Assembly (NCBI GenBank): GCA_963805085.1
Contig: CAWDTA010000002.1
Location: forward strand, 1,952,001-2,016,000
DNA length: 64,000 nucleotides
Direction: 5' to 3'
DNA from: an uncultured Veillonellaceae bacterium
Lineage (GTDB): Bacteria; Bacillota; Negativicutes; JARBTT01
Position numbers and translations under genes: made by a program. Below, piece after piece: positions 1 through 64,000 of this stretch (position 1 is its first letter; each line of letters starts with the position of its first letter). The notes under the pieces were generated by a model that saw nothing but the letters and a program-made list of their open reading frames with translations, made no database searches and had not been told where the DNA came from.

Positions 1-36
1 ACAGGGATATCAAGAGGGATTGTAGCTAAAAGTTGA
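1..36 (+). mobile_element. 3' end of a RAYT/IS200-like (Y1) transposase gene entering the window
   Basis: Frame 1 reads TGISRGIVAKS*, near-identical to the remnant at 35352-35412 (..TGRSRGIVAES*). Followed by a REP-like GAC..AACGTCCCC..GTC palindrome. Confidence 0.55.
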
Positions 37-124
37 CGAAAAAGGAACGTCCCCTAGTGTCCTAGTGTCCCTAGTGTCCTAGTGTCCGAATTTTTGAAGC
101 ACTGCAAACCGTCCCCTTGTCTTC
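35..124. repeat. REP-like palindromes plus four copies of an 8-9 bp repeat (CCTAGTGTC)
   Basis: gacgaaaaaggaacgtcccctagtgtc at 35-61, tandem cctagtgtc to 87, second motif aaaccgtccccttgtc at 106-121. Confidence 0.6.
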
Positions 125-130
125 GGTTTA

Positions 131-166
131 AAAAGTCCTAAACCTTATCTGGCTTAGGACTTTTTT
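131..166. terminator. Bidirectional intrinsic terminator
   Basis: aaaagtcctaa-N-ttaggactttt inverted repeat with A and T tracts on either side. Confidence 0.75.
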
Positions 167-233
167 GTTACTGTATGATTTTTCCTGATAGCTATGTTTT
201 TACTGCGTCTCAAGGGTACGTAACCAATGTACA

Positions 234-779
234 TTATTGAACGGTAATGCTTGGATCCCAGTAGTAGTAACCCTGTAATTCCTGAGTCTCTCTGTTTTCA
301 GCCAACTCATAGAGACCAAATTCCACATAAAAATCTTCTTTTCCAGCTTTTCTTACCTGTGAATCATAACTAATGAAATCTCCTTTAATGGTACTTGGAG
401 GCAATCCATTTGAAGATTCAACATTTGGTGCTACCGCCTGTGCTCTCTCTACCAGATCAGTTGTAAAGTTGTTAAAGACTTGGTCTTTTTGCCAATGTTT
501 AATTCCATAGACAATTACAGCGTCATCTGAGTTCCCGGATATTGAAGTACCCCTGAACGACACATGATCTCCAACATGGGCTTTAAAATTCAAATCGGCA
601 GTTCCTTGTCCACTGACAACTTCACCGTTGCAAATCATGTACTGACGACTATGATCAATGCCGGTAGGCTTTACAGGGTCTTTGCTTGGGTTAGGATTAT
701 GTGCTTTGACATAGTCGGTATCAATTACAATCATTACATTAACATTCTGATCATTTGATTTTTCATCCATATTAGGCAT
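234..779 (-). CDS. AidA/PixA family inclusion body protein
   Basis: Motifs IVIDT, PTGIDH, GQGTADLNFKA.VGD.VSF.GTS and terminal GYYYWDPSITV. AGGAG RBS upstream. Confidence 0.85.
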   Translation of the reverse strand: MPNMDEKSNDQNVNVMIVIDTDYVKAHNPNPSKDPVKPTGIDHSRQYMICNGEVVSGQGTADLNFKAHVGDHVSFRGTSISGNSDDAVIVYGIKHWQKDQVFNNFTTDLVERAQAVAPNVESSNGLPPSTIKGDFISYDSQVRKAGKEDFYVEFGLYELAENRETQELQGYYYWDPSITVQ

Positions 780-982
780 ATTAGTTTCTCCTATCTATTA
801 AAAATTGTGTTTATCACATATTTATGGTGTGCAAAATTACGCTTTCTATGCGCATTGCTTATAAAAAAACATCAAAATTTAGAGGCTGATTACAAAAAAA
901 TTTAACCATAAATACAAAGAATGCGCATACACACCCATCATCCACCTCCTTACAAGAGTGGGGATGATGGATGGTCTTAATT

Positions 983-1519
983 TCAGATTGAACGATTTAA
1001 TACCTGAACGGTAATGCCTAAATCCCAATAGTAGTACCCCTTCAGCTGCTGGGTCTGTCCGTCTTCAGCCAACTGATAGAGACCAAATTGGACATAGAAA
1101 ATTTCGCATCCAGCCCTTCTTACCTTTGAATTATAACTAATGAAATTTCTTCTAATGTTGCTTGGGGGTAACCCATTTTGAGTATCCATATTCGGGACTA
1201 CCGCATGTGCTCTCTCTACCAGTTCGGTTGTAAAGGAATCAAGGGCTGTGTCTCCTTGCCAATGTTCAATTCCATAGACGATTATAGCGTCATCTGAATT
1301 TCCGGATATAGAAGTCCCCCTGAACGATATATTATCTCCAATATAGGCTTCGAATTGCAAATCGGCAGTTCCTTGCCCACTGATAACACCTTGGGAACCA
1401 CCACAAATCATGAACTGACTATTATGATCAATGTTGGTAGGTTTTTTAGGGTTTATGCTTAGATTAGGATAATGTCTTTTGAGATAGTCGGTATCAATTA
1501 CAATCATTACATTAAACAT
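983..1519 (-). CDS. Second AidA/PixA family protein with a frameshift in the first codons
   Basis: Clear paralog of 234-779. The homologous start ATG is at 1551 but is out of frame by 1 nt. Confidence 0.8.
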   Translation of the reverse strand: MFNVMIVIDTDYLKRHYPNLSINPKKPTNIDHNSQFMICGGSQGVISGQGTADLQFEAYIGDNISFRGTSISGNSDDAIIVYGIEHWQGDTALDSFTTELVERAHAVVPNMDTQNGLPPSNIRRNFISYNSKVRRAGCEIFYVQFGLYQLAEDGQTQQLKGYYYWDLGITVQVLNRSI

Positions 1520-1636
1520 TGATTACTTGACCTTTCATCCATAGTAGGCATATTAGTTTTTCCTCTCTATTTAAAAATTTATATTTATCACATATTTATG
1601 GTGTGCAAAATTACGCTTTTTATGTGCACATTAGCT

Positions 1637-1662
1637 AGACGAGGTGACGGTTCTTTTTGTCT
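1637..1662 (-). repeat. REP-like palindrome, inverted relative to the copies at 35-124
   Basis: Reverse complement is agacaaaaagaaccgtcacctcgtct. Confidence 0.55.
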
Positions 1663-1702
1663 TGACTAAATTAAATTGACATGATATTCTGAGGAAAAAG
1701 GA

Positions 1703-1870
1703 GTGGATAATCATGCCCATTTGCTATTGCAAGAAAGAGAAGAAGACATAGCAAATATAATGAAACGAATCAATATTAGCTATGTCTTTTACTTTAATAA
1801 GAAATATAAAAAGACAGGCCACCTATTTCAAGGTAGATATAGAAGCGAAAAAATAGAAGATGATAGCTAA
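1703..1870 (+). pseudogene. Internal fragment of REP-associated tyrosine transposase (RAYT, Y1_Tnp)
   Basis: Translates DNHAHLLLQE..IMKRINISYVFYFNKKYKKTGHLFQGRYRS, with the HUH and GHLFQGRY motifs. Confidence 0.8.
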
Positions 1871-2373
1871 CTACAACAGAAACAATCGCAGGCTGGTACT
1901 ATGCAATCACAAACCAAACAACACCAACAGGACTCGTACTAACTAGACAAAACCTACCACAACTACAAGGCTCAAGCAAAGAAGCCTTAAAAGGTGGTTA
2001 TATACTACAAGATGCAAATAAAGCACAGGCCGATGCAATCATTATCGCAAGTGGCTCCGAAGTAGAACTAGCAGTTAATGCAAAAACAGAGCAAGCCAAA
2101 GAAAACATCGACGTAAGAGTCGTAAGTATGCCATCGATTGATCTATTTGAAGAGCAGTCAGAGGCATACAAAGAAAGTGTATTACCGAAAAGAGTAAGAG
2201 CCAGAGTAGCAGTAGAAGCAGGAGCAGACTTCGGCTGGGGTAAATACATTGGCCTCGATGGTAAAACAGTAACAATGCCAGGCTTCGGAGCATCCGCACC
2301 AGCAAGCATATTGTTCAAAAAATTTGGCTTTACAACTGAAAATGTCGTAAAAACAGTAAAAGAAGTACTATAA
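1871..2373 (+). pseudogene. tkt: 5'-truncated transketolase (C-terminal ~165 codons)
   Basis: ETIAGWYYA..LVLTRQNLPQL..KGGY..IASGSEVELA..RVVSMPS..FGASAPA..FGFT. No start codon; abuts the RAYT fragment. Confidence 0.9.
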
Positions 2374-2387
2374 GAATAAAATTGAGT

Positions 2388-2442
2388 AAAAACTCCTCCT
2401 ATGTTAGGTAAAATAACTAACATAGGAGGAGTTTTTTTTTTT
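2388..2442 (+). terminator. Intrinsic terminator
   Basis: aaaactcctcctatgttag / ctaacataggaggagtttt stem followed by a T run. Confidence 0.85.
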
Positions 2443-2709
2443 GGAATGAAGGTAAAAATGGGAGTATTATATTTGGAAATGAGTATTCTACCTTCTGTTT
2501 TCATGATAATTGGTTCTATAATAAATGATCTTTGATAAGTATAAAGTAGAAAAAAATGAATATGTATATAAAGTAGAAAATGCTGAATAGGGATGTGGTT
2601 ATATTTTATAGAAAATAATAGACGGTTGATTGAGGATATATTAGGTGTTTGGATTACTAAGAAACGCTTAGTAAATAAAAAATAGAATTTAATATTTGAA
2701 AAAATAAGG

Positions 2710-4317
2710 TTGAGTGATGATATGAATGAGGGAAAAATTTGTTTTATCACCTGTGTAAATGATGAAATAAAATATCAAAAAATGCTAGGCTATCTTGCTA
2801 ATTTAGAAGTGCCAGCAGGTTTTGAAACTGAAGTCGTTACGATAAAAGAAATAAACGGTATGGCTGTAGGCTATAACCAGGGAATGCGATCAAGTGATGC
2901 AAAATATAAAGTGTATGTTACGCAAGATACTTTGATTACCAATAGATCTTTTATTCGTGATGTTATTAGAATTTTTAGTAAAGATAATACAATTGGGATG
3001 ATTGGCGTGTTGGGGACCGAAGTAATCCCAACTAGTGCAATTTGTCAAAAGGCGCAAAAGCGTATGGGGAGAATACAAGATATAAACACTGGAAAAATTC
3101 TATCATGGAAAAATCCTGAAGATTTGTATGAAAAAGTACAGGCCATAGATGGGTTTTTAATGATAACGCAATATGATATTTCTTGGCGAGAAGATATTTT
3201 TGCTGGAGAACACTTTTATGATTTAGCTCAAAGTGTAGAATTTACACGTAAGAAATATCAATTAGTTGTAGCAAGACAAGATGAGCCTTGGTGTATAACT
3301 AATTATAGTAATTTAAAAAATGATAGTTATGAAAAAGATAGAAATTTATTTTTAGATGAATATTCAAAAGATGTTTATCCATTGGTTAGTATATTAATAC
3401 CAACGTATAATAGACCAGCGTATTTTAAATTAGCATTAGAAAGCGCAATAAATCAGACCTATCGTAATATTGAAATTATTATTGGTGATGGCAGTAAAGA
3501 TAATCAGACAGAGAATTTGATACAGCCATATTTAAAAAATAGAAGGATAAAATATTTTCGGGATTCTTCTGATATTAATGTAGCGAGATGGAGAAAATTA
3601 GAAAACGATGCTGAAGGAGAGTATATAAGTTGGTTATTAGATGACGATATCATTCATAAGGACAAAATTAGTGTAATGGTGTCGTATTATTTAGAATATG
3701 AAAATATTGTTTTAGTAACTTCACATCGACAAATTATTGATGCAGCTGGAAATGAATGCAGGGATATAAAGGCGACACTTCCTATTTGTAAAACTACTTC
3801 AATTTTTTCAGGAGAAGAGATTGGAAAAAATCTTTTAATCGGTATGCTCAATTTTGTCGGAGAATTATCTACAGTTCTATTAAAAAAAGAATTTTTAACA
3901 AATGGGAAAAGGGCGAATTATTTTAAAAATGTCGAAAATGAATATAGCTGGAAATATATTGCTCTTGGAGACATTATAACTTGGCTAGATGTGTTACATA
4001 AAGGTAATGTCGTCTATATTTGTGATACTTTAAATTATTTTCGATTACATGGCGGGCAGTCGCAAAACGCTTTATTTGTTCAAGTATTAGGGCTAATCGA
4101 CTGGTTTCGACTTATGAATGATTCATATGAAGCAAAGCTATATTTAACAAATGAGGAAGATTTGTATAATGCATTGAATGTATGGCTGAGGAATACAGCT
4201 AGTTGTAAATTAAATATTGGACCTGATAATGTGAGGGAATTTGAGCATGTAAATGTTCTAAAAAAATATATAAAAGAAGCTGTAGAAAAATTTGCCGTTC
4301 ATAACAATAGAGGATAG
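2710..4317 (+). CDS. Two-domain glycosyltransferase (StrF-like GT2_5 plus GT2)
   Basis: N-terminal KICFITCVND..YNQGM; second domain VSILIPTYNRP..ESAINQTY..LDDDD. Confidence 0.85.
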   Translation: MSDDMNEGKICFITCVNDEIKYQKMLGYLANLEVPAGFETEVVTIKEINGMAVGYNQGMRSSDAKYKVYVTQDTLITNRSFIRDVIRIFSKDNTIGMIGVLGTEVIPTSAICQKAQKRMGRIQDINTGKILSWKNPEDLYEKVQAIDGFLMITQYDISWREDIFAGEHFYDLAQSVEFTRKKYQLVVARQDEPWCITNYSNLKNDSYEKDRNLFLDEYSKDVYPLVSILIPTYNRPAYFKLALESAINQTYRNIEIIIGDGSKDNQTENLIQPYLKNRRIKYFRDSSDINVARWRKLENDAEGEYISWLLDDDIIHKDKISVMVSYYLEYENIVLVTSHRQIIDAAGNECRDIKATLPICKTTSIFSGEEIGKNLLIGMLNFVGELSTVLLKKEFLTNGKRANYFKNVENEYSWKYIALGDIITWLDVLHKGNVVYICDTLNYFRLHGGQSQNALFVQVLGLIDWFRLMNDSYEAKLYLTNEEDLYNALNVWLRNTASCKLNIGPDNVREFEHVNVLKKYIKEAVEKFAVHNNRG

Positions 4318-4394
4318 ATATAGCATTCTAATATCTCAATCATATTAAAATGCTATATCGAATGTGATAAATTTGAATTTTGTGAGGGAAATAT

Positions 4395-5741
4395 ATGAGT
4401 AAACAAGAAAAAATATTGCGTCAACAAGCAATTGATGTGGCGATAAAATATTATGAATATAAGCATAAACCAGCGAAGGCATTTGCAGAGGGAGACTGTA
4501 TATTTTACGGTGGTCGTTTTTTTGATGAAAAAGAAATAAGTAATTTGGTGGATTCAGCTTTAGATTTTTGGCTGACTACGGGACGTTATGCAGGAAAGTT
4601 CGAGGAAGAATTCGCTGCGTTTTTAGGAGTAAAACATTGCTCATTGACGAATTCAGGATCATCAGCAAATCTTTTAGCATTTATGGCTTTAACTTCACAT
4701 AAATTAGGTGAAAAAAGAATTAAAAAAGGTGATGAGGTCATCACTGTTGCCGCAGGCTTTCCCACAACAGTTGCGCCAATTTTGCAATATGGGGCTATTC
4801 CTGTTTTTGTGGACGTAACCTTACCTAGCTATAATATAGATGTAAGTAAGTTAGAAGAAGCGTTAACGAATAAGACTAAAGCAGTCATGGTTGCACATAC
4901 ATTAGGTAATCCGTTTGATTTGCAAGCGGTAAAGTCGTTTTCTGATCAGCATAACTTATGGTTAATTGAGGATAATTGTGATGCATTAGGCAGTCAGTAT
5001 TTTATTGATGGTGAGTGGAAGTATACGGGAACGATAGGTCACATTGGTACATCAAGTTTTTATCCACCACATCATATTACTATGGGGGAAGGTGGTGCTG
5101 TGTATACAAGTGATACTATGCTAAAGAGATTAGTGGAATCCTTTCGCGATTGGGGGAGGGATTGTTGGTGTCAGTCTGGTCATGATGATACCTGCCAGCG
5201 TCGTTTTACACAGCAGTTTGGTGAATTGCCATTTGGATATGATCACAAATATGTATATTCACATTTAGGCTATAATTTAAAAATTACGGATATGCAAGCG
5301 GCAATTGGGTGCGCACAATTGGAAAAATTACCGGAATTTATCAAGGTTAGACGTAAAAACTGGCAATATCTCCGTGAAAATTTAGATGTTTTTAAAGATG
5401 TATTTTTGTTGCCGGAGCCACAGGAAAATTCGCAGCCAAGTTGGTTTGGATTTTTGATTACGGTAAAAGAAAATGCTGAATTTACTCGTGATGAAATTGT
5501 TCATTATTTAGAAAAAAATAAAATACAAACAAGAATGCTTTTTGCAGGAAATTTAATTAAGCATCCTTGTTTTGATGAAATGCGTATAAATGAACAAGGG
5601 TATCGTGTGGTTGGATCGTTAGCAAATACAGATCGAATTATGAATCATACATTTTGGATTGGGGTTTATCCAGGAATCACAATAGAAAAATTGGACTATA
5701 TGCTTGAAAAGATCAAAGAATTTTGTAAGGGAAAGCTATAG
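4395..5741 (+). CDS. rfbH: CDP-4-keto-6-deoxyglucose 3-dehydratase (E1)
   Basis: NSGSSANL, SFYPPHHITMGEGG (His in place of the aminotransferase Lys), DWGRDCWC, GYDHKY. Confidence 0.92.
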   Translation: MSKQEKILRQQAIDVAIKYYEYKHKPAKAFAEGDCIFYGGRFFDEKEISNLVDSALDFWLTTGRYAGKFEEEFAAFLGVKHCSLTNSGSSANLLAFMALTSHKLGEKRIKKGDEVITVAAGFPTTVAPILQYGAIPVFVDVTLPSYNIDVSKLEEALTNKTKAVMVAHTLGNPFDLQAVKSFSDQHNLWLIEDNCDALGSQYFIDGEWKYTGTIGHIGTSSFYPPHHITMGEGGAVYTSDTMLKRLVESFRDWGRDCWCQSGHDDTCQRRFTQQFGELPFGYDHKYVYSHLGYNLKITDMQAAIGCAQLEKLPEFIKVRRKNWQYLRENLDVFKDVFLLPEPQENSQPSWFGFLITVKENAEFTRDEIVHYLEKNKIQTRMLFAGNLIKHPCFDEMRINEQGYRVVGSLANTDRIMNHTFWIGVYPGITIEKLDYMLEKIKEFCKGKL

Positions 5742-5792
5742 TGTTTTTTTATTTAACTAAGCAATATGATCAGTAGAAAAGGGGGGTTGGTA

Positions 5793-7574
5793 ATGAAACA
5801 ACGTGTAGCAGATTATATCGCAGATTTTTTAGTGGAGAAGGGCATAACCGATGTGTTTACGGTTGTTGGTGGAGGGGCCATGCATTTGAATGATGCATTT
5901 GGTCAGCATAGTAAATTGCATTGTATATATAATCATCATGAGCAGGCTTGTGCTATGGCGGCGGAAGGATATACAAAGTTAAGTGGAAATATTGCATTGG
6001 TATGTGTAACGACAGGTCCAGGCGGAACAAATGCTATGACTGGAGTATTGTGTGCATATCAAGATAATATTCCTATGCTTGTAATTTCTGGACAAGTAAG
6101 ATATGCGACAACTGTTGCAAGTACTGGACTTGATTTACGTCAATTTGGTGAACAAGAATATCATATTGTGCGTTCAGTTGAGCCAATGACAAAATATGCA
6201 TACATGGTAACAAATCCAATGGAAATACGGTATCATCTTGAAAAAGCATTGTACCTTGCCAAAAGTGGTCGCCGTGGACCAGTATGGATAGATGTTCCAC
6301 TTGATATTCAGGGGGCAATAATTGAGACGGATAATTTAGAAGGATTTGAGCCGCCAGTTGATTCTTGCCCATATGATGAATATGCACAAGAAATTCTGGC
6401 TAAGTTAAAAACTGCGAAATGTCCTGTTATTTTAGCTGGAGCAGTGATTAGAAGTGCTGATGCCTATGAATCATTTAAAATCTTGATTGAAAAACTGAAT
6501 ATTCCAGTTCTTGCCGCGACTTGTGTTGGTGATATATTGCATAATGATCACCCGCTGTATTTTGGTAATTTTGGCGTTATCGGTGGAAGAACTGGTAATT
6601 TTATGGTGCAAAATGCAGATGCCATTCTAGCATTAGGATGCAGAATGTCTTTTAATCAGATTGGATTTAATTTTAGTGCTTTTGCACCGAATGCATATAA
6701 AATTATTGTTGATGTACATGCGGATGAACTAAAAAAAGAAACGATAAAAATTGACATGCCAATTCATGCTGATATGGAATTCTTAATAAAAACGATGAAC
6801 AAGAAAATTTTGAAGCCATGGGAAAAAATCGATGTTTGGTTTGCCTATGGAACTGAATTATTAAAAAGATATCCTATTTATCAAGAAAAACATAAAACTA
6901 GTGAATTTGTTAATCCATATCATTTTGCCCATGTATTAGGTGAAGTAGTACCGGATGATGGAATTATCGTAGTAGGGAATAGTGGGGTAGGCGGAATGAC
7001 ATTGCAATCTGGTATCAATAAAGAAACGCAAAGACTATTTGGAAATAGAAACTGTGGAACTATGGGATATGATTTACCAGCTGCAATTGGAGCCGCTGTT
7101 GCAAGTAAAAAATCAGTTGTCTGTCTTACCGGTGATGGTAGCTTACAAATGAATTTGCAAGAGCTACAAACCGTAGTGCAAAATAATATTCCAATCAAAT
7201 TAATTGTATTTAATAATTCTGGGTATTTGTGCATTGTTAGAACTCAAACAAATTTTTTCAATGGTAGATTATCTGGTTGTACACCTGAATCTGGACTTAG
7301 TTGCCCTAACATGGAACGAATAGCAAAAGCATATGGCATTCCATATACTTTAATTGAAAATCATGAAAATCTTGATGTAAAATTAAAAGAATTTCTAACG
7401 CAAGACGGTTATGGAATTTGTGAAGTTATGCAAGATACTGAGCAAGCAACGGAACCAAGAACAACAAGTAAGAAACTAGATAATGGCAATATGGTATCTG
7501 CTCCTATTGATGAGTTAGCGCCGCTGCTAAATAAAAAAGAATATGAAAAATATAGATATTTTAATGCAAAATAG
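5793..7574 (+). CDS. TPP-dependent acetolactate synthase-like enzyme (YerE-like)
   Basis: HHEQACAMAAEGY, TTGPGGTN and GDGSLQMN..NN motifs. Adjacent to rfbH. Confidence 0.85.
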   Translation: MKQRVADYIADFLVEKGITDVFTVVGGGAMHLNDAFGQHSKLHCIYNHHEQACAMAAEGYTKLSGNIALVCVTTGPGGTNAMTGVLCAYQDNIPMLVISGQVRYATTVASTGLDLRQFGEQEYHIVRSVEPMTKYAYMVTNPMEIRYHLEKALYLAKSGRRGPVWIDVPLDIQGAIIETDNLEGFEPPVDSCPYDEYAQEILAKLKTAKCPVILAGAVIRSADAYESFKILIEKLNIPVLAATCVGDILHNDHPLYFGNFGVIGGRTGNFMVQNADAILALGCRMSFNQIGFNFSAFAPNAYKIIVDVHADELKKETIKIDMPIHADMEFLIKTMNKKILKPWEKIDVWFAYGTELLKRYPIYQEKHKTSEFVNPYHFAHVLGEVVPDDGIIVVGNSGVGGMTLQSGINKETQRLFGNRNCGTMGYDLPAAIGAAVASKKSVVCLTGDGSLQMNLQELQTVVQNNIPIKLIVFNNSGYLCIVRTQTNFFNGRLSGCTPESGLSCPNMERIAKAYGIPYTLIENHENLDVKLKEFLTQDGYGICEVMQDTEQATEPRTTSKKLDNGNMVSAPIDELAPLLNKKEYEKYRYFNAK

Positions 7575-7601
7575 TAGTTTATTTGATTGAGGGGAATTCT
7601 A

Positions 7602-8609
7602 ATGGAACAATATAAAAAAATATTGGTTACAGGTGCTGATGGCTTTATTGGATCGCATCTTACCGAAGAACTAGTACGACAGGGTGAGAATGTTAAAGCA
7701 TTTGTGCAATATAATTCTTTTAATACGTGGGGCTGGCTAGATGAAAGCAATGCAGATATCAAAAATAGTCTAGAATTTTTTGCTGGTGATATTCGTGATC
7801 CTTATGGTGTAAAAACGGCAATGAGAGATTGTGATTTGGTATTACATTTGGCAGCATTGATTGCCATTCCATATTCGTATCATTCGCCAGATACATATAT
7901 TGATACGAATGTTAAAGGTTCCCTTAATATTGTGCAAGCTGCAAGGGAGTTAGGGGTGCAAAAGGTAGTACATACATCAACAAGTGAGGTTTATGGAACA
8001 GCACGCTTTGTGCCAATAACAGAGGAACATCCATTAAAAGGACAATCACCTTATTCAGCAAGTAAAATTGGAGCAGACCAAATTGCAATGTCATTTTATA
8101 ATGCATTTAGCACGCCAGTAGCAATTATCAGGCCGTTTAATACTTATGGACCAAGACAATCAGCGCGGGCAGTGATACCAACTATTATCACACAAATTGC
8201 GAATGGTAAAAGAAAAATAAAATTAGGTTCTTTATCACCAACACGTGATTTCAATTATGTTAAAGATACTGTAAGTGGTTTTATTGCCATTGCGAAGTCT
8301 GATCAATCCGTGGGCGAAGTGATAAATATTGGCAGTAACTATGAAATATCAATTGGTGATACAGTAAAACTCATTGCAGAATTAATGAACGTAGATATAG
8401 AAATTGAAACAGAAGAAATTAGAATACGTCCAGAGAAAAGTGAGGTCGAAAGACTTTGGGCTGACAATCAAAAGGCAAAACGTTTGACTGGATGGGATCC
8501 TTCTTATGGAAATAGAGACGGTTTTAAACGTGGATTATTAGAAACTATTGAATGGTTTACGAATAAAGAAAATTTAAAAAAATACAAATGTGATGTATAT
8601 AATATATAA
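7602..8609 (+). CDS. legB: NDP-GlcNAc 4,6-dehydratase (LegB-like)
   Basis: TGADGFIGSH, LAALIAIPYSY, TSTSEVYG, YSASK. Confidence 0.8.
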   Translation: MEQYKKILVTGADGFIGSHLTEELVRQGENVKAFVQYNSFNTWGWLDESNADIKNSLEFFAGDIRDPYGVKTAMRDCDLVLHLAALIAIPYSYHSPDTYIDTNVKGSLNIVQAARELGVQKVVHTSTSEVYGTARFVPITEEHPLKGQSPYSASKIGADQIAMSFYNAFSTPVAIIRPFNTYGPRQSARAVIPTIITQIANGKRKIKLGSLSPTRDFNYVKDTVSGFIAIAKSDQSVGEVINIGSNYEISIGDTVKLIAELMNVDIEIETEEIRIRPEKSEVERLWADNQKAKRLTGWDPSYGNRDGFKRGLLETIEWFTNKENLKKYKCDVYNI

Positions 8610-8724
8610 ATCATTCACTCAATTATCGGTGGAATTGAGTGAATGATTTATAGTGGTAAGCTTTACTACTTAAGTTGTTTTAGATAAAATACCAAATCTA
8701 AATATAAGGTAGATGAAGTGATAT

Positions 8725-9909
8725 ATGATTAAAGTTACTAATAATAAATTAAATATTAGTGAAATTGTAGCTGGTATAAAAGCTGCTTCCCAGAATACGA
8801 ATAACTTTGTTCCACTTCATGAGCCTCTATTTAATGGAAATGAATGGATATATGTGAAAGAATGCATTGATACAGGCTGGGTTTCTTCTGTTGGTAAATA
8901 TGTTGATTTATTTGAAGAAAAATTAGCTGAATATACAGGGGCAAAACGAGCTGTAGCCGTAGTGAATGGGACTTCAGCATTACATATGTCATTAATATTA
9001 GCAGATGTGAGAGAAAATGATGAAGTTCTAGTACCAGCGTTAACCTTTATTGCGACTGCTAATGCTGTTACTTATTGCAATGCAGTGCCACATTTTGTTG
9101 ATAGTGATATGAACACATTAGGTATGGATGCGAAATCGTTGGATGTTTATTTGTCAGATATAGCAGAAATACATAATGATGAATGTTACAATAGGCAAAC
9201 TGGTAGACGGATTTCAGCAGTTGTTCCAATGCATACATTTGGGCATTCAATTGATTTAGATGAAATGGTTCGGGTATGTGAGAAATTTCATCTAGTCTTG
9301 GTAGAAGACGCTGCGGAGTCCATAGGTTCTTTCTATAAGGGAAAACATACAGGTAATTGGGGGAAAGTTGCAGCATTTAGTTTTAATGGGAATAAAACCA
9401 TTACTACTGGTGGTGGAGGTGCTATCTTAACCAATGATGAGGAACTTGGAAACTTAGCAAAGTATATGACAACGCAGGCAAAAGTTCCACATAAATGGGA
9501 ATTCAAACATGATATGATTGGTTATAATTTTCGTATGCCAAATATCAATGCGGCATTAGGCTGTGCGCAGCTTGAACAATTGCCAGAATTTGTGGAACAC
9601 AAACGCAATCTTGCAAAAAAATATGAAGAAATTCTAACTGATGTAGAAGGGATTACTTTCTTTAAGGAGCCCGCTTTTTCAAAAAGCAATTATTGGCTAA
9701 ATGCAATTTTGTTAGATGAAGAGTATAGTCATCAACGTGATGAAGTTTTAACGATATTAAATGAGCAGGGGATTATGGCTAGACCTGTATGGAATTTGCT
9801 TTATACCATGCCGATGTTTGCAAAATGTCCCAAGATGGAATGCGGTGTGGCAGAAAACATTGCGAAAAGATTAATTAATATACCAAGTAGTGTAGGGTTA
9901 GACAAATGA
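8725..9909 (+). CDS. legC: LegC family PLP aminotransferase
   Basis: PLHEP, GWVSSVG, SFNGNKTITTGGGG, GYNFRMPNINAALG. Confidence 0.88.
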   Translation: MIKVTNNKLNISEIVAGIKAASQNTNNFVPLHEPLFNGNEWIYVKECIDTGWVSSVGKYVDLFEEKLAEYTGAKRAVAVVNGTSALHMSLILADVRENDEVLVPALTFIATANAVTYCNAVPHFVDSDMNTLGMDAKSLDVYLSDIAEIHNDECYNRQTGRRISAVVPMHTFGHSIDLDEMVRVCEKFHLVLVEDAAESIGSFYKGKHTGNWGKVAAFSFNGNKTITTGGGGAILTNDEELGNLAKYMTTQAKVPHKWEFKHDMIGYNFRMPNINAALGCAQLEQLPEFVEHKRNLAKKYEEILTDVEGITFFKEPAFSKSNYWLNAILLDEEYSHQRDEVLTILNEQGIMARPVWNLLYTMPMFAKCPKMECGVAENIAKRLINIPSSVGLDK

Positions 9910-11066
9910 GCAAGCGTAAAATTTGTGTAGTCACTGGAACCAGAGCAGAATATGGACTAATATATTGGTTATTGCGGGAAATTGGGTCTGATGAGGAATT
10001 GCATTTACAAATCATTGTAACTGGTATGCACCTATCCCCAGACTTTGGACTTACTTACAAAATAATTGAGCAAGATGGATTTCATATTGATGCTAAAGTT
10101 GAGATGCTATTATCCAGCGATACCCCAATAGGAATAACCAAGTCAATTGGCTTAGGCGTGATTGGTTTTGCCGATGCCTTAGATCGATTAAAACCAGATA
10201 TTATGGTGGTACTAGGAGACCGTTATGAAACCTTTGCAGCAGCACAGGCTGCGATGGTTCATAATATTCCTATTGCACATATTCATGGTGGCGAAACAAC
10301 GGAAGGTGTAATTGATGAAGCGATACGCCATTCGATCACGAAAATGGCACAGCTTCATTTTGTAAGTGCTGAACCGTACAGAAAAAGAGTGATTCAATTA
10401 GGTGAACATCCAGACAGAGTTTTTAATTTTGGTGCGCCTGGAATTGATAATATTATAAAATTAAAGTTATTAAATCAAGAAGATTTGGAGTCTAGTATTG
10501 ATTTTACGCTTGGTGATAAGTTCTTTTTAGTTACTTATCATCCCGTTACGATGTCTTTTAATACAGCAAAAACAGCAATGGAAAATTTATTGCAAGCATT
10601 AGATCATTATCCAGAATATAGAATTTTATTTACCAAGCCTAATTCAGATACAGGCGGCCATATTATTAGTAAATTGATAGATGAATATGTTAATAGCCGC
10701 CCTAATAGAGCTTCTGCTTGTACATCATTAGGGCAAGTTCGATATTTAAGTGCGATGAGACTGTGCTCAGCAGTTATCGGTAATTCATCAAGTGGAATTA
10801 TAGAAGCACCTGTTTTTAATAAACCTACAATAAATATTGGTAATAGACAAAAAGGTAGAATCAGAGTAGAAACAATTATAGATTGTGGCGAAAAAGAAAA
10901 TGAAATAGTATCAGGTATTAAAAGAGCATTGTCTGATGGGTTTAGAGAAAAGATAATTAGATTAAAGGCTTTAAAGTACGATGGAAATATTTCAGTAAGA
11001 ATTAAACAGGTTTTAAAAAATACTGAATTACATGATATTTTAGTAAAACAATTTTATGACTTGTAG
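9906..11066 (+). CDS. neuC: Hydrolysing NDP-sugar 2-epimerase (NeuC/LegG)
   Basis: TGTRAEYG, LGDRYE, HIHGGE, GNSSSGIIEAP. Confidence 0.9.
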   Translation: MSKRKICVVTGTRAEYGLIYWLLREIGSDEELHLQIIVTGMHLSPDFGLTYKIIEQDGFHIDAKVEMLLSSDTPIGITKSIGLGVIGFADALDRLKPDIMVVLGDRYETFAAAQAAMVHNIPIAHIHGGETTEGVIDEAIRHSITKMAQLHFVSAEPYRKRVIQLGEHPDRVFNFGAPGIDNIIKLKLLNQEDLESSIDFTLGDKFFLVTYHPVTMSFNTAKTAMENLLQALDHYPEYRILFTKPNSDTGGHIISKLIDEYVNSRPNRASACTSLGQVRYLSAMRLCSAVIGNSSSGIIEAPVFNKPTINIGNRQKGRIRVETIIDCGEKENEIVSGIKRALSDGFREKIIRLKALKYDGNISVRIKQVLKNTELHDILVKQFYDL

Positions 11067-11083
11067 AAAATAGGTGATGTAGT

Positions 11084-12163
11084 TTGCTGAAAAATAATGG
11101 AGTGTATATCATAGCTGAGGCTGGTGTAAACCATAATGGATCATTAACACGAGCAAAAGAAATGATTGTGTTAGCCGCTAAAGCTGGTGCGGATGCAATA
11201 AAGTTTCAGACTTTTAAAGCAGATAATTTAGTAAGTAAAAATGCGCCTAAAGCAGAATATCAGTTGCATACTACAAATTCTGAAGAATCACAATACCAAA
11301 TGCTAAAGAGACTAGAATTAGACTATCAGGCATATCTGGAACTTGTTGATTGTGCAAAAAAAAATAATATAGAATTTTTATCTACACCGTTTGATATGGA
11401 AAGTGTAGATTTATTAATAAATAAATGTAAGGTTGATAAGATTAAAATTTCTTCAGGTGAAATTACGAATGCTCTGTTAATCTTAAAAATCGCTAAAACA
11501 GGAAGACCTGTTATCTTATCGACAGGTATGACCTTATTGGGAGAAATTGAATTAGCATTAGGTGTTCTTGCATTTGGGTATTTAAACATAGAAGGCATTC
11601 CGTCTGTCAATGCTTTTTTATCCGCCTATAGCTCTTTGGAAGGTCAAACTATTTTGAAGAATAAAGTGACATTATTGCATTGTACAACTGAGTACCCAGC
11701 ACCGATTAATGAAGTGAATTTAAAAAGTATAGATACAATAAAAAATGTGTTTCATCTACCAGTGGGATATTCTGACCACACGGAGGGGATTGCTATTTCA
11801 TTGGCGGCAGTCGCACGTGGTGCCGTAGTTATAGAAAAACATTTTACTTTAAATAAAAAATTGCCTGGCCCAGATCATCAAGCTTCTTTAGAGCCAGAAG
11901 AATTGAATGTTATGGTAAAGGGAATTCGCCAAATAGAATTGGCTCTCGGAAATGGTATGAAATTACCAACCGAAACAGAAGTTAAAAATAAATTTGTTGC
12001 TAGAAAAAGTTTAGTTGCGGGGCGAAAAATAAAAAAAGGTGAAATTTTTACTGAAAATAATTTAACAGTAAAAAGACCCGGTGATGGAATATCGCCAAGT
12101 TATTATTGGAATTGGTTGGGGAAAATAGCTCAAAAAGATTATGATCAAGATGAAAAGGTGTAA
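11084..12163 (+). CDS. neuB: Nonulosonic acid synthase (NeuB/LegI)
   Basis: IIAEAGVNHNG, KFQTF, LLHCTTEYPAP, GYSDHT, EKHFTL and a C-terminal AFP-like domain. Confidence 0.92.
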   Translation: MLKNNGVYIIAEAGVNHNGSLTRAKEMIVLAAKAGADAIKFQTFKADNLVSKNAPKAEYQLHTTNSEESQYQMLKRLELDYQAYLELVDCAKKNNIEFLSTPFDMESVDLLINKCKVDKIKISSGEITNALLILKIAKTGRPVILSTGMTLLGEIELALGVLAFGYLNIEGIPSVNAFLSAYSSLEGQTILKNKVTLLHCTTEYPAPINEVNLKSIDTIKNVFHLPVGYSDHTEGIAISLAAVARGAVVIEKHFTLNKKLPGPDHQASLEPEELNVMVKGIRQIELALGNGMKLPTETEVKNKFVARKSLVAGRKIKKGEIFTENNLTVKRPGDGISPSYYWNWLGKIAQKDYDQDEKV

Positions 12164-12165
12164 TT

Positions 12166-12834
12166 ATGATATTTGATAGACCAATTATTGTAATAGGTGC
12201 AGGCGGGCATTCTAAGGTTTTGCTTGATATTCTTTTACAACAAAATGCACGAATAATTGGAATTGTTGAAGATGATTTTAATAAATTTGATAATCAAATA
12301 TTGGGTGTTAAAATCGTTGGTAATGATGATTATATTTTAAATTATGCGCCTAAAAATATTTATTTAGTTAATGCCGTTGGTTCTGCTGGTTCAATGAATT
12401 TGCGAAAGAAAATTTTCTTGAATTTCAAACAAAAAGGATATGAATTCGCTAGAGTTATTCATCCAACAGCAATTATTGGGCAGACAGTAAATATTCAAGA
12501 AGGTGTACAAGTGATGGCTGGTGCGATTATCCAAATAGGTTCAAGTATTGGAATCAATAGTATAGTAAATACAAAAGCTTCAGTGGATCATGATTGTAAG
12601 ATAAAGGAACATGTACATATTTCACCAGGAACCATTATTTGTGGTAATTGTACAGTTGGTAGTTGCACGCATGTTGGAGCAGGTACGACAATTATACAAA
12701 ATATAAATATTGGTGAAGAAGTTTTAATTGGAGCAGGTTCAGTTGTTGTGAAAGATATACCAGCAAAAGTCAAAGCTTTTGGAGTTCCAGCGAAATCCAT
12801 CGGTAGTATGTCAAAGGTAAAAAAAGAGAAATAA
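12166..12834 (+). CDS. NeuD/PglD-type hexapeptide acetyltransferase
   Basis: GAGGH, VDHDC, hexapeptide repeats, GVPAK. Confidence 0.88.
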   Translation: MIFDRPIIVIGAGGHSKVLLDILLQQNARIIGIVEDDFNKFDNQILGVKIVGNDDYILNYAPKNIYLVNAVGSAGSMNLRKKIFLNFKQKGYEFARVIHPTAIIGQTVNIQEGVQVMAGAIIQIGSSIGINSIVNTKASVDHDCKIKEHVHISPGTIICGNCTVGSCTHVGAGTTIIQNINIGEEVLIGAGSVVVKDIPAKVKAFGVPAKSIGSMSKVKKEK

Positions 12835-13084
12835 CGGTAAATCATCAAAAAGCGTTTAAAGCAATGATGACAGAAATAGCGACGTTTTCTAAAGAGCAGA
12901 TTGAGATTAGATGAAGGAATAGGAATATCCTTTATATAGGTTGAATACGATAATCGTGAATAGTTGAAGTAGAAGAATTGTAAGCAGGACATACATGAGG
13001 CTTTAGAGGAAGTTGAATGATGATAGAATTAGGTTGAGGATTTTTAGGAGTAAAAATAGAAATATTTTTTTAATTAAATAAAAG

Positions 13085-13349
13085 TTCGATATAATGATTT
13101 GTATAAAGCATAAAGTGAAAACCTCCTTAGATTTTGTGTAGCAACTTTATTTTAAAGGAAAATTCACGTTATGCTTTTTTTTATGTTGAGAAAACAGCTT
13201 TGCTGATTACTTCAACATTTATTATAGAACCCAATAATGAGTTCTACAGGAAAGGAAAAGAGCTTTTAACTGATTGACTTGAAGCAGTTATATCATGGGT
13301 ATGACCAGCTCGATTAACTATTCAATGAGTTCAATAGTTGAACTTAAAT
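13085..13349 (-). mobile_element. Degenerate IS remnants (IS1182/IS4-like ends)
   Basis: Minus strand tgttgaagtaatc..aaggagg..ATG followed by an early stop, plus a short DDE-like RAGHTHDITA fragment. Sits in a non-coding gap of the cluster. Confidence 0.3.
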
Positions 13350-13362
13350 ATATTATACGAGG

Positions 13363-14409
13363 ATGTGCAAGATGAAAAATTGGGAGATTTGCAAAATTCA
13401 GTATAATAAATCTATTTTAGAGGCTGTAAAAATTATAGATACTGGTGGGGCAAAGATTGCTTTAGTTGTAGATGAAGATGATAAATTACTTGGGACTATT
13501 ACTGATTATGATGTTAGGCAAGCTATCTTAAAATGGCATGATTTAAATCAAAGTGTAAAAAGCATTATGAATAGTACTCCAAAATTGGCACATCATTTTT
13601 GTTCAGATCAAGAGATATTAGCAGAAATGAAATCTCAAAATATAAGGCAAATTCCTATTATTAATGATAATGGGGTTTTAGTTGGTCTTAAATTGTTGAG
13701 TGATTTTTCCGTTGGGGCTATAAGAAGGTCTAATCCAGTAGTTATTATGGCTGGAGGTCTTGGAAGTAGGCTTAGACCGTTAACGGATCATTGCCCAAAA
13801 CCATTACTGAAAATAGGCAATAAGCCGATTTTAGAAATTATATTGGAAAGTTTTATCGAAGCAGATTTCTATAAATTTTATATTTCTGTTAATTATAAAG
13901 CAGAAATGATAAAACAATATTTTGGTAATGGTTTTAAATATGGTGTGGAGATTAATTATTTAGAAGAAAATCAACATCTAGGTACAGCTGGAGCGCTTAG
14001 TCTATTGCCATCTCAAATAAAAGAATCTGTAATTGTTATGAACGGTGATTTATTAACCAAAGTTAGTTTTCATCAATTATTAGATTTTCACACAAACAAT
14101 AAATCTTTAGCCACAATGTGCGTCCGAGAATATACTTATCAAATTCCGTATGGTGTTATTAATTTTGATAATTGGAAAATTACAGAGTTAAAAGAAAAAC
14201 CCGTTTACGCGGCTTTCGTCAATGCTGGCATATATGTATTAGAACCAGAAGTAATAACAGCAATAAAGAAGGAGCAATACTTTGATATGACGGACTTATT
14301 CAGTGAGGTTATGTCGAAAAATGGAAATGCATTAATATTTCCTATTCGTGAATATTGGTTAGATGTAGGGCGAATAGAAGAGTTCGAAAAAGCCCAGTGT
14401 GAATTTTAA
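13363..14409 (+). CDS. CBS-domain sugar-1-phosphate nucleotidyltransferase (PtmE-like)
   Basis: N-terminal CBS pair, MAGGLGSRLRPLT..PKPLL, EYWLDVG. Confidence 0.88.
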   Translation: MCKMKNWEICKIQYNKSILEAVKIIDTGGAKIALVVDEDDKLLGTITDYDVRQAILKWHDLNQSVKSIMNSTPKLAHHFCSDQEILAEMKSQNIRQIPIINDNGVLVGLKLLSDFSVGAIRRSNPVVIMAGGLGSRLRPLTDHCPKPLLKIGNKPILEIILESFIEADFYKFYISVNYKAEMIKQYFGNGFKYGVEINYLEENQHLGTAGALSLLPSQIKESVIVMNGDLLTKVSFHQLLDFHTNNKSLATMCVREYTYQIPYGVINFDNWKITELKEKPVYAAFVNAGIYVLEPEVITAIKKEQYFDMTDLFSEVMSKNGNALIFPIREYWLDVGRIEEFEKAQCEF

Positions 14410-14584
14410 CTGTTTGTTTTATATAGATCATCTAAATAATTATTTAACACCAACCAAGGTCAGAGAAAATTGACCTTAAATTTTTTTGTGCGGAAAAGTG
14501 TTGCCCGAAATACTTGACCATTACAGGGGTAAGTTCTAGCATATTCAGAAAGCTGTATTAAAATTATCCAATATAGGAGATTGG

Positions 14585-14797
14585 TTGGAGCGGATAAAGA
14601 ATAAAGTTTTGCATACATTTATTATAGTTGAATATACATTAAATAATAAACTAGATTACGAAGTTGTAACCAAAGCTTTAAATCAATTGGGTCACCAAGT
14701 TATTATTATAGAGTTGCTTTCATGTCCAATTGATAGTCATGCAAATATAAAGAGTAGATTACCTCTATTGACATTGAAAATATCGAAGAAAAAATGA
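14585..14797 (+). pseudogene. Short hypothetical ORF or gene remnant
   Basis: TTG start with GGAG RBS; no recognisable motif. Confidence 0.25.
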
Positions 14798-14953
14798 CGT
14801 GAAAAATTTTCAATCAATAGAATTTTCAAAAGCGGGTCAAGAGGAGGTAACTTTGGATTTTAGCGAATTTGAAGTAAGAGATATTTATAGGGCTATACAA
14901 TTTTTGAAAAAATAACAGATTTATAAGGGGAAGGTCAAGGAAGGATATTACAT

Positions 14954-15886
14954 ATGTTAGTAAGTACAAAGAAATTTAAAAATGTAATTGTGACCGGTGG
15001 AAGTGGTTTTGTTGGATATTATTTTATAATGGAATTATTAGCACAAGGGGCATATGTATATGCAATTATGAGACCTAATTCTAGACATAAACCACGTTTA
15101 ATTGGGTTAGAAAGTGTGCAAGTTATTGAAAGCGATTTAGAGCAAATTTTAGAATTACCCACAATATTAAAGGAATCTTGTGATATATTTTATCATTTGG
15201 GGTGGGAATGTGCTCAAAGAGATTTTTATTCACAGAATTTAAATATTCAATGGACAATCAATGCTGTAGAAGTTGCTAAAAAAATGGGGTGTAGGCGTTT
15301 TGTTGGCATTGGATCACAGGCTGAATATGGGATATGTTTAGAAAAAATAACTGAAGAAACAAATCCTAAGCCGTTTACTCCATATGGAGCAGCTAAGTTA
15401 GCTGCTTGTCATTTGTCAAAAATTAGAGCTAACGAATTAAAAATAGAGTGGATATGGGGAAGGCTATTTAGTGTGTATGGACCATATGATGGAGCGAATA
15501 CTTTGATTTCGTACTTAATAGAATGCTTAACAAAGGGAGAAAAACCAGAAGTTACAAATGCATCGCATTTATGGGATTATCTTTATGTGACAGATGCAGC
15601 AAAAGCTTTGTGTAAATTAGCTGATACAGAGCATGTAGATGAAATATATAATATTGCCAATGGGGATGTATATCCTTTAAAAAGTTTTATTGAACAAATC
15701 AAGGGCTGGATTGCGCCAGACCAAGAAATTGTATATGGAAAAAATCCACGAATTATTACTCCTTTGAATGTTTCCGTAGAAAAAATCTGGAACCATACTG
15801 GATGGAAAGCTGAAATTTCTTTCAAAGAAGGCATAAAGAATATAAGAGAAAATAATTACAAATTGAATCTTTGGAAAGAAAAATAG
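14954..15886 (+). CDS. NAD-dependent epimerase/reductase (extended SDR)
   Basis: TGGSGFVG, GSQAEYG, YGAAK. Confidence 0.85.
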   Translation: MLVSTKKFKNVIVTGGSGFVGYYFIMELLAQGAYVYAIMRPNSRHKPRLIGLESVQVIESDLEQILELPTILKESCDIFYHLGWECAQRDFYSQNLNIQWTINAVEVAKKMGCRRFVGIGSQAEYGICLEKITEETNPKPFTPYGAAKLAACHLSKIRANELKIEWIWGRLFSVYGPYDGANTLISYLIECLTKGEKPEVTNASHLWDYLYVTDAAKALCKLADTEHVDEIYNIANGDVYPLKSFIEQIKGWIAPDQEIVYGKNPRIITPLNVSVEKIWNHTGWKAEISFKEGIKNIRENNYKLNLWKEK

Positions 15887-15894
15887 GTGAGTAT

Positions 15895-16929
15895 ATGAAA
15901 GCAAATCATGAAAATACAAAATATATTGATTTGAAAAATCAGCGAAAGAAACTTAGTGAAGTCATTCCTTTAAAGATGCCATTTACTTTGTTTGTTGATC
16001 CGACAAATTGGTGTAATTTTAAATGTTCTTTTTGCCCTAGAAATTTTGATGATTTTTCAACATATGCTGGAGAATTTCAACATATGGACATGATTTTATT
16101 TGAAAAAATTATGAAAGATTTAAAAAAATGTGATGGTAGGTTAAAAGTCTTAAGGCTTTTTTATCTAGGAGAACCGTTTTTGTGTCCAGATTTTTTGCGT
16201 ATGTTGCAAATGGCAATTGAATATGATATTGCCGAGCGAATTGAAATTTCAAGTAATGCAAGTCTTTTAAATTTAAAAATAGCGCAAACAATTCTTGATT
16301 TAGCAAAAATATATAGTGGGATAATTTATTTAAGATTTTCTATTTATTCGATTATATCAGAAAAAAATAAAGAAATTACTAAGTCACCAATAACGGTAGA
16401 AAATATTTGTGAAAATGTATCTACATTAAAACAATTACGTGATACACAAAAAGTAACGAATGTAGTTACTTATGCAAAAATGCTCAATACTTTTGATAAT
16501 GAAAATGAAATGTTTATTGACCTATATAAGAATATCGTCGATGAAGTTGAAATAGAACAGCCAATGAATTGGAGTGGCTATGACAATCGAAATCTCTTGA
16601 ACACTTATAATGAAGAACAAATTGCTTCCATAAGAAAAGAGAATTTGCCGAAGGTGTGTGCATACCCGTTTCATACCTTAGCAATACAATCAAACGGTGA
16701 TGTTGTTTGTTGCTGTGTAGATTGGAGTAGAAAAACATGTGTTGGCAATGTAAAAGATGAAAGCTTACTGCAAATTTGGCATGGTGAACGTTTAAAAAAA
16801 TTACGTGTTTTACATTTAGAGGGAAAACGATTTTTGAATGATGCTTGTAAGAATTGCAATAAATTACCTAGTGGCAAGTCATATAAATTAGACAATTTAG
16901 ATGATGTATTACCTGAAGTTTTAGATTAA
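15895..16929 (+). CDS. Radical SAM protein with SPASM/twitch domain
   Basis: CNFKCSFC; C-terminal CAYPF..GDVVCCCVDW..CKNC. Confidence 0.9.
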   Translation: MKANHENTKYIDLKNQRKKLSEVIPLKMPFTLFVDPTNWCNFKCSFCPRNFDDFSTYAGEFQHMDMILFEKIMKDLKKCDGRLKVLRLFYLGEPFLCPDFLRMLQMAIEYDIAERIEISSNASLLNLKIAQTILDLAKIYSGIIYLRFSIYSIISEKNKEITKSPITVENICENVSTLKQLRDTQKVTNVVTYAKMLNTFDNENEMFIDLYKNIVDEVEIEQPMNWSGYDNRNLLNTYNEEQIASIRKENLPKVCAYPFHTLAIQSNGDVVCCCVDWSRKTCVGNVKDESLLQIWHGERLKKLRVLHLEGKRFLNDACKNCNKLPSGKSYKLDNLDDVLPEVLD

Positions 16930-17025
16930 TTTACAAAGGAATTGAATAATTTTTAAAGCTTCAAAAACTGCAAGAAAAGCCAAAGTATACATCAATTTTA
17001 AATAAAATATTAGGAGTATAAAACC

Positions 17026-17712
17026 GTGGAATGTTCATTAGCTAAAAATGAATTAAAAATATATGTTGCAGCACAATTGGAACATTTTTCACCAGATCAA
17101 TATAAATTTAATGGCATAGATGTAGATAAAGCAATGGAATTAGCATTAGAAAGAGTTGAATTTTGTTTTAAACACATTACCGTAGCAGGATATAACAAAA
17201 ATAATATGCCATATTTTTATCATTTACATGCAGATCAATATAGTCAATTTTTATATTATTTATCTAATAGCTTATGGAAACTATCTGAAAATAAAGCTTT
17301 ATGTGATAAATTGATTTATTTGAATCGAGCATTACATAGTATTTGGTTTTCTTACAAAGGGGAGTTGCCTAATATTTTTTTATTAACACATCCTGTAGGC
17401 AGTGTTCTTGGAAATGCAGCTTATTCTGATTTTCTAGTTGTATCTCAAAATGTAACTGTTAATACAAATTTTGATGAAAAAGGCAATAAAGCTCCTATTT
17501 TGGGAAAAGGGTTATTTCTAAGTGCAGGAGCAAAAATTATTGGCAATAAACCGATAGGTGACAGAGTAACTATTGGTATAGATACATGTGTTTTTAAACG
17601 TGAGATTCAATCAGATCATCTTGTATATAAAGATGAAAATGGGAAAATACAAATCAAAGTATGGGAAAGAACAGCAATTGCACAACCTTATTTTAATGTG
17701 AACATATGTTGA
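17026..17712 (+). CDS. Serine acetyltransferase-like left-handed beta-helix acyltransferase
   Basis: HPVGSVLG, QNVTV, PILG..GAKIIG. Confidence 0.65.
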   Translation: MECSLAKNELKIYVAAQLEHFSPDQYKFNGIDVDKAMELALERVEFCFKHITVAGYNKNNMPYFYHLHADQYSQFLYYLSNSLWKLSENKALCDKLIYLNRALHSIWFSYKGELPNIFLLTHPVGSVLGNAAYSDFLVVSQNVTVNTNFDEKGNKAPILGKGLFLSAGAKIIGNKPIGDRVTIGIDTCVFKREIQSDHLVYKDENGKIQIKVWERTAIAQPYFNVNIC

Positions 17713-17761
17713 ATATCATTCTTTAGAAAATAAAGAGTCGTCACTAAATAATATATTTGGA

Positions 17762-18187
17762 TTGGTGAAAAAACAGATGAAAAAGATTATTGTTTATGGA
17801 TCCGGATCACAGTACGGTGTAGGTCCAGAAATACTTAAAGTTAGCAGAGTTATAAATAAGCAAAAAGCAGATGTAATCGCGTATTTTGATGAAGAAGATC
17901 AAGTTGGCATGCAGAAAATTCTTTTTGATGGAGCTAAGATGATTTGTAATATAGAAGAAATAAAAGCTCTGGAGTATGACTATATTGTTATTGCATCTTA
18001 TGAATATGATAGAATTACGAAAATGTTAGAGCAGATTGGCGTTCAAGAGCCTAAGATTGTGCAATTTTTTAATTATCATTTTTATCTTATTGATGAGCTT
18101 TTTTATAAAGATAGGCATATAACTGAGATAGGGATTCGTGAATTGTTTAAGGATGTTGCAGCGGCAAGGATGGCGCTGAAATATTGA
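17762..18187 (+). CDS. Hypothetical protein with a small Rossmann-like domain
   Basis: KKIIVYGSG..YDYIVIAS pattern common in glycosylation loci. Confidence 0.6.
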   Translation: MVKKQMKKIIVYGSGSQYGVGPEILKVSRVINKQKADVIAYFDEEDQVGMQKILFDGAKMICNIEEIKALEYDYIVIASYEYDRITKMLEQIGVQEPKIVQFFNYHFYLIDELFYKDRHITEIGIRELFKDVAAARMALKY

Positions 18188-18203
18188 CACAGGAGGATGT
18201 AGC

Positions 18204-20051
18204 ATGAAGTTTCATATAGAAATTTTAAAAAAGCATCTGGCCAATCCAACAACATGTAACTACCAACGGTGTGAAAGTTCATGTACAGTCATAGAAGATG
18301 AAGAGACAATTAGTTTCGCTAAGCGAGAGCTTATGGAAGAAAGCTATAATAAATATACAGGAATTTACATGATATATAATGAATACACGATTTCTAGCAT
18401 TAGAAATTTACTGGATGTTATAAATAAAAAAGGTGCAATGGTATTTTTTTATTACGATAATATAGAAATGTTTTGCGCCTTTTTAAATATGCCGGAAAAT
18501 TGTTTGGCGTTCAAAGAAGATGATAAATTTTTATTGTTTTTTTCAGAAAAGGATATTGAAACATATTTTAATCAAAAAGATTGCCAGTATCCGCGCATAT
18601 ATTTAGATGTACCAAAGAAGATAGAACAAATAATTGTAAATAAAAAAAACGAAGCCATTCTTTTGTTACGACAGCAAGTGGAGGCATATTATCAACAACA
18701 AGATTTAAAGATTCTAAGAAGTAACCTTAGAGTTCTAATCTGTTCAGATTTGTTTAATATGGGAACAGTCGGCTGTATGGTGAAGAACTATGAAGATGCA
18801 TTTATTTCGGCGGGGATTGAATATAAACTTACAGTAGAGGACTATACGAGATTTCATTATTATGAAGAAATCTATTTTCTAAGGGAGGTCATAGAGTATA
18901 GACCTTCCGTGGTTGTGGGAATGAATGTATCTTATGCCAGTTTTCCATATTACATATCGCCACGTTTGCCGATTATCTCGCAGATTGATTCAGGACAATA
19001 TGCAGCGAATGAAGATTGTTATCGAAATAATGGTCGCTATACTGTATTCTTGCTGCCGTTTGTAACTTTGGAAAATGTACATTCAAAAGAATTTATTCAT
19101 TCAGAAGTTTTTGAAAATAAAGCGATTACAGTACCATTTGTTGCTGACCATGAAGTATATAAACAATATACTCTTAGTGAGAAAGAAAAGAAGCAATATT
19201 GCTCAGAGGTTTGTTTTATAGGAAATTCTACAACTTCAAGAGACGTTTTATATAAAGATATTGTAAACACACATGAGCGATTTTTTATGAAAGGGAGGGA
19301 AACGGAAAAAAAGCAAGAGTATCAAAAATTCATGAAAGAGATAGTTGATGAATGTTTTGAGCTCACTGATGAACAAGGGACTTTTTTAGGCTATAATGGA
19401 TTTTTTGAAAAATATATGCTTGAAAAGTTTTATGAAATAAATTGTTTTTGGGGGAACTTAGAGAAAAATCAATTTTATAAATTTATTGTTACGATGGAGC
19501 TGTATTTATTAGCACCTATTTATCGAATTTGTATAATGGATTGGGTACTTAAGCGTGAGTTTAATACCAAAATATTTGGTATGAGATGGAGCAATGATGA
19601 AAAATATAATAGACTTTGGCAGGGCGAGATACCAAATGGAAAAGAGCTGTCTAAAGTTTATAATGCAAGTAAAATAGTACTTCATTCTAACATAGTTCAT
19701 GGCGTACATAGAAGATTTTTTGAAGCAAGTTTAAGTGGTTGTTTATGCATTTGTCCACGTCCTGAAAAAACAATAAATTTGTCGGGGTTAAACACTTATT
19801 TTAGAGAAGATGAAGAAGTCGTTTATTTTGATAATAAGCAAGAGTTATATAGAAAAATAGAATATTATCTGAAACATGATGACGAGAGAAAAAAAATCGT
19901 TAGTAATTGTCAACGTGTAATCAATGAAAAGAAATTATATGCTAGAGATGTTCTGTCGCAGGCAATATACAAGGCAGTAGGCCAAATTGAAAAGGAAGCT
20001 AGCAGAGAGGAAAATGTTTGTGAAAATACTAATTGTAGTACCAAAGCTTAA
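18204..20051 (+). CDS. CgeB-like glycosyltransferase (Glyco_trans_1_2)
   Basis: C-terminal IFG..W, VYNASKIVL, RFFEASLSG, EVVYF..EL..KIEYYL.H. Confidence 0.75.
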   Translation: MKFHIEILKKHLANPTTCNYQRCESSCTVIEDEETISFAKRELMEESYNKYTGIYMIYNEYTISSIRNLLDVINKKGAMVFFYYDNIEMFCAFLNMPENCLAFKEDDKFLLFFSEKDIETYFNQKDCQYPRIYLDVPKKIEQIIVNKKNEAILLLRQQVEAYYQQQDLKILRSNLRVLICSDLFNMGTVGCMVKNYEDAFISAGIEYKLTVEDYTRFHYYEEIYFLREVIEYRPSVVVGMNVSYASFPYYISPRLPIISQIDSGQYAANEDCYRNNGRYTVFLLPFVTLENVHSKEFIHSEVFENKAITVPFVADHEVYKQYTLSEKEKKQYCSEVCFIGNSTTSRDVLYKDIVNTHERFFMKGRETEKKQEYQKFMKEIVDECFELTDEQGTFLGYNGFFEKYMLEKFYEINCFWGNLEKNQFYKFIVTMELYLLAPIYRICIMDWVLKREFNTKIFGMRWSNDEKYNRLWQGEIPNGKELSKVYNASKIVLHSNIVHGVHRRFFEASLSGCLCICPRPEKTINLSGLNTYFREDEEVVYFDNKQELYRKIEYYLKHDDERKKIVSNCQRVINEKKLYARDVLSQAIYKAVGQIEKEASREENVCENTNCSTKA

Positions 20052-21933
20052 CAGCGAAATGAGACCGCAATACAATTTCTCGGTTGGATTGGCAAGCATC
20101 AAAAGTGTTTTGCGACAAAGAGGATATGAGATAATGGCTCTAAATTTAAACCATATTTCGCAAGAAAGAGAAGTTTTAACGAGTTATATATTAGAAAACA
20201 AAGTGGATGTGGTTATGACTGGCGGTTTGACAGCTCATTACAATATTATTAAGGATATATTTAAAGTTGCAAAGTCTGTAAATAAAAAAATCATTACAAT
20301 TGGCGGCGGTGGTGGTTTTACGTCGGAGCCGATTCTTTTTGCAGAAATGGCCGAGGTGGATTATGCGTGTTTAGGAGAAGGGGAAGTCACAGTTTGTGAA
20401 TTGGTGGATGCAATCATACATAAAAAAGATATTTCTACGATTCAAGGGATTGTATATAAAAATGAGTATGGTCAATATATACAAAATCAGGATAGACCGG
20501 TTATAGAGGATATAAATGCGTTGCCTTTCCCAGATTATGAAGGTTTTGATATGGATAAATATTTAGAAGAGCAGACACCTTACGATTATTATTTCACTTA
20601 TATCCATGATGAACCGAGAATGTTTCCTATTTTTATGGGAAGGTCTTGTCCTTATCAATGTAATTTTTGCTTTCATCCGTTAGGAAATAAGTATAGACAA
20701 AGATCACTTGAAAATTTTTTTGCAGAGTTGGATTCAATTTTAGCAAAATACCAAGTGAATTCTTTAGCTATTTTTGATGAACTATTCAGCTTAGAAGAAA
20801 AAAGAATTTTCGAGTTTTGTAAAAGAATAAAGGCGTATGGATTAAAATGGACCGTGCAAATGAGAGTTAATATCATTAACAAACAACTGCTAGAGATAAT
20901 GAGAGAGGCTGGCTGTTTTAACATTAGTTATGGGCTTGAAAGCATAAATGATAAAGTCTTAAAAAATATGAAAAAGAAGATAAAAAAAGAAGAAATTGAA
21001 CGAGCATTGGAATTGACCTATCAGTGTGGAATTGGAATTCAAGGGAATTTCATATTCGGTGATGAAGAAGAAGATATGGACACTTTTAGTGAAACACTGA
21101 ACTGGTGGAAAGAGCATCGGAAATATCAAATTAATTTAGCATTTATTGAAACTTATCCAGGAACACAATTATATAAAAACGCAGTAAAAAAAGGTCTAAT
21201 TGCAGATAGAAAGAAATTTATTGAAAAAAATTGCCCTGTTATTAATCTGACGAAGCAACCGGAATTTGTATTTCAAAAAATGCAGTCTATTGTAGCGTTA
21301 GCTGAATTCCATGATTATGAGGCTGTAGGCAAAGTAATAAACATTGAACAGAATTCTTTGAATCCTGATTTTGTTACTGCAGCTTTTAAATGTTATCATT
21401 GCAATGAAATTAGTACAATAAAACGTATTTCTGCTAAACGAATCTATTCCAATCATTTTAAAATATGTTGCCGACATTGCAACCAGAAAAGCGTTTATGA
21501 TACACGAGCTTATTTTAATATTAGAGATTCGGATTTTAAATATAAGATGTATTTTACTCTATTGCGGCAATGGATGACTTCTCAAAAATGGAATGAGGGA
21601 GTATTTGAAAATTATTTCAAGGCTAATGATATCACTACAGTGGCAATTTTCTTTGAGGAAGAGTTTGGTCCTATATTTTATGAAGAAATAGAAAAGATGG
21701 ATATTGAAATTTTGTTTATTATAGATCAAGAAGCTGATAATAGATATCGACCTATAGTGGAAAATATTCCAATTATTAAGCTTGATGGTCTCGAAAAAAG
21801 AGAAAAGGTTGATGTAGTTATTGTAACTGAAATATTTGATTTTAAGAAAAAGTGGCAAGAGCTAAATTCAGCTGGGTATAAAGGACGTATTGTTTCATTA
21901 GAAGACATCATATTTGGTATCGGTATGCAATAG
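20014..21933 (+). CDS. Cobalamin-dependent radical SAM protein
   Basis: B12-binding region (GGG..GEGE..LPFPDY), GRSCPYQCNFC, extra C-terminal CxxC pairs. Confidence 0.88.
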   Translation: MFVKILIVVPKLNSEMRPQYNFSVGLASIKSVLRQRGYEIMALNLNHISQEREVLTSYILENKVDVVMTGGLTAHYNIIKDIFKVAKSVNKKIITIGGGGGFTSEPILFAEMAEVDYACLGEGEVTVCELVDAIIHKKDISTIQGIVYKNEYGQYIQNQDRPVIEDINALPFPDYEGFDMDKYLEEQTPYDYYFTYIHDEPRMFPIFMGRSCPYQCNFCFHPLGNKYRQRSLENFFAELDSILAKYQVNSLAIFDELFSLEEKRIFEFCKRIKAYGLKWTVQMRVNIINKQLLEIMREAGCFNISYGLESINDKVLKNMKKKIKKEEIERALELTYQCGIGIQGNFIFGDEEEDMDTFSETLNWWKEHRKYQINLAFIETYPGTQLYKNAVKKGLIADRKKFIEKNCPVINLTKQPEFVFQKMQSIVALAEFHDYEAVGKVINIEQNSLNPDFVTAAFKCYHCNEISTIKRISAKRIYSNHFKICCRHCNQKSVYDTRAYFNIRDSDFKYKMYFTLLRQWMTSQKWNEGVFENYFKANDITTVAIFFEEEFGPIFYEEIEKMDIEILFIIDQEADNRYRPIVENIPIIKLDGLEKREKVDVVIVTEIFDFKKKWQELNSAGYKGRIVSLEDIIFGIGMQ

Positions 21934-22032
21934 ATTTTGATAAGTTTGGAAATATGGATTAGAAATTGATAATAAAAGTAAGAAATCAAGATTTTTAGTT
22001 AAGAATAATGCAAAGTAATTTTTAGGGGGGAA

Positions 22033-23019
22033 ATGATGAAATCTTTGGTAACAGGTGGATGTGGGTTTATTGGATCGCATATGGTGGATAGGTTGTTAAA
22101 AGAAGGTCATGAGGTTATTGTAATTGACAATTGTAGTACGGGGAGACTGGGACATTTATCACATCATAAGGAAAATAGAAATTTGACCATTATACAAGCT
22201 GATATTTGTGATTATAAGCAAATTGAGCCTGTTTTTGAGAATGTTGATTGGGTATTTCATATGGCAGCTTTGGCAGATATTGTGCCATCTATTCAGAATC
22301 CTGCAACATATTTTCATGCGAACGTTGATGGTACTTTTTCTGTATTACAGGCAGCAAAAGCTAGTAATGTAAAAAGATTTATGTATACCGCATCCTCTTC
22401 TTGTTATGGAATTCCAGAAGCTTATCCAACCAAAGAAGATGCTGCTATTAGACCTGAATATCCGTATGCACTGACAAAACGTATGGGCGAAGAATTGGCA
22501 TTACATTGGGCGCAAGTATATAAATTGCCTGTGGTATCGTTGCGATTGTTTAATGTATATGGTACACGATCAAGAACTTCTGGAACATATGGTGCAGTAC
22601 TTGGTGTCTTTTTAGGACAAAAATTAGCCGGTAAACCATATACAATTGTTGGAGATGGCAAACAGACCCGTGACTTTACTTACGTTACAGATATTGTAGA
22701 TGCATTTTTCACAGTGGCTAAGTCAGATGTGGCAAATGAAGTATTTAATATTGGTAGTAATCACACATATTCGATAAATCGTCTTGTTGAACTTTTAGAA
22801 GGGGAGAAGGTGTATATCCCAAAACGCCCAGGAGAGCCAGATTGCACATTTGCCGACACAAGTAAGGTTAAAAATATGTTAAACTGGACACCAAAAATAA
22901 CGTTAGAGGAAGGCGTAAAAAATATTTTAGTGAACATAGAGTATTGGCGAAAAGCACCTGTGTGGACACCAGAAACAATTCAAGAAGCAACAGTAGATTG
23001 GTTTAAGTTTTTAGGATAA
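22033..23019 (+). CDS. NAD-dependent NDP-sugar epimerase/dehydratase
   Basis: TGGCGFIGSH, ASSSCYG, YALTK. Confidence 0.88.
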   Translation: MMKSLVTGGCGFIGSHMVDRLLKEGHEVIVIDNCSTGRLGHLSHHKENRNLTIIQADICDYKQIEPVFENVDWVFHMAALADIVPSIQNPATYFHANVDGTFSVLQAAKASNVKRFMYTASSSCYGIPEAYPTKEDAAIRPEYPYALTKRMGEELALHWAQVYKLPVVSLRLFNVYGTRSRTSGTYGAVLGVFLGQKLAGKPYTIVGDGKQTRDFTYVTDIVDAFFTVAKSDVANEVFNIGSNHTYSINRLVELLEGEKVYIPKRPGEPDCTFADTSKVKNMLNWTPKITLEEGVKNILVNIEYWRKAPVWTPETIQEATVDWFKFLG

Positions 23020-23033
23020 TAAGGCGGTATGTT

Positions 23034-24581
23034 ATGAAAAATGAAAAAATTATATTAAAAGAAAAATTTTTTTCATTAAGAAAAGAAATGCATGAAAAAA
23101 AGCAACGAGTAGTGCTTTGTCATGGGGTATATGATTTACTGCATTATGGACATATTGAGCATTTGAAAGAAGCTAAATCGAAAGGCGATATATTGGTTGT
23201 CTCTGTAACTGCTGGGCGTTTTGTGAATAAAGGACCAGGACGACCGTATTTTAGTGATCAGCAGAGAATGGAGTTTTTGGCGAGCTTAGAACTTGTTGAT
23301 TACGTCTTACTTAGTGAAGATATAACCGTACATGAAATTGTACGATTCGTTCGACCGGATATTTATGTAAAAGGGCAAGAGTATGAAAATGCACAGAATG
23401 ATATTACTGGAAATATTGATAGTGAACAGGCTGTAGTAGAAGAATATGGCGGAAAAATCTATTTTACTAAAGGAAAAGTATTTAGTTCTACTAAGCTATT
23501 AAATAATTATTTTAATGCTTTACCAGATGGAGTAGAGGCTGTCTCACAGCAATTAAAAGATAAATATGGAAATAACATTAGTGAGAAAATGCGAGGAGAT
23601 ATTGAGAAGTTTAAAAATTTAAAAGTATTGGTTGTTGGTGATGTCATTATTGATGATTATGTTTTTTGTAAAGTGCAAGGTTTGACAGGGAAAGACGGGA
23701 TTCTATCTACTCGTTACGATTTTGAGGAACGCTATGCTGGAGGATCGTTGGCAATAGCAAAGCATATTGCCAATTTTTCTGACAACGTAGGTTTATGCTC
23801 TATGATAGGAATGGAGCATGAATTTTATCCGTACATAGAAAATGCATTGCAAAAAATTTCGCTTGAGATAGTCAAAGAAGCGGGCTTTATTACACCGGTA
23901 AAACGACGATTCTTAAAATTACATCCTCAAAGACAGGAATATGATAAACTTTTTTCAATTAATATGTTATTGAATGATAAGCAAGTTAATCAAGTGAATT
24001 ATGATCATTTTTATAAAAAATTAGAGAATATCATTGAGGATTATGATCTTGTTGTGGTTTGTGATTATGGGCATGGTTTGATAACGAAAGAAGCGATAGG
24101 TATATTGGAAAGTAAAGCAAAATTTTTGGCAATTAATTGTCAAACTAATTCTGCAAATTATGGTATGAATCTTATTACGAAATACAAACGGGCAGACATG
24201 TTTGTTGTAGATGAAAGAGAATTAAGATTAGCTTTTCAACAATCTTTAACGGAGCGGGACGTATTATTAAAAAAATTAGTACAACATTTTGAATCTTTCT
24301 ATGGAGGGTGGGTAACAGTCGGAGCGGAGGGTGCTATTGGATATAAAGAGAGTGAACAGCTGAAAATTCCGGCAGTTACGTTACATGTAAAAGATACGGT
24401 TGGAGCAGGAGATGCTTTTTACGCATTGGCAGCTTTATGTGCAGTAAATAATTTTCCAATAGATATTGCAACCTTAATAAGTAATACAGCTGGAGCAATT
24501 AAGACAAATTTAGTAGGAAATTCAAAATCTGTTGAAAAAGTAGATTTATTGAAATTTTTAAGTACGATATTAAATGTATAG
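23034..24581 (+). CDS. Bifunctional nucleotidyltransferase / PfkB kinase (HldE-like, reversed domain order)
   Basis: N-terminal HGVYDLLHYGH..KGPGRP; C-terminal VGDVIIDDY..DYGHG..DTVGAGDAF. Confidence 0.85.
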   Translation: MKNEKIILKEKFFSLRKEMHEKKQRVVLCHGVYDLLHYGHIEHLKEAKSKGDILVVSVTAGRFVNKGPGRPYFSDQQRMEFLASLELVDYVLLSEDITVHEIVRFVRPDIYVKGQEYENAQNDITGNIDSEQAVVEEYGGKIYFTKGKVFSSTKLLNNYFNALPDGVEAVSQQLKDKYGNNISEKMRGDIEKFKNLKVLVVGDVIIDDYVFCKVQGLTGKDGILSTRYDFEERYAGGSLAIAKHIANFSDNVGLCSMIGMEHEFYPYIENALQKISLEIVKEAGFITPVKRRFLKLHPQRQEYDKLFSINMLLNDKQVNQVNYDHFYKKLENIIEDYDLVVVCDYGHGLITKEAIGILESKAKFLAINCQTNSANYGMNLITKYKRADMFVVDERELRLAFQQSLTERDVLLKKLVQHFESFYGGWVTVGAEGAIGYKESEQLKIPAVTLHVKDTVGAGDAFYALAALCAVNNFPIDIATLISNTAGAIKTNLVGNSKSVEKVDLLKFLSTILNV

Positions 24582-24596
24582 AGAGGGAACCATTAC

Positions 24597-25715
24597 ATGA
24601 TTAGAATTGGAAATCTTTCTCAAGAAATCGAAAAAGGAATTTTTCAAAGTAAAAAAATAATTGTTTTAGGTGCTGGAAAAGATGGCAAGGAAGCTTGTAA
24701 AAATTTAGTACAACATGGAATTGAAGTAAAATGTTTTGTAGATGAAGATGAGAAAAAATGGGGAAGAGAGTATTTAAAAGTTGGTGTGGAGTCTCCTCAT
24801 AAAATGTCTTTATTAGAAAAGCAAGAATATTGTTTTTTATTGTGTATAGGAGTAATAAGTTTTTTAGATGATAAAAAAATCATACAAAATGCGTTTGTTA
24901 AAAAAATGGAATTGGAAGATGCATCTAATTTAATAATTTTAGATCGCAGTCAATCAATTCATTCCACATTTATGAGATGCTTAAAAAAAGATGGTGTTTT
25001 GACAGATGAAGAAGTATTGGATTTAAATGGAATAAAAATACCTAATTTTCTTACTGGTTTCAATGAAAAAATAATGAAGGTGTTTTTAACAGAATGTTGT
25101 GATTTAATATTGCCATATATTTTTAATGAATATTCTGAAGTGGATGAGGGGCCATATGAGGAAGGTAATTTTCAAGTAGAATCAGGAGACATCGTTTTTG
25201 ATTGTGGAGCAAATTTAGGATTGTTTTCAGCAATTGTTGCCAATAGAGCTAGTAAGGTGTTTGCTTTTGAGCCAATACCGAACTCTATTGCATTATTAAA
25301 GCAAACACAACGACTATATAAAAATATTAATATTTGTAATGTAGCTGTTTCTGATACGATAGGAAAAGTACAGATGGTGAGTGAAGAAAGCTTAGGGCAA
25401 AATAGAATTGTTAGATCTACATTAGATTTGTCTGCGAATTTGATAGATGTGGCAAGCACAACCATTGATGATTTTGTAAGAGAAAATAATATTGAACGGG
25501 TAGATTTTATAAAAGCTGATATAGAAGGAGCTGAGAGAAAACTATTAAAAGGAGCCAAAAAAGTTTTGAAAGAATTTGCACCTAGATTAGTATTGTGTAC
25601 ATATCATTTAGACGATGATCCAATTGTTTTAGAAAAATTGATAAAGGAAGCAAATTCTAACTATATTGTTGAGCATAAATATAAGAAATTATATGCGTAC
25701 GTAAAGTCTTTATAA
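24597..25715 (+). CDS. FkbM family methyltransferase
   Basis: VFDCGANLG, AFEP, TIDDFV, FIKADIEGAE. Confidence 0.88.
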   Translation: MIRIGNLSQEIEKGIFQSKKIIVLGAGKDGKEACKNLVQHGIEVKCFVDEDEKKWGREYLKVGVESPHKMSLLEKQEYCFLLCIGVISFLDDKKIIQNAFVKKMELEDASNLIILDRSQSIHSTFMRCLKKDGVLTDEEVLDLNGIKIPNFLTGFNEKIMKVFLTECCDLILPYIFNEYSEVDEGPYEEGNFQVESGDIVFDCGANLGLFSAIVANRASKVFAFEPIPNSIALLKQTQRLYKNINICNVAVSDTIGKVQMVSEESLGQNRIVRSTLDLSANLIDVASTTIDDFVRENNIERVDFIKADIEGAERKLLKGAKKVLKEFAPRLVLCTYHLDDDPIVLEKLIKEANSNYIVEHKYKKLYAYVKSL

Positions 25716-25737
25716 AATGCTTATAGAGGAGAAAGCT

Positions 25738-26799
25738 ATGGCAGATGAAATTAGAATGGATTCACATAAACTAATCTTTCATCCAGATAGAGTAAGTCGA
25801 TGGCAGAAGGATGAATTGATTTATCCAATAGAGATGGAGATTGGTCTTAGTGGGGCGTGTAACCATCGGTGCATTTTTTGCGCAGTAGATTATATGGAAT
25901 ATCAGCCGCAAATTTTAAATTCAGATGTATTGCTAAAAAATTTAAAAGATTTAGGTCAAAAAGGATTAAAGAGTATTATTTATGCAGGTGAAGGAGAACC
26001 ATTATTAAACATAAATGCTGGCTTGATTTTTAATAAAACAAAAGAATATGGAATTGATGTTGCAGTTTCAACCAATGGGGTTTTGCTTACAAAAGAATTA
26101 TCCGAGTACTGTTTGGATGCGTTATCGTGGATTCGTTTTAGTGTAGCTGGCGCTACTGATGCGACTTATGAAAAAATTCATCAATCTAAATCAGGTGATT
26201 TACAGAAGGTATTAAGAAATTTAGAAGCAGCTGTAAAAATAAAAAAAGATAAAAATTTACAAATAACATTAGGCGTACAATTATTATTATTGCCAGAAAA
26301 TAAGCATGAAGTCGTTTCTTTAGCAAAAATTATGCGAGAAATTGGTGTAGACTATTTTACGGTAAAACCATTTTCGCAACATCCACAAAGTAAGGCAAAA
26401 TTACAAGTGGATTATTCGGAAAGTGCAGAAATCGGCAATGAATTAAGTAATTATCAAACAGAAAATTTCAAAATTTATTTTCGATCGAAGTCTATTGAAA
26501 ATTTAGTATGTGAGAAGCCATATGATAAATGTCGTGGATTGCATTTTATGACGTACATGGATGCCACAGGGAATGTTTTTCCGTGTATTGTATTTATGGG
26601 AAAAGAAGAATTTATTTATGGAAATATAAACAAACAAGATTTTGTTGAGTTTTGGGAAAATGATCGAGCGAAAAGAATAAGAAATATATTTGATGAAGGC
26701 TTTATAAAGAAAAATTGTCGAAAAACTTGTCGATTGGATGAGATAAATAAATATTTACATGAACTAGAACATCCAAGTAGTCATGTTAATTTTATATGA
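25738..26799 (+). CDS. Radical SAM protein with twitch/SPASM domain
   Basis: CNHRCIFC, GEGEP, C-terminal C..GNVFPC..CRKTC. Confidence 0.9.
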   Translation: MADEIRMDSHKLIFHPDRVSRWQKDELIYPIEMEIGLSGACNHRCIFCAVDYMEYQPQILNSDVLLKNLKDLGQKGLKSIIYAGEGEPLLNINAGLIFNKTKEYGIDVAVSTNGVLLTKELSEYCLDALSWIRFSVAGATDATYEKIHQSKSGDLQKVLRNLEAAVKIKKDKNLQITLGVQLLLLPENKHEVVSLAKIMREIGVDYFTVKPFSQHPQSKAKLQVDYSESAEIGNELSNYQTENFKIYFRSKSIENLVCEKPYDKCRGLHFMTYMDATGNVFPCIVFMGKEEFIYGNINKQDFVEFWENDRAKRIRNIFDEGFIKKNCRKTCRLDEINKYLHELEHPSSHVNFI

Positions 26800-26814
26800 A
26801 AAGGAGCTTATGCT

Positions 26815-27930
26815 ATGAAAAATAATTTGTTATTAGATGAAAGTAAAATTTTACACCATAAAGATAGAGTTGAAGCTTGGTTAGCTGGAGAACGCATAGC
26901 TCCAATTACAATTGATTGTGCACTAACAACAAAATGTAGTTATCGCTGTGTATATTGCTATGGGAAAATGCAAGTGATAAATCAATACCCTAATTTAGAT
27001 AAAAAGGTTATTTTTGATTTTTTAGACGATGCTGCTGAAATTGGAGTAAAGGCAATAAGTTTTGTTAGTGATGGAGAAAGTACTTGTAATCCGCATTTAA
27101 AAGATGCCATTGTTCGTGGAAAAAACAATGGCTTAGATATGGCGTTAGGAACGAATGGCTATTTATTAAAAGATGATGAACTAGAAGAAATTTTACCTTG
27201 TTTGACTTATTTAAGATTTAATATTTCAGCAGGTGAAAGAGAGCGATATGCTTATATACATGGTTGCAAGTTAGAAGCCTATGATAAAGTAATTGATACA
27301 ATTAGAAAAGCTGTTTTGATAAAAAGAGAAAAAGGATTATCAGCAACTATCGGTATGCAAATGGTTTTGATGCCAGAATTTAAAGATCAAATTCTTCCTT
27401 TGACAAAGTTAGGTCAAGAATTGGGTGTCGATTATTTAGTTATAAAACATTGTAGTGATGATGAAAATCATACGCTAGGTGTAGATTACAGTAAATATGA
27501 AAATTTAGTGGAATTGTTAAAAGAAGCCGAAGGATATAGTTCGGATACATATCAAGTATCTGTAAAGTGGTCGAAGGTTTTGAGTGGTGGGAAGAAATGC
27601 TATACTAAGTGTTTTGGAGCACCTTTTATATTGCAATTGTCTGGTTCAGGATTGGTTGCTCCTTGTGGCATGTTATTTAATGAGAAATATAAAGAATTTC
27701 ATATTGGTAATATAAAAGAAGCTAGATTTAAAAAAATTTGGAAAAGTGAACGATATTGGGAAGTTATGAATAAAATTTCTTCAGCTCCTTTTAATCCGCA
27801 AACTGATTGTGGATCTTTATGTTTACAACATAAGACAAATGAAATGCTATGGAAGGTTAAAAATGAGGAAATTGATTTAGATTCACAAGCGATGCCTCAA
27901 AAAGCTGTACAACATGTTAATTTTATATAA
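26815..27930 (+). CDS. Radical SAM protein with twitch/SPASM domain, paralog of the upstream gene
   Basis: CSYRCVYC, C..GLVAPC..CGSLC. Shares the terminal HVNFI with the upstream gene. Confidence 0.9.
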   Translation: MKNNLLLDESKILHHKDRVEAWLAGERIAPITIDCALTTKCSYRCVYCYGKMQVINQYPNLDKKVIFDFLDDAAEIGVKAISFVSDGESTCNPHLKDAIVRGKNNGLDMALGTNGYLLKDDELEEILPCLTYLRFNISAGERERYAYIHGCKLEAYDKVIDTIRKAVLIKREKGLSATIGMQMVLMPEFKDQILPLTKLGQELGVDYLVIKHCSDDENHTLGVDYSKYENLVELLKEAEGYSSDTYQVSVKWSKVLSGGKKCYTKCFGAPFILQLSGSGLVAPCGMLFNEKYKEFHIGNIKEARFKKIWKSERYWEVMNKISSAPFNPQTDCGSLCLQHKTNEMLWKVKNEEIDLDSQAMPQKAVQHVNFI

Positions 27931-27936
27931 GGACAG

Positions 27937-28770
27937 GTGAGCTTTAAAATGGAAAAGTTACAGCAACTGGCGAAAGATATTCGTAAACAAATTTTTAAAG
28001 CGGCTTACGGCGCACAAACGGGGCATATTGCCCCATCCTTGTCTGTGGTAGAGATCTTAACATCGTTGTATTTTGATGGAATTTTGAAATATGATGCTAA
28101 AAATCCCGCCTGGAAAGAACGAGATTTTTTTGTGATGAGCAAAGGTCATGCTTCTTTAGCTCTTTATGCGGTACTTGCTGAAGCTGGCTTTTTTTCGGTA
28201 GAAGAATTAAAGCGATTTTGCCATGGAGTTACACCTTTTGGCGGAATCTTAAAAAGAAAGGTCGCTTACGGAATTGAGGCAAGTACAGGATCTTTGGGGC
28301 AGGGAATTTGTTTCGCAACGGGGGTTGCGTTAGGAATGAAGTTAGATGAGAAAAAAAGTCGAGTTTTTACTGTTATAGGTGATGGAGAATGCCAAGAGGG
28401 AACTACATGGGAGGCAGCGATGAATGCTGCACATCATGGTTTGGATAACTTTACTGTTATTATTGATCATAATCGATTGCAAGGGATGGATAAAACTGAA
28501 AATATTGTCCGAGAATTTGATTTGGCAAGCAAATGGAAAAGTTTTGGCTTTGATACTATAGAAGTTGATGGTCATGACATGAATGCGTTGAAAGCTGCTT
28601 TCCACAAAAAAGTTAAAGGGAAACCGAAGGCAATTGTTGCAAATACCGTTAAAGGGAAAGGCATTTCTTTTATGGAAGGTATTCCTATTTGGCATTATCG
28701 TATGACTAATAAAGAAGAAACAAAAATTGCTTTACAAGAATTGGATATGACTGAAGAGGAGCTGAATTAA
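27937..28770 (+). CDS. Split transketolase, N-terminal TPP-binding subunit
   Basis: GHIAPS, SKGHAS, STGSLGQG, GDGECQEG, TVKGKG. Confidence 0.9.
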   Translation: MSFKMEKLQQLAKDIRKQIFKAAYGAQTGHIAPSLSVVEILTSLYFDGILKYDAKNPAWKERDFFVMSKGHASLALYAVLAEAGFFSVEELKRFCHGVTPFGGILKRKVAYGIEASTGSLGQGICFATGVALGMKLDEKKSRVFTVIGDGECQEGTTWEAAMNAAHHGLDNFTVIIDHNRLQGMDKTENIVREFDLASKWKSFGFDTIEVDGHDMNALKAAFHKKVKGKPKAIVANTVKGKGISFMEGIPIWHYRMTNKEETKIALQELDMTEEELN

Positions 28771-28771
28771 T

Positions 28772-29692
28772 ATGAGAAATACATATTTAAGAGAGCTATA
28801 TCAATTGGCAGAAAAAGATAAAAATGTTTTGGCTTTATTAGCAGATAATGGAGTAATTGTTTTTGATAAATATATTGAAAAATTTCCGAAACAATATTTG
28901 AATTATGGAATCTCTGAATGTGAAATGATTGGCGCCGCCGCGGGGCTTGCTGCTTATGGAAAAATACCTTTTGTGTATACAATGTCTACTTTTTTGGTTT
29001 ATAGAGGATTTGAATTTATTCGGGATATGGTATGTTTACAGAATTTGAATGTGAAAATCATAGGCACAGGGGCTGGAGTCACTTATGGTGGACTTGGACC
29101 GACCCATCACCCGACGGAAGAAATGGCAGTGCTTCGTGCATTACCTAATTTGACAATCTTTTCACCAGCTTCTCCGCTGGATGTAAAAAATGCAATCAAG
29201 GCTGCTTATGAGATGAATGGGCCTGTTTATATTCGTTTAGCGCATAATAATGAGCCGGAAATTTATGGGGAATCATGTAACTTTACTGCTGGCAGAGGCA
29301 GTGTTTTGAAGGAAGGACATGATATTACACTAATTGGTACAGGTAGCATCTTATATGATGTAATGGAAGCCGCAGGGCAGTTAGAAAAAGAGAATATATC
29401 AGCTCGTGTGATTAATATCCATACAATTAAACCATTTGATAAGGATATTGTGATTAAAGCGGCACAAGAAACAAAAGCAATTGTCACAGTGGAAGAACAT
29501 ACTGTTATTGGTGGATTAGGTAGTGCAGTAGCAGAGGTTATTGCTGAGGCGAACTTGGCTGTAACGTTTAAGAGATTTGGTTTGCCAGATCAATTTGCTA
29601 AAGGATATGGAACACATGCTGAGGTAAAAAAGATTAATGGATTAGACAAGGATAATATTATTGCAGTTGTAAAAGCAATTTTAATGAATTGA
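28772..29692 (+). CDS. Split transketolase, C-terminal subunit
   Basis: GISECEMIGAAAGLA, GPTHH, GPVYIRL, EEH..IGGLG. Confidence 0.9.
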   Translation: MRNTYLRELYQLAEKDKNVLALLADNGVIVFDKYIEKFPKQYLNYGISECEMIGAAAGLAAYGKIPFVYTMSTFLVYRGFEFIRDMVCLQNLNVKIIGTGAGVTYGGLGPTHHPTEEMAVLRALPNLTIFSPASPLDVKNAIKAAYEMNGPVYIRLAHNNEPEIYGESCNFTAGRGSVLKEGHDITLIGTGSILYDVMEAAGQLEKENISARVINIHTIKPFDKDIVIKAAQETKAIVTVEEHTVIGGLGSAVAEVIAEANLAVTFKRFGLPDQFAKGYGTHAEVKKINGLDKDNIIAVVKAILMN

Positions 29693-29707
29693 ATAAAAAA
29701 GAAAAAG

Positions 29708-30301
29708 GTGATTTCAAGCATGTATCATAATTATCTGGATACTTTGTTTAAGTCTTTAAAAAAAACTGAGTTTTATTTTAAGGAACATTCTTTTTCCTTG
29801 GAAGATAGAGAAAAAGCCTTTGAAGTTTTAGTCAAATCTTTTTCTGATGCAAAAAAAACGCAAAAACAGATTTTTTTTATTGGTAATGGTGGTAGTGCAG
29901 CTATTGCGAGTCATATGACTGCAGATTTTATGAAAAATGGTGGCATGCGGACATATAGTTTATATGATAATGCGATGACAACCTGTATGGGAAATGATTA
30001 TGGCTATGAATATGTTTTTTCAAAGCCTTTAAGTTTTCTAGGCAATCAGGAAGATTTATTGGTAGCAATCAGCAGTTCTGGAAATTCAAAAAATATAGTA
30101 AATGCGATTGAAATTGCTAAGAAAAAAGAGATGAAAGTGATTACTTTTACTGGGTTTAAATGCGATAATCAGGTGAAGAATTTGGGCGATTATAATGTGT
30201 ATGTCCCGATTTGTCATTATGGTATCGCCGAATCCATACACAATTTATTGCTACAGCAGGTTGTGGATACTATTTTAGAGCGTGATGGTATGCAATTGTA
30301 A
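29708..30301 (+). CDS. gmhA: SIS-domain phosphosugar isomerase (GmhA-like)
   Basis: GNGGSAAIASH, NDYGY, ISSSGNS.N, ESIH. Confidence 0.8.
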   Translation: MISSMYHNYLDTLFKSLKKTEFYFKEHSFSLEDREKAFEVLVKSFSDAKKTQKQIFFIGNGGSAAIASHMTADFMKNGGMRTYSLYDNAMTTCMGNDYGYEYVFSKPLSFLGNQEDLLVAISSSGNSKNIVNAIEIAKKKEMKVITFTGFKCDNQVKNLGDYNVYVPICHYGIAESIHNLLLQQVVDTILERDGMQL

Positions 30302-30344
30302 GGGTTTCAGATAAAATTAGAAAACGAAAATAATTACGATATAA

Positions 30345-30914
30345 ATGCTAGCAGTGGAAGATATGAAAAGTAAAGAAAGAATAAAAGTGATCAAAATGAA
30401 AAATAAGATTGGCTTTCAATTGGACAAGATAGCATTTCTTGATCGTGATGGTGTTGTAAATGTGAAAATGCCTGACGGATGTTATGTAACAAATTGGAGT
30501 GAATTTAAGTTCTTAGATGGAGCTATCTCAGGGATAAAATTATTAAATGATTTTGGCTATAAAATTATTATTGTTACAAATCAACGATGTATTGCTAAAA
30601 AAATTATGACTGAATACGAGCTGAATCAAATTCATCAAAAAATGATAGAAGTTGTAGCTGCGTCTGGGGGAGAAATTGAAACTATTTATTATTGTCCACA
30701 TGATATTGGAGAATGTCAATGTCGAAAACCTAATGCTGGGTTGTTTTTGCAGGCAGAAAAAGTTTTTGCAGTTGACAAGGCAAAATCTTTTATGATTGGT
30801 GACTCAATATCAGATGTAGAAGCTGGACGTAAATATGGGATTCAGAGTTATTTATTAAAGAATCCAGAGAATCTTGAAAGTTTAACAAGAAAGATATTGA
30901 AACTTAATAAATAA
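30345..30914 (+). CDS. gmhB: Heptose-1,7-bisphosphate phosphatase (GmhB-like HAD)
   Basis: FLDRDGV, TNQ, CPH..CQCRKP, MIGDS..D. Confidence 0.85.
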   Translation: MLAVEDMKSKERIKVIKMKNKIGFQLDKIAFLDRDGVVNVKMPDGCYVTNWSEFKFLDGAISGIKLLNDFGYKIIIVTNQRCIAKKIMTEYELNQIHQKMIEVVAASGGEIETIYYCPHDIGECQCRKPNAGLFLQAEKVFAVDKAKSFMIGDSISDVEAGRKYGIQSYLLKNPENLESLTRKILKLNK

Positions 30915-31070
30915 TATTTTAATGCTTTAGTTGCATACCAGTGGAAGGAACGATCATTCTGGCGTAAGAAAATCGCCTGAATGAAGCATATGGTAAATGC
31001 CAAAAGTAAGGTGCGTTTTCTACTAACTATGCAAAGACCCTATCAAGACGGTGCATTCAATATTAGGATA

Positions 31071-31124
31071 AAAAAGTACAGACAGATAAAAATCGGAGAG
31101 ATTTTTATCTGTCTGTACTTTTTT
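31071..31124. terminator. Bidirectional terminator between convergent gmhB and rfbF
   Basis: aaaaagtacagacagataaaaatc / gatttttatctgtctgtacttttt perfect stem. Confidence 0.9.
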
Positions 31125-31130
31125 ATTGAG

Positions 31131-31907
31131 TTACCATATCTTCCAAGGAGCTTGTTCTCTTTGCCAGAGATCTTCTAAGAACCATTTATCGCGTTGAGTG
31201 TCCATACATTGCCAAAAGCCGTGATGCTTAAAAGCTTGTAATTGTCCTTTTTTCGCAATTAACTCAAGTGGAGATTTTTCAAATACAGTCTCATCGTTAT
31301 GAATGTAGTCGAATATTTCAGGTTCTAAAACCATGAATCCGCCATTAATCCAGCCACCGTCTTCTTTTGCTTTTTCTACAAATTTATTGATGGTACTACC
31401 ATGAGGATCAATGTCAAGTACACCAAAACGACCGCCTGGCTGGATTGCTGTCATGGTTGCGATTGGTTTATGTTGCTGATGGAATTTCACCAATTCCTCA
31501 ATGTTTACATCACTGACACCATCGCCATAGGTTAGCATAAATGGTTCATTACCGATATAGTCTCGAACTCGTTTGATACGACCGCCTGTAGCAGTGGCGT
31601 AGCCAGTATCAACGAGAGTTACTTTCCATGGCTCAGCGACATTATTATGAACAATCATCTGATTGTTGTTGGCAAAATCAAAAGTGATATCAGAAGTATG
31701 TAAAAAATAATCAGCAAAGTATTCTTTGATGACATAGCCTTTATAGCCAAGACAGACAATGAATTCATTAAACCCATAATGTGTGTATATTTTCATGATA
31801 TGCCAAAGAATTGGGTTGCCGCCGATTTCAATCATTGGTTTTGGTTTTAAATGCGATTCTTCACTGATCCTTGTACCTAGTCCGCCTGCTAAAATAACAA
31901 CTTTCAT
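31131..31907 (-). CDS. rfbF: Glucose-1-phosphate cytidylyltransferase
   Basis: LAGGLGTRISEE..PKPM, TGGRIKR, TYGDG, FWQCMDT. Confidence 0.95.
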   Translation of the reverse strand: MKVVILAGGLGTRISEESHLKPKPMIEIGGNPILWHIMKIYTHYGFNEFIVCLGYKGYVIKEYFADYFLHTSDITFDFANNNQMIVHNNVAEPWKVTLVDTGYATATGGRIKRVRDYIGNEPFMLTYGDGVSDVNIEELVKFHQQHKPIATMTAIQPGGRFGVLDIDPHGSTINKFVEKAKEDGGWINGGFMVLEPEIFDYIHNDETVFEKSPLELIAKKGQLQAFKHHGFWQCMDTQRDKWFLEDLWQREQAPWKIW

Positions 31908-32038
31908 ATCATAAGCCCCTTCGATAAAAATTTTGAATATTGAATTATTCTTTTATTGGTCAAAAAGAGTATATTCTTGTATAAGTGATAATATGATACT
32001 TTATAGATAAGAATGTGATGAAGCAGGTGAAGTGGGGA

Positions 32039-33085
32039 ATGAAGAAATCATTTTGGCAAGGAAAAAAAGTATTTTTGACTGGACACACTGGATTCAAAGG
32101 TTCATGGCTTAGTCTATGGCTTGGTAGTTTAGGGGCACAAGTAATAGGATATTCTTTAGAAACACCAACGAAACCAAGTTTATTTGAAATCGCAAGAGTA
32201 GATACCTTGCTTGATTCTACGATTGGTGATATTTGTGATTATCAATATTTAAGTGAAGCAATGAAAAGAGCGAATCCTGATATTGTGATTCATATGGCAG
32301 CGCAGGCTTTGGCTCGGGATTCTTATCATAAACCATTACGGACCTATCAAACAAATGTAATGGGAACGGCAAATGTATTAGAAAGCACAAGGCAATGCAA
32401 AAATATAAAAGCTGTTGTGGTGGTTACTACGGATAAATGCTATGAGAATAAAGAATGGTACTGGGGCTATCGTGAAAATGATGCCTTGGGTGGCTATGAT
32501 CCGTATTCGAGCAGTAAAGCTTGTGCAGAAATTGTAACTGCGGCCTATCGTCAGTCCTTTTTAAAAGAAGCGGGAATTTCAGTTGCTACGGTCAGGGCGG
32601 GAAATGTGATCGGTGGTGGCGATTGGGCGAAAGATCGTTTGATTCCAGATTGCCTGCGAGCAATTGAAAACAATGAGAAAATCATGATTCGTAGTCCACA
32701 GGCGATCCGCCCGTGGCAGCATGTATTAGAACCATTGAGCGGTTATATGATGTTAGCGGAAAAACTCTATGAAGAGGGCAGCTTTTGGGCGGAAAGCTGG
32801 AATTTTGGACCACGTGATCATTCGATACTTTGTGTAGGGGATTTGGTCAAAAAGCTATGCAACAGTTTAAATGCTGATTATGAGATTCAACAAAATGATG
32901 CTTTGCATGAGGCTAAATATTTAAAACTGGATTGTTCAAAAGCCAATATGAAATTAGGCTGGCAAGCTCAGTTATCTATAGATGAAAGTTTGCAATATAT
33001 CATTGCGTGGTTTGAAGCATATCGAAATGGTGAAGACATGCAGAAGGTTTCTTTAAGACAGATTGAAAAATATAATAATAAATAA
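32039..33085 (+). CDS. rfbG: CDP-glucose 4,6-dehydratase
   Basis: [45 protein letters not shown]. Confidence 0.95.
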
Positions 33086-33086
33086 A

Positions 33087-33198
33087 TAAAACAGTAACAA
33101 TGCCAGGCTTCGGAGCATCAGCACCAGCAAGCATATTGTTCAAAAAATTTGGCTTTACAACTGAGAATGTTATAAAAACAGTAAAAGAAGTATTATAG
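33087..33198 (+). repeat. Second copy of the transketolase 3' end (direct repeat of 2262-2373)
   Basis: 112 nt with 6 mismatches to 2262-2373 by my count. Confidence 0.93.
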
Positions 33199-33212
33199 GG
33201 ATAAGATACATG

Positions 33213-33247
33213 AAAAATGCGCTATCGCGATTTGCGATAGCGCATTT
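33213..33247 (+). terminator. Hairpin shared with 37116-37152
   Basis: aaaaatgcgctatcgc-gattt-gcgatagcgcattt. Followed by agactgtcgacaaa..tgtcggcagtct, a possible IS1182-type end scar. Confidence 0.75.
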
Positions 33248-33629
33248 CAGACTGTCGACAAAGTCATGTCGGCAGTCTTTTTTTATGATAATTTTTTAAT
33301 AAGAAGGTGAATATATTTTGTTGGATTATTCGGATTGTTGTGGAAATTATTTAAAAACATGTTAGTTATTGACAATCGAGAAAGAATGTTTTATGGTAAA
33401 TAAATGCATATGATACATTGGACTTATTTACCATAAAGTTTTCTGGAAGATGATGTTTGATAGAATATATTGCTATACCGAAAAGTAATGAATTTTTAAA
33501 TGAGGAGAATAGAAAATTGTATCGACATTTATTCTGAAGCCCATAGAGTTCATATTCATCGACGATTGAGTTTAAAGATGATTGGATGCGTTAGAATCAA
33601 ATAAATATTTATGAAAGAGGTAACTGGAT

Positions 33630-35204
33630 ATGATCATAATTACGGAAGATATTTTAAAGAGTGTTGAGGCGTTTAAAAAGAAGTTACAACAGTATCGTGA
33701 AGGTAAATTAGAAAATTTGAAATCCTTTAGCTCTATTATGGGAATTTATAAAGAAGGTCCCCAGAGTACATATATGGTAAGGCCAAGAATTGCTGGTGGC
33801 GTAACAACAGTAAAGCAATTGCAAACGATAAGTGCAATTGCCAAAAAATACGGAATTAAGATACGTTTTACAACAAGGCAGGATCTTCAATTTCATTCAG
33901 TGAAAATCGAAGATTTAAGCAATGTGTTAGATGACCTATTAAAATGCGGATTGATTACAAGAGGTGCCGGTGGAGACGGTATAAGAAATGTTGCATGCTC
34001 ACCTCTTTCAGGAGTAGCACAGGATGAGATTTTTGATATTACTCCATATGTTAAGGAAGTTACGAATTTTATGATGAAAGATCCAGCGAATCTTGATTTG
34101 CCAAGAAAATATAAAATCGCTTTTTCAAATAGTCTAGAAGATACAGCAAATGCCACTGTAACTGATATCGGATTTATAGCAAAAATAGTAAATGGCAAAA
34201 GAGGATTTGAAGTATATGGGGGCGGTGGACTTGGGGGTAATGCTAAATTAGCCTTAAAGATTGAGGACTTCATAGCAGATACAGAGGCCTTATACTATAT
34301 ACAAGCAATGAAGCAAATTTTCGCAAGAGAAGGAGATAGGACGAATAGACACAAGGCCAGATTGCGATTTGTTGTCCAGAGATTAGGAGAAAAAGAGTTT
34401 ATCAAGGTGTTTAGAAATGAACTGGATGAATTAAAAAAATCCGGACAAGACTTGAAGCTTCATATCAATTCCGCAGAAGAAAACTTGCAAAACATTAGCC
34501 AAAATAATCAATCGTTATGGGACCCGAAATATAAAAACGTAATATTTCCGCAAAAACAAGCAGGACAGTATTCTTTGTATATTCATCCTAACAGAGCGAC
34601 AATTACTACCCAAGAGCTGGATAAGGTATTGAATTTCTTAGAGAATTTAGACTATGAAATATCGCTACGATTGACTTTAACGCAAGGCTTTTTTGTAAGG
34701 GATTTGCGAGAAAAAGATGTACAAAAATTACTAGAACTAGTAGCTGCGTTTTCGTCTATATTTAATATAGAAAATTCTGTTGCATGTGCAGGACCGACAA
34801 TTTGTAATTTTGGTATTAGTAATTCTCAAGAATTACTCAGCAGTATTTTGGAAGCCTTTAAGGATGCAGCTGATGATATAAAAGCTGCATTGCCACGGGT
34901 TCTTATATCGGGTTGTCATAATTCTTGCTCACAACATCAAAAAGGGCTCATTGGATTTACTGGGAGAAGAAGCCGTACAGAAAATGGGACGATTCCGACC
35001 TATGCTATATCTTTTAATGGAAAAGTCGGTCCAGAAGTAGCCAGGTTTGGAGATGTCTATGGAGATATTCCTGCGGAAAAAATAGCTAACCTTCTTTTGG
35101 AGCTAGCTATTTTGAAAGTAAATTCAGGGTATACATGTTTTGTTGAATTTATAAAATATAAAGAAGCAGAAGTAAGAGTCTTAGTTGCGAATTACTCTTT
35201 ATAA
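33630..35204 (+). CDS. Ferredoxin-type nitrite/sulfite reductase hemoprotein
   Basis: YMVRPR, TTRQDLQFH, RN, LPRKYKIAF. Siroheme/4Fe-4S ligands CAGPTIC and SGCHNSC in the second repeat. Confidence 0.88.
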   Translation: MIIITEDILKSVEAFKKKLQQYREGKLENLKSFSSIMGIYKEGPQSTYMVRPRIAGGVTTVKQLQTISAIAKKYGIKIRFTTRQDLQFHSVKIEDLSNVLDDLLKCGLITRGAGGDGIRNVACSPLSGVAQDEIFDITPYVKEVTNFMMKDPANLDLPRKYKIAFSNSLEDTANATVTDIGFIAKIVNGKRGFEVYGGGGLGGNAKLALKIEDFIADTEALYYIQAMKQIFAREGDRTNRHKARLRFVVQRLGEKEFIKVFRNELDELKKSGQDLKLHINSAEENLQNISQNNQSLWDPKYKNVIFPQKQAGQYSLYIHPNRATITTQELDKVLNFLENLDYEISLRLTLTQGFFVRDLREKDVQKLLELVAAFSSIFNIENSVACAGPTICNFGISNSQELLSSILEAFKDAADDIKAALPRVLISGCHNSCSQHQKGLIGFTGRRSRTENGTIPTYAISFNGKVGPEVARFGDVYGDIPAEKIANLLLELAILKVNSGYTCFVEFIKYKEAEVRVLVANYSL

Positions 35205-35349
35205 GAATTTTGTGGAGACAGGGTGACTTAGTGCAGAGATATTAGCTTTAGAACGTAGACAAACAAAACCTTTGCTAGACAGATGGGCAAACCTTTTGTT
35301 GAATAAATAATTTTTTTTTATTAGCTGACCGTCACGAAGATAACCGTGA

Positions 35350-35470
35350 TTATCAATAAGAGAAATAAAACGAGCAACAGGAAGATCAAGAGGAATTGTA
35401 GCTGAAAGTTGACGGAAAAAAAACGTCCCCTGATGTCGAAAATAAGACCTAAAGAACAGTCCCTTAGTCT
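35350..35470 (+). mobile_element. RAYT C-terminal remnant plus two REP-like palindromes
   Basis: LSIREIKRATGRSRGIVAES*, then gacggaaaaaaaacgtcccctgatgtc and gacctaaagaacagtcccttagtc. Homologous to 1-61. Confidence 0.65.
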
Positions 35471-35493
35471 GCATTAGTTTACCTTAGTCTAAA

Positions 35494-35790
35494 AAATATG
35501 GTTTCATTCAAAGTATGAGCCGTAAGGAAGATTGTTGGAATAATGCCTGCATGGAGTCATTTTGGAGCACATTAAAAAATGAGCTAATTTATCATGAAAA
35601 ATATAGAACAAGGAACCAAGCACGGACTGCCATCTTTGATTATATTGAATCCTTTTATAATAGAATCGACTTCAAGAAAGGCTAAGATACAATTCTCCAG
35701 AAAAGTATGAAAAACTTAGAAATTAAGCGTCCGGCTGAGCTTGTATGGGTCATGTACTATATATCTAAATTTCGTCACTTAAAACAACTC
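35494..35790 (+). pseudogene. IS3-family transposase C-terminal remnant (frameshifted)
   Basis: [35 protein letters not shown], then RL..L.Y.SP in another frame. Confidence 0.85.
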
Positions 35791-35872
35791 ATTCATTATT
35801 GACATAAAAAGTGTAGCGTGCTACACTTTTGTATATAAACTTACGAATCTATAATATACGGGAGGTTTTTAC

Positions 35873-36208
35873 GTGAAAAAAATAAATAAGAAAATGATTG
35901 TGGCATTATGCTTTTCTATGCTTTTGTCTTTTACGGTGACAAATTTTTCTAATATGAATACAATTGCTTTTGCATCTTCTAGTGAAAGTCAGGCAAAATC
36001 AGAAATTGATGCCTTAAAAGCAAAAGGATATTCTGATTCAGATATACAATCTGCTGGAGCTATCGCAGTTGCAAGTAATAATTCAATATCTACAGTTGCA
36101 GCAAAGAAAACAAAATCTAATACGTGGAAAGATGTTCAAAAAATATTTAATGTAAGTGATTCTGCTTATAATCAAGCCTTACAGAAAATAAAAAATATGA
36201 AAAAATAA
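35873..36208 (+). CDS. Small secreted hypothetical protein
   Basis: GGGAGG RBS, basic N-terminus, hydrophobic stretch and AFA cleavage site. Confidence 0.7.
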   Translation: MKKINKKMIVALCFSMLLSFTVTNFSNMNTIAFASSSESQAKSEIDALKAKGYSDSDIQSAGAIAVASNNSISTVAAKKTKSNTWKDVQKIFNVSDSAYNQALQKIKNMKK

Positions 36209-36376
36209 TAGATTTGAAATAATAGATTCTAAGTTTATAAAGGATAAATCATATTTTTACATATTTTTAATGGAAATAATGATAACTTTCTATATTTTAT
36301 TATTAATAGGCAACCCCTTATCTATGCTATAATTAGTAGATAAGGGGTTTTTCCTATAAAATTTAGTAAACGGGAA

Positions 36377-36802
36377 GTGATTATAATAAAACCTATAGGC
36401 TTTATTATTAAACTCATTAATGACAGCATTACAGTTCATGTGAATTCGTCTTTAAAACCTTATGAATTAACTATGAGTCAAATTAACGTTTTAGGATATT
36501 TGCACGAAAATGAAGATAAGTTAGTGACCCAGAAAGAACTGGAAGAACAATTACATGTTTCTCATCCTACGATTGTAGGAATTTTAAAACGTTTAGAAAA
36601 AAAAGGACTTATTAGAACTTTTTTGAATCCTAATAAAAAAACAATGAAAATTGTAACTCTTACAGAATACGAGGCAGAGTTATTTAAAAACCTAAGTAGA
36701 GGGGCAAAAGAATTTGAAAATAAATTGTTAGCTGGATTTACAGATGATGAAAAATCTCGGTTGGAAGAATTCTTGATTCGCTTGCATAAAAATATCAATT
36801 AA
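36377..36802 (+). CDS. MarR family transcriptional regulator
   Basis: LTMSQ..VL..L, TQKELE..HPT..GILKRLEKKGLI.R. Confidence 0.9.
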   Translation: MIIIKPIGFIIKLINDSITVHVNSSLKPYELTMSQINVLGYLHENEDKLVTQKELEEQLHVSHPTIVGILKRLEKKGLIRTFLNPNKKTMKIVTLTEYEAELFKNLSRGAKEFENKLLAGFTDDEKSRLEEFLIRLHKNIN

Positions 36803-37054
36803 TAAAGAATAAACAGCAAAAGTAATTTAAAAATACTTATATATTGTGCGGTTTGTGCAAGTATAAATATTGCAGCCTTCTCGGTTTTGTGTACACAAAT
36901 TAGGGCAGAAAAAACGAAAGAATCGTAGGATAGCATAGTTTTTGGGTGACAGAGGAGATTCCTTTTATAGTACTAAAGGAGTGCAGTGCTTCAAAAATTC
37001 GGATACTGCCCCTAGTTGTATCGGCATAGGAGTATTGAGATGTGGGGAATAAGA

Positions 37055-37152
37055 TAAATACATTGGCTTAGATGGTAAAAACAGTAAAAGAAGTACTATA
37101 AGAATAACATAAATGAAAAATACGCTATCGCGATTTGCGATAGCGCATTTTT
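37055..37152 (+). repeat. Third, internally deleted copy of the transketolase 3' end plus the shared hairpin
   Basis: taaatacattggcttagatggtaaaa (as 2241-2266) joined to acagtaaaagaagtactataagaataa (as 2353-2379), then the 33213-type hairpin. Confidence 0.88.
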
Positions 37153-37393
37153 GTCATAGAAAACAAAACGACATAATTTAAAACTGGAGCTAGTTCTCTT
37201 GGATTTGGTTTGCAATTTTAAATTAGCGACCTTTTAGTGGACTCCTAAAAGTAAAATACTTGGACAATATTATGACATTCCAAATAAGAATGACTAAGGA
37301 TATTCTTATATCTTAAATTAAATTGAGTATAATTATTACATTTTTAGAGAAAAATAGTAAAGGAAGAATATCTTTATAAAAGGAGTTTTTTTT

Positions 37394-38338
37394 ATGACAG
37401 AACAAAACAACAAAAATTATGCCCTAGGTGCTCCTGCTGCTTATCAACTTGCTGATGTAGTAAAAACAACACCACAATTCGAATCGATTACTCCAAGATG
37501 GCTAACAAAATTATTTGATTGGAAGCCGCTGGAGACAGGAGTGTTTAGATTAAATAAAGTAAAAGAGGGGCAAACACCGCTAGATGCGCTTTGCAGGCAG
37601 AAAGATAATGAAAATATACCGGAAGGTTTTGTAGATTATGAGCCAGAACCTCGTGAATACACATTAAAATCCATATCTTCGGTAATCAATTATCACACTC
37701 GTATATCCGACTTGTATAGCAGCCCTTATGACCAAATTACAGAACAACTTCGCTTAGGTATTGAATGTGTTAAGGAAAGACAAGAAAGCGAGCTTATTAA
37801 CAATGCTGATTATGGACTTCTAAAAAATATTGCTAATTCCCAGAGGATTCAAACGCGCAGTGGTTATCCTACTCCAGATGATATGGACGAACTGATTTCA
37901 AAAGTATGGAAAGAACCTTCCTTTTTTCTTGCCCATCCAAGGGCAATCGCAGCCTTTGGTCGTGAATGTACAAAACGTGGAGTGCCTCCAGCAACTGTAA
38001 CTTTATTCGGTGCACAGTTTTTAACATGGAGAGGTATTCCAATTGTTCCTACCGATAAACTATTCGTTGATGGTCAAAAAAAGCCGAAGGATAAAGCTGG
38101 CAAAACGAATATCCTTCTTGTCCGCACCGGAGAAAAGAAGCAGGGAGTTATTGGACTTTATAAGGCAGGGCTTCCAGGAGAACAGTCCAGAGGATTATCT
38201 GTAAGGTTCATGGGTATCGATAAAACTGGAATAGCATCCTATATTCTGTCTTTATATTGTTCTGTCGCTATTTTAGTTGATGACGCTCTTGCAGTGCTTG
38301 AGAATGTCGATGTAGGAAATTATTATGAGTATAAATAA
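37394..38338 (+). CDS. Family 2A encapsulin shell protein (SrpI-like)
   Basis: AL...AA.QLA...KT.PQ...ITPRWL, FVDYE..PREY.L, SDLYSSPYDQ..EQLRL, KERQESELINN.DYGLL, PTPDDMDELI, AFGRECT.RGVPP. Confidence 0.93.
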   Translation: MTEQNNKNYALGAPAAYQLADVVKTTPQFESITPRWLTKLFDWKPLETGVFRLNKVKEGQTPLDALCRQKDNENIPEGFVDYEPEPREYTLKSISSVINYHTRISDLYSSPYDQITEQLRLGIECVKERQESELINNADYGLLKNIANSQRIQTRSGYPTPDDMDELISKVWKEPSFFLAHPRAIAAFGRECTKRGVPPATVTLFGAQFLTWRGIPIVPTDKLFVDGQKKPKDKAGKTNILLVRTGEKKQGVIGLYKAGLPGEQSRGLSVRFMGIDKTGIASYILSLYCSVAILVDDALAVLENVDVGNYYEYK

Positions 38339-39962
38339 TAGTAATAGTATAAATTCTGGATTTGATACTACGGGACTACCAGTAGATTCTTTTCAGTTTA
38401 GTAGTCATCAGCCCCTAGATACTTCTGTACTAGCAGCGATGGCAAGTGTGTATTTCCCTGAGTTTGGCAATTCGGAAGCTCCATCGTCACTACAGTCAGT
38501 GGAGCAAACAGTGCAATCAGAGAATGGAGTTTCAGTGGTGGATTTCATAAACGCAATTCCAGTTGCAATGAAAAACATTACTAGCGTTGAAGGTCAAGCA
38601 ATAAGACAAAGTCAATCCATGCCTTTTTGTTTTTTGGAAGAAGCAAGATCCATCTTTACGAAGATTGAAAATACGGTAGGCAATCAAAGTAAGAATGCAT
38701 CAGAAAAACTTGTTAGCCCTAAACTCCATGTATATTGCAATCCGTTTGATGTGACGGCTATTCGTAAGGATTTCCCCATATTAACGGAGAAGGTAAATGG
38801 GAAAAATCTAATCTGGTTTGATAATGCGGCGACAACACAAAAACCGAAAAGTGTAATTGAGCGCTTAAGCAATTTTTATCAGCATGAAAACTCTAACATA
38901 CATAGAGCGGCACATACCTTAGCGGCACGTGCAACTGATGCGTATGAGGAAGCAAGAGATAAAGTAAGAATGTTTCTGAATGCTTCTTCCTCTAAAGAAA
39001 TTGTGTTTGTCCGTGGTGCAACAGAAGCGATTAATCTGGTTGCCCAAAGTTGGGGGAAATACAATCTGCAGAAAGATGACGAAGTCATAGTAAGTTTACT
39101 AGAACATCACGCTAATATTGTTCCTTGGCAAATGATTTGTTTTGAAACAGGAGCCAAGCTTCGTGTTATTCCTGTTGATGAAACGGGTCAGATTCTTTTG
39201 CAGGAATACGAAAAGCTTCTCAATCCTAAAACTAAAATAGTTGCTGTTACTCATGTTTCCAATACACTAGGTACGGTTAGTCCAGTAGGGGAAATCGTAA
39301 AGATTGCGCATAGATATGGGGCAAAAGTGTTAATCGATGGCGCTCAGGCGGTTTCTCATATGAAGGTAGATGTCCAGGCTCTGGACTGCGATTTTTATGT
39401 CTTTTCTGGACACAAGATTTTTGCGCCTACAGGCATAGGCGTCTTATATGGAAAATCTGAAATTTTGAACGCCATGCATCCTTACCACGGGGGCGGAAAT
39501 ATGATAGCAGATGTTACCATTGAAAAAACGGTATATAAAGATCCTCCTAACAGGTTTGAGGCTGGAACAGGAAATATTGCAGATGCTGTCGGTCTTGGTG
39601 CAGCTATCGATTATGTAAATTCCATAGGTATTGAAAATATCAATACCTATGAGAATCGTTTGCTAGAATACGGAATGAATAGTCTGCAAGGTGTACCAGG
39701 CTTACGACTTATTGGTACGGCAAGAGAAAAAGCCAGCGTTATGTCTTTTGTCATTGACGGTTTCACGCCAGAAGAAATTGGCAATACACTGAGCGAAGAA
39801 GGAATCGCTGTTCGTTCAGGACATCATTGTGCCCAGCCGATTTTAAGAAGATTCGGATTGGAAGCTACTGTACGACCTTCACTTGCCTTTTATAATACCT
39901 ATGAAGAAATCGATATACTGGTCTCAGTACTTTGCAAGTTGAAAAAAAGTCGTCTACCTTAA
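38325..39962 (+). CDS. SufS-type cysteine desulfurase with N-terminal encapsulin cargo-loading extension
   Basis: ~140 aa low-complexity N-terminus with LAAMASVYF, then DNAATTQKP, FSGHK and RSGHHCAQP. Overlaps the encapsulin stop. Confidence 0.93.
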   Translation: MSINNSNSINSGFDTTGLPVDSFQFSSHQPLDTSVLAAMASVYFPEFGNSEAPSSLQSVEQTVQSENGVSVVDFINAIPVAMKNITSVEGQAIRQSQSMPFCFLEEARSIFTKIENTVGNQSKNASEKLVSPKLHVYCNPFDVTAIRKDFPILTEKVNGKNLIWFDNAATTQKPKSVIERLSNFYQHENSNIHRAAHTLAARATDAYEEARDKVRMFLNASSSKEIVFVRGATEAINLVAQSWGKYNLQKDDEVIVSLLEHHANIVPWQMICFETGAKLRVIPVDETGQILLQEYEKLLNPKTKIVAVTHVSNTLGTVSPVGEIVKIAHRYGAKVLIDGAQAVSHMKVDVQALDCDFYVFSGHKIFAPTGIGVLYGKSEILNAMHPYHGGGNMIADVTIEKTVYKDPPNRFEAGTGNIADAVGLGAAIDYVNSIGIENINTYENRLLEYGMNSLQGVPGLRLIGTAREKASVMSFVIDGFTPEEIGNTLSEEGIAVRSGHHCAQPILRRFGLEATVRPSLAFYNTYEEIDILVSVLCKLKKSRLP

Positions 39963-40171
39963 TATACTACCCTAATAGCTACAGATAACAATGGCATTAA
40001 AAAAAGATGACTCCTGTTCAGTACAGAATCATCTTCTTAATATTGCATAGCCTTTTTTTATTCTCCGTAACAAAGTGTACACATTAAATATAAAACGAGG
40101 TCTATGGACGTAAAAAAATCCGCTAACCTCGCTTTTTCTATATAAAAATTCATATTTCGATTTACTTTTGC

Positions 40172-40199
40172 TTGCAATCCCCAACAAATGGATTATAAT
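40172..40199 (+). promoter_or_regulatory. SigA-like promoter for the structured leader
   Basis: TTGCAA-16 nt-TATAAT. Confidence 0.6.
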
Positions 40200-40216
40200 A
40201 AAAATAGGTGGAAATT

Positions 40217-40310
40217 AAAAAAGTCGCCGTGTCCTGAGAGTGGTGAGACACTCTGAGGCACGAGCAGGTGAACCAGCACCTACACGTAACAGCTAGCTGT
40301 CTACGACGAC
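40217..40310 (-). ncRNA. Putative ~94 nt four-way-junction antisense sRNA
   Basis: GUCGU|CGUAGACAG-CUAG-CUGUUACG|U|GUAGGUG-CUGGUU-CACCUGC|U|CGUGCCUCAGAGUG-UCUCAC-CACUCUCAGGACACG|GCGAC|UUUUUU. G-U pairs form on this strand only. Confidence 0.7.
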
Positions 40311-40315
40311 AATTT

Positions 40316-40344
40316 ATTATACCGTGCTTTTCCCTTGAAAACAA
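40316..40344 (-). promoter_or_regulatory. SigA-like promoter of the antisense sRNA
   Basis: TTGTTT-17 nt-TATAAT on the minus strand; predicted +1 is about G40310. Confidence 0.65.
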
Positions 40345-40421
40345 GGGGGATGTGTGTTCGGCATAATACGATTGAAGTTTTAGCAGAGGCTTAGCGTCTG
40401 CATGCAATCAAGATGACGTAT

Positions 40422-40463
40422 AGCGCATGTGTAGGTTGAATAAAACCTCGCATGTGCTTTTTT
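40422..40463 (+). terminator. Attenuator-like terminator inside the leader
   Basis: AGCGCATGTG-T-AGGTT..AACCT-CGCATGTGCT ending in a T run. G-U pairs on the plus strand. Confidence 0.65.
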
Positions 40464-40555
40464 GATTTCCCCTGAAACAAACTGTATGTTGGTTTTTTCT
40501 ATCTGCATCAGCGGATAGAAGAAACCACGTGCAGAATGATGAAGGGGGATATAAA

Positions 40556-40711
40556 TTGGTAACAGTACAGGGTAGTAAAAAGCTATGGGCAAGGTATCGC
40601 ACCAGCGTGTGGCGAGGAAGCCTCCTCGCCACAACCAAGGGGAGAGGTTCGTTCTATTTACAAGGGACAAGATATGTTTTTTGGGAAAACAGAGGTTCTG
40701 TAAATGTATAG
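40556..40711 (+). CDS. Putative 51-aa leader ORF coupled to the next gene
   Basis: AGGGGG RBS shortly before TTG. The stop overlaps the next start (ATGTATAG). Confidence 0.4.
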   Translation: MVTVQGSKKLWARYRTSVWRGSLLATTKGRGSFYLQGTRYVFWENRGSVNV

Positions 40712-41027
40712 AATCTATAGAACACCAAAAGCCACGATTATTGCTCAGGAAGTAGAGAACACTGATTTTACAGTTAAATTGCTTACAGATTTAGATTGCA
40801 AAGAATATGTGATGATCAAGTGGCAAGATGCAGTTAATATATATGATTTTTCGCTAGTTGGTCAGGTCAATGAAATAGCTGACGAAATTTCATTAGAAGA
40901 GTTTAGAGAAATTACCTATGCGAAAATATATAAGGAATCATTAGAGGAGGAAATCAAAGCCCCAAAGATGGATTATCCAAAGTTCGACTGGAAATGTTTT
41001 GCAGAAAAAGGCTCAACTAGCAGCTGA
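40704..41027 (+). CDS. Acidic hypothetical protein (107 aa)
   Basis: Open ORF with GAGG RBS; no recognised family. Confidence 0.65.
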   Translation: MYRIYRTPKATIIAQEVENTDFTVKLLTDLDCKEYVMIKWQDAVNIYDFSLVGQVNEIADEISLEEFREITYAKIYKESLEEEIKAPKMDYPKFDWKCFAEKGSTSS

Positions 41028-41136
41028 GATACCTGCCAGTTGAGCCTTAAAAATATCAAAATCTCTGCTTTGCCCTCTTTACGACCAAAGAAAACGGGAC
41101 TCAGAGCAGGCCTATTATGATGTTCCATTACAAACA

Positions 41137-41185
41137 AAACTGATGAAGGCAAGAGATTAAAGTTCTCTTGCCTTCATCAATTTTG
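41137..41185. terminator. Terminator hairpin overlapping the stop of the minus-strand gene
   Basis: tgatgaaggcaagaga / tctcttgccttcatca. Confidence 0.7.
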
Positions 41186-41834
41186 TTATAATTTCTTGTT
41201 CTAAAATCCCAGAGGACGGAACCTTTTGCCAAGTTTTATTTATTTTTTCTTCAAAATTTATATCCATGTGAAATAGTTGAAACGTATTAAATTCCTCACT
41301 TGTAAAAAACAGTACGGTTTTTAAACGGATAGATGAAGGTTGATTATTTGTTACAATATAATCGAGAAGATGGGGGTTTTCGAGATTAAGTTCTCCAGAA
41401 GTATAAAGAATTCCCCAATCTGTATCCAGTGATTTTAGGGGGAGAATCTTTTTCAATTCAAGATCAGATTGGATAGAATCGTAAACTTTTTGTATCGTAA
41501 GGGAATTTGCTGGCAGTAAAAAAATAGATTGCTCAGTTGAACGTTGAAGTTGCTTTGGTGTGATGAGACAATTATAGATTTCAGTATCTTTTTTTACGAG
41601 TTCACTTGCGCTATAAGGGGCATCTTGATATAAAAGTTCTTTCGTTGTATCAAGAAGTTGATCACCAGGACGAATCCCAGCGTAGAATGCTGGTCCGAAG
41701 AGATTAACGGATATAACAGTTAAAGTATCATTTACGGCGATACCTTTGCTAAAAGGCAGGGTCGCTCTAGCAAAGCAGATAGATGAAAGAGAAAGTAAAA
41801 TAAATAAAATAATACAAATTTTTTTCAGATACAT
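41157..41834 (-). CDS. Exported hypothetical protein with a PDZ-like segment
   Basis: Signal peptide; V..V..FGPAFYAGIRPGDQLL resembles a PDZ motif. Confidence 0.6.
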   Translation of the reverse strand: MYLKKICIILFILLSLSSICFARATLPFSKGIAVNDTLTVISVNLFGPAFYAGIRPGDQLLDTTKELLYQDAPYSASELVKKDTEIYNCLITPKQLQRSTEQSIFLLPANSLTIQKVYDSIQSDLELKKILPLKSLDTDWGILYTSGELNLENPHLLDYIVTNNQPSSIRLKTVLFFTSEEFNTFQLFHMDINFEEKINKTWQKVPSSGILEQEIITKLMKAREL

Positions 41835-42004
41835 GCACCTTCTTTACAATATACTAACTTGGTCATTTAACGTCACTATAGTTCTAATTCTAATAGTAAC
41901 ATAGTGTTTGTCAAGGAATATTATGGAGATTATTTTCTCAATCTATTAATAAAAGTGTAGGATATTACGATATTATTTAATAAATAATAAAGGCAGGTAC
42001 TTTG

Positions 42005-42178
42005 ATGATTGAAAAAGTAGAAAAGACTGCAAAAATGACAAGTATAGAAACTTGGCATCGATTTAATCGTAGGACTCAATTGAAATGTAATTTAAAAAGT
42101 CCGTTTCGGCGAATCCTAGATAAAAAGATAAGACAATTGAGAAAATGTAAAGAATCTGTTCAAATAGACAAGCTTTAA
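42005..42178 (+). CDS. Possible small basic protein (57 aa)
   Basis: Open frame MIEKVEK..QIDKL*; weak RBS; no motif. Confidence 0.25.
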   Translation: MIEKVEKTAKMTSIETWHRFNRRTQLKCNLKSPFRRILDKKIRQLRKCKESVQIDKL

Positions 42179-42323
42179 ATCGAAACGAAAGGGTGAGTGT
42201 AGTTAGTAATCTTCTTGTTTTAATTTAAGTTTGTCGATATATGAGTAGGGAAAGTTAAATCATGGTATAATGTAAAAGTAATTTTGAAATTGATTGTTTT
42301 ATATAAAAATGGAGGTGCTTTGG

Positions 42324-42875
42324 ATGAAAAGTTGGTTGATTGCAGGGCTTATAGCTGTGATTGTTATGGCGATGGCAGTGAGTGGATATAACGGTTTGGT
42401 TGGTATGAATGAGGAGGTTAATGGAAAATGGGCGCAGGTAGAAAATCAGTTGCAACGTAGAGCTGATTTGATTCCTAACTTAGTCAATACGGTAAAAGGC
42501 TATGCCTCACATGAACAAGAAGCAATTAAATCGGTATCGGATGCTAGAGCTAGATTGGCTGGTGCACAAGGCCCGGGAGCGAAGGCTGAGGCCGACAATG
42601 AATTGAGTGGCGCTTTAAGTCGTTTGTTAGTGATAGCAGAAAATTATCCGAATCTAAAAGCGGATCAAAATTTCCGCGCATTGCAAGATGAACTTGCGGG
42701 AACAGAAAATCGTATGACAGTAGCAAGACAAGATTATAATAATGGAGTGCAAAATTTTAATACGAAAGTAAAGACTTTTCCAACTAGTATTTATGCGGGA
42801 ATGCTAGGTTTTGCGCAGCGTGAATACTTTAAAGCGGAAGAAACGAGTAAAAAAGTTCCCGAAGTGAAGTTTTAG
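42324..42875 (+). CDS. lemA: LemA family protein
   Basis: YNGLV..W.QVENQLQRRADLIPNLV.TVKGYA.HE, ENYPNLKA. Confidence 0.93.
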   Translation: MKSWLIAGLIAVIVMAMAVSGYNGLVGMNEEVNGKWAQVENQLQRRADLIPNLVNTVKGYASHEQEAIKSVSDARARLAGAQGPGAKAEADNELSGALSRLLVIAENYPNLKADQNFRALQDELAGTENRMTVARQDYNNGVQNFNTKVKTFPTSIYAGMLGFAQREYFKAEETSKKVPEVKF

Positions 42876-42922
42876 AGAAGATAGATGCTAGCTGGCTCAG
42901 GCAAAAAGGCAGGTGAAATAAC

Positions 42923-43681
42923 TTGTTTAAAAAATATGTAGTTAGTGTACTGACCCTGTGTTTTGTGATGGTAGGTTCGGTATGTTTTGCAAAAACGGAA
43001 ATTCCACAGACGCCAACGAGTAGTATTTATGTCCAAGATTATGCGAATGTTCTTTCTAATGAAGCGAAGCATAAGATCAATAGTATTGGTACTTCCTTGC
43101 AAAAACAAACCAAGGCACAGGTTGTTGTTGTTACGATAAAAACGTTGCAGGAAACGCCTGTGGAAGAATATAGCTTAGGCGTCCTTCGCCAATGGGGTAT
43201 TGGTGATAAAAGCTTAAACAATGGTGTCGTGATGCTGGTTGTTGTGGATGATAAAAAATCACGTATTGAGGTTGGCTATGGCTTAGAAGGAGCCCTGCCT
43301 GATGCCAAAACAGGGCAAATTCAAGATGAGTATATGCTGCCTTATTTTAAAAAGGGTGAATATGAAAATGGTATCGTCAATGGTTATTTTGCTTTGACCA
43401 AGGTGGTAGCGGATGAATATGCGGTACAGTTGGATGATAGTCAAGTAAAACCAGTCAAAGCGACAAGCCAAGGAAGAACTAGTGTTTTAGATACTTTTTT
43501 CATGATTGGCATTGCAATTGTTATCATTGTCTTAGTAATCTTAGATTTCATCTTCTTTGGTGGTAGGTTTACTGCGTTGATTCTAGCCATTATCAGTTCC
43601 CGTGGCGGTGGCAGAGGTGGCAGCGGCGGTGGTTATGGCGGCGGTTCCGGTGGTGGCGGCGGTTCTAATCGTGGCTGGTAA
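42923..43681 (+). CDS. TPM domain membrane protein (YgcG-like)
   Basis: YVQDYANVL, WGIG, RIEVGYGLEG.LPD and a Gly-rich tail. Confidence 0.9.
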   Translation: MFKKYVVSVLTLCFVMVGSVCFAKTEIPQTPTSSIYVQDYANVLSNEAKHKINSIGTSLQKQTKAQVVVVTIKTLQETPVEEYSLGVLRQWGIGDKSLNNGVVMLVVVDDKKSRIEVGYGLEGALPDAKTGQIQDEYMLPYFKKGEYENGIVNGYFALTKVVADEYAVQLDDSQVKPVKATSQGRTSVLDTFFMIGIAIVIIVLVILDFIFFGGRFTALILAIISSRGGGRGGSGGGYGGGSGGGGGSNRGW

Positions 43682-43795
43682 TAAAAATTTTTTTTAGATA
43701 TATGAATTTAGATAATTTAGGTTATAATAGGGGTAGGAATACACATTCCTAATATTACTTATTTTCATTGAGCTGAATTTTAGGAGGTTAGTATA

Positions 43796-43960
43796 ATGGC
43801 AAAATGGGCTTGTGTAGTTTGTGGTTATATTTATGATGAAGCCGAAGGGGATCCAGATAACGGTATTGATCCAGGGGTACCTTTTGACGAATTAGACGAC
43901 GATTTTGTTTGTCCTTTATGTGGCGTAGGTAAAGACGAATTCGAAAAAGTAGACGAATAA
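43796..43960 (+). CDS. Rubredoxin (absent from the ORF track)
   Basis: [28 protein letters not shown]; AGGAGG RBS. Confidence 0.95.
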
Positions 43961-44022
43961 GACATAGTGAAAAACTACCAAATTTTTATTTGGTAGTTTT
44001 TTTGTGGAAAAATCAAAGAAGG

Positions 44023-44562
44023 TTAATGGGTTACTTTATGAAGTCGTGGTAACCAACCGCGTTTCAACATCAGTTGCAATAACTTATAGTCCCAATCCAA
44101 GCCTCGATCTAGTAGCTCTTTATACATCATCGCTACCTCGACTTGATAAGATTGATGTAAAGCAGTCAGCATTGCCATCTGTGATGCTTTTGCCATTGTA
44201 CCGACAGTGATCGCGATTTCGCCATCTGTCAAATGGGCATCGGGATCAATATCGATTGGACTTTTATGAAGGGTGCGACGACGGAATGTAAGGTTTGGAA
44301 TTTCGGAACCAGTTTCTTGCAGCATTTCTTCTGATTGATCGATTACAGCTCGTGTCTGGGTATTGAGAGCCTCTTTGAGTAGCATTTTTAGCTCTTCATC
44401 TTGGGCATGGTTATAGAGCAGCTCAAGCATGGCCACATTGTAGCGACCCTGCGCAACAACACCATAAAGGGTAGCTGCTTCGAGATAGTTTAAAGATTCT
44501 TTGTCAAAAAAATTGTTGAATAACACGCGCGTTTCAGCATTGATTTTATCAAGAATGGACAT
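44023..44562 (-). CDS. DUF3231 / ferritin-like protein
   Basis: LNYLEA..LY, A.D.ELK, LTD.EIA, M.KRGWL patterns; AGGAGG RBS. Confidence 0.65.
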   Translation of the reverse strand: MSILDKINAETRVLFNNFFDKESLNYLEAATLYGVVAQGRYNVAMLELLYNHAQDEELKMLLKEALNTQTRAVIDQSEEMLQETGSEIPNLTFRRRTLHKSPIDIDPDAHLTDGEIAITVGTMAKASQMAMLTALHQSYQVEVAMMYKELLDRGLDWDYKLLQLMLKRGWLPRLHKVTH

Positions 44563-44819
44563 AGTAAAACCTCCTTAAAGGTTAAAGATTATTTTCATTT
44601 TATAGGATAGCCAATTTTTAAAGATAAATGCGATAAATTTAATTAATGTTAGAATAATAATTTAATTGATTTTTAAAAACTAGTTTGCTATACTTTACAT
44701 AAGGAAACTTCATCCCATCAATGAATGGCTTGTAGTTATAAAGATGATGCGCCTCTTTAGCGTAACTAGGTAAAGAGGATGATTGGCACGTCTTAAATAA
44801 GAGGGGGTTTATATTTATT

Positions 44820-45755
44820 ATGAAAGTTACAGTTGTTGGAGCTGGTAACGTTGGTGCTACTGTTGCTAATGTTATCGCATTAAAAGGTTTTGCTAGTGAA
44901 TTGGTATTGCTTGATATCAAAGAAGGCGTTGCAGAAGGTAAAGCAATGGACATGATGCAGACTTCTCATATGATGGGTTTTGATACTACAATCATTGGCT
45001 GTACAAATGACTATAGCAAAACTGCGAATTCTGCAGTAGTTGTTATCACTTCAGGTATCCCTCGTAAACCTGGTATGACTCGTGAACAATTAATTGGCAC
45101 AAATGCAAAAATCGTTAAAAGCGTTGTAGATCAAATTTTAGAATTCTCACCAAATGCTGTATTTGTTGTTATTTCTAATCCAATGGATACAATGACTTAC
45201 TTAACTCTTAAAGATAGTGGAATCCCTAAAAACCGTATTATCGGTATGGGTGGTATGCTTGATAGCAGCCGTTTCAGATATTATTTAAGCCAAGCTTTAG
45301 GATGCACTCCTACTGATGTTGATGGCATGGTAATCGGTGGGCATGGTGATACTACTATGATTCCTCTAGTTCGTTTTGCAACTTATAGAGGTATTCCTGT
45401 TACTGAATTATTAGATAAAGAAACTTTAGATAAAGTAGTTGCTGACACTATGGTTGGTGGCGCTACATTAACTGGTCTTCTTGGTACTTCCGCTTGGTAT
45501 GCTCCAGGTGCAGCAGGTGCTACAGTAGCTGAAGCAATTGCAACTGATGCTAAAAAATTGATTCCTTGCTGTGTATCACTTGAAGGCGAATATGGCGAAA
45601 ACGACATCTGTATCGGTGTTCCAGTAGTTCTTGGAGCAAACGGTATCGAAAAAATCGTTGAAGTTAAATTCAATGCTGAAGAAAAAGCTTTATTTGATAA
45701 GAGTGTTGCCGCAGTTCGTAAAACTAACGCTTTATTAAATGAATCTTTAGCATAA
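44820..45755 (+). CDS. mdh: Malate dehydrogenase (LDH-like)
   Basis: GAGNVG, PRKPGMTR (Arg specificity residue), LDSSRF, GGHGD, SAWYAPG. Confidence 0.92.
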   Translation: MKVTVVGAGNVGATVANVIALKGFASELVLLDIKEGVAEGKAMDMMQTSHMMGFDTTIIGCTNDYSKTANSAVVVITSGIPRKPGMTREQLIGTNAKIVKSVVDQILEFSPNAVFVVISNPMDTMTYLTLKDSGIPKNRIIGMGGMLDSSRFRYYLSQALGCTPTDVDGMVIGGHGDTTMIPLVRFATYRGIPVTELLDKETLDKVVADTMVGGATLTGLLGTSAWYAPGAAGATVAEAIATDAKKLIPCCVSLEGEYGENDICIGVPVVLGANGIEKIVEVKFNAEEKALFDKSVAAVRKTNALLNESLA

Positions 45756-45790
45756 AATAATTTTTACATAATACAATTATGTAAATCGAA

Positions 45791-45815
45791 GAAGCAGCCT
45801 GCGGGCTGCTTTTTT
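45791..45815 (+). terminator. Intrinsic terminator
   Basis: aagcagcc-tgcg-ggctgctt followed by a T run. Confidence 0.85.
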
Positions 45816-45976
45816 ATTGGCTAAAACTAACAATGTTCCAGGAAGAATTCCTTTATACTTAAAATAGTTTAAATATAAAGGAATTCTTCTTTCTATGTAT
45901 AATAAATAAATAATATTAGTTTTTTGACGAATTTTGTTTTAATTTAAATAAGTAGAGAAACTTAGGAGGCAATTAG

Positions 45977-46777
45977 ATGACAATTAAATTATTTGTTACA
46001 GATTTAGATGGGACACTCTTAAACAAGAAGCATGAGGTTTCTGAAGAAAATAAAATGGCGATTCGTGAAATTGTAGCACAAGGTGTTACGGTAACGATTG
46101 CGACTGGTAGAATGTATTCTTCGGCACTTCCTTATGCGAAACAACTAGAAGTTGATGTTCCTATCATCACTTATAATGGTGCGCTGATCAAATCTGTTTC
46201 GGGTGAAGTGATATTTGAGAGCTATCTTGATCCTAAGATTGTAACGGAAGTCTATGAATTTTGCGTGGAACATAATTGGTATATCCAAGCATATGCTGAT
46301 GATGTATTATATTTTAAAGATCATGATGCAAAAGCAAAAAGCTATGAAATATTAGCGGGGTTAAAGGGCGTAGCTTTAGGCGATAAGTTATACGAAATGA
46401 CTGAAAAAATCCCTAAAATGCTCATTATTACCGCTAATGAAGCAGAAACTGATGCGATTGTGCCAGTTTTACAAGCGCATTTTAAAGATAGAATTTTTGC
46501 CACAAAATCGAATCCAGATTATATTGAAATTGTAAATCCAAGTGTCAATAAATCAGCGGCATTAGATTTATTAATTAAAAAGCTTCATTTAACCAAAGAT
46601 CAAGTGCTAGCAATCGGTGATTCCAATAATGATTTGCCAATGCTCAAAACAGCTGGTTTTAGTGTAGCAATGGGCAATGCTAGAGAACATATCAAAGCAG
46701 TGGTATCAGCAGTGACGACAGATTGTGAACATAGCGGTGTTGCAGCAGCAATTCATAAATATATTTTAAAAAAATAA
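45977..46777 (+). CDS. Cof-type HAD-IIB hydrolase
   Basis: DLDGTL, ATGR, GDSNND. Confidence 0.92.
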   Translation: MTIKLFVTDLDGTLLNKKHEVSEENKMAIREIVAQGVTVTIATGRMYSSALPYAKQLEVDVPIITYNGALIKSVSGEVIFESYLDPKIVTEVYEFCVEHNWYIQAYADDVLYFKDHDAKAKSYEILAGLKGVALGDKLYEMTEKIPKMLIITANEAETDAIVPVLQAHFKDRIFATKSNPDYIEIVNPSVNKSAALDLLIKKLHLTKDQVLAIGDSNNDLPMLKTAGFSVAMGNAREHIKAVVSAVTTDCEHSGVAAAIHKYILKK

Positions 46778-46799
46778 CGCTGAAAAGGATGGTTTATAT

Positions 46800-47597
46800 A
46801 TGGCAATTAAATTATTAGTTGCAGATTTAGATGGAACGGTACTAAACAATAAAATAATGGAAGATAACAGCGTTGCAGCAATCAAACGGGCAAAGAAAAA
46901 AGGGGTATTGGTAACGTTTGCAACGGGTAGAATGCATGCTTCAGCGGTAAAATTCGCGCGTGAGGCGGAAATTGAATTACCGATTATTACTTGTAATGGC
47001 GCCATGGTGAAAACGATGGCTGGCGATGTGCTATTTGAAAAATGTATTGAACCAGCACTGGTAAGGGAAGTCATGGACCTTTGTTTCGCGCATGATTGGC
47101 ATCTACAATGGTATATCGATGATAAATTATTTGTTAAAGAGATGAAAAAAGATACTTGGCTTGGCTATGAAAGTGTTGATGGTATCGAAATTTGCGAAGC
47201 CAAAGATGAGCTGGATAAATATTCTCATGGTGTCATTCAAATGGTGATTCTTGATCGCAGTGCAGAAATTGATGTGATCGAAGAAACAATGCAAAAGCGT
47301 TTTGACGGTCGATTGTTTGCACCTAGAACTGCCTCTTATTGTATTGATATCGTTTCTATGGGAATCCATAAAGCGATTGGCATAAAAAAAGTTGCTGATA
47401 AATATGATATAGCTTCAGAGGAAATCATGGCAATTGGTGACTCTGATAATGATATCGATATGCTAAAATATGCGGGTTTTGGGGTAGCAATGGGGAATGC
47501 TTTCGAAAGCTTGAAACAAGTTGCTGATGAGATTACATTACCGTGTGATGAAGATGGTTTTGCTGTAGCGGTAGAAAAATATATTCTAGATAAGTAG
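46800..47597 (+). CDS. Cof-type HAD-IIB hydrolase
   Basis: DLDGTV, ATGR, GDSDND. Confidence 0.92.
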   Translation: MAIKLLVADLDGTVLNNKIMEDNSVAAIKRAKKKGVLVTFATGRMHASAVKFAREAEIELPIITCNGAMVKTMAGDVLFEKCIEPALVREVMDLCFAHDWHLQWYIDDKLFVKEMKKDTWLGYESVDGIEICEAKDELDKYSHGVIQMVILDRSAEIDVIEETMQKRFDGRLFAPRTASYCIDIVSMGIHKAIGIKKVADKYDIASEEIMAIGDSDNDIDMLKYAGFGVAMGNAFESLKQVADEITLPCDEDGFAVAVEKYILDK

Positions 47598-47611
47598 GGG
47601 CAGGGGTATTT

Positions 47612-48421
47612 ATGGCAATAAAATTAATAGTGACAGATTTAGACGGCACTTTGTTAACGGACGAAAAACTTATTTCCGATAGAAATAAAGCAGCGATCGC
47701 CGCAGCAGAGGCGGCAGGCGTTATGGTAACAGTTGCAACTGGACGTATGTGTGTTGCCGCGGCGCATTATGCACGGCGTATCGGCGTAACCTTACCGATT
47801 GTTTCTTGTAATGGTGGATTAGTCAGGGCCTATACAGGCAAAGCAGTATTTACCCATTGTTTTACGAGAGAACTTGCGCGTGAGGTCATTGCCTTATGCT
47901 ATGACCGTGATTGGAATGTGCAATGGTATATTGATGATAAAGTGTACGTTAAGAAATTTAACGCAAAATTGTTTCGGGGCTACAATTTGATTGATGATTT
48001 TGCGGTAACTGAAATTGGTAACGATTTTGAAAGCTATCTCGATGATGTGATTCAAATTGTCATTCGTGATTTGGATGGTAACATCGGCAATATTCAAAAG
48101 TGTATCTATGAAAAGTTTCAAGGGCACTTAACTGTACAACAAAATACCGAAGTAAGTGTGGATATCGATGCACTCGGGATCAATAAGTCGGTAGGCATAG
48201 AGGTGCTGATCAATGAATTGGGAATTACGAAAGATGAAGTGATGGCCTTTGGCGACGCCGATAATGATATTGAGATGCTGAAATATGTTGGTGTGGGCGT
48301 AGCAATGGGCAATGCCATTGCTGCTGTAAAGGAAGTTGCTGATATCATTACTGAAGATAATGAGCATGATGGGGTTGCGGTAGCAATTGAAAAATATATT
48401 TTAAATAAATATAGCTTGTAA
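47612..48421 (+). CDS. Cof-type HAD-IIB hydrolase
   Basis: DLDGTL, ATGR, GDADND. Confidence 0.92.
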   Translation: MAIKLIVTDLDGTLLTDEKLISDRNKAAIAAAEAAGVMVTVATGRMCVAAAHYARRIGVTLPIVSCNGGLVRAYTGKAVFTHCFTRELAREVIALCYDRDWNVQWYIDDKVYVKKFNAKLFRGYNLIDDFAVTEIGNDFESYLDDVIQIVIRDLDGNIGNIQKCIYEKFQGHLTVQQNTEVSVDIDALGINKSVGIEVLINELGITKDEVMAFGDADNDIEMLKYVGVGVAMGNAIAAVKEVADIITEDNEHDGVAVAIEKYILNKYSL

Positions 48422-48549
48422 ACAAACTATGGACAGATAGGGCGCGGGTCGGTGATAAGTACTCATCTGCGGCGTTGCAGTAAGGTACTGCGCCTTGCAT
48501 CTGAGCACTTCTCGCAAACCGGCGACCTATCTTCGTACTAGTTTACAAG
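48415..48549. repeat. GC-rich palindromic intergenic element (REP/MITE-like)
   Basis: Ends cttgtaaac / gtttacaag; core shared with 59260-59400. Confidence 0.7.
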
Positions 48550-48733
48550 TGGAATGGATTTTGTTATTTTCTGTTCACCAACATAAATATTTTTATTTTG
48601 TCATAACTTGGGGCGTATAAATTTTATATACGCTCATTTTTCTAAGATACATCTTTTTCATTTTGCTTTTTTTTAGCTTTTGCCATATAATTGATATGAA
48701 TTTACTCAATTTGATAAATAGCTATATCTGGAG

Positions 48734-49633
48734 GTGGTAAATATGGAAGACTTTCGCTTAGTTATAATTACAGGACTATCTGGAGCAGGTAAAACACAGG
48801 TAAGCCGCCATATGGAAGATTTAGGCTATTTTTGTGTAGATAATTTGCCGCCAATGTTTATTCCGAAATTTGCTGAGCTCTGTACGCATTCTACGGGGAG
48901 AGTCAATAAAGTTGCGCTGGTAGTCGATACGAGAAGTCGTGAGTTTTTTGATACGCTGCTACACGTCTTAGACGATATGGATGAACAGGGACTGACCTAT
49001 GAAATGGTCTTTATGGAAGCAACCGATTCGACGATTATCCGTCGTTATAAAGAAAGTCGTCGCCGTCATCCGATGGCACCAAATGCTAGGATTAGTGATG
49101 GAATTGCCAGAGAACGCGAACGTTTAAAATTGGTGCGCGGCCGGGCGACGCATATCATTGATACTTCTGATTTAAAGAAAACTGTCTTAAAAGAGAAAAT
49201 AATTAATTGGTTTGGCTGCCGGGCTGATGGCGATTCCATGAATATCACGGTACTTTCCTTCGGCTTCAAATTTGGTATGCCGCTTGATGCCGATATGGTA
49301 CTTGATGTTCGTTTTTTACCAAATCCATTTTATATAGAATCGCTTCGTCATAAAAGTGGCGCAGTACCAGAAGTTGCTGACTATATAGCAAAATGGCCAG
49401 TAACGAAACAGTTTATTGAAAAACTGGATGATATGATTGAGTTTTTGGTGCCTAACTACGTTAAAGAGGGCAAGAGTCAATTGGTCATTGCAATTGGTTG
49501 CACTGGTGGAATGCATCGTTCGGTATTTATTGCAAAAAGAATTTTTGAGATTCTGAAAAGACAAGGGTATGCAGTAAATTTAGAACATCGCGATTTAATG
49601 AAAAATGAAGTTTTAGAACATCCCCAAAATTAG
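48734..49633 (+). CDS. rapZ: RNase adapter RapZ/YvcJ
   Basis: TGLSGAGKT, VDNLP, SFGFK.G, DVRFLPNP, GCTGG.HRSV. Confidence 0.95.
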   Translation: MVNMEDFRLVIITGLSGAGKTQVSRHMEDLGYFCVDNLPPMFIPKFAELCTHSTGRVNKVALVVDTRSREFFDTLLHVLDDMDEQGLTYEMVFMEATDSTIIRRYKESRRRHPMAPNARISDGIARERERLKLVRGRATHIIDTSDLKKTVLKEKIINWFGCRADGDSMNITVLSFGFKFGMPLDADMVLDVRFLPNPFYIESLRHKSGAVPEVADYIAKWPVTKQFIEKLDDMIEFLVPNYVKEGKSQLVIAIGCTGGMHRSVFIAKRIFEILKRQGYAVNLEHRDLMKNEVLEHPQN

Positions 49634-49658
49634 TTATGGTAAATATAGGAGTGTTTGT

Positions 49659-50990
49659 ATGCACTTATTAAAGTGGTTGTACCCAGGGTTAAAATTTAAA
49701 CGTTGGCTTGTTTTATTTGCAATTGGCGTTATGTTGGCTAGCATGGGCCTCGCGTTTGTTCTTAATTATAAATATATGGGCAATATGGAGGAAGCCATTT
49801 TTAAGGCTGTTTATGTATCAACGGGAACTTATAATTATACGGCAACGTCGATTATTGGGTTGTTGGTTGTTATGTTTGGTTTTGCGGTGATGCTGTTTGC
49901 GACTAGGATGATTATTCGTTCTGTTATTACGGTGTTGATTCCGGATAGTTCAGAGAAGCTCGTAGATTTGATTTATGAAAAACGTAAATTGAATCGCGGT
50001 CCGGCAATCACCGTAATCGGTGGTGGGACAGGCTTATCGGTACTGCTGCGTGGAATTAAAAATGCAACGAGTAATGTGACAGCGGTTGTGACTGTGGCTG
50101 ATGATGGTGGTTCCTCAGGTAGACTGCGCGAAGATCTAGGAATGATCCCACCGGGCGATCTACGGAATTGTTTGGTGGCACTTGCAGACACGGAACCGTT
50201 AATGGAGAAGTTGTTTCAACATCGTTTTGGTGGCTGTGGCGACTTGGCAGGGCATAGCTTTGGTAATTTATTTATTGCTGCGATGACCGAAGTTCTTGGT
50301 GATGTGGAAAAAGCATTGAAAGAATCTAGTAAAGTACTCGCGGTCAAAGGGCGGGTACTGCCAGCGAGCACGCAAAGAGTACGTCTAATTGCGACTATGA
50401 CAGATGGAACCATTGTCGAAGGTGAATCCAAAATTCCACTTGTCCATAAGACAATTGATCGCGTACATCTCTATCCGCCAGAGGTAGAGCCAGTAAAAAG
50501 CTCCCTTGAAGCAATTCAAGATGCCGATGCGGTGATCTTGGGGCCTGGTAGCTTATATACAAGTGTATTGCCTAATTTGCTGGTGAATGGTATCGCAGAG
50601 ACGCTTCATAATAGTAGAGCAATTAAAATTTATATCTGTAATGTTATGACGCAGCCGGGAGAAACCGATGGTTATACTGCTTCGATGCATGCAAAAGCAA
50701 TTATTGACCATGTCGGCCCAGGTGTAATCGACTATGTATTGGTTAACTCTACGTTGATTGATCCCGCAGTACAGGAGAAGTATGCAAAAGAAGGTTCTTA
50801 TCCCGTGAAGGTTGATGAAGAAGCCTTGATTGATCTGGGCGTAAGAGTTCTACAAGCGGATATTATCAGTGAAGATAATGCTGGTCATCATGATCCGGCA
50901 AAATTGTCGCGCAATATCATGAATTTGGTAAATCAAGGTACAGATAATTTGCTTGATTACTATTTACGCGGTAATAAATCTAAGCATTAA
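49659..50990 (+). CDS. yvcK: YvcK/GlmR family protein with N-terminal membrane domain
   Basis: GGGTGLS, DDGGSSG.LR, PPGD.RN, GPGSLYTS, TQPGET. Confidence 0.93.
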   Translation: MHLLKWLYPGLKFKRWLVLFAIGVMLASMGLAFVLNYKYMGNMEEAIFKAVYVSTGTYNYTATSIIGLLVVMFGFAVMLFATRMIIRSVITVLIPDSSEKLVDLIYEKRKLNRGPAITVIGGGTGLSVLLRGIKNATSNVTAVVTVADDGGSSGRLREDLGMIPPGDLRNCLVALADTEPLMEKLFQHRFGGCGDLAGHSFGNLFIAAMTEVLGDVEKALKESSKVLAVKGRVLPASTQRVRLIATMTDGTIVEGESKIPLVHKTIDRVHLYPPEVEPVKSSLEAIQDADAVILGPGSLYTSVLPNLLVNGIAETLHNSRAIKIYICNVMTQPGETDGYTASMHAKAIIDHVGPGVIDYVLVNSTLIDPAVQEKYAKEGSYPVKVDEEALIDLGVRVLQADIISEDNAGHHDPAKLSRNIMNLVNQGTDNLLDYYLRGNKSKH

Positions 50991-51004
50991 AGGAATGAAA
51001 GCTA

Positions 51005-51964
51005 GTGTCATCGTTTTCAACTGAAGTGAAAAATGAATTGTCGAGAATCACGGCGGATGATGCTTGTTGTAGAATTGCAGAATTGGCAGCGTTGATGCGG
51101 ATGGGGGCATCGATGTCAATTGGTAATAATATGAATTTGGGCATTAATTTCTCCACGGAAAATCCAGCGATTGCTAGGAAAACGCTTACTTTATTAAAAG
51201 AAAGTTTTAAGCTTAAAACGGAAGTTGTGGTTAGTCGGGCACGCCGCTTGAAAAAGAATAATAGTTATTTAATTCGTGTGGTGCCGGCACCGGCTGTTAG
51301 TGAACTCTTGACTACGCTTGGCATTATGCGAGGCGATAATTTAAATGTTAGTAGCGACGAGGGGCTTCTACGTAAAACTTGCTGTCGGCAAGCTTATTTA
51401 AGAGGTGCTTTTCTCGGTGGTGGGTCTGTAAGTAGACCCGAGGGCGACTATCATTTAGAACTTGTAACAGGCAATGAGGGGTTCGCTGCGACGTTGGTCA
51501 ACTTATTTAAAAAGTTTGAATTGCCGGTAGGAATTACCGACCGTAAAAATGACTACGTAGTTTATTTAAAAGATAGTGAAGCCATCATGGATTTTTTAAG
51601 TATTGTTGGAGCTGAAGAAGCAATTGTTGAATTTGAAGTTGCTCGCAATGTAAAAGATGTTCGTAACCAAGTCAATCGTTTGGTCAATTGTGAAACAGCT
51701 AATTTACAAAAAACGGTCAATGCTGCTGTTCGGCAGGTTGGGCGAATCAAATTGATAGAGGCAAAAATCGGCTTGGGAAAATTACCTGACAATCTAAAGG
51801 AAGTTGCTTTGCTGCGATTAGAACATCCTCAGGCAAATTTACAAGAATTAGTTGCTGCAAATGATAATAAAATTGGTAAATCGGGCATGAACCATCGCTT
51901 GCGTAAATTAGAACAAATTGCAGTAGATTTAATAGAAGGTGAAGGAAATGGGCTTAAAGAGTAA
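51005..51964 (+). CDS. whiA: DNA-binding protein WhiA
   Basis: SF...VKNEL, YLRGAFL.GGS, NRLVNCETANL, KSG.NHRLRK. Confidence 0.95.
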   Translation: MSSFSTEVKNELSRITADDACCRIAELAALMRMGASMSIGNNMNLGINFSTENPAIARKTLTLLKESFKLKTEVVVSRARRLKKNNSYLIRVVPAPAVSELLTTLGIMRGDNLNVSSDEGLLRKTCCRQAYLRGAFLGGGSVSRPEGDYHLELVTGNEGFAATLVNLFKKFELPVGITDRKNDYVVYLKDSEAIMDFLSIVGAEEAIVEFEVARNVKDVRNQVNRLVNCETANLQKTVNAAVRQVGRIKLIEAKIGLGKLPDNLKEVALLRLEHPQANLQELVAANDNKIGKSGMNHRLRKLEQIAVDLIEGEGNGLKE

Positions 51965-52718
51965 AATTATGGCGCTAGGCGCCTTTTTTGTTGTAGCGAT
52001 TGCTGCTGTAGGGATTAGTTGTGTGGTAGCACCAGAAAAAGGTGTACCAGTATTGGCTTACCATATGATCGCCGGCGATGACGATACCTATAGTGTTTCA
52101 GAGGTAAACTTTGAACAACAAATGCAATATTTAAAAGAAAATGGCTATACTGCTATTTCATTATTAGAGTTTGCTAAAGCGAAAAAAGGCAAATTTACGT
52201 TGCCGGAAAAACCAATTATTATAACGTTTGATGACGGTTATGATAATAATTACACGAAAGCTATGCCGATTATGGAAAAGTACGGTATGAAAGGTACTGT
52301 GTTTATGATTGCCAATAATATTGGTAAAGAAGATTATTTAACCTTAGAACAATTGAAAGATTGGCAAGCACACAATATGGAAATAGGCTCGCATACGGCA
52401 AATCATGTACCACTCGCGACGTTAACTAGTGACCAGAAAAAAGAAGAAATTGTTGCATCGAAGCTGCTACTAGAATGGAAGGGCCTCAAGACGATTTTTT
52501 TCATGGCGTATCCGTTCGGGAGCTTTGATGCCGAATCAGAACAATTACTGAAAGAAAATGACTACCTAGGTGGGCTTACAGGAAAAAGTGGACTTAATAC
52601 ATTTGATACAAATCCTTATTTACTACATCGGTTAAATATGCCAAATCCAAGATTTGGTTTAACTGAATTTAAATTGCGTTTGTTAAAAGCCAATGTTTAT
52701 ACGCGGTTAGGATTATAG
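51939..52718 (+). CDS. Polysaccharide deacetylase
   Basis: VLAYH, ITFDDGY, GSHT..H, AYPFG. Confidence 0.9.
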   Translation: MKEMGLKSKIMALGAFFVVAIAAVGISCVVAPEKGVPVLAYHMIAGDDDTYSVSEVNFEQQMQYLKENGYTAISLLEFAKAKKGKFTLPEKPIIITFDDGYDNNYTKAMPIMEKYGMKGTVFMIANNIGKEDYLTLEQLKDWQAHNMEIGSHTANHVPLATLTSDQKKEEIVASKLLLEWKGLKTIFFMAYPFGSFDAESEQLLKENDYLGGLTGKSGLNTFDTNPYLLHRLNMPNPRFGLTEFKLRLLKANVYTRLGL

Positions 52719-52795
52719 TGTTTGGTAATTTTAACTGATTTACACTGGAAAATGTAATTGCTATAATAAATCATTGTAATACTAGGGGGAAGAGA

Positions 52796-53890
52796 ATGAG
52801 AAATTTAAGTAAATTAGTGGCTGCTTTTATCTTTGTTACATTTTTGAGTCTGACATTGACCAGTGAAGCTGCGAGTAAATCTGTCAGTAAATCTGTCAGT
52901 AAATCACAAATAAATCTTATGGATATACCAGAATGGAAGGTCATGACGGCGGATGTTGGTGGAACTTTATTATTCTCCGATAGTCCAGAAATCGTCGAAG
53001 AAGATGGAATTTTGTATTCCGATACGGTACAAGGGAAGACAAGGCTATTATATTATCATTTAAATGGAACGAAATTACCAAAAAAAATTGTGGCAGTTTT
53101 AGAAAATACATCAGATCAAGATGTTGATATTACGATTAGTAACTATGCATTTGGTGAGCCTAGCAAAGATTATCTTTATGTAGGTAAAAGTACACAAGAA
53201 CAATATTTTAAAAATACGAACATTGGATTTGCTCATGTGCCAGCCCATGGTAAAAGACTACTTAGCACAAAGCTTGATAAAATTGTTGTTGACCCGGAGA
53301 AATTAGTATATGGTGTTTTTGATTTTAATGCGACAGTGCCGTTAAAAGTGACAATGCTTATGTTACCAGTAAATGAAAATCCACTACTTTTCGTTGATCG
53401 GGCCAAAATATTACCAGCAGATAAGTCTAGACTTCGTGGTACCTTTACTGGTATGGATCGCATTATGAAAAGTGAAAAACCATATGATGGTAAAAAAGAT
53501 GGTACCGTTGCTATTACCCTCGCCGATGGGAAATTTGACCGCTATCGTACCGGCATTGATGCAACCGATGGTAGTATTGTTGAAAACTACGGTAATTATG
53601 GTATATTATACAAAATAAATATTCCTACTAAGGGGCTAGGTAAGACTAATTATTATTTAAATCCACGTGGAGGCGTTTATGCGGGGGCGCTTAATATAAA
53701 GAAAGACCAGTATGTGCAAGGTGAAATGATAGAAACACCATTAAATAAAGCTTTTTTTGGTCAAGACAATAGCATTACAGATCTTACATATTTAGGTCAA
53801 TATGATAATTTTAATCAATTAGTAATTGAATTTTCACCGCCAGGGGCATCCAACTTACCAGCAAGGTTAATTTTACAGCCCCAAAATTGA
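52796..53890 (+). CDS. Exported conserved hypothetical protein
   Basis: Signal peptide; LLFSDSPE..GILY.D, GNYG..Y, NPRGG, PPGASNLP. Confidence 0.75.
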   Translation: MRNLSKLVAAFIFVTFLSLTLTSEAASKSVSKSVSKSQINLMDIPEWKVMTADVGGTLLFSDSPEIVEEDGILYSDTVQGKTRLLYYHLNGTKLPKKIVAVLENTSDQDVDITISNYAFGEPSKDYLYVGKSTQEQYFKNTNIGFAHVPAHGKRLLSTKLDKIVVDPEKLVYGVFDFNATVPLKVTMLMLPVNENPLLFVDRAKILPADKSRLRGTFTGMDRIMKSEKPYDGKKDGTVAITLADGKFDRYRTGIDATDGSIVENYGNYGILYKINIPTKGLGKTNYYLNPRGGVYAGALNIKKDQYVQGEMIETPLNKAFFGQDNSITDLTYLGQYDNFNQLVIEFSPPGASNLPARLILQPQN

Positions 53891-54000
53891 TTAAACTTGC
53901 TTAGTTAATAAAAAAACGATAAAATATAAATAGTCATATGGATAAGATGAAGTTCTTATTTTTTTAATATGAATCATTTTGCAAAAGGAGGGCTATATCA

Positions 54001-54141
54001 ATGGCTAAACGTATTACAACTGTAAACAAAGCTTCTCTTCAAGCTACAGTACATACTGGTGGTTGTGGAGAATGTCAAGCATCCTGCCAATCAGCTTGCA
54101 AAACATCCTGCACTGTAGGTAATCAAGTTTGCGCAAAATAG
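54001..54141 (+). CDS. scfA: SCIFF ranthipeptide precursor (absent from the ORF track)
   Basis: MAKRITTV..GGCGECQASCQSACKTSCTVGNQVCAK; AAGGAGG RBS. Confidence 0.95.
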   Translation: MAKRITTVNKASLQATVHTGGCGECQASCQSACKTSCTVGNQVCAK

Positions 54142-54255
54142 GCTGCAAAAATAGCCTCTTGCCCTAGTGGCGAGAGGCTTGTTTGTTGTTTGCGAGTAAA
54201 TAGATAGATACACTGGAAAGTTGTTTAGTTTATATGATAGGAGAATTATAAATTT

Positions 54256-55620
54256 ATGCAAAAAATACATAAGTTTTATTTAAATGGCATGTACATTATG
54301 TTAGATATTAATAGCGGCGCAGTACATGTTATCGATAAAATGATTTACGATATGATGGATCTATATGATGGTACGAATGGTGAGGCTGTTTTAGAAACCT
54401 ATGGCATTATGTATGATCGCGCAGATGTTGCGGAAGCGTTAGAGGAATTGGAACAATTAATTGCAACTCAAGAACTTTTTGCGCCTAATATTGACGTGCC
54501 ACCAACTTTTAGTCAAAAACCATTGGTAAAGTCGCTTTGCTTGCACGTAGCCCATGATTGTAATCTACGTTGTAAATATTGTTTCGCTGGCACTGGTGAC
54601 TTCGGCCATGATAGAAGTTTGATGAGTAAAGAAGTCGGCGAAAAAGCGGTTGATTTTATTATCGCCAATAGTGGTCAGCGTAAACATTGCGAATTGGATT
54701 TCTTCGGTGGCGAACCATTAATGAATATGCCAGTCGTAAAGCATGTAGTAGAATATGTTCATAAACGTGAGCAGGAAACTGGCAAAGAATTTAAATTAAC
54801 GCTTACAACGAATGGTGTACTATTAAACGATGCCAATATAGAGTATCTAAATGATAATAACATCAGCTTAGTCCTCAGTCTCGATGGTCGCAAAGAAGTG
54901 CATGATAATATGCGTCCTAACGTTGCTGGTAAAGGAAGCTATGATGGCATTTTAGCGAATTTTAAAAAGTTAGTCGATGCGCGTGGTGGTAAAAACTACT
55001 TCTTGCGTGGCACCTTTACTGCGTATAACCTTGATTTTACGGCAGATGTCCTTGATATGGCCGATAAAGGATTCGATCTTTTATCTGTAGAACCAGTCGT
55101 AGCGAAAGAAGCTGACTATGAAATTACAGAAGAACATTTACCAAAGCTGTTTGAAGAATATGATAAGCTAACTGAGGCTTATATTGATCGCAAATTATCA
55201 GGTAATGGCTTTGAGTTCTTCCATTTCAATATGGATATTAACAACGGCCCATGTGTAGCAAAACGCTTGAGTGGTTGTGGCGCTGGGCATGAATATTTTG
55301 CGGTAGCACCAAATGGTGATTTATACCCTTGTCACCAATTCGTTGGTCGTGATAAATATTTACTCGGTACTATTTTTGCTGGTGTGATTAGCAAAGAAAT
55401 GCCTAAGTACTTTCGTCAGGCACACGTGCTAAACAAGCCAGAATGCAGCAAATGCTGGGCGCGTTTCTATTGCAGTGGTGGCTGTCATGCGAATGCGGAT
55501 TTATTTAATGACGATATCAAGGTACCTTATGAAATCGGTTGTAAACTTCAACAAAAACGCATGGAATGTGCGATTATGATTCAAGCGAAATTGGCAATGC
55601 TAGAAAATCAGCCGAAGTAG
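54256..55620 (+). CDS. scfB: SCIFF radical SAM/SPASM maturase
   Basis: CLHVAHDCNLRCKYCFA, GCGAG.EY..GDLYPCHQF, CSKCWARFYCSGGC. Directly follows scfA. Confidence 0.95.
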   Translation: MQKIHKFYLNGMYIMLDINSGAVHVIDKMIYDMMDLYDGTNGEAVLETYGIMYDRADVAEALEELEQLIATQELFAPNIDVPPTFSQKPLVKSLCLHVAHDCNLRCKYCFAGTGDFGHDRSLMSKEVGEKAVDFIIANSGQRKHCELDFFGGEPLMNMPVVKHVVEYVHKREQETGKEFKLTLTTNGVLLNDANIEYLNDNNISLVLSLDGRKEVHDNMRPNVAGKGSYDGILANFKKLVDARGGKNYFLRGTFTAYNLDFTADVLDMADKGFDLLSVEPVVAKEADYEITEEHLPKLFEEYDKLTEAYIDRKLSGNGFEFFHFNMDINNGPCVAKRLSGCGAGHEYFAVAPNGDLYPCHQFVGRDKYLLGTIFAGVISKEMPKYFRQAHVLNKPECSKCWARFYCSGGCHANADLFNDDIKVPYEIGCKLQQKRMECAIMIQAKLAMLENQPK

Positions 55621-55824
55621 ATAAAAACATAATCAAAATTGCTATAACGATAATTGTGTTATATATCATTGAATATTTATGGTAAGTCTGTGCAAAATGA
55701 TCAAATAATCAAAAAAAATCCTGTTTTGTTAATTATAAAGCAGGATTTTTTAAAATTAGCCAGAAAATAACAAATAGTATAATGATTATGTATTATAAAA
55801 TTAAAGAAGATTATAGAAAAAATA

Positions 55825-55898
55825 TTGACAATCTATATTGAATGGGGTAATATATCTCTGGGATGCAAAATAAACCAGTGGGGTAGAAAATAACCCAG
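55825..55898 (+). promoter_or_regulatory. SigA promoter plus probable CggR operator
   Basis: TTGACA-17-TAATAT, then 20-bp direct repeats tgggatgcaaaataaaccag / tggggtagaaaataacccag. Confidence 0.7.
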
Positions 55899-55910
55899 AG
55901 GGCAATTATT

Positions 55911-56963
55911 GTGAAAGAAATTGAGAAAATTATAAGACTACAAAAAAAAATTGCTCCGGAATTAGTGAATCTCATTGAGGAACGCTACAGCATATTAAAG
56001 CATATTCGTTATAATCAACCAATCGGTAGAAGAGCATTGGCTAGTCAATTAGAATTTAGCGAATGCAGTATCAGAAATGGTGTTAAGGTTTTAAGGGATT
56101 CGGGTTTAATCCATTTATCGGGTCTTGGCATGACAGTAACTGAGGAAGGTCAAGACATGGTGAGTGATTTAACTGCTTATGTAGATGCTTTAAGTGGGCT
56201 AGCGAAGCTTGAAGTTTATTTAGCTGATGAACTAGGGGTTAATGAAGTAAAAATTGTGCCTGGCGACAGCCAAGCGGATCGATGTGTATTTTTAGAACTA
56301 GGACGAGTTGCCGCACGCATATTAGTTGATATTTTATCAAATAATATGGTGGTTGCTGTGAGTGGTGGATCCACGATGGCGATAGTGGCAGATTCAGTTG
56401 ATTTATGCATGCCGAGTATTTTGGTAGTCCCGACACGCGGCGGGCTTGGCGAGCAAGTGGAACGCCAGGCAAATAGCGTTGCAGCAGTTATGGCGGGAAA
56501 ATTGGGCGGTCAATATAGGCTTTTACATATTCCTGAAATTCTAAACGATGACGCTTTTGAAGCGATCAAAGCAACGGACAGTACGGTAAATGAAATAGAG
56601 CAGTTAATTAAAAATGCTGATGTTTTAGTGCATGGTATTGGTCGAGCTGATATAATGGTAAGCAGACGTAATCATATGCCAAAGGTTGCAGAGAATATTT
56701 GTAAACTTGGTGTTGGTGAAACGCTTGGACATTACTTTGATTTAGATGGCAACTGTATTTATACTTATTGTAATACTGGGTTTCGTCTGAATGATCTGGT
56801 GGGAGTGGGCAGAAAAATCGCGGTAGCCGGTGGAGCAGATAAAGCTGAGGCTATCATATCAGTAACTAGGGCAGGCAGTAAAGATGTCTTAGTTATCGAT
56901 GAAGCTGCTGCTAGTTCTATTCAGTCAATAATAAAATCTGAGAAATCTCAGAAAACTTTTTAA
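55911..56963 (+). CDS. cggR: Central glycolytic genes regulator
   Basis: [20 protein letters not shown], sugar-binding domain, first gene of the gap operon. Confidence 0.9.
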
Positions 56964-56988
56964 AAAATATTTAGGGGGTATTTTCACA

Positions 56989-58002
56989 ATGGCAGTTAAA
57001 GTAGCGATCAATGGTTTTGGACGTATTGGACGTCTTGCGTTTAGACAAATGTTTGGCGCAGAAGGATATGAAGTTGTTGCAATCAACGACTTAACTAGTC
57101 CTAAAATGCTTGCACACTTATTGAAATACGATTCTTCACAAGGCAGATATGCTTTGGGAGATAAAGTGACGGCTGGTGAAGATTCTATTACCGTTGACGG
57201 TAAAAAAATCACTATCTATGCAAAAGCTAACGCAGCTGAATTACCTTGGGGCGAACTTAATGTAGATGTAGTTCTTGAATGTACTGGTTTCTACACTTCC
57301 AAAGAAAAAGCTTCTGCACATATCAAAGCAGGCGCTAAAAAAGTTGTTATCTCTGCTCCAGCAGGCAACGACCTTCCTACAGTTGTATATAATGTTAACC
57401 ATAATATATTAAAAGCTAGCGATACAGTTATTTCCGCAGCTTCTTGTACTACAAACTGCTTAGCTCCTATGGCGCAAGCACTTCATAAATTGGCTGCTAT
57501 TAAAAGTGGTATCATGAGCACAATTCATGCTTACACTGGTGACCAGATGACTTTGGATGGCCCTCAAAGAAATGGTGATTTAAGAAGATCCCGTGCTGCA
57601 GCAGTTAATATCGTTCCTAACTCCACTGGTGCTGCAAAAGCAATCGGCTTAGTTATTCCTGAATTATTAGGTAAATTAATCGGTTCCGCACAACGTGTTC
57701 CAGTTCCAACTGGTTCTACTACAATCTTGATTGCAGTTGTTGACGGTAAAGTTACAGTAGATCAAGTAAATGCAGCAATGAAAGCAGCAGCTACGGAATC
57801 TTTCGGTTATACTGAAGAACAATTAGTATCTAGCGATATCGTTGGTATCAGATACGGTTCTTTATTCGATGCTACACAAACAATGGTTTCACCACTAGAA
57901 AATGGTACTACTCAAGTTCAAGTTGTTTCTTGGTACGATAACGAAAACAGCTATACTAGCCAAATGGTTCGTACGATTAAATACTTTGCAGAACTTGCAT
58001 AG
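56989..58002 (+). CDS. gap: Glyceraldehyde-3-phosphate dehydrogenase
   Basis: [25 protein letters not shown]. Confidence 0.98.
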
Positions 58003-58070
58003 TTTATACTGATCTTTAAGGTCCGGCCTTGTTGGGCCGGACCTTTCTTAAATTTAAGGGAGGCATTCGC

Positions 58071-59255
58071 ATGAATAAAAAGAGCATTAAAGATATTAAC
58101 GTAAAAGGTAAAAAAGTTTTTGTCCGTGTAGATTATAATGTACCAATGGATGAACATTTAAACATTACAAATGATACTAGAATCAGAGCTACCTTACCTA
58201 CTTTAAATTATTTGCTAGAACAAAATGCAGCACTTGTAATTGCTTGTCATCTTGGTCGTCCAAAAGGTGAAAGAGTTGCAAAATTCTCTGTGAAGCCAGT
58301 TGCAAAACGCTTAGCTGAATTAATCGGCAAAGAAGTGAAATTTGCTTCTGACTGTGTTGGTCCAGAAGCTGAAAAAGCAGCAGCTGCTTTAAAACCAGGC
58401 GAAATTCTTTTGTTAGAAAACCTTCGTTATCATAAAGAAGAAGAAAAAAATGATCCTGCATTTTCAAAACAACTAGCAGCACTTGCTGATGTTGCTGTAA
58501 ATGATGCCTTTGGTGTATCTCACCGTGCGCATGCTTCAGTTGAAGGGATCACAAAATATATTGAAACTGTTGCTGGTTTCTTAATGGAAAAAGAAATTAG
58601 ATTCGTTGGTCAAACAGTAGCAAATCCAGAACGTCCTTTCGTTGCAATCATTGGTGGTGCGAAAGTTTCTGATAAAATTGGTGTTATTTCCAATTTACTT
58701 AAAAAAGTAGATACTTTAATCATTGGTGGCGGTATGGCGCATACTTTTGATGCTGCTAAAGGCTATGAAATTGGTAAATCCATCTGTGAACCAGATAAAT
58801 ACGCATTAGCTTTAGATTTATTAAAACAAGCTGAAGCTAAAGGTGTAAAAGTTGTATTGCCAGTTGACCTTGTAATTGCTGATAAATTTGCTCCAGATGC
58901 AAATACAAGAATCGTTGATGTTGATAAAGTTGATCCAGAGTGGGAAGCATTAGATAGTGGTCCTAAAACTTCTGAACTTTATGCAGCAGCATTAAAAGAT
59001 GCAAAAACTGTTATCTGGAATGGACCTATGGGTGTATTCGAAATGGATGCATTCGCAAAAGGTACAGAAGCAGTGGCACAAGCAGTGGCTGATTCTTCCG
59101 CGGTTAGCATTGTTGGGGGTGGCGATTCCATTGCTGCTCTTAAAAAGACTGGTCTTTCCGATAAAATTACGCACATTTCCACTGGTGGGGGAGCTACATT
59201 AGAATTCTTAGAAGGCAAGATACTACCTGGAATTGCAGCACTTGCTGATAAGTAA
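58071..59255 (+). CDS. pgk: Phosphoglycerate kinase
   Basis: [44 protein letters not shown] before 58071. Confidence 0.98.
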
Positions 59256-59259
59256 AGCC

Positions 59260-59400
59260 TGATTCACAGCGGCAACGCAATAAGCACGCATCTGCGTCGT
59301 TGGTTCTCACGAGTGCGGTCGACGTACAACTTGTACGACTCCCTTACTCGTTCCGAGCCGCCTAGCAGCTACGCACTTCTTGCGCGGCGGCAGCGAATCA
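59260..59400. repeat. GC-rich palindromic element inside the glycolytic operon
   Basis: tgattc / gaatca ends; core taagcacgcatctgcgtcgttg..gcctagcagctacgcacttcttgc. Confidence 0.7.
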
Positions 59401-59457
59401 TAGGGATATATAGTTTTAGTGATTTAAAAATAAAAATATTTAGGGGGATTTCATATT

Positions 59458-60207
59458 ATGCGTACACCTATTATTGCTGGTAACTGGAAAATGAATAACA
59501 CGATGGCTGCTGGTACTGCTTTGGTAAAAGAATTGGCTGCTTTAGTCAAAGATGCGAAAAACGTTGACATTGTTGTTTGCCCTACATTTACTGCACTTTC
59601 AGCTGTTAAAGAAGCGACAAAAGGTACAAACATTCATGTTGGTGCTCAAAATATTCATTGGGAAGCAAATGGTGCGTTCACTGGTGAAGTTTCAGCAGAA
59701 ATGCTACAAGAAATCGGCGTAGAATATGTTGTAATTGGTCATTCCGAACGTCGTGAATATTTCGGTGAAACTGATGAAACTGTAAACAAAAGAACAAAAG
59801 CAGCGATTGCAGCTGGTATCGTTCCTATCGTTTGCTGTGGCGAATCTTTGGAAGTTCGTGAAGCTGGTACAACAAATAAATTGGTTGGTGGTCAAATTAA
59901 AGCTGACTTAGCTGGTTTAACTGCTGAGCAAGTGGCTGGTATCGTTATCGCTTATGAACCAATTTGGGCAATTGGTACTGGTAAAACAGCTACTTCAGAT
60001 CAAGCAAATGAAGTATGCAAATTTATCCGTGAAACTGTTGCTGGACAATTTGGTAAAGAAGCTGCTGAAAAAGTTCGCATTCAATACGGTGGTAGCGTAA
60101 AACCTAGTACGATTGCTGAATTAATGGGTAAAAGCGACGTTGATGGAGCCTTGGTTGGTGGCGCTTCTCTTAAAGCCGGCGATTTCAGCAACATTGTAAA
60201 ATTTTAA
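59458..60207 (+). CDS. tpiA: Triosephosphate isomerase
   Basis: [28 protein letters not shown]. Confidence 0.98.
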
Positions 60208-60226
60208 TTTAGGTGGATGAAATATA

Positions 60227-61753
60227 ATGGAAAAATTAACTGCACCTGTAGCTTTAGTTATACTGGATGGTTGGGGCGTTGGCAGTATAGCTGATCCAAA
60301 CAATGCAATTGCCATTGCAAAAACACCAGTGATGGATGCTTTACTAAAAAAATATCCTAATACAACACTAAAATGTTCTGGTGAAGCAGTAGGCTTGCCA
60401 GAAGGTCAAATGGGCAATTCGGAAGTTGGTCACTTGAATATTGGTGCTGGTCGCATTGTATACCAAGAACTTACTAGAATTACAAAAGCTATTAGAGAAG
60501 GTGACTTTTTCACCAATCCAGTATTTTTAGATGTAATTAAAAAAGTAAAAGCAAACAATAGCGCACTTCATTTGATGGGCTTATTGTCCGACGGCGGTGT
60601 GCATAGTCACAATACTCATTTGTATGCGTTATTAGAACTTGCTAAAAAGCAAGGTTTAAGTAAAGTATATGTGCATGCGTTTTTAGATGGTCGTGATGTA
60701 CCGCCATCGAGTTCTGCTGAATATGTACAATTGCTTGAAAAGAAAATTGCTGAAATTGGCGTGGGTAAAATCGCAACGGTCTCTGGTCGTTATTATGCAA
60801 TGGATCGTGATAAACGTTGGGATCGTGTTGAAAAAGCATATTTAGCAATCGGCGCAGGTGAAGGTGAAACTGCACCAGGCGCAGTAGCTGCGGTAAAAGC
60901 TTCTTACGATGCGGGTAAAACTGATGAATTTGTTTTACCAACTGTTATCGGTGCGTATACTGGAATAAACGAAGACGACGGTGTTATCTTCTTTAACTTC
61001 CGTCCAGACAGAGCAAGAGAATTAACACATGTATTTACAGATAAAGAGTTCGAAGGCTTTAACCGTAAAAATGGTTATATGAAACTTGCATTCGCGACAA
61101 TGACACAATATGAAAAAGGGCTTGATGTTGAAATTGCCTATCAACCTCAAACTTTGACCAATACACTTGGCGAAGTATTGCATAAAGAAGGCATGAAACA
61201 ACTTCGTATTGCTGAAACAGAAAAATACGCGCATGTTACTTTCTTCTTCAATGGTGGTGTGGAAGCTCCACTAGAAGGCGAAGAACGTATTTTAGTTCCT
61301 TCACCAAAAGTAGCAACGTATGATTTAGAGCCAGAAATGAGTGCAATTGAGGTTACAGACAAAGTCGTTGAACAAATCAACGCGAAGAACCACGATGTCA
61401 TCATCCTTAACTTTGCCAATGGTGACATGGTTGGTCACACAGGTGTTGTTTCTGCAGCTGTTAAAGCTGTAGAAACAGTGGATACCTGTGTAGGTCGTTT
61501 AGTTGAGGCGATTCAGGCAGCTGATGGTACAGTTTGTATCACCGCTGACCATGGTAATGCCGAAGTAATGGTAGACCCTGTAACAGGTGAACCGTTTACA
61601 GCACATACGACCAATGTAGTACCGTTTATTGTAGTTTCAGATAAAGTTACTGGCGTAAATACAGGTAGTTTATGTGATATTGCACCTACAATGCTTACGA
61701 TTGCTGGTGTGAAAATCCCAACTGAAATGACAGGTAAATCCTTGTTGAAGTAA
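60227..61753 (+). CDS. gpmI: 2,3-BPG-independent phosphoglycerate mutase
   Basis: [46 protein letters not shown]. Confidence 0.98.
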
Positions 61754-61781
61754 TTAAGAAAAACCCTCACTTTTCTTATAT

Positions 61782-61815
61782 GAAGAGCCGCAGAGCATTT
61801 GCTTTGCGGCTTTTT
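61782..61815 (+). terminator. Terminator of the gap operon
   Basis: gagccgcagagca / tgctttgcggctt followed by a T run. Confidence 0.8.
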
Positions 61816-61826
61816 GGTATAAAAAT

Positions 61827-61854
61827 TTTACATAAATTTAACAGATTGATAACA
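61827..61854 (+). promoter_or_regulatory. Pho box (PhoP-type)
   Basis: TTTACA, TTAACA and ATAACA at exact 11-bp spacing upstream of the alkaline phosphatase. Confidence 0.75.
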
Positions 61855-61941
61855 AATCTTCTTTATATAAGTCCTACAATAAATGATAAGGGAGCTAGTC
61901 TCTTAAATATTCGTTCGATTTTGAAGGAGGACTCATTGATA

Positions 61942-63738
61942 ATGATGTTTCAACTGCCAAAGAAATTCAGGAAAAATGCACTTACTATGTGTACAGCGTT
62001 GACTGTACTTGGATGTATGGCAGGTGGGAGTGCAATTGGATTTGCAGCACCTTATGTTATCCAGCAGATTTCACCAATAACGGTATTGCCAATTGACAAT
62101 GCAAAATTCGCTGCTGGTCAAAAATTTGACTTTTTAATTGAAGTGAAAGATGCAAAAACGAATGATATCCAAGTGACGATCAATGGTAAAACGGCTGAGC
62201 AGTATTTTGGCAAACACGCGGTAGCTGCTATGGATGGAACTATGGCAACGTATCGTATTGATCAAGTGAGTGTGAAAGAAGCAGGCAATGTCGATATCGT
62301 TGTAAATGCAAATGGCAATAAACGTATCGTAAATTATACTATAGTTGCGGATAAATCAGTGAAAAAAGCAAAAAATGTAATTCTTCTTATTGGCGATGGC
62401 ATGAGCTTACAAGCGCGTGAGATGGCACGTATTTTAGAAAAAGGCATCAAAGAAGGCAAATATAATGATGTTCTTGAGATGGAAAAACTTTCAAATATGG
62501 CAGTAGTGACGACCTCTGGTTATGATTCTTTAGTTACAGACTCGGCAAATAGTGCATCTGCTTATGCTACTGGGCAAAAAGGCGTAGTGAATGCAATGGG
62601 AACTTATACCAATAGCACGAAGGATCCATTTGACGATCCAAAAGTAGAAAATATCGTAGAACTTGCAAAAAGGACTCGTGGTATGGCAACGGGCTTAGTA
62701 ACTACTGCTAATATTACAGATGCGACTCCAGCAGCGATGGTAGCGCATACACGTAAACGCAGTGAACAAAACTTTATTGCCCAAGATATGCTAGATCCTA
62801 GCCATCGTCCAGATGTTATCATGGGTGGGGGTTCCAGACAATTTTTGCCGATGAGTACACCTGGTTCAAAACGGAAAGATGAAACGAATGTAATCAATGA
62901 GTTTAAAGATCTCGGCTATCAGTTCTCTGGGACAAAGTCAGAGCTTCTAGCAACACCAGCGAATGCAGATAAATTATTAGGCTTATATCAATTGGATAAT
63001 TTAAATGTATATATTGATCGTGAAATGCTAAAAAATCCTAAAGTATTGGGTGGCTTTAACGATCAACCAGGGCTGGTTGATATGACGAAAAAAGCGATCA
63101 ATACATTAAGTAAAAATCAAAATGGTTTCTTTCTAATGGTAGAAGGAGCGTGTATTGATAAGCAATTACATACGATGGATTGGCAAAGAGCGGCGTATGA
63201 CAATATCGAATTAGATAAAGCAGTTGGTGTTGCTAGAGAGTTTGCCAAGCAAAAAGATGATACTTTAATCATCGTTGTTGCTGACCATTCCCATGGTGCT
63301 AGTATCACAGGTACTTATCATGAAAAAGATGGTAAGACTGGTCGTGAAGCAGTGCGTGTTTATGCAAATGCAGGTTTCCCAACATTTGAAGATAAAGATG
63401 GCGATGGCTATCCAGAAAATCCAGATCCAGATGTAACCTTGGCTGTGCAATATGCAAATCATCCAGATGTAAATATGAATTATAAATTTAAACCAGAACC
63501 AATTTCACCAGCAATCATGGCAGATGGAAAAGCAATTGCGAACCCTAAAATAGAAGGTCAATTCCAAGAAGGAAATATTCCTGCGGATGACACTTCAGAG
63601 GCACATTCTGCTGACGACGTTCTTCTTAACGCCGAAGGTCCTGGCGCAGACTATTTCAAAGGTGTTATGGATAATACAGAAGTGTTCTTCGGCATGGTTC
63701 GTGCCCTTGGTCTTGATGGAAATAAAAATAGTAAGTAA
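61942..63738 (+). CDS. phoA: Exported alkaline phosphatase
   Basis: IGDGM, TDSANSASAYATG, DATPAA, FFLMVEG..IDK..H, VADHSH. AGGAGG RBS at 61925. Confidence 0.9.
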   Translation: MMFQLPKKFRKNALTMCTALTVLGCMAGGSAIGFAAPYVIQQISPITVLPIDNAKFAAGQKFDFLIEVKDAKTNDIQVTINGKTAEQYFGKHAVAAMDGTMATYRIDQVSVKEAGNVDIVVNANGNKRIVNYTIVADKSVKKAKNVILLIGDGMSLQAREMARILEKGIKEGKYNDVLEMEKLSNMAVVTTSGYDSLVTDSANSASAYATGQKGVVNAMGTYTNSTKDPFDDPKVENIVELAKRTRGMATGLVTTANITDATPAAMVAHTRKRSEQNFIAQDMLDPSHRPDVIMGGGSRQFLPMSTPGSKRKDETNVINEFKDLGYQFSGTKSELLATPANADKLLGLYQLDNLNVYIDREMLKNPKVLGGFNDQPGLVDMTKKAINTLSKNQNGFFLMVEGACIDKQLHTMDWQRAAYDNIELDKAVGVAREFAKQKDDTLIIVVADHSHGASITGTYHEKDGKTGREAVRVYANAGFPTFEDKDGDGYPENPDPDVTLAVQYANHPDVNMNYKFKPEPISPAIMADGKAIANPKIEGQFQEGNIPADDTSEAHSADDVLLNAEGPGADYFKGVMDNTEVFFGMVRALGLDGNKNSK

Positions 63739-63759
63739 GTAGTAGGGAGGCAAATCAGA

Positions 63760-64000
63760 ATGAAAAAACTAGTGCAATTGATCCTAGGAGTATATTTGGG
63801 TATGATGCTCGCTAGTGCTTTTTCACAATATGATTCGCCCGAGCAGGCGGTTCCGAGGGCGGAATCGCCTGTTTTCTTTCGGACGGCTCAGGCAGCATTT
63901 TGGGATGGGTGGTTTAATCAAGCCCCAACCAATATAGAGTTTTCGGAAATGTATGAATCGGCATCATCACTAGGAATAAAACTATCCGATAAACTGAAAA
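63760..64000 (+). CDS. Exported hypothetical protein, runs off the window end
   Basis: GGGAGG RBS, signal peptide, open to 64000. Confidence 0.7.
   Translation, partial: MKKLVQLILGVYLGMMLASAFSQYDSPEQAVPRAESPVFFRTAQAAFWDGWFNQAPTNIEFSEMYESASSLGIKLSDKLK

What the first reader, a model, noticed from the sequence alone, without database searches (positions are those of the whole stretch)
40172..41027. Unannotated antisense-RNA and attenuator switch controlling an orphan gene
Seen: two overlapping convergent SigA-like promoters (plus 40172-40199, minus 40316-40344). The minus promoter would give a ~94 nt RNA (40310-40217) that folds into a tight four-way junction with loops CUAG, CUGGUU and UCUCAC and ends in U6; its G-U pairs work only on the minus strand. 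The plus promoter would give a ~500 nt leader whose hairpins have G-U pairs only on the plus strand: a terminator at 40422-40463, and a long stem at 40467-40549 that buries the AGGGGG RBS of a 51-aa ORF. That ORF's stop overlaps the start of a 107-aa orphan gene. Known: this layout resembles antisense attenuation in pIP501 RNAIII, pT181 and pCF10 Anti-Q, and the P1 c4/icd/ant system. Inference: a chromosomal RNA-gated system of a family I cannot place, with no rep, conjugation or recognisable phage gene next to it.
Basis: partly seen in the sequence, partly recalled or inferred. Interest (0 to 1): 0.85.

Follow-up and report, generated by a model that had tools for sequence, protein, structure and literature searches.

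The report
Multicopy antisense-RNA-gated small-gene cassette
This stretch is one of about fourteen scattered copies of a self-contained 0.9 kb cassette in which a small antisense RNA, carrying two copy-specific loops, most likely shuts off a structured messenger leader in front of tiny orphan genes. The same control region sits in front of SymE-type toxin genes in related bacteria and matches no described RNA family.

Summary
Window 40142-41050 is one of at least 13 near-full copies of a ~0.9 kb module in this genome (14 full leaders). The leader occurs in 41 of 401 genomes of the class. It also occurs in Desulfosporosinus and Desulfitobacterium.

- **The small RNA is on the minus strand.** The four-way junction at 40310-40217 has 98.4% of cells paired, 7 pairs with double changes, and 171 G-U cells against 9 on the plus strand.
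- **The attenuator is on the plus strand.** The plus fold is the more stable in 62 of 62 distinct hairpins.
- **Both promoters are conserved**.
- **The two hairpin loops are copy-specific.** They differ at 4-8 of 12-13 sites between copies that are 3-7% apart elsewhere.
- **Folding predicts a switch.** It shows an antiterminator, a pairing of the 5' end with the anti-SD that covaries in run length, and a hidden ribosome-binding site.
- **The cargo varies.** It is orphan ORF1+ORF2 here, and SymE_toxin, DUF6809 or other small ORFs elsewhere.

There is no Rfam match and I found no paper. My best reading is a type I toxin-antitoxin-like cassette that works by antisense attenuation. No transcript or toxicity data exist.

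The parts
40096..40137 (+). Possible upstream insulating terminator hairpin followed by a U run, in the left flank of the module.
   Evidence: Read from the sequence. The same hairpin precedes 5 of 13 own copies. The other 8 carry a different A/T-rich inverted repeat at this place. Not tested further.
40172..40199 (+). Plus-strand promoter, TTGCAA-16-TATAAT. The inferred start is near 40206.
   Evidence: Scan, 10 of 12 matches. TTGC[ACT]A plus a spacer plus TANNNT before the conserved 5' motif is found in 105 of 127 instances. The start site is inferred, not observed.
40206..40223 (+). 5' end of the leader, AGGUGGAAAUU-A6-G. It mimics an SD and is predicted to pair with the attenuator U run and the anti-SD.
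   Evidence: Paired in the minimum-energy fold of the read-through leader in 114 of 114 instances. A-run and U-run lengths match in 35 of 41 instances, including 5/5 and 8/8 cases and a fourth length class once a regex artefact is set aside.
40217..40310 (-). ~94-nt antisense small RNA. It forms a four-way junction (P1-P4) and ends in U6.
   Evidence: Fold. In 42 copies, 98.4% of cells are paired, 7 pairs have changes on both sides, and 0 of 500 shuffles reach the observed score. There are 171 G-U cells on the minus strand against 9 on the plus strand.
40243..40248 (-). Hypervariable loop of P4 (plus-strand coordinates).
   Evidence: Per-site diversity among 14 own copies is 0.43, against 0.024 for the rest of the small RNA. 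Excess over ORF2 third positions is shown.
40271..40276 (-). Hypervariable loop of P3 (plus-strand coordinates).
   Evidence: Diversity is 0.45. All 14 own copies carry a unique pair of loops.
40277..40287 (+). Proposed preemptor, CACCUACACGU. It is the complement of the P3 5' arm and can pair with the 5' arm of the attenuator (40427-40436).
   Evidence: Pairing appears in the minimum-energy folds truncated at 40440 and 40447. It appears in 83 of 116 instances when the leader is truncated after the terminator 5' arm. The sequence is invariant, so covariation could not be tested.
40316..40344 (-). Minus-strand promoter, TTGTTT-17-TATAAT.
   Evidence: TATAAT is invariant in 42 of 42 copies and present in 126 of 127 instances. 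TTGNNN at 17-18 nt is present in 125 of 127.
40329..40350 (+). Leader hairpin overlapping the minus -35.
   Evidence: Scan and folds. The stem changes on both sides between clades, from CCCTTG/CAAGGG to CGCTTG/CAAGCG (read by eye).
40423..40463 (+). Attenuator: an intrinsic terminator hairpin plus U6.
   Evidence: Folds. It is in the minimum-energy fold of 114 of 114 instances. The plus strand is more stable in 62 of 62 distinct hairpins, by 6.5 kcal/mol on average, with 125 G-U pairs against 8. A group II intron sits just after it in one own copy, and L026 shows altered sequence at the same point.
40464..40549 (+). Long stem in which the anti-SD (UUUCCCCU, 40466-40473) pairs with the SD (AGGGGGA, 40543-40549).
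   Evidence: Folds. The anti-SD is paired in 110 of 119 instances. Among those, CCCC pairs with GGGG in 80 and CCUCC with GGAGG in 23 of 23.
40556..40711 (+). ORF1: a 51-aa leader reading frame starting at TTG. Its stop overlaps the ORF2 start by 8 nt.
   Evidence: The frame and the overlapping stop are kept in 12 of 13 own copies, including one with a 42-nt in-frame deletion. Pelosinus-type copies use another frame, so the product is not conserved. No family matches.
40704..41027 (+). ORF2: a 107-aa acidic orphan protein, which is the cargo.
   Evidence: Intact at 91 aa or more in 11 of 13 own copies. No Pfam, PHROG, NCBIfam or PADLOC family matches. Homologues are 14 and 7 clusters. The AlphaFold2 model has pLDDT 72 with six strands and a long helix. 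Foldseek finds nothing below E = 1.
41008..41048 (.). Hairpin at the 3' end of the module. In this copy the U run lies on the minus strand; in several other copies there are U runs on both sides.
   Evidence: The scan lists its inner part as a minus-strand terminator. The alignment of copies shows the hairpin conserved at the right boundary.

Best explanation
This is one paralogue of an undescribed cassette controlled by a cis-antisense RNA, and it works like a type I toxin-antitoxin locus.

Comparison of copies shows six things:
- A ~94-nt minus-strand RNA is a conserved four-way junction.
- A plus-strand leader carries a conserved terminator.
- The leader also carries an anti-SD/SD stem.
- Both promoters are conserved.
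- The two hairpin loops of the small RNA are copy-specific.
- The cargo genes behind the leader are interchangeable.

The mechanism is inferred from folding, not shown:
1. The small RNA meets the complementary loops of its own leader by loop-loop contact and then pairs along about 95 nt.
2. This pairing takes away the preemptor (40277-40287), which would otherwise hold the 5' arm of the attenuator. The terminator therefore forms and transcription stops at 40463.
3. In transcripts that do read through, the same pairing breaks the helix between the 5' end and the U run plus anti-SD. The freed anti-SD then covers the SD of ORF1.
4. ORF2 is read by coupling to ORF1.
5. When the small RNA is scarce, transcription reads through, the SD is open, and the cargo is made.

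That the cargo of this copy is harmful to the cell is a guess. It rests on SymE-type cargo behind the same leader in other genomes.
For: Repeat family:
- At least 13 near-full copies, 77-96% identical, with unrelated flanks.
- The leader is in 41 of 401 genomes and 17 of 110 genera of the class.
- An exact-pattern scan gave 105 or more loci, including another class.

Small RNA:
- 33 pairs, 98.4% of cells paired, 7 pairs with changes on both sides, 0 of 500 shuffles reaching the covariation score; slid controls pair at 30-50%.
- 1442 of 1469 cells are canonical on the minus strand against 1280 on the plus strand. There are 171 G-U cells against 9.

Promoters: minus -10 in 126 of 127 instances and -35 in 125 of 127; plus promoter in 105 of 127.

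Attenuator: plus strand more stable in 62 of 62 distinct hairpins, and in the minimum-energy fold in 114 of 114.

Switch elements:
- Antiterminator present in 83 of 116 truncated folds.
- 5' end paired to the tail in 114 of 114, with matched run lengths in 35 of 41.
- Anti-SD paired to SD in 110 of 119, with concordant classes.
- When 40217-40310 is blocked, the probability that the SD is unpaired falls from 0.18-0.69 to 0-0.21.

Loops: 4-8 of 12-13 sites differ between copies whose ORF2 third positions differ by 1-6%.

Cargo: SymE_toxin, E = 5e-11, behind the same leader in L014. Other cargo types are listed.
Against: - No transcript of either strand has been seen, because no RNA run was listed.
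- The terminator of the small RNA is unusual: it is the closing helix of a junction followed by U5-6. In one clade, 4-6 extra bases separate the helix from the U run.
- The preemptor and its partner never vary, so that pairing has no covariation support. It is absent from the minimum-energy fold in 33 of 116 instances.
- In the free leader, the SD is only partly open in the ensemble (0.18-0.69).
- These folds are thermodynamic models and ignore kinetics and proteins.
- ORF2 is acidic and soluble. It resembles no toxin, and its dN/dS of 0.56 is no lower than one off-frame control.
- 2 of 13 own copies have a truncated ORF2.
- The pairs compared are not independent. Gene conversion of everything except the loops would give the same picture.
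Confidence: 0.6

Rival explanations
1. The RNA control works as described, but the cargo is not a toxin. On this reading the cassettes encode harmless small proteins, for example for stress, sporulation or phage-related functions, and those genes simply need very tight, copy-wise control.
For: ORF2 has no likeness to any toxin or defence protein. Most cargo types are orphans or DUF6809. ORF2 evolves fast.
Against: SymE-family toxin genes sit behind the same leader. Several features are typical of toxin loci: double repression, insulation by terminators, many dispersed and partly decayed copies, and copy-specific loops.
Confidence: 0.27
2. Only the plus-strand leader is functional, as a riboswitch-like or protein-binding attenuator. 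The minus-strand promoter and RNA would then be incidental.
For: In this one copy the plus strand of the junction folds almost as well as the minus strand (z = -4.6 against -4.9).
Against: Across 42 copies, the plus strand would carry 189 non-canonical cells against 27 on the minus strand. Three invariant G-U pairs exist only on the minus strand. The minus promoter is kept in 125 of 127 instances. No Rfam riboswitch or leader matches.
Confidence: 0.05
3. It is a non-autonomous mobile repeat, like a MITE, and its structures serve transposition rather than gene control.
For: There are many dispersed copies with unrelated flanks. Copies lie at contig ends.
Against: I saw no terminal inverted repeats or target duplications in the alignment of ends (not searched exhaustively). 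The copies are 77-96% alike, not near-identical. The module contains promoters, a terminator, an SD and open frames kept in register. The cargo is exchanged while the leader is kept.
Confidence: 0.04
4. It is a type III-like system, in which a structured RNA binds and neutralises the protein product.
For: The layout of promoter, structured RNA, terminator and then toxin gene recalls type III loci (from my own knowledge of ToxIN).
Against: The structured RNA is encoded on the opposite strand. There are no tandem repeats. The same RNA would have to bind unrelated proteins.
Confidence: 0.04

Closest known systems
SymE/SymR type I toxin-antitoxin locus of E. coli
   Same: A cis-encoded antisense RNA is transcribed against the 5' part of the toxin mRNA. 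Homologous leaders in other genomes carry a SymE_toxin (PF08845) gene. Like SymE, the cargo here is larger and less hydrophobic than typical type I toxins (passages of PMC4147584).
   Different: SymR overlaps the ribosome-binding site and start codon of symE (PMC4147584). Here the antisense RNA lies about 250 nt upstream of the SD and is separated from it by a terminator. This copy's cargo is not SymE. No Rfam match.
Antisense-RNA-mediated transcription attenuation of plasmid rep genes (pT181, pIP501, pAMbeta1)
   Same: A countertranscript is made from within the leader, with an intrinsic terminator upstream of the SD and a predicted preemptor that competes for the terminator's 5' arm. The general mechanism is described in PMC4374534 (passages). 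The plasmid details are from my own recall.
   Different: There is no rep gene or plasmid context. There are many chromosomal copies. The RNA is a four-way junction. There is an added translational layer, the 5' end/anti-SD/SD switch.
hok/sok (mok) of plasmid R1
   Same: The antisense RNA acts against the 5' leader. An overlapping leader reading frame is coupled to the cargo. A long-range pairing of the mRNA 5' end governs translatability. These features of hok/sok are from my own recall.
   Different: The toxin is unrelated. The long-range partner here is the attenuator tail and anti-SD rather than the mRNA 3' end. A terminator lies within the leader. No Rfam hit.
Ibs/Sib paralogues of E. coli and plasmid incompatibility loops (CopA/CopT, RNA I/RNA II)
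   Same: Several paralogous antisense/target pairs in one genome are kept apart by a few variable recognition bases. Here these are two hairpin loops. The Sib details and plasmid details are from my own recall.
   Different: The RNAs and toxins are different. There are 14 copies per genome. The excess of loop change over silent sites is measured here, not taken from the literature.
P1/P7 c4-icd-ant immunity region
   Same: A small RNA with two short recognition elements controls a small leader ORF to which the downstream gene is coupled (from my own recall).
   Different: c4 is cut from the same transcript and acts in sense orientation on sites downstream. It is a phage context. Rfam's C4 families did not match.

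Membership tests
SymE/SymR type I TA | Toxin of the SymE family (Pfam PF08845). | tested here: not met
   ORF1 and ORF2 of the window have no Pfam hit at E up to 1. The feature is met only for homologous leaders in other genomes (L014, E = 5e-11).
SymE/SymR type I TA | Antisense RNA overlapping the RBS and start codon of the toxin mRNA. | tested here: not met
   The antisense RNA spans 40217-40310. The SD is at 40543-40549 and the start at 40556.
Type I toxin-antitoxin systems (general) | A cis- or trans-encoded antisense RNA complementary to the mRNA of the protein. | tested here: met
   A conserved minus-strand RNA gene with its own promoter lies inside the leader. Its expression has not been observed.
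Type I toxin-antitoxin systems (general) | The protein is toxic when made, and toxicity is prevented by the RNA. | not testable with these tools
   This needs expression experiments. No family gives a hint for ORF1 or ORF2.
Antisense attenuation (pT181/pIP501 type) | An intrinsic terminator in the leader upstream of the SD, on the mRNA strand. | tested here: met
   114 of 114; 62 of 62 plus-strand-specific.
Antisense attenuation (pT181/pIP501 type) | An alternative pairing (preemptor) that blocks the terminator and is removed by antisense binding. | tested here: inconclusive
   Predicted in 83 of 116 truncated folds. Both partners are invariant, so there is no covariation.
Antisense attenuation (pT181/pIP501 type) | Controls a plasmid replication initiator gene. 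| tested here: not met
   There is no rep gene. The cargo is an orphan and the context is chromosomal.
Any Rfam family (including SymR, Sok, C4, riboswitches, T-box) | A covariance-model match. | tested here: not met
   No hit at gathering score in the whole window. Nothing credible at E up to 10 over 40200-40560. Nothing on the element in six other loci.
tRNA / tmRNA | A cloverleaf recognised by ARAGORN. | tested here: not met
   0 genes in the window.

The most novel reading that the evidence does not exclude
This is a previously unrecognised, horizontally spreading regulatory platform. A four-way-junction antisense RNA acts on its leader at two levels, termination and ribosome access. Its two kissing loops are driven apart by selection, so that each of a dozen or more cassettes in one cell answers only to its own RNA. 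Unrelated small toxin-like genes (SymE, DUF6809 and several orphans) are plugged in behind it. This would be the first type I toxin-antitoxin superfamily defined by its RNA rather than by its toxin. It would also supply the missing RNA partner of SymE-family toxins in Gram-positive bacteria.
Probability: 0.35. Interest if true: 0.82.

Novelty: new variant of a known kind. Interest (0 to 1): 0.68.

Why it matters
- **A new way to find such loci.** Type I toxin-antitoxin loci are usually found through their toxins and are thought to be narrow in range. [quoted passage not shown] Here a conserved RNA control region, not a toxin, defines the family. It links SymE-type genes with several unknown small proteins across two classes of Firmicutes.
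- **An uncommon combination of mechanisms.** It joins antisense-driven termination, known mainly from plasmid copy control, with a three-part switch for ribosome access.
- **A natural set of matched RNA pairs.** It offers 14 such pairs in one genome whose specificity seems to sit in about 12 bases. That makes questions about cross-talk, addiction and the evolution of RNA-RNA specificity directly testable. It could also provide orthogonal RNA regulators for anaerobic Firmicutes.

Tried and rejected
- **Known RNA families.** Rfam on the region at E up to 10 gave only chance microRNA-like hits on plain hairpins. Rfam on the whole window at gathering score gave nothing. Six other loci gave only an unrelated fluoride riboswitch in L039. 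ARAGORN found no tRNA.
- **Expression data.** The first request for sequencing runs did not complete because the machine was busy. The second listed no RNA holder.
- **ORF1 and ORF2 families.** Pfam, PHROGs, NCBIfam and PADLOC gave nothing credible.
- **ORF2 fold.** The model was compared with the PDB and nothing scored below E = 1. The ESM Atlas gave its best score of 0.80 to unnamed clusters, which is a lead only.
- **Link to another cargo type.** ORF2 against the 93-aa cargo of L041 gave E = 0.28, not significant.
- **dN/dS.** ORF1 and ORF2 scored 0.58 and 0.56, and off-frame controls scored 0.56-1.12. The test does not discriminate.
- **A 9-mer scan for the anti-SD partner.** A shuffled control did as well, so I dropped it and replaced it with folding.
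- **Search for an empty site.** I looked for the flanks of this copy in three relatives. The flanks lie on different contigs or 19 kb apart, so the insertion boundaries and any target duplication remain unknown.
- **Literature.** Four searches found no description of this element, and there are 0 papers on DUF6809. Subscription journals are largely outside that library.
- **Ideas considered and rejected.**
  - A tRNA-like gene.
  - A large non-coding RNA such as OLE, GOLLD or ROOL (no Rfam hit).
  - A diversity-generating retroelement target. The loops vary at all base types and no such element lies nearby, but this was not formally tested.
Full report
**What is at the coordinates**

- The plus promoter TTGCAA-16-TATAAT at 40172-40199 is in the consensus scan.
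- The minus promoter reads TTGTTT-17-TATAAT on the complement of 40344-40316. Its -35 matches only 3 of 6 positions, so the scan did not list it.
- The minus strand of 40211-40316 folds into a four-way junction closed by an 8-bp helix and followed by U6. The energy is -40.2 kcal/mol, z = -4.9, and 0 of 200 shuffles fold as well.
- The plus strand of the same stretch folds nearly as well (z = -4.6), so one sequence cannot name the strand.
- The plus leader 40205-40710 is strongly structured (z = -9.8). It has a terminator hairpin (40423-40457 plus U6) and a long stem (40467-40549) that pairs UUUCCCCU with the AGGGGGA in front of a TTG-started 51-codon frame.
- That frame stops 8 nt inside the 107-codon ORF2.

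**It is a repeated module**

- A search of the window's own genome found the 911-bp stretch again and again.
- BLAST of a wider query gave 13 near-full copies of 820-990 bp at 77-94% identity to the window's copy (up to 96% between copies), plus pieces at two contig ends and several fragments.
- Homology between copies stops at about window 40085-40142 on the left and 41008-41060 on the right. The flanks are unrelated.
- The leader alone (40160-40480) has 14 full and 2 partial matches in the genome.
- Outside this genome, the leader was found in 41 of 401 sampled genomes of the class and 17 of 110 genera, G000 included, mostly in genomes of 4-6 Mb.
They came from Sporomusa, Pelosinus, Propionispira, Propionispora and Anaerospora, and also from Desulfosporosinus and Desulfitobacterium, which belong to another class.
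- The full layout is visible in the Desulfosporosinus and Desulfitobacterium loci.

**Which strand carries the junction**

I aligned the region from 42 loci, namely all of L001-L043 except L016, which duplicates L001 (alignment A1).
- For the junction structure, 98.4% of 1386 cells form standard pairs.
- Seven pairs show changes on both sides, five of them in helix P4.
- 0 of 500 shuffles reach the observed covariation score or the observed percentage paired. Sliding the partners by 1-3 columns drops pairing to 30-50%.
- Counted on both strands for the slightly larger fold, 1442 of 1469 cells are canonical on the minus strand against 1280 on the plus strand. There are 171 G-U cells on the minus strand against 9 that would be G-U on the plus strand.
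- Three G-U pairs are almost invariant (present in 41 or 42 of 42 copies).

The reverse holds for the attenuator. In all 62 distinct hairpin sequences (identical ones collapsed) the plus strand folds better, by 6.5 kcal/mol on average, with 125 G-U pairs against 8.

**Promoters**

I examined 127 instances: 42 from L001-L043 and 85 from L044-L148. The 85 were found by a pattern that does not include the promoters, and instances too close to a locus end were dropped.
- The minus -10 TATAAT is present in 126.
- TTGNNN lies 17-18 nt upstream of it in 125.
- A plus TTGC[ACT]A/TANNNT pair precedes the conserved 5' motif in 105.

The starts of both RNAs are inferred from these promoters. No RNA run was listed for this DNA.

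**Copy-specific loops**

- In the alignment of copies the leader is almost invariant, while the hairpin loops of P3 and P4 differ from copy to copy.
- Among 14 own copies (one degenerate truncated copy left out), per-site diversity is 0.43 and 0.45 in the two loops, against 0.024 in the rest of the small RNA. All 14 loop combinations are unique.
- Among the 13 near-full copies, the closest pairs differ at 3-7% of all other module positions and at 1-6% of ORF2 third codon positions. They differ at 4-8 of 12-13 loop positions. The binomial P per pair is 2e-4 to 6e-9 for the seven closest pairs, but the pairs are not independent.
- So the loops change far faster than my proxy for silent change. 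Either they are selected to differ, or they are kept distinct while gene conversion homogenises the rest.
- This is what one expects if the loops make the first contact between each small RNA and its own leader, and if cross-talk between copies is disfavoured.

**The predicted switch (inference from folding)**

1. *Antiterminator.* When the window's leader is folded only up to 40440 or 40447, CACCUACACGU (40277-40287, the complement of the P3 5' arm) pairs with AUGUGUAGGU (40427-40436, the 5' arm of the attenuator). Once the 3' arm is present the terminator wins. The same antiterminator appears in 83 of 116 instances, despite spacings of 100-300 nt. The terminator appears in 114 of 114. Both partners are invariant, so covariation cannot be tested.
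2. *5' end against the tail.* The 5' end AGGUGGAAAUU-A(n)-G is complementary to C-U(n)-AAUUUCC, which is the attenuator's U run plus the anti-SD.
   - They pair in the minimum-energy fold of 114 of 114 read-through leaders.
   - The lengths of the two runs agree in 35 of 41 instances. The agreeing classes are 7/7, 6/6, 5/5 and 8/8.
   - One more, L037, agrees by eye at 3 A with 3 U, although the script counted it as 4/5. Both main classes occur within one genus.
   - That is at least four coordinated changes between sites 250-400 nt apart.
3. *Anti-SD against SD.* The anti-SD pairs with a G-rich partner in 110 of 119 instances. CCCC goes with GGGG in 80 of 88 (the other 8 are unpaired) and CCUCC with GGAGG in 23 of 23. 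An ORF of at least 35 codons starts within 20 nt of the partner in 76 of 119.
4. *Effect of the small RNA.* In the window's leader the SD is unpaired in the free minimum-energy fold, with ensemble probability unpaired of 0.18-0.69. It becomes paired (0-0.21) when the stretch covered by the small RNA is blocked.

Together these suggest that the small RNA both promotes termination and closes the ribosome-binding site.

**The reading frames**

- ORF1 keeps its frame and its overlapping stop in 12 of 13 own copies, one of which has a 42-nt in-frame deletion.
- In Pelosinus-type copies a different frame is open over the same stretch, and in one own copy ORF1 is fused to ORF2.
- I therefore read ORF1 as a translated leader frame whose product matters little.
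- ORF2 is intact at 91 codons or more in 11 of 13 own copies, and its first ~80 residues are conserved across families.
- ORF2 has no family in Pfam, PHROGs, NCBIfam or PADLOC. It has only 14 relatives in 5.8 billion proteins, all labelled hypothetical, one from a Massilibacillus sp. record. A profile search of 1.8 billion representatives gave 7 clusters.
- The AlphaFold2 model (pLDDT 72, six strands and a long helix) matches nothing in the PDB below E = 1.
- dN/dS is 0.56 and is not lower than one off-frame control, so the test does not help.

**Interchangeable cargo**

Behind the same leader, other genomes carry:
- a SymE_toxin gene (PF08845, E = 5e-11; several more are seen by eye);
- DUF6809 proteins (E = 3.8e-24 for L031, weaker for four others);
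- at least four further kinds of small orphan ORFs.

This is the only link to toxicity, and it is indirect for the window's own cargo.

**Comparison with what is known**

- No Rfam family matches. Four literature searches found no description.
- In E. coli, SymR overlaps the ribosome-binding site and start codon of symE (passages of PMC4147584). Here the antisense RNA lies far upstream, in front of a terminator.
- Attenuation by antisense RNA is a known principle (passages of PMC4374534) and is best known from plasmid rep genes (my recall). Here there is no rep gene.
- Leader-frame coupling and a long-range 5' pairing recall hok/sok, and paralogue discrimination recalls Ibs/Sib (both from my recall).
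- I therefore file it as a new variant of the antisense-controlled toxin-antitoxin kind, not as a member of any named family.
- Supplements of papers were closed. I do not think they bear on these claims.

**Verdict**

The small RNA, the attenuator and the hidden ribosome-binding site are well supported by comparison of copies. The order of events in the switch and the toxicity of the cargo are inferred.

Noticed in passing
window 37394-39962: Directly upstream lies a type 2A encapsulin shell gene (SrpI-like, E = 2.6e-102), followed by a cysteine desulfurase with a long N-terminal extension (Aminotran_5, E = 2.1e-150). This is an encapsulin-cargo pair. It is unrelated to the cassette.
   Followed up: partly
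G000 contig 2, 798856-801351 (locus L156); also L026: One own copy of the cassette is split by a group II intron inserted just after the attenuator's U run. Rfam gives group-II-D1D4-4 at 81.7 bits, and the ORF carries RVT_1 at E = 3.7e-34. L026 shows altered sequence at the same point; it was not scanned for an intron. From my recall, some bacterial group II introns home to sites after terminator hairpins. If so, that fits the attenuator being a real terminator motif.
   Followed up: partly
G000 contig 5, about 19.6-54.3 kb: One full cassette and at least five fragments of ORF2-like sequence lie within 35 kb. This may be a graveyard or hotspot of cassettes.
   Followed up: no
window 40363-40371 and the same place in other own copies: Most other own copies read TGGTATAAT here, a perfect extended -10 on the plus strand inside the leader. 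The window's copy reads CGGCATAAT. A second internal promoter would give a ~90-nt plus-strand RNA ending at the attenuator. It is not conserved in the distant locus L014, read by eye.
   Followed up: no
G000 contig 2, 1478969-1479135: This is a truncated copy holding only the plus promoter and a degenerate small-RNA gene, with nothing downstream. It may be an orphan antisense gene or a remnant.
   Followed up: no
L014 561-776 (-), also L029, L033-L036: SymE-type cassettes are followed by a conserved 71-aa hydrophobic ORF with no Pfam family.
   Followed up: no
L039 810-872 (-): A fluoride riboswitch (41.2 bits, above the gathering score) lies about 100 nt downstream of a Sporomusa-type cassette's cargo ORF.
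   Followed up: no
window 41137-41183: A strong two-way terminator (16-20 bp stem) lies between the cassette and the convergent 225-aa gene at 41157-41834. That gene has only a weak PDZ-like hit.
   Followed up: no
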